DNA from: Clostridia bacterium
Lineage (GTDB): Bacteria; Bacillota; Clostridia; TANB77; CAG-508
Direction of reading: 5' to 3'
Length of the DNA stretch: 64,000 bases
NCBI GenBank assembly: GCA_022797635.1
Contig: JAAWKZ010000001.1
Location: forward strand, 31,532-95,531
This document shows, in pieces, positions 1 through 64,000 of the stretch. Below the pieces are notes generated by a model. The model saw only the letters and a list, made by a program, of their open reading frames with translations. It was not told the DNA's origin and did not search any database. How positions within the stretch are numbered: position 1 is the first letter of the stretch; each line of letters opens with the position of its first letter. The position numbers and the translations under genes are program-made.

Positions 1-1
1 A

Positions 2-589
2 GAAGGAGATACAACTTATACTAATAGAACAAAGCAAGAAGAAATAGGAAGTAGTATACAGTTAAAAGATTATACAGAATTTCTTTCGTCCATTAATGCA
101 CCAAATGAACTAAAAAATACTTTAAATGTAAATGGATATAGAAAACTTATTACAGTAGAAGTAAACGGACAACTCATAGATATTTCGTTTTGTGTAGCAA
201 GCTATCAAAACTGTATTTATGAAATGCCAGGATGTGCTAGAACAATTGAAATTAGACCAAGAGACAATCAAATTATAGGAAGAACTTTACTATTACAGGT
301 TAAAAGAGAACTAGAATTAGCTTTTCCAGGATTAAAAGATTCTATTACAAATGCTAATATTTATGAAATTGGAATGGTGGATACTTATGATAAGTATAAA
401 AAAGGATATATTGTTAGTGAAGATGCAGTAGAATTTGAAGAAGCAAATCCAACAGTAGCACAGAAATTAGCCACTATTGTAGAAGAGTTAAAACGAAAAA
501 GACATATGACGTATGTGACACAAACACCGACAGCAGAAAAAATGAAAAGACAAGAAGTTGTAAAAGTTTCAGAAGGTGTAGAGATTTAA
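2..589 (+). CDS. hypothetical protein, 5' end outside the window
   Basis: The frame is open from base 2 with no stop until 589; the tracked ORF begins only at the internal Met 224. No family recognised. Confidence 0.45.
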   Translation, partial: EGDTTYTNRTKQEEIGSSIQLKDYTEFLSSINAPNELKNTLNVNGYRKLITVEVNGQLIDISFCVASYQNCIYEMPGCARTIEIRPRDNQIIGRTLLLQVKRELELAFPGLKDSITNANIYEIGMVDTYDKYKKGYIVSEDAVEFEEANPTVAQKLATIVEELKRKRHMTYVTQTPTAEKMKRQEVVKVSEGVEI

Positions 590-652
590 TTAGTATGAGT
601 GAAAAACATTTAGTGGATTATTTTCAAGATATAAAAAGAAAGAAGAAATATT

Positions 653-1315
653 ATGGAAGAAAAATTAAAAGGATATATTACTGAAAATATATTTCCTTTA
701 TATGAAAGATATTATTCACATGGAATGATACATATAGAAAATGTAATAAAAAGCTGCTTATTTTTAGCTGACTATTATAAACTAAATAAAGATATGGCTT
801 ATGTAATAGGAGCATATCATGACTTAGGACTAAAAGTAGATAGAAAAAGTCATGAAATAGAGTCAGGAAAAATATTAGAACAAGATATAGAATTAAAAAA
901 ATATTTTTCTAAAGAGCAAATTGCGACAATGAAAGTAGCAGTAGAAGACCATAGAGGTTCTAGAAAAGAATGTCCGAGAAATAAATATGGAGAAATTTTA
1001 TCAGATTCAGATAGAGATTTTGATATAGGAATATTAGTTAAAAGACAGTTGTCTACGTCTATAAAAAATTATCCAGAATTTACAACTTTTGAAGAACATT
1101 TTGAGAATTGTTATCAATATATGCTAAAAAGAATAAACCAATCAGGACATTTTAATTTGTGGACCAATAATCCGATATTAATAGAAAAAAGAGCTAAATT
1201 TGAAAAGCAATATTTAGATAAAGAATATGCTAAATCAGTATATAAGGCGGAATATGAAAAGATTTCAAAAGATGGAACTATTGAAAAGATAAAAAATTAT
1301 TATTTAGATTATTAA
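653..1315 (+). CDS. HD-domain phosphohydrolase
   Basis: 220 aa carrying an H..HD metal-binding motif (GAYHDLG). An AAAGAAAG purine run lies upstream. Confidence 0.6.
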   Translation: MEEKLKGYITENIFPLYERYYSHGMIHIENVIKSCLFLADYYKLNKDMAYVIGAYHDLGLKVDRKSHEIESGKILEQDIELKKYFSKEQIATMKVAVEDHRGSRKECPRNKYGEILSDSDRDFDIGILVKRQLSTSIKNYPEFTTFEEHFENCYQYMLKRINQSGHFNLWTNNPILIEKRAKFEKQYLDKEYAKSVYKAEYEKISKDGTIEKIKNYYLDY

Positions 1316-1343
1316 ATATCTTTTATAAAATTCAAAAAAACTC

Positions 1344-1374
1344 TTGACTTGGAGTTGACTTCAAGTGCTATATA
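1344..1374 (+). promoter_or_regulatory. MerR-type promoter (TTGACT-19 bp-TATATA) with a dyad operator in the spacer
   Basis: -35 TTGACT at 1344-1349, a 19-bp spacer containing the imperfect dyad ACTTGGAGT..ACTTCAAGT, and -10 TATATA at 1369-1374. The over-long spacer with an internal dyad is the MerR-family hallmark. Confidence 0.45.
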
Positions 1375-1409
1375 TAAATAGAAACATATGCCACTTGGGA
1401 GGAAGAAAA

Positions 1410-1701
1410 ATGACAATAGCAGAAACTAGTAAAAAATATGATTTAACACCAGATACTCTAAGATATTATGAAAGAATAGGGTTACTAAATGGTGTACCAA
1501 GAACGAAAAATGGAATTAGAGACTATGGCCTTATTGGAAAAAGGAAAGACAACTGTTGCTGCTAGAAAAAAATTATTAGAAGAACAAAGAATAAAATTAC
1601 TAGAAAAGCAGAAAAATATCAATGAAACCATAGAAAGGTTAAACTACAAAGTAGCCTTATATGAAGAAATTGAAAGTGGAAAAAGAAAAGATTTTACTTA
1701 A
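1410..1701 (+). pseudogene. MerR-family transcriptional regulator, disrupted by an internal deletion/frameshift
   Basis: The N-terminal HTH (MTIAETSKKYDLTPDTLRYYERIGLL..RTKNGIRDY) is in frame 1 and stops at 1565. The C-terminal coiled coil (LLEKGKTTVAARKKLLEEQR..LNYKVALYEE) is in frame 2. The roughly 20-aa wing/linker between them is missing. GGGAGG RBS before 1410. Confidence 0.55.
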
Positions 1702-1728
1702 AGAAGTGGAAAAAGAAAGGAAGATTTT

Positions 1729-2610
1729 ATGGAAAAATCAAAAGTTTATTTTACTAAGGAGATTACTCCTGAAAGTGTTGTAAAAATGTATGAGGCGCTA
1801 GGAACAGAATTACCAGGAAAAGTAGCAGTTAAGTTACACTCTGGTGAAAAGGGAAATCAAAACTATTTAAGACCTGAATTTGTCAAAGCAATTATAGAAA
1901 GAGTAAATGGAACAGTCGTAGAATGTAATACTGCTTATGATGGAGCAAGAAACACAACTGAAAGACATGAAAAATTGATGGAAGAACATGGCTGGAGCAA
2001 ATATTTTACAGTAGATATTATGGATGGGGAGGGACCAGATAAGGTATTAGAAATCCCAAATGGAAAAGTTATTCAAAAAGATTATGTAGGAAAGAATATT
2101 GAAAATTATGATTCTATGTTAGTATTATCTCATTTTAAAGGACATCCAATGGGAGGATATGGCGGAGCATTGAAACAATTATCTATTGGTGTAGCGTCAG
2201 GACATGGAAAAAGCTACATTCATTGTGTAGGAAATGAAAATGGAACTTTTGAAGAAATGTTCCATGTGGACCAAAATAAATTTTTAGAGGCAATGGCAGA
2301 TTCCGCATCAGCAGTAGCAAAATATTTTGAAAATAAAATCGTTTATATTAATGTTATGTGTAATATGTCAGTAGACTGTGACTGCTGTGCAGTGGCAGAA
2401 GATCCTTGCATGAAAGATATTGGAATTTTAGCAAGTTTAGATCCAATTGCTATTGACCAAGCTTGTATTGATTTGGTATATAATTCAAAAGATCTAGGAA
2501 GAGACCATTTTGTAGAAAGAGTAGAAAGACAAAATGGAGTTCATACTATTGAAGCAGCAGCTGAACTTGGATTTGGTTCAAGAGAATATGAATTGATTAT
2601 TATAGATTAG
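1729..2610 (+). CDS. DUF362-family Fe-S (Cys-rich) protein
   Basis: 293 aa with a C-terminal MSVDCDCC cysteine cluster and the GHPMGG motif typical of DUF362 proteins; downstream of the MerR gene. Confidence 0.55.
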   Translation: MEKSKVYFTKEITPESVVKMYEALGTELPGKVAVKLHSGEKGNQNYLRPEFVKAIIERVNGTVVECNTAYDGARNTTERHEKLMEEHGWSKYFTVDIMDGEGPDKVLEIPNGKVIQKDYVGKNIENYDSMLVLSHFKGHPMGGYGGALKQLSIGVASGHGKSYIHCVGNENGTFEEMFHVDQNKFLEAMADSASAVAKYFENKIVYINVMCNMSVDCDCCAVAEDPCMKDIGILASLDPIAIDQACIDLVYNSKDLGRDHFVERVERQNGVHTIEAAAELGFGSREYELIIID

Positions 2611-2900
2611 GAGGAATTTGATAATGTTAGAAAAAGTAGAAAGTATTAAAAAGTCTAATCATTTAGTAGAAATTTTATCAAGCAAAAAGGCAAAATATAT
2701 TATTGGAACTATTTTATTAAGTGGAATTGGTATAGCACTTCCTAGAATATTTCACATAATTCTTATGTATCTTTAATTGCAACAATTATTTTAGGAAGAG
2801 TGCTATATAGTGGAATTCTATTGGCAGCTGTTCCTTTTATCACTAAAATGGTAAATGAAAGGTTGAAATTAAAAATTGGGTTACAGCAAATCAAAAGAAT

Positions 2901-3362
2901 ATGAATATTAATGTATCTTTTGAAGAATTTAAAAAAGCATACGGAGGACTTTTTATGTTGGAAGAACTAAAAGAGAGATTACATCAAAGAAAAGCTTCAT
3001 TAATAGTAAAATTTACGAATGGGGAAATAAAAGAATACTATCAAAACAGAATTGAAGACATCAAAGAAATATTGCAAAATGATAAGCAATCTTTAAAAGG
3101 TGCAAGCATAGCAGATAAAGTGATAGGAAAAGTAGTAAGTAGCATTTTAACTGTTGCAGGTGTAAAGGAAATATATGCAGATGTCATGAGCAAATATACT
3201 ATTCCTATATTAGAAAAAAACGGAATTAAGTATGAATATAAAAGTTTAGTAGAATATGTACAAAATAATGATAAAACAGGCATGTGTCCAATGGAAAATA
3301 AATATAAACAAGAGAATGATATTCATAAAATTTATAAAGAAATGGTAGAAGGTAGAATTTAA
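2901..3362 (+). CDS. hypothetical protein
   Basis: 153-aa ORF with no recognisable domain; immediately upstream of the DUF2806-like gene. Confidence 0.4.
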   Translation: MNINVSFEEFKKAYGGLFMLEELKERLHQRKASLIVKFTNGEIKEYYQNRIEDIKEILQNDKQSLKGASIADKVIGKVVSSILTVAGVKEIYADVMSKYTIPILEKNGIKYEYKSLVEYVQNNDKTGMCPMENKYKQENDIHKIYKEMVEGRI

Positions 3363-3491
3363 TTCTATCTTCTTTTTGTATAAATATGGTAAAAACTATT
3401 CCAAAGGAAACAAAAATTTGATATAATGCAAAAGACGAGAATTTAATATTAGGTGAATAAAATTAATCATAATAAATGGAGGAAAAAACAT

Positions 3492-4454
3492 ATGGGAGAA
3501 CTAAAGGGGATTGAAGTTAGTAACATATTAGGATTTGAAGAGCCACTAAGTAAGTTAATAGATGCTATTAGATGTGGTATTGGAAAAGTATATGAACCTA
3601 CACACATAAAGCGAATGGCGAAAGCAAAGGCAAAAGAGATAGAATTAATTGGAGAGGCTGTTACGAGTAATTTAAATTTACCTACAAAATATGATGGAGG
3701 ACAAATCTTAATAGATACCAGCTCAGCAGAAGAATTAATTAAAAGAACTGGAAATAGGGTTTTGTATAGAGAAATAAGAAGACAACAAAATATCGATGCA
3801 GTTGTTGCTGATACATATAAACGATTGGAAAATGAAGAGAAGGTTTCAGCAGAGCCAGTAAATGAAGATTGGCTATTTAAGTTTTTTGATTTTGCTGGAG
3901 ATATAAGCAATGAGCAAATGCAACAACTATGGAGTAAAATATTAGCAGGAGAAATTAAACAGCCAAATACTTATAGCTTAAAATTATTAAATACGTTGAA
4001 AAATATGACTACATATGAAGCTAATTTATTTCAAAAAATCTCAGCATTTAGTATTTATCATGATGAAATACCAGTTATTTCTACTGAAATAGAGTTGCTA
4101 AAGAAGTATGGTTGCGAATGTGATGAACTATTAACTATAGAAGATTGTGGATTAATAAATTTAAATGGATTCACAACACTAAAGGCAGAAAAAGAAGAAA
4201 AAAATACATTACATACAGAAAAAATAGCTATGACTGTTGAAGGATATTTAGACATAGGAGTATATACTTTTTCAGAAAGTGGAAAACAACTATTAAAATT
4301 GATAAAAGAAAATACGAATCTTGAATATACAATAGAAGTAATGAAGATATGGAAAAAACAAAATAATAGTATAAAAGCATATAAAATAGTCAATTTTGAT
4401 GAAAATAATTTAGAGTATGATGATAAAGTAGATTTACTATTAGAGAATAATTGA
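3492..4454 (+). CDS. DUF2806-like protein (accessory/phage-associated family)
   Basis: GGAGG RBS 8 nt before ATG 3492. The central block EDWLFKFFDFAGDISNEQMQQLWSKILAGEIKQPNTYSLKLLNTLKNMTTYEANLFQKI matches my recollection of the DUF2806 signature. Family assignment is from memory. Confidence 0.5.
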   Translation: MGELKGIEVSNILGFEEPLSKLIDAIRCGIGKVYEPTHIKRMAKAKAKEIELIGEAVTSNLNLPTKYDGGQILIDTSSAEELIKRTGNRVLYREIRRQQNIDAVVADTYKRLENEEKVSAEPVNEDWLFKFFDFAGDISNEQMQQLWSKILAGEIKQPNTYSLKLLNTLKNMTTYEANLFQKISAFSIYHDEIPVISTEIELLKKYGCECDELLTIEDCGLINLNGFTTLKAEKEEKNTLHTEKIAMTVEGYLDIGVYTFSESGKQLLKLIKENTNLEYTIEVMKIWKKQNNSIKAYKIVNFDENNLEYDDKVDLLLENN

Positions 4455-4493
4455 TATAAATATTTCTAATAGTGATCAAGAAGGAGAGATATA

Positions 4494-5582
4494 TTGTTAA
4501 AACTAATAAAATTAGAAAAGAAATATGAAAAACAATTAATAGATATGATGGATGAATGGAATAGAACAGGAGAAAAAATAGTACCATATGCTATTAGAAA
4601 AACAGATTATCATAATTTTGATACTTATTTAGACAGTTTAGAAGTAAAGGAAAATAAAGAAGGAATGGTTCCAGATTCAACTTTTTTCTGTCTAGATACA
4701 GATAGAAATATATTTGTAGGAGCTGTGAATATTAGATACCATCTTAATGATTCTTTACTGTTAAATGGTGGGCATATAGGAGATGGAGTTCGACCTTCTG
4801 AAAGAAGAAAAGGATATGCTACAGAAATGATAAAATTAGCTTTAGAAGAATGTAGAAGATTGGGAATTGATAAAGTGCTAATGGTATGTGATAAAGATAA
4901 TATTGGCTCTGCTAGAAGTATACAAAAAAATGGTGGTATTTTAGAAAATGAAGTTCTTATTGATGGAGTATTAGAACAAAGATATTGGATTGATCTAATT
5001 GATAAACAAAGTATCAAAAATGTACTCTTAATTCATGGCTATAATGGTATACCTAAAATTTATAGGTGGTTAGAACAAGAACTTGAAAAATTAGGATATA
5101 ATGTTATTGTACCTAAATTTGAAACAAGAGAAGGTGTTATATACGAAAGTTGGAAAAAGGTACTTAACAATTACAAAAAATATATAAACGAGGAAAGTAT
5201 TTTAGTAGCACATTCTATAGGAAATGAATTTATTATTAAATATTTTAATGAAAATGACTTAAAAGTAAAGCTATATATTAGCTTAGCAGGATTTTCAGAA
5301 TATTTTGAATGGGAAGAGAAAGAAGACTTAAATAGAGCTTGTAAAGAGTTTTTAGTAACTGAAAGCGAATTGAAAAACTTTAGAAATAGATGTACAAAAA
5401 AATATTCAATATATAGTGATAATGACCATATCGTACCATTTAATATATTGCAAAAGTATCCAAAAGATATAGATGCAATTCCAATATTAATAGAAAATAT
5501 TGGACATATGGGAAAGAAAAGTGGACTAGAAGAAATCCCAAAAGTAATAGAAATTATAAAAGAAAATGACTTATATGATTAA
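4494..5582 (+). CDS. fusion protein: N-terminal GNAT acetyltransferase + C-terminal YdeN/RBBP9-type alpha/beta serine hydrolase
   Basis: TTG start with AAGGAGAG RBS. The N-terminal half carries HIGDGVRPSERRKGYATEM...KNGG (GNAT). The C-terminal half carries LLIHGYNG...AHSIGN...YSDNDHIVPF...IENIGHM (Ser_hydrolase family). Confidence 0.6.
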   Translation: MLKLIKLEKKYEKQLIDMMDEWNRTGEKIVPYAIRKTDYHNFDTYLDSLEVKENKEGMVPDSTFFCLDTDRNIFVGAVNIRYHLNDSLLLNGGHIGDGVRPSERRKGYATEMIKLALEECRRLGIDKVLMVCDKDNIGSARSIQKNGGILENEVLIDGVLEQRYWIDLIDKQSIKNVLLIHGYNGIPKIYRWLEQELEKLGYNVIVPKFETREGVIYESWKKVLNNYKKYINEESILVAHSIGNEFIIKYFNENDLKVKLYISLAGFSEYFEWEEKEDLNRACKEFLVTESELKNFRNRCTKKYSIYSDNDHIVPFNILQKYPKDIDAIPILIENIGHMGKKSGLEEIPKVIEIIKENDLYD

Positions 5583-5617
5583 ATTAGTATTCTATAAATA
5601 ATAAATTGGAGGAAACT

Positions 5618-7576
5618 ATGTTCAAAATACATTCAGAGTACCAGCCTACCCGGCGACCAACCCAAAGCAATTGAATATTTATCAAAAGGAATACAAGAAG
5701 GAAAGAAATATCAGACGCTTTTAGGTGTTACAGGCTCACGGAAAAACTTTTACCATGGCAAATATTATTCAAAAAGTGCAAAAGCCGACATTAGTTTTAG
5801 CGCATAATAAAACACTAGCAGGACAGCTTTATAGTGAGTTCAAAGAGTTTTTTCCAGAAAATAATGTGGAATACTTCGTCTCTTACTATGATTATTACCA
5901 ACCAGAAGCGTACATTCCACAGTCTGATACATATATAGAAAAGGATTCATCTGTGAATGATGAAATCGATAAGCTTCGTCACTCAGCAACTGCAGCTCTA
6001 TTTGAAACAAGAGATGTTATTATTGTTGCTTCTGTTTCTTGCATTTATGGTTTAGGAGACCCAGAAGATTATCAAGAATTAAGTATTTCTATTAGACCAG
6101 GCATGCAAATAGAAAGAAATGGTATGCTAAAGAAGTTAGTGAATATGCAATATACAAGAAGTGAATTAGAATTTAAAAGAGGAACTTTTAGAGCCAAAGG
6201 TGATATTGTAGAAATTTATCCAGCAGATGAAAGTGAGACTGCTATACGAGTAGAATTCTGGGGAGAAGAAATCGAAAAAATATCTGAAATTAATCCGTTA
6301 ACAGGCAAGGTAGTAGGAATAAGACAGCATGTTATGATATTTCCTAATTCTCATTATGCAACAACATCAGAAAAGATGAAAAGGGCGATTGTGACAATTG
6401 AACAAGAAATGCAAGAAAGAGTGAAATATTTTAAGGAAAATAACAAATTAATTGAGGCACAAAGAATTGAAGAGAGAACCAATTTTGATATAGAAATGAT
6501 GCAAGAAACTGGATTTTGCCAAGGTATTGAAAACTATTCAAGACATATTAGTGGTAGGGAACCACGGAAGCAGACCATATACATTATTTGACTATTTTCC
6601 AAAGGATTTTTTGTTACTTATTGACGAATCTCACGCAACAGTTCCACAAGTAAGAGCTATGTATAATGGAGATAGAGCAAGAAAGGAATCACTAGTTAAT
6701 TATGGATTTCGTTTGCCATCTGCTTTTGATAATAGACCTTTGAAATTTGAGGAGTTTGAAAAGTTAGTTAATCAAGTGGTTTTTGTAAGTGCTACACCAG
6801 CAGATTATGAAAAAGAACATAGTAAGGAAAATGTAGTAGAACAGATTATTCGTCCTACAGGATTATTAGACCCTAAAATTGAAGTGAAACCTGTAACAAA
6901 TCAAATAGATGATTTAATTGAGCAAATTCGTGAAAGAGTAGAAAAGAAAGAAAGAGTACTAGTAACTACTTTAACCAAGAAAATGGCTGAAGATTTAACT
7001 ACTTACTTAGCAGGAATTGATATTAAAGTAAGATATATGCACTCTGATATCAAAGCTTTAGAAAGAATGGAAATTATCCGCGATTTAAGATTGGGAGAGT
7101 TTGATGTATTAGTTGGTATCAACTTATTAAGAGAAGGATTAGATATTCCAGAAGTTTCACTAGTTGCTATTCTAGATGCAGATAAAGAAGGATTTTTACG
7201 TTCTGAACGTTCTTTAATCCAAACGATTGGACGTGCTGCTAGAAATACAGATGGAAAAGTTATTATGTATGCAGATGAATTAACTGAAAGTATGGAAAAA
7301 GCAATTACAGAAACAAACCGTAGAAGAAAAATTCAACAAGAGTATAACGAAAAGAATGGAATTACACCACAAACGATTCAAAAAGCAATACGAGATACGA
7401 TTAAGGCTAGTTTTGTTGCTGATATCCAGGAGGAATATCAGTTAGATAAAGAAGTAGATACTAAGGAAATTATCAACAAATTAACAGATGAAATGTTAAA
7501 ATATGCACAAGAGATGGAATTCGAAAAAGCTGCAGAGGTAAGAGATAAGATAAAAGAATTAGAAAAAATGTTATAG
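5618..7576 (+). pseudogene. uvrB: excinuclease ABC subunit B (uvrB), interrupted by three +1 single-C insertions
   Basis: Reads as [11 protein letters not shown]|GDQP..LLGVTGS|[10 protein letters not shown]...SGREP|[12 protein letters not shown]... Each junction is an extra C directly before a GG codon (accCggc near 5652, tcaCgga near 5741, ccaCgga near 6563). Deleting the three Cs restores a full-length UvrB. Confidence 0.85.
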
Positions 7577-7586
7577 AATATAATAA

Positions 7587-7618
7587 GATTGCCCCGAGGA
7601 AACTCCTCGGGGCAATCT
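7587..7618. terminator. GC-rich hairpin, bidirectional terminator between uvrB and the convergent GC-rich ORF
   Basis: agattgccccgagga-aa-ctcctcggggcaatct followed by T residues on both strands. Confidence 0.6.
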
Positions 7619-7629
7619 TTCAAAGGGGA

Positions 7630-7950
7630 TTACTTTCCTTCCCAACCAGGCTGCGCATAGGGCAGCGGGACAGGATCTTTGATAGCCTCTTCTGCCTGCT
7701 GCAGGAGCTCGGGATGCATAAGTGCTGCCAGCTCCAGATACTTGCGCGCAACGGTGCCTTCAGCAGCACAAGCCCATGAGACCTTGCAGAGATGCTGCTG
7801 CGGATAGTCCTTTACAGGACCTAAGCGTTGAACGGAAAAGCCCTCGTTGAGGAACTGCCGCTCTTTCCTGGGATAAAGGTTGAAGTTGATGCCAGTGTGT
7901 CCTTCCTTGGAATGACTTTTCATAAAGTCATACAGTGTGGGTTTAGTCAT
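7630..7950 (-). CDS. hypothetical protein encoded in a GC-rich (about 52%) insert
   Basis: 106 aa. GGAGG RBS (tttgaaGGAGGttttcatctATG). Composition is strongly different from the roughly 28% GC flanks. Lies between uvrB and uvrA. Confidence 0.55.
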   Translation of the reverse strand: MTKPTLYDFMKSHSKEGHTGINFNLYPRKERQFLNEGFSVQRLGPVKDYPQQHLCKVSWACAAEGTVARKYLELAALMHPELLQQAEEAIKDPVPLPYAQPGWEGK

Positions 7951-8085
7951 AGATGAAAACCTCCTTCAAAATTTTCAATGCTTGAGTTACTGTTAACAAC
8001 AATAACTATGAAAAAACATTGTAACTTTAATTATACTACAAAATTAATGTTATGTAAATAAGTATAGGAAAATTTTTACAACTTA

Positions 8086-8114
8086 TTGACATTTACGAAC
8101 TATTGTTTTATAAT
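8086..8114 (+). promoter_or_regulatory. uvrA promoter (TTGACA-17-TATAAT) overlapping a candidate LexA/Cheo box CGAACTATTGTTTT
   Basis: Perfect -35/-10 with a 17-bp spacer. GAAC-N4-GTTT at 8097-8108 is one mismatch from the Firmicutes GAAC-N4-GTTC SOS box. Confidence 0.4.
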
Positions 8115-8165
8115 GTAAGAAATTTGAAAACAATAATATATGGAATAAAATGCAGGGGGCAAAAT

Positions 8166-10995
8166 ATGCAAAATAGTATTATCATCAAAGGTGCAAAAGA
8201 GCACAACTTAAAAGATATCAATTTAGAGATTCCAAGAGACAAACTGGTGGTTATTACAGGACTTTCTGGTTCTCGGAAAATCATCACTTGCTTTTGATAC
8301 TTTATATGCAGAAGGTCAAAGAAGGTATGTAGAAAGTTTGTCATCTTATGCAAGACAATTTTTAGGCTTGATGGAAAAACCAGATGTAGAATCTATTGAT
8401 GGATTATCACCAGCTATTTCAATTGATCAAAAAACAACATCTAGAAATCCACGTTCAACAGTAGGAACGGTAACAGAAATCTATGACTATATCCGTTTGC
8501 TATATGCACGTATTGGTGTACCGCATTGTCCAAACTGTGGTAGAAAAATTGAAAAACAAACTATTGACCAAATTATTGACCAAGTCATGTCAATGAAAGA
8601 GGAAACTAGAATACAAGTATTAGCACCAGTGGTACGTGGAAGGAAAGGTGAATATACAAAACTATTACAAGACTTTCAAAAGGAAGGTTTTGTTCGTGTG
8701 CGTATTGACGGACAAACTTATGAATTATCAGACGATATCACAATTGATAGAAAGAAAAAGCACAACATTGATTTAGTAGTAGACAGATTAGTAATTAAAT
8801 CTGATATTAGAACAAGGCTAACAGAATCAGTAGAAATTGCATTAAAGTATGCAAATAATCTTGTTACAATAGATATACCAAATGAGAAAGAAATACTATT
8901 TAGTCAAAACTATGCTTGTCCAGATTGTGGAATTAGCATAGAAGAATTAACACCAAGAATGTTCTCTTTCAACAATCCTTTTGGTGCTTGTCCAACCTGT
9001 ACAGGTATTGGATACTTAATGATAATGGATGAAAATTTAATCATTCCAGACAAGAATAAAACACTTTATGATGGAGTGAAGGCATTTGGTTCTAGCACCA
9101 TGAAAAAAGGTGATACTATGGCAAAAATGTATTTTGAAAGTATTGCTAAACATTATGATGTAGAAATTAAAGATGTACCAATTAAAAAATTACCAAGATG
9201 GTTTTTAGAGAAAATTTTATATGGTACAGGAGAGGAAGTAATTGATTTTGAATACACTTCTTCAGCAGGTACTAGAAAGTTTAGTACACCATTTGAAGGA
9301 GTTTTACCAACTTTAGATAGAAGATATCATGAAACAAAATCACAAGGAATGAGAGACTTCTATGAGTTCTATATGAGTGAAAAGCCTTGTTATGACTGTC
9401 ATGGCGCAAGATTAAAAAAAGAAAGCTTGTCTGTTAAGGTAGGAGACAAAAATATTAATGAATTAACAGATATGTCTATTGATAAAATTAAGGACTTTTT
9501 AAATAGTTTAGAGTTAAATAACAAAGATAAAATGATAGCAGACCAAATCTTAAAAGAGTTAAATAAGCGTTTACAATTTTTAATTGATGTTGGACTAGAC
9601 TATTTGACATTATCTAGAAGTGCAGGAAGCTTGTCAGGAGGAGAAGCGCAACGTATTCGTTTAGCTACTCAAATAGGTTCTGGACTAACAGGTGTATTAT
9701 ATATTTTAGACGAACCAAGTATTGGTTTACATCAAAGAGATAATGATAAATTAATAGCAACACTTAAAAAACTAAGAGATTTAGGCAATACAGTTTTAGT
9801 AGTAGAACATGATGAGGATACCATGTATGCAGCAGATCAAATTATTGATATAGGGCCAGGCCCAGGAGTACATGGTGGAAAAGTAATTGCACAAGGAACG
9901 GCAGAAGAAATAAAATTGATAGAAGGTTCTATTACAGGACAGTACTTAAGTGGCAAAAAGCAAATTACAGTTCCAAAGAAAAGAAGAAAATCAAATGGAA
10001 AAGCAATTGAAGTAAAAGGTGCAACAGAGCATAATTTGAAAAACGTTAATGTCAAATTTCCATTAGGACAGTTTGTATGTGTTACAGGTGTTTCAGGTTC
10101 TGGAAAAAGTACATTAATTAATGAGATTTTATACAGAACAGCCTCCAAAGAAATCTATGGTTCTAATGAAAGACCAGGGGCATGTAAAGAAATAAAGGGC
10201 TTAGAAAATATTGATAAAATTATTAATATAGATCAATCTCCAATTGGTAGAACACCACGTTCTAATCCAGCTACTTATACAGGTGTATTTGACATGATAC
10301 GTGATATTTTCTCTAGCACAGAAGAAGCTAAGCTTCGAGGATATGATAAAGGTAGATTTAGCTTTAATGTAACAGGTGGTAGATGTGAAGCTTGTAGCGG
10401 TGATGGTGTATTAAAAATTGAAATGCACTTCTTACCAGATATTTATGTACCTTGTGAAGTATGCAAAGGAAAAAGATATAACAGAGAAACATTAGAAGTG
10501 AAATATAAAGGAAAAACAATTGCAGATGTACTAGATATGACAGTAGAAGAAGCTTTAACCTTCTTTGAAAATATTCCAAGAATTAAGACTAAAATTCAGA
10601 CTTTACATGATGTAGGACTTGGCTATATTAAATTGGGACAACCTTCTACAACCTTATCAGGGGGAGAAGCACAACGTGTAAAATTAGCTACAGAGTTATC
10701 GAAAAAAGCAACAGGCAAAACTTTATATATCTTAGATGAACCAACCACAGGACTTCATATTGCAGATGTTCACAAATTAGTAGATATTTTACAGAGATTA
10801 GTAGATACTGGTAATAGCATTATTGTAATTGAACATAATCTTGATTTAATCAAAACGGCAGATTATATTATTGATTTGGGACCAGAAGGTGGAGAAAAGG
10901 GAGGACAAATTATTAGTGTAGGTTCTCCTGAACAAATTACGAAAAATGAGCAAAGTTATACAGGTAAGTTTTTGAAGAAGTATTTGGAAAAGTAA
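8166..10995 (+). pseudogene. uvrA: excinuclease ABC subunit A (uvrA), interrupted by one +1 C insertion
   Basis: The N-terminus ...ITGLSGS is in frame 1 and the remainder [28 protein letters not shown]... continues in another frame. The junction tctCggaaaa at about 8274 sits in the Walker A GSGKS motif. Removing the C gives an intact UvrA of roughly 940 aa. Confidence 0.85.
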
Positions 10996-11012
10996 ACTAA
11001 AATTAATAAAGC

Positions 11013-11072
11013 AATCAACTAATTAACACATTTGTCCTTATTGTGTGTTAATTAGTTGATTTATTCTTTATT
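11013..11072 (+). terminator. uvrA rho-independent terminator
   Basis: 17-bp stem atcaactaattaacaca / tgtgttaattagttgat followed by ttattctttattt. Confidence 0.6.
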
Positions 11073-11100
11073 TAAATAAGTATAATAGTATGTAATCAGC

Positions 11101-11272
11101 AAAAGATGCAAAGATAAATGGACATTCACGGAGAAAAACAAAAATATAACCTTAAAAGTTATTTCTCGAAAAAACGAGACTTATATTATAAAAACAAAAG
11201 AAAGGGATATAAAAAGTTTTAACCTAGCAGGTTAACGTAGGTTATGAATGTCCATTTATTTTTGCATCTTTT
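11101..11272. repeat. 28-bp near-perfect inverted repeat flanking a 116-bp spacer
   Basis: aaaagatgcaaagataaatggacattca (11101-11128) versus tgaatgtccatttatttttgcatctttt (11245-11272), one mismatch. The spacer holds smaller hairpins (tctcg-a6-cgaga; aaccta..taggtt). Confidence 0.6.
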
Positions 11273-11301
11273 ACTTTGAACGAAAGAAATAGGAATATTA
11301 A

Positions 11302-11400
11302 TTATTTGCAGTTGTTATTATTTCTTTCATTGTTGTTATTATTTTGATTATTCTTGTTGTTATTATTATTTTTGTTTTGTTTATTTTGCTTTTCTGACAT
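11302..11400 (-). CDS. small Asn/Lys-rich peptide (32 aa), uncertain
   Basis: GGAGG RBS 8 nt before the ATG (aaatGGAGGtgttctttATG). Translates to MSEKQNKQNKNNNNNKNNQNNNNNERNNNNCK, which is low-complexity. Confidence 0.3.
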   Translation of the reverse strand: MSEKQNKQNKNNNNNKNNQNNNNNERNNNNCK

Positions 11401-11563
11401 AAAGAACACCTCCATTTCTTTTTAGTAATATTATTTTGTACAAAAAATTGAAAATTTATTCAAAAAATAATATAATTATATCAACTCACAAAAATTTTAC
11501 AATTTTATAAAAAATAGAAGCAGTAAACAGTATAATATATTCAACAAATAGAAAGGAAAAAGT

Positions 11564-12379
11564 ATGCAGCAAGAAATAGAAATTGATAGAAAGAAATTAG
11601 TAAGAAGAGTTATATTAGTTTTACTAATTATTCTTTTACTTATTTTAATAAAACGAGTTATTTATAGAAGAATAGAAAGCGAAGAGGAATTAGCAAGTAG
11701 CAGCCAGACTAATATGATAATAAGGGATGAAAATGAACCAACAGATAAAATAACAGTAATCATGAAAAATGAAGAAGGAACATTCGAAATAGACAAAAAA
11801 GAAGCTGAGAAAAAGGAAACAGAACTAGACTGGAATTTGCTATTAGTTAATACTAACAATAAAATGTCAGATGACTATCATGTTCAGCTAGAAAATATTG
11901 ATCAAAGCAGAAGTTTTGATAAAAGAGCAATTCAAAATTTAACAAACATGCTAAGTGCAATCAGAAATGCAGGTATTTCTAATATCTGGATTCAATCAGC
12001 CTATAGAACCCCAGAAGCACAACAGAGATTATTCGAAGATCAAGTACAAGCTTATATATATCAAGGATATGATGAAAGAATAGCTAGAGAATTAACAGAA
12101 AAAATCATTAATAAGCCTTGGCATAGTGAACATAATTTAGGACTAGCTGTGGACTTTAACTATGTAAATAGAGAATTTGAGAATACAGCTGCCTTTCAGT
12201 GGTTACAAGAAAATGCACAAGAGTATGGCTTCATTTTACGATATGCAGAAGAAAAAGAAAATATTACAAAAGTAAGTTATGAGCCATGGCATTGGAGATA
12301 TGTAGGAGAAAAACATGCTAAAAAGATGAAAAGTCAAAATCTGTGTTTAGAAGAATATATCGAGAAAATAACAAAATAG
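11564..12379 (+). CDS. D-alanyl-D-alanine carboxypeptidase, VanY/M15B family, membrane-anchored
   Basis: N-terminal TM segment. SEHNLGLAVD and HWRYVG motifs typical of VanY-type peptidases. Confidence 0.7.
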   Translation: MQQEIEIDRKKLVRRVILVLLIILLLILIKRVIYRRIESEEELASSSQTNMIIRDENEPTDKITVIMKNEEGTFEIDKKEAEKKETELDWNLLLVNTNNKMSDDYHVQLENIDQSRSFDKRAIQNLTNMLSAIRNAGISNIWIQSAYRTPEAQQRLFEDQVQAYIYQGYDERIARELTEKIINKPWHSEHNLGLAVDFNYVNREFENTAAFQWLQENAQEYGFILRYAEEKENITKVSYEPWHWRYVGEKHAKKMKSQNLCLEEYIEKITK

Positions 12380-12479
12380 AATATTTCAAAAAGTATTCAA
12401 AAAAGCAAGAAAGTATAGTATAATACCTATAAAATTAAAAAAGGAGATATGTTAAATAAAATTTGACATTTACGGAAAT

Positions 12480-13160
12480 ATGAAAAATTTAGTAATAGGA
12501 ATTGAAGGACACGTTGGCGCAGGTAAAACTGCAATCTGTAAAGAATTATTAAATCAAATACCCAACAGTATTTTATTGCAAGGTGGGAATTTATATCGTG
12601 GTATTGCTTATGCATTACTTCGCAGCGGTGCTAATATAGAAAAATTAAAGCAAAATATGAAGCAAGCAGACATTAAACAGATCATGGAGAAATTAAAAAT
12701 ACAAATTGCGATTGAGGATAGAGATACAGTAATTTATATAGATGGAAAAAAGATAGAAGAAGAGCTTTTACAGTCAACAACCTCTTCTTTAGCTGTTTCT
12801 GAGATTAGCAATGTGGCAGATAATCAAAACTTCTATTTATTTGGAAGAAAGATTATTGAACAATTTAAAGAAAAATTTAATGTCATTGTTTCAGGAAGAG
12901 ACTTAATGAAAATCTATCCAGATTTAGATTATCACTTTTTAGTAACAGCTTCTTTAGAGGAACGCATTAGAAGAAAATGCATAAAATATAATGACACAAT
13001 TAGCCAAGAAGAAGTGAGACAAAATATCATACGAAGAGACAAAGTGCAAGAGCAATCAGGTTATTATAGGCAATATGAAAATACAACTGTAGTAGATGTG
13101 ACAGATTGCAAAACGATTGAGGATTCTGCAAAAGAAGTGTTAAAACATATTAGTTTGTAG
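12480..13160 (+). CDS. cmk: cytidylate kinase-like P-loop NMP kinase
   Basis: P-loop IGIEGHVGAGKT, a GNLYRG segment, and a C-terminal RRD..Q motif. 226 aa fits Cmk size. Confidence 0.5.
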   Translation: MKNLVIGIEGHVGAGKTAICKELLNQIPNSILLQGGNLYRGIAYALLRSGANIEKLKQNMKQADIKQIMEKLKIQIAIEDRDTVIYIDGKKIEEELLQSTTSSLAVSEISNVADNQNFYLFGRKIIEQFKEKFNVIVSGRDLMKIYPDLDYHFLVTASLEERIRRKCIKYNDTISQEEVRQNIIRRDKVQEQSGYYRQYENTTVVDVTDCKTIEDSAKEVLKHISL

Positions 13161-13181
13161 ATAAAAGGGAGACAAGGATTT

Positions 13182-14582
13182 ATGGGTTATCAAAATGAGA
13201 AGTTAGAAGAGTTTGAGCAATACATAACAGGAAGAAAAGTAGCAATTATAGGTTTGGGAATTAGTAATATTCCATTACTAGACTATTTTTATAAGCTACA
13301 TTGCAAAGTTAGCATTTTTGACAAAAGGGAAGAGGCAAAGTTAGATAAACAAGCAGTAGAAAAAATCCAAAACTATGCATTTGAGTTATATACAGGACTA
13401 GATGCTATGCAACGTTTAGTCGGTTTTGATATTATTTTCCGTTCCCCAAGTTGTAGACCAGATACACCAGAAATTGTTAAAGAATTGGAAAGAGGAGCAA
13501 TTTTAACTTCTGAAATTGAAATGTTAATGCAAACTTGTCCAGGCACTGTAATTGGCATTACAGGAAGTGATGGAAAAACGACTACTACCAATTTAATTTA
13601 TCATATTTTAAAAGAAAAGGGGTATCATTGTTATTTGGGTGGGAATATTGGTATTCCACTATTTACAAAAGTACAAGAAATGAAGCCAGAAGATATGATA
13701 GTTCTAGAACTTAGTAGTTTTCAATTAATGGATATGCAAATAAGCCCACATATTAGTGTGATAACAAATGTATCTCCAAATCATTTAGATATTCATAAAT
13801 CTTATGAAGAGTACATTGATGCCAAGAAAAATATTTTTAAGTATCAAAATGAAAATGATATTTTAGTAATCAATTATGATAATACTATTACAAGAGATTT
13901 TAAAGTAGAAGCGAAAGGAAAAGTTGTATACTTTAGTAGAAAACAAAAATTGGAAGATGGTGTAATTTGTGATAGTGGTATTATCAAATCTTGTGAGGAA
14001 AAAGTAAGAAGACATATTTTAAATACAAGAGATATTTTACTTCGAGGCGTACATAATCACGAAAATATTTGTAGTGCAATTGCAGCCACTGCTAGCCTAG
14101 TAGAACCTGAAATCCAGGCGGAAGCAATAAAAAAGTTTAGAGGTGTTGAACATAGATTAGAGTTTATTAGAGAGGTGAGTGGAGTAAAATGGTATAATGA
14201 CTCTATTGGAACCTCCCCAACTAGAACAATTGCGGGTTTAAATTCTTTTTCAGAAAAAATTGTACTAATTGCAGGAGGATATGACAAGCATTTAGACTAT
14301 ACTCCTATTGCAAAGCCAATTGTAGCCAATGCAAGTAAACTAATTTTGATGGGAGCAACTGCGCCAAAGATAGAGGAAGTAGTTACACAAGAATTAGAAA
14401 TGCAAGGAAAAGAATTACCGATTTATCATTGTAATACTTTACAAGAAACTGTGAAAAAAGCATATGAAATAGCCAATAGTGATGAAATTGTTTTATTTTC
14501 TCCGGCAAGTGCAAGTTTTGATATGTTTAAGAACTTTGAAGAAAGAGGAGAAATGTTTAAGGAGTTAGTAAATCAACTATAA
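13182..14582 (+). CDS. murD: UDP-N-acetylmuramoylalanine--D-glutamate ligase
   Basis: 466 aa. Mur ligase motifs GITGSDGKTTTT, HNxEN and DSIGTSP. Confidence 0.85.
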   Translation: MGYQNEKLEEFEQYITGRKVAIIGLGISNIPLLDYFYKLHCKVSIFDKREEAKLDKQAVEKIQNYAFELYTGLDAMQRLVGFDIIFRSPSCRPDTPEIVKELERGAILTSEIEMLMQTCPGTVIGITGSDGKTTTTNLIYHILKEKGYHCYLGGNIGIPLFTKVQEMKPEDMIVLELSSFQLMDMQISPHISVITNVSPNHLDIHKSYEEYIDAKKNIFKYQNENDILVINYDNTITRDFKVEAKGKVVYFSRKQKLEDGVICDSGIIKSCEEKVRRHILNTRDILLRGVHNHENICSAIAATASLVEPEIQAEAIKKFRGVEHRLEFIREVSGVKWYNDSIGTSPTRTIAGLNSFSEKIVLIAGGYDKHLDYTPIAKPIVANASKLILMGATAPKIEEVVTQELEMQGKELPIYHCNTLQETVKKAYEIANSDEIVLFSPASASFDMFKNFEERGEMFKELVNQL

Positions 14583-14639
14583 CAGGAACCATTTATTAAT
14601 ATGATACATATGATACAGTAAATGAAAAGGAGGTATCAT

Positions 14640-15341
14640 ATGTATTATCAAAATTATGAAGATTATATGCGTCAAGTGTTAGGGTATCCAATGAATGATC
14701 CTAATATTTACGAGACATATGAGTATAGAAATGATTCAATATATCAAGATACATATTCTGAATGTTATCCTGAAATTTATCATTTAGTATATCCAATGGT
14801 TTGCAAAGTATGTGAAACAAACACACAACCAATTACACGAGAATTAGTAGAGAAAATGACAGATGAAGTATATATGGCTATTGAAGATACTCAAACAACT
14901 GTAAATATTAGAGTAAATACTTCAAAACCAGAGGAAAATCGAATATCAAATTCTAGTACGAATAGAAATAATAGTGAAGAAATAAGAAATTCTAAAACAA
15001 AAAGTGAAAGAATTAATAAAAGTGTAAGTAGTCATGCAGAAAATAGAGAAGTGAAAGCCAATAGCTCTTCTGTGCTAGAAAATAAAGAAAATACAACACT
15101 AGCTGAAACAAGACATTCTAATTCTACTTTAAGAGACTTAATTAAAATTTTAATTTTAAATCAAATATTAGGAAATAGACCCAGACCACCAAGACCTCCT
15201 CGTCCACCGTTTCCAGGAGGACCAGGTCCAGGAATGCCACCACCAAGACCGCCTTTTCCAGGAGGAAGACCTCCGATGGAGCCAGGTGGCAGACCGCCAA
15301 TGATACAACCAAGAGAATACCCAGATTATTTAGAATTTTAA
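14640..15341 (+). CDS. proline-rich protein (possible spore-coat-like), hypothetical
   Basis: GGAGG RBS before ATG 14640. N-terminal Tyr/Glu-rich domain and a C-terminal PRPPRPPRPPFPGGPGPGMPPPRPPFPGG repeat tail. Confidence 0.45.
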   Translation: MYYQNYEDYMRQVLGYPMNDPNIYETYEYRNDSIYQDTYSECYPEIYHLVYPMVCKVCETNTQPITRELVEKMTDEVYMAIEDTQTTVNIRVNTSKPEENRISNSSTNRNNSEEIRNSKTKSERINKSVSSHAENREVKANSSSVLENKENTTLAETRHSNSTLRDLIKILILNQILGNRPRPPRPPRPPFPGGPGPGMPPPRPPFPGGRPPMEPGGRPPMIQPREYPDYLEF

Positions 15342-15469
15342 AAAATGAATTGTTAAAAATTGGAAAGATATACAAAAACAGATTGTATATCTTTCTTTAT
15401 TTTTGAAGAAACTATTATTGAATGTATGTACATTCATATAAAATTTTAAAAAGAAAGAAGGAAAATTGA

Positions 15470-15907
15470 ATGAAAGTAAAAGATTGTATGTGTAATGAAG
15501 TTTGTTGTGCTACTCCAAGTAGTACAGTAAAAGAATGTGCTGATATGATGTGCAACAAACATATTGGTTGTGTTCCAGTATGTGATAATACCCAAAACGT
15601 AGTTGGTTTGATTACAGACCGTGATATTATTTTAAGATGTGTGGCTTGCAATAAAGATCCTCAAAACACACCAATTAGTGAAATTATGACTTGTAATCCT
15701 TGTTGTTGTACTCCAGAAGTAGATGTTACAGAAGCTGAAAAGTTAATGTCTGAAAATCAAATAAAAAGAATTCCTGTTGTAGAGAATAATAGAATAGTTG
15801 GAATATTAACATTGGGTGATTTAGCAGCAAATACTGGAGTAGATAATGCAGGGGTAGATAACACTTTAAATAATATTTGTAAATGCAATGATAAAAATGC
15901 GGAATAA
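15470..15907 (+). CDS. CBS-pair domain protein, unusually cysteine-rich
   Basis: Two CBS-like blocks (VGLITDRDIILR; IVGILTLGDL). 16 Cys in 145 aa, including CC and PCCC runs. Confidence 0.65.
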   Translation: MKVKDCMCNEVCCATPSSTVKECADMMCNKHIGCVPVCDNTQNVVGLITDRDIILRCVACNKDPQNTPISEIMTCNPCCCTPEVDVTEAEKLMSENQIKRIPVVENNRIVGILTLGDLAANTGVDNAGVDNTLNNICKCNDKNAE

Positions 15908-15976
15908 ATTAATTGACAGAAATGGCATAAGTTTATATAATTAGCACATAATAGAAATTAGGGAGGAAATGACCAT

Positions 15977-17072
15977 ATGGTTATTGATATGAATTACTGG
16001 GGAAAAGTGCTAAAAAATATTGCAGTTTTGGCTTTAACCATTTTAGGTGTTTATTTAGGCTTTAAACTAGCAATATTTTATATGCCATTTCTTGTTGCAT
16101 TTATTATTGCTTTGATGTTAGAGCCTTGTATTCGTTTTATTATGAGAAAAACAAAATTAAAAAGAAAAACAAGCTCAATTTTAGTATTTGTTATAGCAAT
16201 TATTATTATAGTAGGACTGCTTGTTTGGGCAGGAGTTACAATTGTATCAGAGGCTTCGAATTTGTTAACTAGTTTAAATGAATATTTTGAAAAAGGTTAT
16301 GCTTTAGTAGAAGATATGATTTCTAAAATTGATTTTAGCAGGTTACAAATACCTGAAAATATTATGAATACGATTCAAGAATCTGCAATGGAATTCCTGG
16401 GAACATTAACAGAATGGGCTAAGAACGCTTTAACAGGAGCAATTAATTTTTTAACGTCTATACCAACAATAGGGGTGTATACAGTTATAACTTTATTATC
16501 GTTGTATTTTATGTGTGTAGATAAAGTATATATGATAGACCAATTAGAACACCACTTGCCACAAACATGGGTGAAAAAAATTGGTATACATTTGAAAGGA
16601 TTAGTAAAGTCTTTAGGTGGATATCTAAAAGCGGAACTTACGTTGGTACTTATTTCATTTATCATATCTGTTATTGGATTATACATTTTCCACTTTGCAG
16701 GGTTAAATGTAGAATATCCATTATTAATGGCTTTAATTATAGGGTTTGTAGACTTATTGCCAATCTTCGGTTCAGGAACATTCATGATACCTTGGGCAAT
16801 TTTAAGTGCCTGTACTGGTGACTTTACCTTGGCTGTCGCTATTTTAGTATTATGGGCAATTATGTCTATTGTGAGACAAATGATAGAACCTAAAATAGTT
16901 AGTCGGCCACATTGGAATTCATCCAATCTTTACATTAATTGCTATGTATACAGGATTTAAATTTATAGGTGTGTTAGGAATGATCATAGGTCCAATTTTA
17001 TTAATTGTTTTGAAAAATATATTTGCTACATTTATTGACAAGGGAGTATTTAAATCTATTTTTGAAAGGTAA
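15977..17072 (+). pseudogene. AI-2E family transporter (YtvI/PerM-like permease), interrupted by one +1 C insertion
   Basis: Multi-TM protein. Frame 1 ends ...EPKIVS. The C-terminal HIGIHPIFTLIAMYTGFKFIGVLGMIIGPILLIVLKNIFATFIDKG continues in the next frame after agtCggccac (about 16913). Confidence 0.7.
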
Positions 17073-17159
17073 CTTTCAAATAATTAGAATAAAGAATAAA
17101 AAAATAAAATGTAGAAAAAATCAATGAACTAGAAAATTAACTAATAGGAGAAGAAAGAA

Positions 17160-17732
17160 ATGGAATTAACAGCAACATATATTGTTTCACAAGTATTTGC
17201 AATACTGATGTATATATTATTGGCTTCAACTTATTATTTGAAAAATAGAAAAACTGTGCTAACCATTAATGTTATAGCAATGGTAGCACAAGCTATTTCT
17301 TTTATTTGTTTGAAAGCATATACAGGTTTAGCAATGGATATTGTTGCGATTATTCGCAATATCATATTTATGATAGACGAAAAGAAAAATGGTAAGAGCG
17401 AACAAAATACAAAAAAAGATATTATTATTTTAGTAGTACTATATGTTATTACTATATTACTAAGTGTCTTTACCTATAGTGGACTTCCAAGCTTATTTTC
17501 AGTATTAGGAACTTTTCTATACACCTATTCTGTATGGCAGAAAAATACAAATACATATAAATTACTTGGAATTCCAACTAGTGTGTCATGGATAGCATAC
17601 AATATTTATATCAAATCTATTTTCGGAGGCATTTTGGAAAGTATTGTACTAATTTGCTCAGGTGTAGGATATTTGCTGACTAAGAGGAAAGCAAATAAAC
17701 AAGAGGAAACACAAACTAATATACAGAAGTAG
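17160..17732 (+). CDS. small multi-pass inner membrane protein (YgjV-like?), hypothetical
   Basis: 190 aa with roughly 5 hydrophobic helices and a basic C-tail. Confidence 0.45.
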   Translation: MELTATYIVSQVFAILMYILLASTYYLKNRKTVLTINVIAMVAQAISFICLKAYTGLAMDIVAIIRNIIFMIDEKKNGKSEQNTKKDIIILVVLYVITILLSVFTYSGLPSLFSVLGTFLYTYSVWQKNTNTYKLLGIPTSVSWIAYNIYIKSIFGGILESIVLICSGVGYLLTKRKANKQEETQTNIQK

Positions 17733-18261
17733 AAGTCGTAACAAAGGAGTCATCAGGAGGATATACATACTCTTCAGATGGCTTTTCTATTTTTTGTATT
17801 TTTTCAATTTGAAGAACAGGGATTTCTCCATGATAGTTTCCTTTTATAATTTTACCTTCGATTTCTACCCAAGAGTTATCTTCATATTTCGATGCATCTT
17901 CAGATTCGCATAAAAAGCCTACAACAACAGTTTGAAAATCAGAGGAGATAACCATGTTTCTACCTAATACAAATTGAGTTTGCGTGAAGTCTATCATACG
18001 ATAAATAAAACCAGAAAATTTAATTTTTTGCCCAACGTATTGGTTTGTATTTTCATGCACCGCTTTTAAAACGTTTGTGTAGTTATTCACATTTAATTCT
18101 TGTACTTCTTCTATTTTAGCAGTATCATTTGTTTTAAAGATGTTATTACCTAAAATACGATAACAAACAATAGCTGTAACAAGAAGAATAACAACAAATA
18201 AAATGCCAAGCAAAATTTTGCCTAATTTATTTCCGTTCAATTTTACATTACAAATAAACAT
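17716..18261 (-). CDS. membrane-anchored hypothetical protein
   Basis: 181 aa with an N-terminal TM segment followed by a soluble domain. Confidence 0.45.
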   Translation of the reverse strand: MFICNVKLNGNKLGKILLGILFVVILLVTAIVCYRILGNNIFKTNDTAKIEEVQELNVNNYTNVLKAVHENTNQYVGQKIKFSGFIYRMIDFTQTQFVLGRNMVISSDFQTVVVGFLCESEDASKYEDNSWVEIEGKIIKGNYHGEIPVLQIEKIQKIEKPSEEYVYPPDDSFVTTSTSVY

Positions 18262-18435
18262 AAGATTTCCACCCTTTAATTTTATTTAGTAATAAGTATT
18301 CAAACATTTAGTAATTATGACTATAATATTATTATTAAGAATTAATTGAAATCTTTCTAGAACTCTTGCGATTTTTCAGCAAAAGTGATATAGTAACAAA
18401 GAATATTATGATTAACGTTAGGAAGGAAGAAAACA

Positions 18436-21177
18436 ATGGGATTATTTAAAACATATAGCGAAAAAGAAGTAAAGAGAGTAAAGCCAATTGTAGAGAAGAT
18501 TAACAGTTTAGAAGAGGAATTTCAAAAATTAACAGATGAGCAGTTAAGAGGTAAAACTGCAGAATTTAAAAAGCAATTAGAAGAAGGTAAAACCTTAGAT
18601 GATATTTTGCCAGAAGCATTTGCAACTGTGAGAGAAGCATCAAAAAGAGTATTGGGAATGAGGCACTTTGATGTTCAATTAATTGGTGGTATTATTCTTC
18701 ATCAAGGAAGAATTGCTGAAATGAAAACAGGTGAAGGTAAAACATTAGTTGCCACATTACCTGTATATTTGAATGCTTTAACGGGAAAAGGCGTACATGT
18801 TATTACAGTTAACGATTACCTAGCCAAAAGAGATAGTGAATGGATGGGAAAAGTATACAAGTTTTTAGGACTAACAGTAGGATTAGTTATTGCAGGAATG
18901 GAACCAGAAGCAAAAAGAGAAGCTTATCATGCTGACGTTACTTATGGTACTAACAACGAATTTGGTTTTGACTACCTAAGAGATAACATGGTTATTTATA
19001 AAGAACAATTAGTACAAAGAGAATTAAATTATGCTATTGTGGACGAAATCGATAGTATTTTAGTAGATGAGGCTCGTACACCACTTATCATTTCTGGTCG
19101 TGGAACACAATCCTCTGATTTATATAAAAAGGCAGATAACTTTGTTAGAAGATTAACTCCAAAAGTAATTGTAGAAGAAGATTTAAAAGACGAAGCTCAA
19201 GCAGAAGATAACGAAAACTATGACTATATTGTTGACTTGAAAGCAAAATCAGCTTCTTTGACACAAAAAGGTATCGAAAAAGCTGAAAGAGAATTTAATT
19301 TAGAAAACTTCAATGATATTGAAAATTCTGAATTAGTGCACAATGTTAACCAAGCTTTAAGAGCACATGGTATTATGAAAAAAGATATTGACTACATTGT
19401 AAAAGATGGGGAAGTATTAATTGTAGATGAATTTACTGGACGTATTATGTATGGAAGAAGATATAATAATGGATTACATCAAGCAATTGAAGCAAAAGAA
19501 CATGTAAAAATTGCAGATGAGTCTAAAACTCTTGCAACGATTACTTTCCAAAATTACTTTAGAATGTATGGTAAATTATCTGGTATGACTGGTACTGCTA
19601 TGACAGAAGAAGCCGAATTTGAGGAAATTTATCACTTGGACGTTATTGAAATACCAACCAATAAACCAATGGTTCGTAATGACCACCATGACATTATTTA
19701 CAAGAATGAAGATGCTAAATTTAGAGCAGTTATTCAAGATATCAAAGAAAGTCATAAAAAAGGACAACCAGTTCTAGTTGGTACAGTTTCTATTGAAAAA
19801 TCTGAAAAACTAAGTAATCTACTAAAGAGGGAAGGAATTAAGCATGAAGTATTAAATGCTAAATTCCATGAAAAAGAAGCCGAAATTATTGCACAAGCAG
19901 GTAAATATGGAGCTGTTACAATTGCAACAAACATGGCAGGCCGTGGTACTGATATTATGCTTGGTGGTAATAGTGAATATCTAGCAAAACAAGAAATGAG
20001 AAGACAAAGATATACAGAAGAACAACTAGAACAAGCAACCGCTTTCAATGAGACACAAGATGAAAGTATTTTGGAAGCTAGAAAGAAGTTCAAAGAATTA
20101 GAAGCGAAATTTGATCAAGAAATCAAAGAAGAAAAAGAAAAGGTACTTGCAGCAGGTGGATTAAAGATTATTGGTACAGAAAGACATGAGTCTAGAAGAA
20201 TTGATAATCAGCTTCGTGGACGTAGCGGTCGTCAAGGGGACCCAGGAGAATCAAGATTTTATATTGCATTAGATGATGATTTAATGAAAATCTTTGGTGG
20301 TGATGCGATTACTAGAGTATATAACACATTAGGTGCAGACGAAGATATGCCACTAGAGTCAAAACTACTTTCTAATGCAGTAGAAACTGCTCAAAAGAAA
20401 GTAGAAAGTCAAAACTTTAGCATTCGTAAAAATGTCTTACAATATGATGATGTTATGAATGTACAAAGAGGAACTATTTATGATCAAAGAAGAAGAGTTC
20501 TTGATGGAGAAGATTTAAAAAAGAATGTATTAAATATGATAGACAGTTTAGTAGAAGAAACTGCGGCAGAATATTTATCAGAAGTTGCAGACTTTAACTT
20601 AGATGCATTCAATCAAGATGTTAGCGTTAATTTTGGTATTACAGAACTAGAATCTACTAAAAAAGACAAGATTGTATTTAGCGAAGTAACTCAAGAATTA
20701 AAAGAAAAAGCACATCAGATTTATGAACAAAAAGAACAAGAAATTGGCGCTGATAACATGAGAGAACTTGAAAGAGTTATCATGTTGAAAATTGTTGATG
20801 ATAGATGGATGGATCATATTGAAGCAATGGACGAACTTAAAAATGGTATTGGTTTACGTGCTTATGGTCAAAAAGACCCTGTTGTTCAATACAGAATGGA
20901 AGGGGCAGACATGTTTGATCAAATGAATTTAGATATTCAAACAGATGTCATCAAATTCCTAATGAATGCTAGAAAAAGAGAAGAAAACTTACAAAGAACA
21001 ACATCAGTCAAGATTACAGGAGAAGGATTTGAAGACACATTAAGAGACTTAGATACACAAGCTCCTAGAAAATCAGGTGGAAATATGACAGTTGTGAATA
21101 CTGCTCCAAATGTTGGAAGAAATGACCCTTGCCCTTGTGGAAGTGGCAAAAAGTACAAGAATTGCTGCGGAAAGTAA
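18436..21177 (+). CDS. secA: preprotein translocase ATPase SecA
   Basis: 913 aa with full SecA motifs and a C-terminal zinc finger [14 protein letters not shown]. Confidence 0.95.
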
Positions 21178-21191
21178 TTTGTTATAAATAA

Positions 21192-21228
21192 ATGCTGACA
21201 TGAGGAAAATGCCAAATGTCAGCATTTT
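21192..21228 (+). terminator. secA terminator
   Basis: atgctgacat...atgtcagcat hairpin followed by TTTT. Confidence 0.6.
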
Positions 21229-21302
21229 GTCATTCTAAATTTTGAATTGCTGACAGTTTTTAGATAGAGTATTAAAATAAATCGACAAAAGTAGAGGCAA
21301 AT

Positions 21303-21932
21303 ATGATAAAAAATATAATTTTTGATTTAGGCAATGTAATTGTACAAAATCCAAATATAGATATAGTAAAGAAATTCTTTAAAGAAGAAAAAGATGCTAT
21401 AAATTTTAATGAATATATATTTAAGTCAGAATTTTGGAAACTAATGGATTTAGGAAAAATGAATAATTTAGAAATAGCTAATACTATAAAAGAAGAAAGA
21501 CTTGCGGATATAACAAACTATGATGAGATTGAAGATTTTATGCTAAATTGGTTTACTAAATGTGATGCAAATGATAAAACAATGGAAATAGTAAAGAGAT
21601 TAAAACAAAAAGGGTATAACATATATATTTTATCGAATATGTCAAAAGCTACTTTTGAATATTTTTTAAAAAAATATGAGTTTTTTACTATGGTAGATGG
21701 AGCAATTGTTTCTGCATATGAAGGAATAAAAAAACCAGATTCAAAAATATTTGAATTACTATTGAAGAGATATTCTTTAAATGCCGAAGAATGTTTACTA
21801 ATTGATGATGACGATACTAATAAAACCTTAGAAGTTGCAAATTTTATTGGGATAAATGGAAGAAGAGTCAATTCTAATGATTCAGATGATGTAGTAAAAC
21901 TTTTAAAAGAAAACAATATAGAAATCAGGTGA
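21303..21932 (+). CDS. HAD-superfamily hydrolase (subfamily IA)
   Basis: Motif I DLGNV, plus KPD and IDDD motifs. Confidence 0.7.
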   Translation: MIKNIIFDLGNVIVQNPNIDIVKKFFKEEKDAINFNEYIFKSEFWKLMDLGKMNNLEIANTIKEERLADITNYDEIEDFMLNWFTKCDANDKTMEIVKRLKQKGYNIYILSNMSKATFEYFLKKYEFFTMVDGAIVSAYEGIKKPDSKIFELLLKRYSLNAEECLLIDDDDTNKTLEVANFIGINGRRVNSNDSDDVVKLLKENNIEIR

Positions 21933-22103
21933 ACCCTAACAATATAATTTTTTTAGTATATAGGATAAAATCTAAAGTATTTTAGAAAATGGGCGACAGA
22001 GAGATTAAAAGAATATATGATAAAAGGTTTCACTATGGATGATGAAGGAATTAAAAGAAATAAATAGCAAAATTGAAAAGGAAGATAAAAAGAGGTTTGA
22101 GAT

Positions 22104-23429
22104 ATGAATGAAATAAGAGCTGTAAGTAAGTACGAAGAAATAGTAATTAAAATTTTAATGAAGAAAGGAATTAAATTCAAACAAAATCCAACTATTGAAG
22201 GGTGCAATTACAGACCAGACTTTATTGTTGAAAATTTAAATGGCTCTCAATACATTATAGAAGTAAAAAGTCGAATATTAGATATGAGTAAGATTATTAC
22301 AAATCTAGTTGATGCTCGTGATAAGATATCTGGAAACGATATTAATTATAAAGTATTATTAATTGTTTTTGAAAAAGTTTCTTCTTTTTTTGAAGATAAG
22401 TGCAAACAAGAAGGAATAGAAATATGGGATATAGAAGAAATAGAAAAAATAAATAAAGAAACCCTACCTAACGAAAAAGCAGTTAAGCCCAAAACGAAAA
22501 CAACAAAAAAGATTGAAATGGATGTTCTAGAGAATTCACTTGATTTTATTGTGAAATCATTTGAGGAAATGAAAACTTCAAAATCTTTAAAATATGCTTT
22601 GCTCAATTTTACATCAGGTATGGAATTACTTTTTAAAGCAATATTACTTAATGTACATTGGTCGCTTACTGTAGAAAATGTAGATAAAATAAAGGAACAA
22701 TCCTATGAAAATAGAGATTTTATGAGTGTAAATTGGGACAATTCTATACAACGTTTAAAAGTATTTTGTGAAATTGACTTCAAAGGTGTAGAAACTGATT
22801 TGAAAAACTTAAAACAATTAAGAAATAAAATAGAACATTATGATTGTAACTTCAATCCTAATTCAATAATCATGTTAATAAACAAATTAACAAATTTTTT
22901 AGTAAATCTTTTAGTAAATAATTTTGATACAAAGAAATTTCGAAAAAAGGGAAAAGAGCTTTTCGAAGATATACAATCAAGTTTATTTGAAAGTGAAGAA
23001 CAATACGAAAATGCAAAAAGATTAGCAGAAAAGAAGTTGAAGGATGAAAATAAGAGAGCTATAGATATTGTGTGCAAGGTATGTAAAGAGAAATTTGTGA
23101 CAGAAGAAAAAGGTTATTACCTATGTAATTTGTGCAAACAAGAACTTACAGCAGAAGATATAGCAAGTTCCTTTATTGAAAATGAATTGAAAATTGATGA
23201 AATTACTGAAGAGGATGATAATTTTCCCCAACACAATTGTCCAGAATGTTTACAATATTCATTTGTATATCATTACAAGGCAAATGGCGAAAAGATAGCA
23301 CATTGTTATAGTTGTAAAGGAGATTATCCCAATGCAAAACGTTGTGATAGATGCAAAGAGTTTTTTAATCCTATAAAAGAAGATGAATTTCTATGTGAAC
23401 GATGCTATAAGGAAACTCATATTGAGTGA
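22104..23429 (+). CDS. multidomain defence-like protein: PD-(D/E)xK restriction-endonuclease-like N-domain + HEPN-like (RNxIEH) middle + C-terminal triple zinc-ribbon
   Basis: N-terminus RPDFIV...YIIEVK (D...ExK). Mid-region LKQLRNKIEHYD (Rx4H). C-terminus has six CxxC pairs (CKVC, CNLC, CPEC, CYSC, CDRC, CERC). AAGAGG RBS. Confidence 0.6.
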   Translation: MNEIRAVSKYEEIVIKILMKKGIKFKQNPTIEGCNYRPDFIVENLNGSQYIIEVKSRILDMSKIITNLVDARDKISGNDINYKVLLIVFEKVSSFFEDKCKQEGIEIWDIEEIEKINKETLPNEKAVKPKTKTTKKIEMDVLENSLDFIVKSFEEMKTSKSLKYALLNFTSGMELLFKAILLNVHWSLTVENVDKIKEQSYENRDFMSVNWDNSIQRLKVFCEIDFKGVETDLKNLKQLRNKIEHYDCNFNPNSIIMLINKLTNFLVNLLVNNFDTKKFRKKGKELFEDIQSSLFESEEQYENAKRLAEKKLKDENKRAIDIVCKVCKEKFVTEEKGYYLCNLCKQELTAEDIASSFIENELKIDEITEEDDNFPQHNCPECLQYSFVYHYKANGEKIAHCYSCKGDYPNAKRCDRCKEFFNPIKEDEFLCERCYKETHIE

Positions 23430-23445
23430 AGTAGAGGAACGAAAA

Positions 23446-24162
23446 ATGAATTATTTTATTAGCCAAGAAATATTTAACTGGTATAATTTAAGTAGTACAC
23501 AACGCTATAATGGTGAAGACATAAAAGAGTGTTATGATTATTTAAATCATGCAGAAAGCTTAATTGTTGATTTTAAAGATAAGTTTCATATTCAAGACGC
23601 AATTAGAAATTTGAAAGTTGTTGTGGATAAACGTATTAAACAAATAGAAAGGGTTTATGACTTTAAATCATATTTTCCAAAACAACATATATTAGAGACT
23701 TATAAAGAACTAGGAATCGTTAAAGGATTCGTTATTAAAAAGCTTTTTACTATTAGAAACGATATAGAGCATAATGAATTAGAATATTCTGATGCAGAAC
23801 AATGCCATGATCTTTTGGATACAGTTTGGTATTTTTTGAAATCAACTGATGAGATGGTGTATACAGCAAATACAGGCATAGAAGTAACTGAAGATGACGA
23901 CGTTGAAAGTGAAGAAATATGGGTTGGAATTGATGTTGATAGTTCAAAAATGAAAGTTGCAGAAATTAGAGGCAGAGTAAATAAGGATTTTTTATCTAAA
24001 GAAAGATTTGAAAATGCTATCGAAATAGAAAACATTAAAATAAAAGAAGTAGCTGAGGGAAGAGTTTATTTTAGTGGAAATATTGTATTAACTAATCAGG
24101 CGAAAATTTTAATAGCTAAAAAAATTTTTATAAATAGAATACCGATCGGCAATAAATATTAA
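23446..24162 (+). CDS. HEPN-like (RNDIEH motif) protein, partner of the upstream gene
   Basis: GAGGAA RBS. Starts 17 nt after the upstream gene ends. TIRNDIEHNELEY (Rx4H) motif paralogous to the one in the upstream protein. C-terminal domain unknown. Confidence 0.55.
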   Translation: MNYFISQEIFNWYNLSSTQRYNGEDIKECYDYLNHAESLIVDFKDKFHIQDAIRNLKVVVDKRIKQIERVYDFKSYFPKQHILETYKELGIVKGFVIKKLFTIRNDIEHNELEYSDAEQCHDLLDTVWYFLKSTDEMVYTANTGIEVTEDDDVESEEIWVGIDVDSSKMKVAEIRGRVNKDFLSKERFENAIEIENIKIKEVAEGRVYFSGNIVLTNQAKILIAKKIFINRIPIGNKY

Positions 24163-24169
24163 AAAGCAT

Positions 24170-24201
24170 AAAAGAGGGGCGGTAAGCGAACCGCCTCCTC
24201 T
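24170..24201. terminator. GC-rich bidirectional terminator hairpin
   Basis: aagaggggcgg-taagcgaa-ccgcctcctctt, between the convergent genes. Confidence 0.6.
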
Positions 24202-24235
24202 TGCCAGGGAAAAGTTGCGTGATAATTTTTGTTTT

Positions 24236-24679
24236 TTAATTGTTCTCCTTTGCTTTTTCTTCTGTGATGATTTTCATTGCTGTTTCTTCTGTAACTAACG
24301 TGTGTTTGGTGTTCAAAACGAGAAACAAATCATCGTCTTCGTCTTTGTCTTTGTCTTTGTCATCGTCTTTGTTCTCTTTGTGTCCAATCGCTTTGATAGC
24401 GATGCGAAAATCGTTTCTAGCGATTTCGTTAAAGTCGATAATTAGACGAACTTCTTTGTTCACAAGTTGAGACTGCCAACCTTCTCCCATAACTCCTGTG
24501 ATTTCCATGAGAAGATCAAGCTCTTGCATGTCGTTTCCGTCTTCCAGAGAAAACGATAGACCTGGTGTTACGAAGTAGGAACCAAACGCACCTTTGAAGA
24601 CAAGCCGAAGCTTTTTAGGAGTGGTTCTTAGAGTGGAATCAGCAATGATAATTTGAGAATTGATTGTCTTTAACATAGT
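24236..24679 (-). CDS. hypothetical protein with an acidic DDDKDKDKDEDDD linker; codon usage suggests high expression
   Basis: GGAGG RBS before MLKTINSQ. GC about 42% with many C-ending codons (gac, ttc, cgt, atc). Confidence 0.5.
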   Translation of the reverse strand, partial: TMLKTINSQIIIADSTLRTTPKKLRLVFKGAFGSYFVTPGLSFSLEDGNDMQELDLLMEITGVMGEGWQSQLVNKEVRLIIDFNEIARNDFRIAIKAIGHKENKDDDKDKDKDEDDDLFLVLNTKHTLVTEETAMKIITEEKAKENN

Positions 24680-24833
24680 TGTAAGCCTCCCTAGTATTAT
24701 AAAACGCATTTCTACGCTTAATATTACTATTATTATACCATACTCAACATAACATGTCAAATTTGCAACTTGATTATTCGAACTTTTAGTGATATAATAA
24801 ATAATCTTTAAGATAAAAGGGGGGAAAAAAGTA

Positions 24834-25950
24834 ATGATAGAACTTGAAGAAAATAGCAGAAAGTTACAGGAGTTGAAGGAAAGATTACTAAAGATAGGTG
24901 ATTCACTTTGATGTAGTAAATAAAGAAAAAGAATTGAAACTTTTAGAGGAACAAACTATGAATAATGACTTTTGGAATGATACAGGAAATAGTTCAAAAG
25001 TTTTAAAAGAGATAAATGGCTTAAAAGTGAAAGTAGAAGGATTTAATAGAATACAAAGTGAATTAAATAATATTCTGGAAATGAATGAATTATTAGAAAT
25101 AGAACCTGATGAAGAAATGGTAAAAGAAGTTATAAAATCTATTTCTATAGCAGATAAAGAAATTGAAAAATTAGAAATTACTACTTTGCTATCAGGCAAA
25201 TATGATAGTAATAATGCTATTATAACTATTCATCCAGGAGCAGGAGGTACAGAAGCACAGGATTGGGCTGAAATGTTATATCGTATGTATAGTAGATGGT
25301 CAAATGCACATAATTACGATTTAAAAGAGTTGGACTATTTAGAAGGTGATGAGGCAGGAGTAAAAAGTGTTACGTTTTCTGTTAATGGAGAATATGCATA
25401 TGGCTACTTAAAAGGAGAAATGGGAGTTCATCGTTTAGTTAGAATTTCACCTTTTGATGCAGGAGGGAGAAGACATACTTCATTTGCTTCTATTGAAGTA
25501 TTGCCAGAAATTGCAGACGATATTGAATTAGAAATTAATCCTGATGACATTAAAATGGATGTATATAGGGCATCTGGAGCAGGAGGGCAACATATTAATA
25601 AAACTTCGTCTGCGGTAAGATTAACGCATATTCCAACAGGAATTGTAGTAGCCTGTCAAACAGAACGTTCACAGTTTCAAAACAAAGATACAGCACTTAA
25701 AATGTTAAAATCTAAATTGTTAAATCTAAAAGAAAGAGAACAAAAAAATACCATTGAAGAATTAAAAGGTATTCAAATGGATATTGCTTGGGGGAGTCAA
25801 ATTCGTTCTTATGTGTTTTGCCCATATACTCTAGTAAAAGACCATAGAACAAATTATGAAATAGGGAACGTGCAAGCGGTTATGGATGGAGATTTAGATG
25901 AGTTTATTGATTCTTATTTAAAATGGAATGTAGAGAAAGATATAAAATAG
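24834..25950 (+). CDS. prfB: peptide chain release factor 2, with the conserved programmed +1 frameshift
   Basis: ORF0 MIELEENSRKLQELKERLLKIGDSL ends at CTT TGA (24906-24911) with an upstream AGGTGA SD-like element. The +1 frame continues FDVVNKE... to 25950. Contains the GGQ motif. Confidence 0.9.
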
Positions 25951-26067
25951 TCAAAAATAAATCATTCTAATACTAAAGTTAACCAAATTATATCATATTA
26001 CATATAATATACAAGTCAAATTTAGAATTAAATTGGCTTGTATTTTTTATATAAGGACCATGATTTT

Positions 26068-26796
26068 ATGGACATTAAAGTTATTAAATTTGGAGGAAGC
26101 TCACTTGCTAATGATGAAAATTTGAAAAAAGCTGCACAAAAGACGATTCAATTTTTAAAGGATAATAAAAAAGTAGTTGCAATTTTATCAGCTCAAGGAA
26201 AAACAACAGATACTTTATTGACAGAGGCTAAGAGATTAAGTGCTAATCCAAACAAAAGAGAATTAGATATGCTAGTATCAATTGGCGAGCAAATATCAAT
26301 TAGTAAATTTGCCATTCTTTTAAATGAAATGGGATATAAAGCTATTTCATTAACAGGAGAGCAAGCAGGTATTATAACAGATGAAAATTATACACAAGCA
26401 AAAATACAAGAAATTCATCCATATAGAGTATGGAAGGAGTTAGAGCAATATGATGTAGTTATAGTTGCTGGATTTCAAGGAATAGATATGCAACGAAATA
26501 TTACTACTTTAGGTAGAAATGGATCAGATACAAGTGCAGTTGCAATAGCAGCAGCTTTGGAACAAAAGGAATGTTATATTTTTACTGACACAGATGGAAT
26601 TTATGACAAAGATCCTAATCAACATTTTGATGCTAGAAAAATAGAATCTATTTCATATGAAGATATGGATATATTAGCACAAAATGGAGCCAAAGTATTA
26701 CATGATAGATGTATAAGAATAGCCAAGAAATATGGAATTAAAATCATTGTTAAATCTACTTTTAATGATAAGCAAGGTAGCATTGTACAAAAATAG
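26068..26796 (+). CDS. aspartate kinase catalytic domain (no ACT regulatory domains)
   Basis: KFGGSS, GKTTD, VAGFQG, LGRNGSD and FTDTDGIYDKDP motifs. Ends at 243 aa, where ACT domains would begin. Confidence 0.65.
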   Translation: MDIKVIKFGGSSLANDENLKKAAQKTIQFLKDNKKVVAILSAQGKTTDTLLTEAKRLSANPNKRELDMLVSIGEQISISKFAILLNEMGYKAISLTGEQAGIITDENYTQAKIQEIHPYRVWKELEQYDVVIVAGFQGIDMQRNITTLGRNGSDTSAVAIAAALEQKECYIFTDTDGIYDKDPNQHFDARKIESISYEDMDILAQNGAKVLHDRCIRIAKKYGIKIIVKSTFNDKQGSIVQK

Positions 26797-26892
26797 TTTG
26801 TGTCAGATAGACAAAAAAATGATAAAGTAGTTCTAAATAAGACAAGACCTGAATATAATAAGATTAGACTTATTTTTAAAGGAGTGGTACAA

Positions 26893-27195
26893 ATGCCAAT
26901 AGATGAGAGAAAAACAATGTCAAGTATGACAAATGTAATTCAAAATATTATTTTGGAGAACAGAGAAAAATTAAATATTTCTGGAGTTTTGGATGTTTTA
27001 AGTTTCGATGATCAAATTGTTATTTTAGAAACAGAATTAGGGTTACTTACAGTAAAAGGAGAAAATTTGAGAATTAATAAATTAAGCCTTGATACTTCAG
27101 AAGTTACAGTAGATGGAGAAATTTTTCAACTAGCATATAGTGAAAAAGAAAATATAGAAAAGGGTGGAAGTTTTTTAAACAAAATATTTAAGTAA
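26893..27195 (+). CDS. yabP: sporulation protein YabP
   Basis: AAAGGAG RBS. ISGVLDVLSFDDQIVILETELGLLTVKGENLRINKLSL is the YabP signature. Confidence 0.7.
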   Translation: MPIDERKTMSSMTNVIQNIILENREKLNISGVLDVLSFDDQIVILETELGLLTVKGENLRINKLSLDTSEVTVDGEIFQLAYSEKENIEKGGSFLNKIFK

Positions 27196-27241
27196 TATGC
27201 ATTTCTTCTAACTTTATAAAAATATTAAAGGAGGGTAAGAA

Positions 27242-27763
27242 ATGCAAGAAGTTTATGAACAGCTATTTTGCCTATTAATATTTATAGTAACAGGAATTCT
27301 AATAGGATTATTATTTGATATATTTAGAATTTTGAGAAAAAGTTTTCATACTTCAGATATTATTACATATATACAAGATATTTTATTTTGGCTATTAGCA
27401 GGAAGCATGATGTTATTTTCTATATTTACTTTTAACCATGGAGAAATTAGAAGTTATGTTTTTATAGGAATTTTAATTGGTATAATTATTTACATGTTAG
27501 CTATTAGTAGATTTTTTATAAAGTTTTCAGTAAAGATTATTCAATTTTTTAAAAAGGTTTTGTCTTATCCAATTCATTTAATAGAAAAGATAATAAAGAT
27601 AATATTGATAAAACCAGCTTTATGGATAGTAAAAAAAGGGAAAATAATTTTTAGTTCTAAAAAATTACATAATTTTACAAAAAACAGCAAAAAACTTACG
27701 GAAACAATAAAAAATAAAAGAAAAAAGAAGGAATTTTATAAAAAATGTAGAAAAAATACATAA
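27242..27763 (+). CDS. yabQ: spore cortex biosynthesis protein YabQ
   Basis: Membrane protein with a conserved N-terminal TM block; synteny yabP-yabQ-divIC. Confidence 0.6.
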   Translation: MQEVYEQLFCLLIFIVTGILIGLLFDIFRILRKSFHTSDIITYIQDILFWLLAGSMMLFSIFTFNHGEIRSYVFIGILIGIIIYMLAISRFFIKFSVKIIQFFKKVLSYPIHLIEKIIKIILIKPALWIVKKGKIIFSSKKLHNFTKNSKKLTETIKNKRKKKEFYKKCRKNT

Positions 27764-27807
27764 GGTATGTTATAATCATACTATAAATTTAATTAAGGAA
27801 AGCACAG

Positions 27808-28089
27808 ATGAAAAATATCAAAAATAAGAGTTTATTAAAGAAATTTTTGTTTATAGGAATTATTATATATGTTGTTTATACTTTTTTTTCACAACAAAAA
27901 ATGTTAAATACATATAAAGAAGATCAAGAACGATACTCTGAACAAATTGCAGAAGCAGAAGAATTACAAGAAGAACTAAAAACAACAAAAGAAAATATTA
28001 ATTCTAAAGAGTATGTTGAAGAAATAGCCAGAGAAAAGCTAGATATGTATTTACCAAATGAGAGAGTATACATTGACATTAGCAAATAA
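27808..28089 (+). CDS. divIC: septum formation initiator (DivIC/FtsB family)
   Basis: 93 aa with an N-terminal TM segment and a coiled coil; synteny after yabQ. Confidence 0.6.
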   Translation: MKNIKNKSLLKKFLFIGIIIYVVYTFFSQQKMLNTYKEDQERYSEQIAEAEELQEELKTTKENINSKEYVEEIAREKLDMYLPNERVYIDISK

Positions 28090-28093
28090 AATA

Positions 28094-28121
28094 AAAGAGG
28101 CATATCGATTGCCTCTTTGTC
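28094..28121 (+). terminator. terminator hairpin after divIC
   Basis: aagaggc-atatcgatt-gcctctt followed by tgtc. Confidence 0.45.
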
Positions 28122-28258
28122 TAGTATATATTATTTATCTTTAATTGTATTTAAGGTCATTGACTTGTATCTATTATTTCCAATTTATAGTAAAAATATA
28201 ATTATATAAAATTAACAAATGTTATAGATCTATAACATCTAAGATGGGGGCAAAAAAT

Positions 28259-29590
28259 ATGGAGTTTGAAAATTGTACATTAGTGGAATTACGCCAAATT
28301 GCAAAAGAAAGAGGAATAAAGAATACCTCTAAAATGAAGAAAGAAGAATTAATTGAAGGATTGTCTAAAGAAAAAGGACAAGCAGAAAATGAATACATTG
28401 GCGAAAATGAAGAAAATATGGAAGCTTCTAATAATGATACAGATGGTGGGTATAAAGTAACTAATGCAGATGACCAAATTGTAGAAGGAATTTTAGAAGT
28501 ATTACCAGATGGATATGGATTTTTAAGGGGAGAAAACTATCTATCAACGCCAAAAGATGTATATGTTTCTCCTGTTCAAATTAGAAGATTTAGACTAGAC
28601 AAGGGAGACAAGATAAAAGGTATTTCTAGACTTCCAAAAGAGGGCGAAAAATTCCCTGCGCTTATTTATGTGGGTGAAGTAAATGGCGAAGCTCCTGAAA
28701 AAGCATATAGAAGAACAAAATTTGATGATTTAGTACCAATTTATCCTAATGAGAGAATCTGTTTAGAAACTGTTCCAACAGAGTATGCTATGAGAATTAT
28801 TGACTTAATGTCACCGATCGGAAAAGGGCAAAGAGGTATGATTGTGGCACCTCCAAAGGTTGGAAAAACAACACTTCTTAAAAAGATAGCGAACAGTATC
28901 ACCACTAATAATCCAGAAATAGAATTAATTGTATTATTAATTGATGAGCGTCCTGAAGAAGTAACTGATATGCGAAGAAGTATTAATGGAGATGTTATCT
29001 ATTCTACTTTTGATGAGTTACCTGAACATCATGTAAAAGTAGCAGAAATGGTATTAGAAAGAGCAAAAAGACTAACAGAACAAAAGAAGGATGTTGTTAT
29101 ACTGTTAGATAGTATTACTCGTTTAGCAAGAGCATATAATTTAGTTATTCCATCATCAGGAAGAACATTATCAGGAGGTTTAGATCCAAGTGCCTTACAT
29201 AAACCTAAGAAATTCTTTGGAGCGGCTAGAAATATAGAAAATGGGGGAAGCTTAACTATTTTAGCTACAGCATTAATTGAGACAGGAAGTAGAATGGATG
29301 ATGTTATTTTTGAAGAATTTAAGGGAACAGGTAACATGGAAGTGCACTTAGACAGAAAGCTATCTGAAAAGAGAATTTTCCCAGCAATTGATATTAATAA
29401 ATCTGGCACAAGACGTGAAGAATTGTTATTAGATTCAAAAGAGTTAGAAACTGTATTTGCTTTAAGAAAAGCAATGTCAATAATGTCTGTTTCTGACATA
29501 ACAGAAGAACTAATTACAGAAATAATGAATACTAAAACAAATCAAGAATTTTTAGAGAAAATGGCATTATTTTTAAAGAATATGAAATAA
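28259..29590 (+). CDS. rho: transcription termination factor Rho
   Basis: GGGGG RBS before ATG 28259. Walker A PPKVGKTT; RNA-binding and ATPase domains intact. Confidence 0.9.
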
Positions 29591-51109: not shown

Positions 51110-52594
51110 TTAACCTTCTTTCTTTAAATCTATTATTTGTGTTGCCACTTTTTTAGCAAAAAATTCATCATGTTCTACAAAAATCATTGTAGGAGCATAT
51201 TTCAAAATAGCATCTTCTATTTGCTCCCTTGTTAAAATATCAATATAATTTAGGGGTTCATCCCATATATAGATATTTGCTTGTTCTGAAATACTTTTGG
51301 CAATTAAAACTTTCTTCTTTTGCCCTTCACTCATATCTTCTAACTTAGTATCAAAATCACTTTGTGAAAATCCCATTTTAGAAAGCATTGCCTTAAAAAT
51401 ACTTTCTTCTACTTTATTTTCCACTGCATATTGCTTTAAACTTCCTTTTAAACTTTCTGTGCTTTGTGATACATAAGATATTTTTAAATCATTTATCATT
51501 TTTAAAGTTCCCAAATAGCCAATTTCTTCTCCTAATATTAATTTTAATATACTAGACTTTCCTGCACCATTCTTACCTGTAATAGCAATTCTATCTCCTT
51601 GATTTACTTCAAAAGTTTGTGGTAGAAATATAACTTTATCTTGGTACTTTATTTGTAACTGATTTGCTATTATGAACGGATTTCTATTTGTCTCTAAAGG
51701 AACTATTTTCAAACTATCATTTCTATCAATATTATTTAATAGATTTGATTTTTGCTCAATGGACTTTTCAATTCTTTGTTCTAATACTTTAGACCTTTTC
51801 ATCATTTTAGCTGCTTGATGTCCAACATATCCTCTGTCAATACTAGAACCTGAATTATTGGTATTAAACTTTGACTTTTCTACTTTGTCCGACCAATTAG
51901 ATGTATTCTTGGCTGCTACTTCTAAACGGTTAATATCTTTTTGTAATTTCTCATTTTGCATGAATTCAAAATTATCTTGCCTTTTTTTGTTTTCTTGCCA
52001 CGAAGAATAATTTCCTTTTTGAATATCAATATTCGTATTATTAATTGAAATGATATGATCTACTACTTTATCTAAAAAATTCCTATCATGAGACACTAAA
52101 ATAAATCCTTTTTTCTTGTTTAAATATTTTACTAGATTTTCTCTTGTCTCACTATCTAAATGATTAGTAGGTTCATCAATGAGCAAAAAGTTATTACCTT
52201 TTAAGAATAAACTTACTAAGAGAATTTTAACTTGTTCTCCTCCACTTAGTATATTAAAATTTCTATATAGAATTTCTGTATCTGTGTTTAATAAATTTAA
52301 TTCTTTCATAATTTCCCAATCTTCTACTTGTGGTGCAATTTCATTAACAATTTCTATTGCCATTTTTTCTTTAACTTCAAATGGGAAATAATCAAAGTCT
52401 ACATTTTTAGAGATGCTCCCTTTATATGGATATTCACCTAATAGTAATCTTAAAAAAGTGGTTTTTCCTTTACCATTTCTGCCTATTAAACCTAATTTCC
52501 AGTCTGTATCTATTTGAAAAGAGACATCTTCAAACAGATTATCGATACAGCCATCATATCCAAAACTTAAATTGCTTACATTAATTAAAGACAT
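51110..52594 (-). CDS. ABC-F family ATPase of the antibiotic-resistance (Lsa/Sal/Vga) type
   Basis: Two ABC domains with no TM segments. WKLGLIGRNGKGKTT, LSGGEQVKILL, IDEPTNHLD and KKKGFILVSHDRNFLDKVVDHI closely parallel Lsa-type proteins; about 495 aa. AGGAGG RBS. Confidence 0.65.
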   Translation of the reverse strand: MSLINVSNLSFGYDGCIDNLFEDVSFQIDTDWKLGLIGRNGKGKTTFLRLLLGEYPYKGSISKNVDFDYFPFEVKEKMAIEIVNEIAPQVEDWEIMKELNLLNTDTEILYRNFNILSGGEQVKILLVSLFLKGNNFLLIDEPTNHLDSETRENLVKYLNKKKGFILVSHDRNFLDKVVDHIISINNTNIDIQKGNYSSWQENKKRQDNFEFMQNEKLQKDINRLEVAAKNTSNWSDKVEKSKFNTNNSGSSIDRGYVGHQAAKMMKRSKVLEQRIEKSIEQKSNLLNNIDRNDSLKIVPLETNRNPFIIANQLQIKYQDKVIFLPQTFEVNQGDRIAITGKNGAGKSSILKLILGEEIGYLGTLKMINDLKISYVSQSTESLKGSLKQYAVENKVEESIFKAMLSKMGFSQSDFDTKLEDMSEGQKKKVLIAKSISEQANIYIWDEPLNYIDILTREQIEDAILKYAPTMIFVEHDEFFAKKVATQIIDLKKEG

Positions 52595-52709
52595 GTTACC
52601 TCCTTGTTGAAGCAATTATATCATTAGTTCATAAAAAAGTATATATATTCAAAAATAAAAAGGAGAGTAGCAGCAGATAAATCTGTCACTACTCTTCCCC
52701 TTGCAATGT

Positions 52710-52931
52710 TTAATAAATGTGATTTATGTAGAGAATAAGTATAAACCAAGCTACCAAGTCGATAAGAATGACTACAACCCATCTGTTTCCTAATTTCAGA
52801 TGCCGTTCATTTTCGAGATTTCGATGATGATAGATGATAAAACCAATTCCTACAAAAAGTACAAGTATCGCAAAAAGCGAATACAATACTGCCACCTTGA
52901 TTAAGGTAAGCTTAAACGTTGCAGCTTCCAT
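52710..52931 (-). CDS. small two-TM membrane protein, hypothetical
   Basis: AAAGGAAGAG RBS; a hairpin plus T-run lies downstream. Confidence 0.4.
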   Translation of the reverse strand: MEAATFKLTLIKVAVLYSLFAILVLFVGIGFIIYHHRNLENERHLKLGNRWVVVILIDLVAWFILILYINHIY

Positions 52932-53061
52932 TGCTCTCTTCCTTTCTTTACTGATGCTTGATTTTTGTGTTTCACCAAAAGATAGGATTGTACTTTACAA
53001 GTTATTCATTTGAAAGTACAATACAAATGCTTTTAACATTACTCTTTATTATACCACATTT

Positions 53062-54780
53062 TTAGCCTTCTTGCAAAATCTTCTTCATTTCTTCCTGTCT
53101 TTTTACTTTTTTCGTTGTTGTCTTTATCAATTCTTCATCTGTTAAAATGAGTTTTTGAATATGTTTGTACCTTGGAAAAGATTTGTTTAATTCCTTAATT
53201 TGCCCCCATATAATTTGATATAACTCTTCTTGTGATTTATCCTGATATTTCTCCTTTGCTACTTCTTGATTGTATACTACTTTAACAGATACTTTTACAT
53301 CATCTTTCACTTTTTCATCAGGCATACCAAACACCATAGATTCTTCTACTAGTTCTAAACGATTAACGATAGTTTCTAATTCCTCTGGGAATACCTTTTT
53401 ACCATTTCTAAGTACTATCATATTCTTGTTTCTACCAGTAATATATAGAATCCCTTTTTTATCAAATTTTCCTAAATCTCCTGTATAAAACCAGCCATCT
53501 TTTAATACTTCTGATGTCAATTCTGGCATTTCATAATAACCTAACATAACATTAGGGCCTTTTACTCTAATTTCTCCAATACCATTTTCATCTTGGTTAA
53601 CTACTTCTATGGTATCATTTATCATAGGAATTCCTACTGAACCATTTTGAGTCAATTTTGCATTTTCTGCTGCAATAACAGGTGAAGTTTCACTTAACCC
53701 ATATCCTTGAAGAGTAGATACTCCCAAATCGTTAAATCCTTGTGAAATTTGAGGATCTGCTGGCGCACCACCTGAAATGATAAGTCTTAATTCTCCACCC
53801 AAAGCATTAATGACTTGTTTAAATAGTATTCTTCTTACATCAAGATGGAAAAATAATAAAAACTTGCTAAGTGCTCTTGCAAATCGAATTAGACCAGTTT
53901 TGCCTTGCTTGTCAATTTCTTTCATAATGGTTTTGTAAATAGCTTCTACTAACACTGGAACACCAACAAACAAACTTACTTTATATTCGTTTAAATTCTG
54001 TTTAATATATCTTAGACCATCAGGAAACACTGTTTTCACACCACAAGCGAGCATCATAATCATACAAGTTGAGCCAAAGATATGATGAAATGGTAAAAAA
54101 GCAATATTGGTATCAGTTGGCCTAATATCTTCTACACATTGCATTGCATAAATATTTGAAGCAATATTTTTTTGTGATAACATAACCGCTTTTGACTGAG
54201 AAGTAGTGCCAGATGTAAATAGTAAAATGTTCATTACATTTTCATCAATATTAGCATTAAGATATTCATTTTGTCCTTGTTCTAATAACACTTCTCCTTT
54301 TTTCAAAAGGCCCTTAATAGACTGAAAGCCATCTACTTCTCCCATACAAACATAGTTTGTTAAAGAAGTATTATTGTTTTCTTGAATTTGCTTTATAATT
54401 GGAGTTAATTTCTCATCAAAGATAATACAATCAGCTTTACTTCTAATAAGGGAAGTTTCTAATTCTTCATATTGTAGGTCTTTATCTAATGGAACTGATA
54501 CAATTCCACCTAATAAATTAGCCAAATGAGAAATAACCCATTCATATCTATTTTTACCAATAACAGCAATTCTCTTTGCTGTTAGCCCCATGTTATAAAA
54601 AGCTGTTCCTAATTTGTTAACATCTTTTAATAACCTTTCATAAGTTACATCTTCATAACTAACTTTCTTTTCCTCTTTATGCTTAATGGTAAATGCAATA
54701 TTTTTAGCATAAACTTGTGCTGAATGATAAAGAATTTCTTTAATATTCTTAAATTCAGTAGCTTCAAAGATTTTTTCCAT
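53062..54780 (-). CDS. long-chain fatty-acid--CoA ligase (AMP-dependent synthetase)
   Basis: AMP-binding motifs TSGTTSQSKAV, YGLSET and GDLG. Confidence 0.75.
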   Translation of the reverse strand: MEKIFEATEFKNIKEILYHSAQVYAKNIAFTIKHKEEKKVSYEDVTYERLLKDVNKLGTAFYNMGLTAKRIAVIGKNRYEWVISHLANLLGGIVSVPLDKDLQYEELETSLIRSKADCIIFDEKLTPIIKQIQENNNTSLTNYVCMGEVDGFQSIKGLLKKGEVLLEQGQNEYLNANIDENVMNILLFTSGTTSQSKAVMLSQKNIASNIYAMQCVEDIRPTDTNIAFLPFHHIFGSTCMIMMLACGVKTVFPDGLRYIKQNLNEYKVSLFVGVPVLVEAIYKTIMKEIDKQGKTGLIRFARALSKFLLFFHLDVRRILFKQVINALGGELRLIISGGAPADPQISQGFNDLGVSTLQGYGLSETSPVIAAENAKLTQNGSVGIPMINDTIEVVNQDENGIGEIRVKGPNVMLGYYEMPELTSEVLKDGWFYTGDLGKFDKKGILYITGRNKNMIVLRNGKKVFPEELETIVNRLELVEESMVFGMPDEKVKDDVKVSVKVVYNQEVAKEKYQDKSQEELYQIIWGQIKELNKSFPRYKHIQKLILTDEELIKTTTKKVKRQEEMKKILQEG

Positions 54781-54927
54781 TTCATTTTTGTATGATATTT
54801 TACAATCATACTCCCCTTTCTTTTGAACTATTGTTACAAGTATATCATATTATAAAGGAAAAATCCTCAAACTGACCTGTCAGTTCAAGGATTGTGTCCT
54901 AAAGTATTGATATTACTACATTTTATC

Positions 54928-55557
54928 CTATTCGAATTGTTTTTGATATATATGTGATATCTTTTTATCTATAAAATTTAATATTTTTGCATAAAAAACC
55001 ATTTTCTTAGAGTCCAAATTTGATATTTTTTTATTTGTTTTGTACTTTACCTTATGTTCGTTTGTTGCCCAAAAGTCCATTGCCATAGTCCTTAGTTGAA
55101 CCTCTACTTTAACAGGAAGTACTTTTTCTTCTACTGTAATAGGTACTTCTACAATTAAATGATATCCTGAATACCCACTTTCTTTTGTTTTCGTAATATA
55201 ATCTTTTTCCTTTATCACTTTCATATTTGGTAATTGGTTAATAATACTTACAAGACTCTCTATGTTACTCTTTGTTGGGCATATTGCCCTAACACCTGCA
55301 ATATCATTGATGTTATAGACTAGGTTTTGATAGTTTAGTTTATAATTCTTCTTTTTCATTTTCTTTACAATACTATCTGGTGTTTTTATTCTAGAGGTAA
55401 TATGATTAATGATTTCATAACCATATATTCTATTCATCCCTAATTTTATTTGTTCCAATTCTTCCACTACTTGATTTAGTGCTATTTGATACACTGACAT
55501 TAATGTCTCAAAAGTCTTATCTTTTATTTGAATTGGTATCAGCCCTTCTAATTGCAC
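54928..55557 (-). CDS. small alarmone synthetase (RelP/RelQ-type GTP pyrophosphokinase)
   Basis: RelA_SpoT synthetase domain with DIAGVR and no hydrolase domain. Confidence 0.7.
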   Translation of the reverse strand: MQLEGLIPIQIKDKTFETLMSVYQIALNQVVEELEQIKLGMNRIYGYEIINHITSRIKTPDSIVKKMKKKNYKLNYQNLVYNINDIAGVRAICPTKSNIESLVSIINQLPNMKVIKEKDYITKTKESGYSGYHLIVEVPITVEEKVLPVKVEVQLRTMAMDFWATNEHKVKYKTNKKISNLDSKKMVFYAKILNFIDKKISHIYQKQFE

Positions 55558-55769
55558 CTCTTCATTTTTTATTTTTAAACTTTCTGTTTGAATCTCCTCC
55601 TTCCATGTTTGTTATTCTATTCTTTATTTGTTACTTCTTTATTGTTCTTATGTGTTTTTTGTGTGAATTTAGAATTTCTTAATATATTATATTCAAAGAG
55701 AGGTTGGTAAATTCTAAATAATCAAAAAGGAACAACTCAGTATTCTTCAACTGAATTATTCCTCGTTTT

Positions 55770-56165
55770 TTATAATTCTATATCTGTAATATCTCCTACA
55801 TTTGCATTTGCTACAACTGTCTCTTCTACTGTCTCTATATTTTGAACATTAACATTATTATTTGGCACTTGTGTAGAATTTGATGTATTATTATTGTTTT
55901 CTGCAACTGGTACTACATTTGTTCCAAAAGAAAACAATCTTCTTTCTGCCTTTGTTTTTTCTTCAAATTTTTTCTCGAATTCAGCTTTGGCAGTATTTAA
56001 AGATTCTTGCATAGCTAGAAACATTTCTTCTACATCACCTTTTGTAAAATCATATACACTACTTCTTGCCATTGGCTCTAAAATTTGAATATCATGCATA
56101 ACTTTATTGACTCTTTTGCCTGCATTCTCCATAAATTTTACCCTTTTTTCTTCATTTACTTCCAT
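55770..56165 (-). CDS. hypothetical protein
   Basis: AAAGGAAG RBS; Asn-rich C-terminus. Confidence 0.4.
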   Translation of the reverse strand: MEVNEEKRVKFMENAGKRVNKVMHDIQILEPMARSSVYDFTKGDVEEMFLAMQESLNTAKAEFEKKFEEKTKAERRLFSFGTNVVPVAENNNNTSNSTQVPNNNVNVQNIETVEETVVANANVGDITDIEL

Positions 56166-56330
56166 TTTTTAATACTTCCTTTCACACTCTCTTTTGCATT
56201 ATATACTACTCTCAATTTTATATCACAAATCATTTTGTAAATCAAGAACCAAAATAAAATAATTTTCATTGCATAATTTAACATAATATGGTATAATCTA
56301 TTCACTTTATAGAAAAGGAGTTGAAGGGCT

Positions 56331-56735
56331 ATGTCTAAGAGAAAAAACAAGCAACCATGTAAGCCCAGGCGGTATGTATTTAAAAACCTGGAAAAAAGAG
56401 CTGTAACCCAAAAGGACAAATGGTGTCTCAAACCTCAAAAGCGAAATAATCAGGCTGTCTCCCCAGAAGAATGGGGATATATCTTGACTTTGCCCAACAT
56501 TACTAATGGCAGAGATATCGTTTTGGAAGGTTTTGAAGGATACACCATTCTCCGCACAAAAAAACTGGCGGGGAACTTTCTTCTGCAAATAGTTAAAGCC
56601 AGTGAGCCTAAGTCTTATGGGATTTCTTCCAAGGTAAAAGAAATTGAAGACGAGAACGGCAAGAATCGGCATCCCAAGCAGAGGAAAAAACAGAATGTAT
56701 TAACAGTCCGAAATTTAGAAAAACGTGGTTTTTAG
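56331..56735 (+). CDS. hypothetical basic protein in a GC-rich (about 43%) segment
   Basis: TTGCAT-17-TGgTATAAT promoter at about 56262-56292, and a GC-rich terminator. Highly basic N-terminus (KRKNKQPCKPRR). Confidence 0.5.
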   Translation: MSKRKNKQPCKPRRYVFKNLEKRAVTQKDKWCLKPQKRNNQAVSPEEWGYILTLPNITNGRDIVLEGFEGYTILRTKKLAGNFLLQIVKASEPKSYGISSKVKEIEDENGKNRHPKQRKKQNVLTVRNLEKRGF

Positions 56736-56749
56736 ATTATCTGCCAATA

Positions 56750-56790
56750 TCCCCCTTCACTCTATGTGTACATTGGAGTGAAGGGGGATC
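56750..56790. terminator. bidirectional GC hairpin terminator
   Basis: cccccttcactc...gagtgaaggggg. Confidence 0.5.
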
Positions 56791-56794
56791 CCTT

Positions 56795-57904
56795 TTATAT
56801 TTCAATAATCTTTTCCCAAGACAAATTTTCTTTACCAAAATGTCCATAATTTGTTGTTTGGATATAAATAGGTCTTTTTAAATCTAAATATTGAATAATA
56901 CCATCTGGTGTCAAATCAAATTTTTGCTTAATTAATTCTACTAATTCTTCTTCTGTTTTTTGACTGGTACCATAGGTATTAACACAAATTGATAATGGTT
57001 CTTTCATTCCAATAGCATAAGCTGCTTGAATTTCACATTTTTTAGCATATTCATTTGCAACTATATTCTTTGCAATATGTCGTAGCATATATGCACTACT
57101 TCTATCTACTTTACTTGCATCTTTGCCTGAAAAACATCCACCACCATGTCTTGCATATCCACCATAAGTATCCACAATAATTTTTCTTCCTGTAAGTCCT
57201 GTATCTCCTAAAGGTCCACCAATTACAAATCTTCCAGTAGGATTAACATAAATTTTAGTGTTTTCATCTATCATATTTTGAGGCACTACTATTCTAATTA
57301 CTTTATCAATTAAATCCTTTTTAATTTCTTCTATGCTAACAGTATCTTGATGTTGTGTAGAAATTAAAATAGTTTCAATTCTCTTCGGTTTATCTTCTTC
57401 ATATTCAACAGTTACTTGTGTTTTTCCGTCAGGTCTTAAATATGGAATAGTTCCACTCTTTCGTACTTCTGTTAGTTTTCTTGCTAATTTATGAGCCATA
57501 TCGATAGCATAAGGCATATAACTTTCAGTTTCGTCACAAGCATAACCAAACATGATTCCTTGGTCTCCTGCTCCTCCGACATCAACTCCCAGAGCAATAT
57601 CTGGACTTTGCTTTGTAATGTCTGTATGAATTTCGCAAGTTCTATAATCCATATCAGTTTGACTATTATCAAATCCAATTTCTTGAATTCTTTTTCTTAC
57701 GAGTTCTTCCACATCAAATTTAGCATTTGTTGAAATTTGCCCTGCAATTGTAATAGTATTATTCGCTGCAAAAGTTTCAACTGCTACTCTCGAATTCTCA
57801 TCTTGCCTTAAACATTCATCTAAAATGCTATCTGAAATATAGTCGCATAATTTGTCTGGATGTCCTTCTGTTACACTTTCCGAGGTAAAAAAATAGTTCT
57901 TCAT
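56795..57904 (-). CDS. metK: S-adenosylmethionine synthetase
   Basis: GHPDK, GAGDQG and GGGAFSGKD-type motifs. Confidence 0.9.
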
Positions 57905-57983
57905 ATTTTGGTTCTCCTTTTATTTGTTATTTAATATGTCTTTTATATATTCTACTTTTTCTATACTCTATAATCGAATATTA

Positions 57984-59228
57984 TCATATTTCGTTATTTT
58001 TTACAATATTCCATTCTTGAAAATATCGAATGATAAAAGTTGTTCCTTTTCCTAATTCACTTTCTACAAAAACACTACCATTATTCTTCTCAATAATTTT
58101 CTTAGCAAGCGCCAATCCAATTCCAACACTATCTTTAGAGGAATTTGTCCCCTTATAGAATCTTTCGAAAATATGTGGTAAATCATCACTTTCAATTCCT
58201 TTACCATAATCTTTAACTTCTATTTGAGTATATAATTTGTTTTGTCCATAGCTAACCTCTATTTTTCCTTCACTTTCAGAGTATTCTATTGCATTCTTTA
58301 GCAAATTCGTAATTGCCTCAACTTGCCATTTATTATCACAGTAAATAGTCCCTTTTTCATCTCCTTGCACCTGAATATTTACATTTTTTAAATCACATAA
58401 AATAGATACTTTATTTACAGCCTCATCTATCAAGTTTTTTATTAAAACAGTTTGATTATGATATTGAATCGTATTAGCATCAAATTTTGAAAGCTTTAAA
58501 AGAGCCTGTACTAAAAAATGAATATTGGTAATTTCCTTTTTACAATCTTTAATAAATTCCTCTCTTATCTCTTTATCCATTTCTGGATGATCAATCATAT
58601 TATCTAACATTATCATGATAGAAGTAAGTGGCGTTTTTAATTGGTGTGAAATATCTTCTAAAGAATTTTTAAGACTAATCTCTTGGTTTCTAGCATTCTC
58701 GGCAACTTCTTTTAACATAATTGTTGTTTTATAAATTTCATTTTTGAGAATAGATAATTCATCTTCTGTATTATCATCAATATCTAAACTATAATTCCCA
58801 TAATTAATTTGTTCAATATAATTCGTAATTTCTACTAATTTCTTATTCTTTTTATGATTATATAACCCAAACTCAACTAATAAAGAAATTCCAAATCCCC
58901 CAAGTAAAATAAGGTTTGCTAGCAAAAATTTTTGATAAGCATTATCATTCTTTAAAAGAATAGCATCTTGTTTCAAATCTATTCCATATTGTCTTAACAA
59001 GTCTATCTCCGCTTCTTCTGTACTATTTAAAATATTCATAATATCATTTGATGTTAAATTGGGATACTTCTCTTGCAATTTTACAATAATAACATTTAAT
59101 TTTTCATTAAAGTGCCTTGTATAAATTTGATATTGTATTTGATATAACATAGCAAAAAGAATTAAAAAACTAGTAATAAAAACTATACTTACAATAAAAG
59201 CTTTCTTTAATTCTATTTTATTTTTCAT
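57984..59228 (-). CDS. sensor histidine kinase (BceS-like, intramembrane-sensing type)
   Basis: Two TM segments with a short loop, an H-box (HQLKTPLTSI) and a HATPase_c domain. Confidence 0.8.
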   Translation of the reverse strand: MKNKIELKKAFIVSIVFITSFLILFAMLYQIQYQIYTRHFNEKLNVIIVKLQEKYPNLTSNDIMNILNSTEEAEIDLLRQYGIDLKQDAILLKNDNAYQKFLLANLILLGGFGISLLVEFGLYNHKKNKKLVEITNYIEQINYGNYSLDIDDNTEDELSILKNEIYKTTIMLKEVAENARNQEISLKNSLEDISHQLKTPLTSIMIMLDNMIDHPEMDKEIREEFIKDCKKEITNIHFLVQALLKLSKFDANTIQYHNQTVLIKNLIDEAVNKVSILCDLKNVNIQVQGDEKGTIYCDNKWQVEAITNLLKNAIEYSESEGKIEVSYGQNKLYTQIEVKDYGKGIESDDLPHIFERFYKGTNSSKDSVGIGLALAKKIIEKNNGSVFVESELGKGTTFIIRYFQEWNIVKNNEI

Positions 59229-59242
59229 TTTCTATCCCCTCT

Positions 59243-59896
59243 TTAATTTGTATCAATACGATATCCAATTCCTTTTATTGTTTTTATAATATCAGTATCT
59301 AATTTTTCTCTAATTCGCTTCAAGTATACTGTAACCGTGTTGTCGTTTACATCATTTCCTGTCCATTCCCATATCTTATCAATAATATCATTTCTCGTCA
59401 CTACTTTATTTAGATTTAAAAACAGTAAATGCAATATTTTCAGCTCTAAGCTAGTAAAAATAATCTCTTGTTTACTCTTATACACTACCATTTTATCTAA
59501 ATCAAATTCAATACTCTGAACTGTTACAACTGTATTTTTCTTTTGACGCAATAAAACTTTTTGAATTCTAGCAATTAATTCCTTTGTAGAAAATGGTTTA
59601 GTAATATAATCTTCTGCTCCCAATTCTAATCCTTTTACAATGTTATCTTCTTCATCTTTTGCTGTCAAAAAAATAGTTGGTATTTTCTTGTAATTTATTG
59701 CTTGCTCATATAAATCAAATCCGTTACCATCTGGAAGCGAAATATCTAGTATTACTAATTCTACTACTTGATTTTCTAAAAATTCCATTGTACTCATTAC
59801 ATTAGTTTTATGAATAATTTGATATCCTTTTTGTTCTAATGAATAAATTAATCCTTTTGCAACCATTTCATTGTCTTCAACTAATAAGATTTGCAT
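59243..59896 (-). CDS. OmpR-family response regulator (BceR-like)
   Basis: Receiver domain (catalytic Asp in LDISLPD) plus winged-helix domain. Confidence 0.85.
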   Translation of the reverse strand: MQILLVEDNEMVAKGLIYSLEQKGYQIIHKTNVMSTMEFLENQVVELVILDISLPDGNGFDLYEQAINYKKIPTIFLTAKDEEDNIVKGLELGAEDYITKPFSTKELIARIQKVLLRQKKNTVVTVQSIEFDLDKMVVYKSKQEIIFTSLELKILHLLFLNLNKVVTRNDIIDKIWEWTGNDVNDNTVTVYLKRIREKLDTDIIKTIKGIGYRIDTN

Positions 59897-60037
59897 ATTT
59901 TCTCTCCTTATGCCTTATATATTATCAAATTCACAAAAAAATTTCAAATTTTTAGGATTAATCCAAAGAAAAAGCAGAACCACTATTTTGGATTCCGCTT
60001 CTTAACTCTAATTACTATTTTTATTGTTGAATCTATT

Positions 60038-64000: not shown

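Follow-up and report, generated by a model that had tools for sequence, protein, structure and literature searches.

Two adjacent HEPN genes, here designated A and B, lie between secA and prfB in an uncultured gut Clostridia genome and are probably two independent single-gene immunity modules that became neighbors by chance in a variable recombination hotspot. The window, i.e. the stretch of 64,000 nucleotides of contig JAAWKZ010000001.1 that was analyzed, had previously been given a sequence-only reading, which proposed a candidate undescribed two-gene cassette of paralogous HEPN proteins, plausibly forming a heterodimeric toxin. The recognition of an accessory insert with a likely role in defense is supported by our data, and so is its position between secA and prfB. 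However, the locus amounts to a small pile-up of known defense genes rather than a system of a new kind. As both genes fall into described single-gene families and relatives carry either one without its counterpart, A and B do not constitute a new two-gene system. Domain identities, family membership, mutual independence, defense-rich neighborhoods and purifying selection were observed directly, while a defense role of both genes is suggested by their family membership and neighborhood. The features of the insert are compiled in Table 1.

Table 1. Features of the secA-prfB insert. Positions refer to the window.
Feature	Position	Strand	Remarks
HAD-family hydrolase, 209 aa	21303-21932	+	Pfam Hydrolase 1.3e-17; missing from the loci of all fetched relatives
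Gene A	22104-23429	+	441 aa; PD-(D/E)xK nuclease domain, DUF3644/EC042_2821-type HEPN domain and three Cys4 zinc ribbons, as assigned from sequence and fold
Restriction-endonuclease-like (PD-(D/E)xK) domain, gene A residues 1-120	22104-22463	+
HEPN domain, gene A residues 140-314	22521-23045	+	Rx4H motif R240-N-K-I-E-H245, nt 22821-22838
Three Cys4 zinc ribbons, gene A residues 320-441	23061-23426	+	Cys conservation; PDC-S64 model to residue 419; weak Pfam zinc-ribbon matches
Gene B	23446-24162	+	238 aa; assigned to the Ishtar family; short N-terminal hairpin, N-terminal HEPN, C-terminal beta-rich domain; stand-alone in other genomes
HEPN-like helical bundle, gene B residues 27-139	23524-23862	+	R104-N-D-I-E-H109, nt 23755-23772
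Beta-rich C-terminal domain, gene B residues 140-228	23863-24129	+	five strands plus one helix (AF2 secondary structure)
GC-rich hairpin between gene B and acidic gene	about 24173-24200	.	terminator scan: minus strand only, 24195-24178
Convergent acidic protein, 147 aa	24236-24679	-	own consensus promoter, 12/12 match at 24760-24732

Domain architecture and family of gene A

The HEPN-type Rx4H motif that had been read from both proteins is confirmed by its conservation within each family and by structural matches. In gene A, R240 and H245 lie within residues 236-247 (LKQLRNKIEHYD), and R240, N241 and H245 are invariant in 27/27 sequences of the A family, which shows that the motif match is not due to chance. 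Both the restriction-endonuclease fold and the HEPN fold were recognized in the structure. As predicted from the sequence, the N-terminus adopts the alpha-beta-beta-beta-alpha-beta core fold of PD-(D/E)xK enzymes with the E...PD...(D/E)xK constellation, in which E11, D39, E53 and K55 represent the candidate catalytic residues. The C-terminus indeed contains six CxxC pairs (C324/327, 341/344, 379/382, 401/404, 414/417 and 431/434); the first eight cysteines do not vary across the 27 sequences, and the six closest homologues share a further four without exception.

The expectation that profile searches would recognize the two proteins was borne out for A, which was matched by PADLOC, and failed for B in Pfam. 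The best PADLOC model, PDC-S64, matched gene A with 4.9e-23 and aligned residues 139-419 with profile positions 11-300 of 339, i.e. 85% of the model. The models for HEC-08 (4.6e-20; residues 130-305, profile positions 8-185 of 358) and DUF3644 (1e-18) also matched. The link to DUF3644 is through the model of PADLOC, as the Pfam model of this name gave no match at E<=1. Searches of gene A against Pfam, NCBIfam and PHROG returned sub-threshold matches only, and searches against PDB sequences with gene A or its profile as query yielded nothing meaningful. Based on these matches, we assign gene A to the DUF3644/EC042_2821 HEPN family and its C-terminal 300 residues to the HEC-08/PDC-S64-like single-gene defense modules.

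HEC-08 (Hma-embedded candidate 8) is a single gene encoding a DUF3644 HEPN domain and zinc-finger-like domains, which defends E. coli against phage, and mutation of the motif histidine abolishes defense (Payne et al., bioRxiv 10.1101/2024.01.29.577857). A literature search for the name PDC-S64 found no paper mentioning this candidate. Like gene A, HEC-08 and PDC-S64 combine a DUF3644-type HEPN domain carrying Rx4-6H with several downstream zinc-ribbon or finger-like domains, and they occur as single genes in defense islands. Unlike these proteins, gene A possesses an additional PD-(D/E)xK domain of 120 residues at its N-terminus, and the tested HEC-08 protein is a distant relative whose match spans the HEPN half only. 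Fusions of this HEPN family to REase and ZnR domains were already tabulated in 2013 for the EC042_2821/DUF3644 family (Table 1 in Anantharaman et al. 2013, PMC3710099). This list names the fusion partners of gene A and also fits the restriction-modification context of two of the fetched loci (L026/27); a wHTH, in contrast to that family, was not detected in gene A. Gene A thus cannot be called undescribed, and it provides an example of the HEC-08/PDC-S64 family in a rare, REase-fused form: only three homologue clusters with the PD-(D/E)xK domain were found, and the domain is present in 0/76 homologues encoded on plasmids.

Stand-alone HEPN-zinc-ribbon homologues of gene A adjoin the BREX genes PglZ/BrxL, are located between a TIR protein and a restriction-modification pair, or reside on the 76 plasmids; AbiQ (5e-44) adjoins one further homologue. 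Gene A is under purifying selection (dN/dS about 0.2-0.3, a range that covers A and B).

Gene B and the Ishtar family

Gene B most likely starts at the ATG at position 23446, which is preceded by the putative ribosome-binding site AGAGGA. Its residues 102-114 (TIRNDIEHNELEY) comprise R104 and H109. Loci of the B family were searched with a profile built from a 21-sequence alignment. Conservation was counted over 82 family representatives: R104, N105 and E108 are retained in 81/82 and H109 in 79/82 of them, again excluding a chance match. The family is large (601 clusters at 50% identity) and patchily distributed across many phyla.

Gene B yielded nothing significant in Pfam, NCBIfam and PHROG, and Pfam and PADLOC scans of the 82 family members produced no matches. 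Searches against PDB sequences with gene B or its profile as query gave nothing meaningful, and comparison with phage sequences gave no match. The AF2 model (pLDDT 83.6) shows an N-terminal hairpin and, past residue 140, five strands and one helix. Foldseek against the PDB provided no significant match for the whole protein and none at all for the C-terminal domain; HEPN-type structural matches for gene B were present, if not exclusive.

Gene B was considered an unannotated, possibly new family, and this idea was dropped because the supplement of the Ishtar study contains the same proteins. Ishtar (ist1/ist2; bioRxiv 10.64898/2026.07.06.735840, a preprint of July 2026) comprises monogenic HEPN proteins that clear conjugative plasmids, the activity having been demonstrated solely against RP4 with ist1 and ist2 of A. 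baumannii. BLASTP of gene B against proteins of the Ishtar homologue table gave 3e-29 and 3e-28, and hhalign with Ishtar sequences of the other clade, which includes the Acinetobacter protein, returned 99.4% probability (E 3.7e-21, 158 columns). Identity to the nearest table members is about 38% over the HEPN domain, and the Acinetobacter clade is more distant. One locus found by the gene B profile (L073) lies on the Sporosarcina record NZ_CP125968.1, which also holds a table entry carrying the B-family motifs; this match is at the level of the record. As judged from these comparisons, gene B belongs to the Ishtar family.

Gene B shares with Ishtar proteins the N-terminal HEPN domain and the size of about 210-260 residues, as well as the stand-alone, patchy occurrence near other defense genes and between core genes, and its beta-rich C-terminal domain may correspond to that of Ishtar. 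The latter has no known function and is built from helices and either 5 or 7 strands; in place of the single helix modeled for gene B, the preprint describes three. The proteins of the Ishtar table likewise lack a Pfam HMMER match. Gene B groups with a 'WYFLKSTD' clade, which is distinct from the Acinetobacter sequences of the table, the comparison covering the table members, and it is carried by a MAG of low-GC gut Clostridia. A further difference concerns an N-x-K-R motif in the second helix, which we read from the present alignments and which is not a criterion of the Ishtar authors. K-R is invariant in 15 Ishtar sequences of the other clade, and 79/82 B-family representatives carry Arg or Lys at position 58 (74 Arg, 5 Lys), whereas gene B lacks the motif and has V58, and its subclade has I, Y, V or N. 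Since the conserved arginine is replaced, the activity of this subclade may differ. Gene B thereby points to an Ishtar subclade without the arginine, and together the two genes extend two recent single-gene HEPN immunity families (HEC-08/PDC-S64, validated in 2024, and Ishtar, 2026) to uncultured low-GC gut Clostridia.

Occurrence of A and B and proposed mode of action

The conception of A and B as one system, in which their HEPN domains heterodimerize into a composite RNase acting as a new abortive-infection toxin, draws on the RNxIEH motif common to both proteins, on their co-orientation at close distance (16 nt rather than the 17 nt initially given) with no terminator called between them, and on the established fact that HEPN RNases work as dimers (Anantharaman et al. 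2013, PMC3710099). However, the two genes occur together only in three fetched loci (L017-19), whose identity to the window is 99-100%, while 14 loci contain A without B and 57 contain B without A. A near-conspecific genome (L028; SecA 99.1% identical) has the order secA, B, acidic gene, prfB and lacks A. Both families also act as single genes where tested. Neighbor clustering over 46 loci detected no conserved partner of B, i.e. none shared outside same-genus synteny. We therefore regard a joint system of this kind as very unlikely.

Paralogy of the two proteins is not supported either: BLASTP aligned them with E 0.2-0.3, and two profile-profile runs gave probabilities of 3.6% and 23%, the alignments being confined to 35-39 columns at the motif. 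As the similarity is limited to the motif helix, paralogy was rejected.

Neighbors of B-family genes include IetA/IetS, PDC-M33, a NACHT protein, recombinases, AbiK/DRT, PifA, PD-Lambda-2 and TIR proteins, the enrichment of defense genes around these loci being a coarse tally that has no formal background.

If A and B act separately, each would most likely form a homodimer in which two Rx4H motifs meet to build an RNase site, and this RNase would presumably cut RNA upon sensing of a foreign element. Sensing or nucleic-acid binding in A may be the task of the zinc ribbons, while its REase domain may provide a second (DNA) effector or a binding module; the presumed sensor of B is the C-terminal domain. 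Due to their 16-nt spacing and same orientation, A and B are probably co-transcribed in the window, and for this reason they could interact functionally at this particular locus. That the arginine-less, Ishtar-like B now works with or regulates A from one operon appears quite improbable, and the same applies to the alternative of a dual DNase/RNase effector created by the rare REase fusion in A, whose mechanism would differ from that of HEC-08.

The secA-prfB junction and flanking elements

The junction between secA and prfB is a variable recombination hotspot, in which HEPN-zinc-ribbon, Ishtar-like and AbiQ genes are swapped. In the window, the gap holds the HAD gene, A, B and the acidic gene, and its content differs among relatives; one relative carries AbiQ there. 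Comparison of the junction showed that A and B vary independently. In one relative (L007), gene A is 80% identical to that of the window while the flanking SecA is 66% identical, which points to horizontal transfer of A into the same gap. Direct or inverted repeats flanking the insert could not be discerned beyond AT-rich noise, and nothing convincing emerged when the vicinity of the AbiQ gene of locus L013 was searched for tandem repeats of the ToxI/antiQ-like kind. The junction could anchor the mining of these genomes for defense genes.

The position of B also bears on the idea that B is no longer an immune gene in this lineage, i.e. that it was domesticated as a secA-linked RNA-processing or regulatory protein and that only A is a defense gene. 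Three lineages have B between secA and prfB, and in one of them SecA is only 42-58% identical (L031; two segments). In close relatives such as L001, B begins 4 nt after the secA stop codon, and owing to this short gap it is probably co-transcribed with secA. The subclade has moreover lost the Pro at 115 in addition to the Arg at 58. However, B is missing altogether from related genomes with this gap (L007-16), and its subclade also has members elsewhere, namely beside IetAS with an integrase, beside NACHT with recombinases, and close to HTH genes. B also fully retains the catalytic RNxIEH, and its evolution is faster than that of the genes flanking it, with a dN/dS of 0.18-0.20 (still indicating purifying selection) versus 0.03-0.05. 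Domestication of B is thus unlikely, and independent immunity modules remain the preferred reading.

Another possibility is that A and B are the toxins of toxin-antitoxin, addiction or stress modules, in which either the convergent acidic protein or an unseen RNA would be the antitoxin. HepT/HEPN-MNT toxins of types II/VII (e.g. SO_3166, PDB 5yep; 7ae2) share the fold and Rx4-6H with A and B and, among solved structures, are the best matches to the two HEPN domains. In contrast to these toxins, A and B have extra domains, exhibit no sequence-level similarity to them and lack an MNT nucleotidyltransferase partner; an MNT domain was not present in the neighboring ORFs of the window, and no other known antitoxin gene is adjacent. 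Furthermore, the acidic gene accompanies B in this species group only and is missing from the 49 B-bearing loci outside the group, no conserved partner emerged from 46 genomes, and convergent orientation is unusual for toxin-antitoxin pairs. There is hence only a slight chance that this possibility applies, and two separate immunity genes better describe A and B.

The acidic gene, like the HAD gene, is treated here as context of A and B. Its product had no match in Pfam, PADLOC, NCBIfam, PHROG or phage sequences, and its GC content (0.38-0.42) exceeds that of its surroundings (about 0.25-0.30). The GC-rich terminator that A and B were thought to share is indeed present as a hairpin, but the terminator scan called it on the minus strand only and its plus strand has no T tract. 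Judged by this call and its sequence, the hairpin is probably a bidirectional terminator.

Layout of the secA-prfB interval

Two HEPN immunity proteins, each of a known single-gene kind, are stacked here as a small islet in a variable secA-prfB hotspot. The novelties of the region are minor and three in number, i.e. a rare REase fusion in gene A, an Ishtar subclade lacking an arginine, and the hotspot itself. Positions 22104-24162 comprise two ORFs in the same orientation, separated by 16 nt between the stop of gene A and what is most plausibly the start of gene B. The motifs quoted in the sequence-only reading were all found in their places. Its interpretation was partly correct, as regards domains and the defence flavour, but its claims of paralogy, of a two-gene heterodimer and of undescribed status did not stand.

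Features of the secA-prfB interval and its borders (window positions)
Feature	Position	Strand	Remarks
secA	18436-21177		upstream of gene A; followed by a hairpin, then the HAD gene
HAD-family hydrolase	21303-21932		between secA and gene A; Pfam Hydrolase 1.3e-17
gene A	22104-23429	+	ORF of 441 aa
gene B	23446-24162	+	238 aa; probable start ATG 23446 with AGAGGA ribosome-binding site 5'
acidic-protein gene	24679-24236	-	147 aa; convergent to gene B
prfB ORF0	24834-24911		25 codons, MIELEENSRKLQELKERLLKIGDSL, ending CTT TGA

The GC-rich hairpin downstream of gene B was called as a terminator for the minus strand only in a terminator scan. The acidic gene has a terminator of its own and a promoter (24760-24732) with perfect -35/-10 elements (12/12 consensus with TG extension), and its GC content is 0.38-0.42 versus a background of 0.25-0.30. 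Its product contains a poly-Asp/Lys acidic tract and had no match in family libraries or in phages; the gene was seen solely adjoining B, in the window's species group only. prfB possesses the canonical programmed +1 frameshift site at the end of ORF0, which is why the mechanical ORF list places its start at a false GTG at 24898.

Family assignment of genes A and B

Gene A had no significant match in Pfam or NCBIfam, but matched the PADLOC models PDC-S64 (4.9e-23, residues 139-419, 85% of the model), HEC-08 (4.6e-20, residues 130-305) and DUF3644 (1e-18). Database searches detected three close homologues of the same 441-444-aa build and ~25 more distant ones of roughly 300 aa, which lack the N-terminal 130 residues. 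Residues K163, E174, H185, W186, R217, R240, N241 and H245 are invariant across 27 A-family sequences, as are the first eight zinc-ribbon cysteines. Residues E11, D39, E53 and K55 form the canonical nuclease constellation and are conserved in homologues having this domain; the N-terminal fusion is of a rare type, but has been noted previously. Acting as a single gene, HEC-08 lowered the plaque formation of several coliphages by orders of magnitude, and mutation of its Rx4-6H histidine abolished defence (bioRxiv 10.1101/2024.01.29.577857). One solo A homologue adjoins the BREX genes PglZ and BrxL, another is flanked by a TIR protein and an R.HinP1I/methylase pair, and the HEPN-zinc ribbon module is present on 76 plasmids, contexts which agree with the account of this HEPN family by Anantharaman et al. 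(PMC3710099). Taken together, PADLOC matches, literature and homologue contexts show that gene A belongs to a known defence family.

No match to gene B was obtained in any profile library tried, Pfam, PADLOC, NCBIfam and PHROG included. Searching 1.84 billion representatives with a profile yielded a large family of 601 clusters at E<=1e-3, with members of ~240-260 aa and matches spanning both domains. Among 82 representatives R63, W128 and T134 are invariant, while R104, N105, E108 and H109 are each retained by at least 96%. The AF2 model (pLDDT 83.6, pTM 0.74) begins with a short hairpin, continues as a helical bundle (27-139) whose penultimate helix ends with the motif, a placement shared with gene A, and closes with a beta-rich C-terminal domain. 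Ishtar is the name given in a July 2026 preprint to ist1 and ist2 of Acinetobacter baumannii, both monogenic, which cause rapid loss of plasmid RP4 and encode an N-terminal HEPN and a C-terminal beta-rich domain without assigned function (bioRxiv 10.64898/2026.07.06.735840). The signature WYFLKSTD of gene B occurs in 19 of the homologues taken from Table S3 of that preprint. BLASTP detected the Chromobacterium and Paenibacillus entries at 3e-29 and 3e-28, respectively, with 36-38% identity over the HEPN domain. Profile-profile comparison of the 82 representatives with 15 Ishtar entries of the other clade, headed by a 218-aa Acinetobacter protein, gave 99.4% probability (E 3.7e-21, 158 columns). 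Moreover, a locus found with the B profile (L073, Sporosarcina thermotolerans NZ_CP125968.1) shares its genome record with an Ishtar-table entry carrying B-family motifs. Together, these three observations place gene B in the Ishtar family; the negative Pfam results do not speak against membership, because the Ishtar-table proteins likewise lack a Pfam match by HMMER.

In the second helix, a Lys-Arg (N-A-K-R) is invariant in the other Ishtar clade, and Arg or Lys occupies this position in 79 of the 82 B-family representatives. Whereas the Arg is near-invariant in the rest of the Ishtar-like family (N-L-K-R / N-A-K-R motif), gene B has Val58 (nt 23617-23619) and its gut-MAG subclade I, Y, V or N, which calls for caution over the inferred RNase mechanism. 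At position 115 the subclade has Ser or Thr replacing Pro; the catalytic RNxIEH is retained. A 183-aa B homologue without the beta domain (L021-L023, 7001-7552 and equivalents) recurs in at least 11 contigs, adjoining a divergent HTH_3 gene, and may result from truncation or decay of the gene.

One system or two

The sequence-only reading regarded A and B as paralogues and a heterodimeric RNase as plausible. However, BLASTP between them was not significant, and profile-profile comparisons gave 3.6% and 23% probability, restricted to 35-39 columns around the motif. Among all fetched loci, both genes were found together solely in three (L017-19), each 99-100% identical to the window; 14 loci had A but no B, and 57 had B but no A. 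Neighbour clustering in 46 genomes detected no conserved partner of B outside same-genus synteny. On these loci and comparisons the two-gene reading was rejected: A and B are not one system.

HEPN RNases homodimerise via the HEPN domain. By analogy, A and B would probably each homodimerise in this manner, forming a composite Rx4H site, which upon a trigger would probably cleave RNA. In A, the three zinc ribbons are likely a sensing or nucleic-acid-binding module and the seemingly intact PD-(D/E)xK domain would contribute cleavage or binding of DNA; in B, sensing likely falls to the beta-rich domain. For Ishtar, the preprint favours a model in which a plasmid replication primer RNA is degraded, as a proposal without proof (bioRxiv 10.64898/2026.07.06.735840).

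Gene exchange, neighbourhoods and selection

The interval (window 21178-24833) was compared with its counterparts in other genomes (L001, L007, L013-16, L028, L029, L031). Contents vary, comprising B alone, A alone, A with an acetyltransferase, AbiQ with A, or B with a 426-aa gene. L028 combines a 99.1% identical SecA with the order secA, B (88%), acidic gene, prfB (RF2 95%), a pattern suggestive of recombination in the surroundings of the islet. The secA stop lies 4 nt ahead of the B start in L001 and L029. The L007 lineage has secA, A (80%), an 80-aa ORF and prfB, and lacks B; here, A at 80% identity beside SecA at 66% points to horizontal transfer into the same gap. The 80-aa ORF (3224-3466), followed by a GC-rich hairpin, stands where B and the acidic gene would be and had no family match. 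Another lineage has secA, A (59%), a hexapeptide acetyltransferase and prfB. In one variant an AbiQ toxin gene (5e-44) is immediately upstream of A. Among these low-GC gut Clostridia/Bacilli MAGs, the space between secA and prfB is a hotspot where genes are swapped. Purifying selection acts on both A and B (dN/dS 0.18-0.31), but is looser than that on secA and prfB (0.03-0.05).

Elsewhere, some subclade B genes directly follow an IetA/IetS pair (4e-43, 4e-61), with integrase and PDC-M33 genes close by, and others follow two serine recombinases and a 1361-aa SMEK/NACHT protein. The 117 genes lying no more than two positions from B (~38 non-redundant genomes) include strong PADLOC matches to AbiK/DRT (5.6e-192), PDC-S22, PifA, PDC-M13A/B, PD-Lambda-2 A/B and PDC-M10A, and Pfam added TIR_2 (two), Resolvase (three) and one Schlafen-type helicase. 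This tally, a rough count without formal background, fits the preprint's statement that Ishtar genes are situated near defence genes (bioRxiv 10.64898/2026.07.06.735840).

The same 257-aa protein follows a B homologue in two unrelated contexts, IetAS and NACHT with recombinases (L004 8804-9577, L020 7806-8579). Its similarity to Pfam DUF5677 is sub-threshold (3.7e-5, 24.3 bits versus a cut-off of 27.1); it is absent from the window, and may form a conserved two-gene pairing with B within that subclade. In Vibrio mytili (L047), a 43-nt direct repeat (5109-5151 and 12351-12393, 98% identical) containing a terminator-like hairpin flanks 7.2 kb of short genes in one orientation, a B-family member among them; the repeats may delimit an inserted islet or an array of cassettes.
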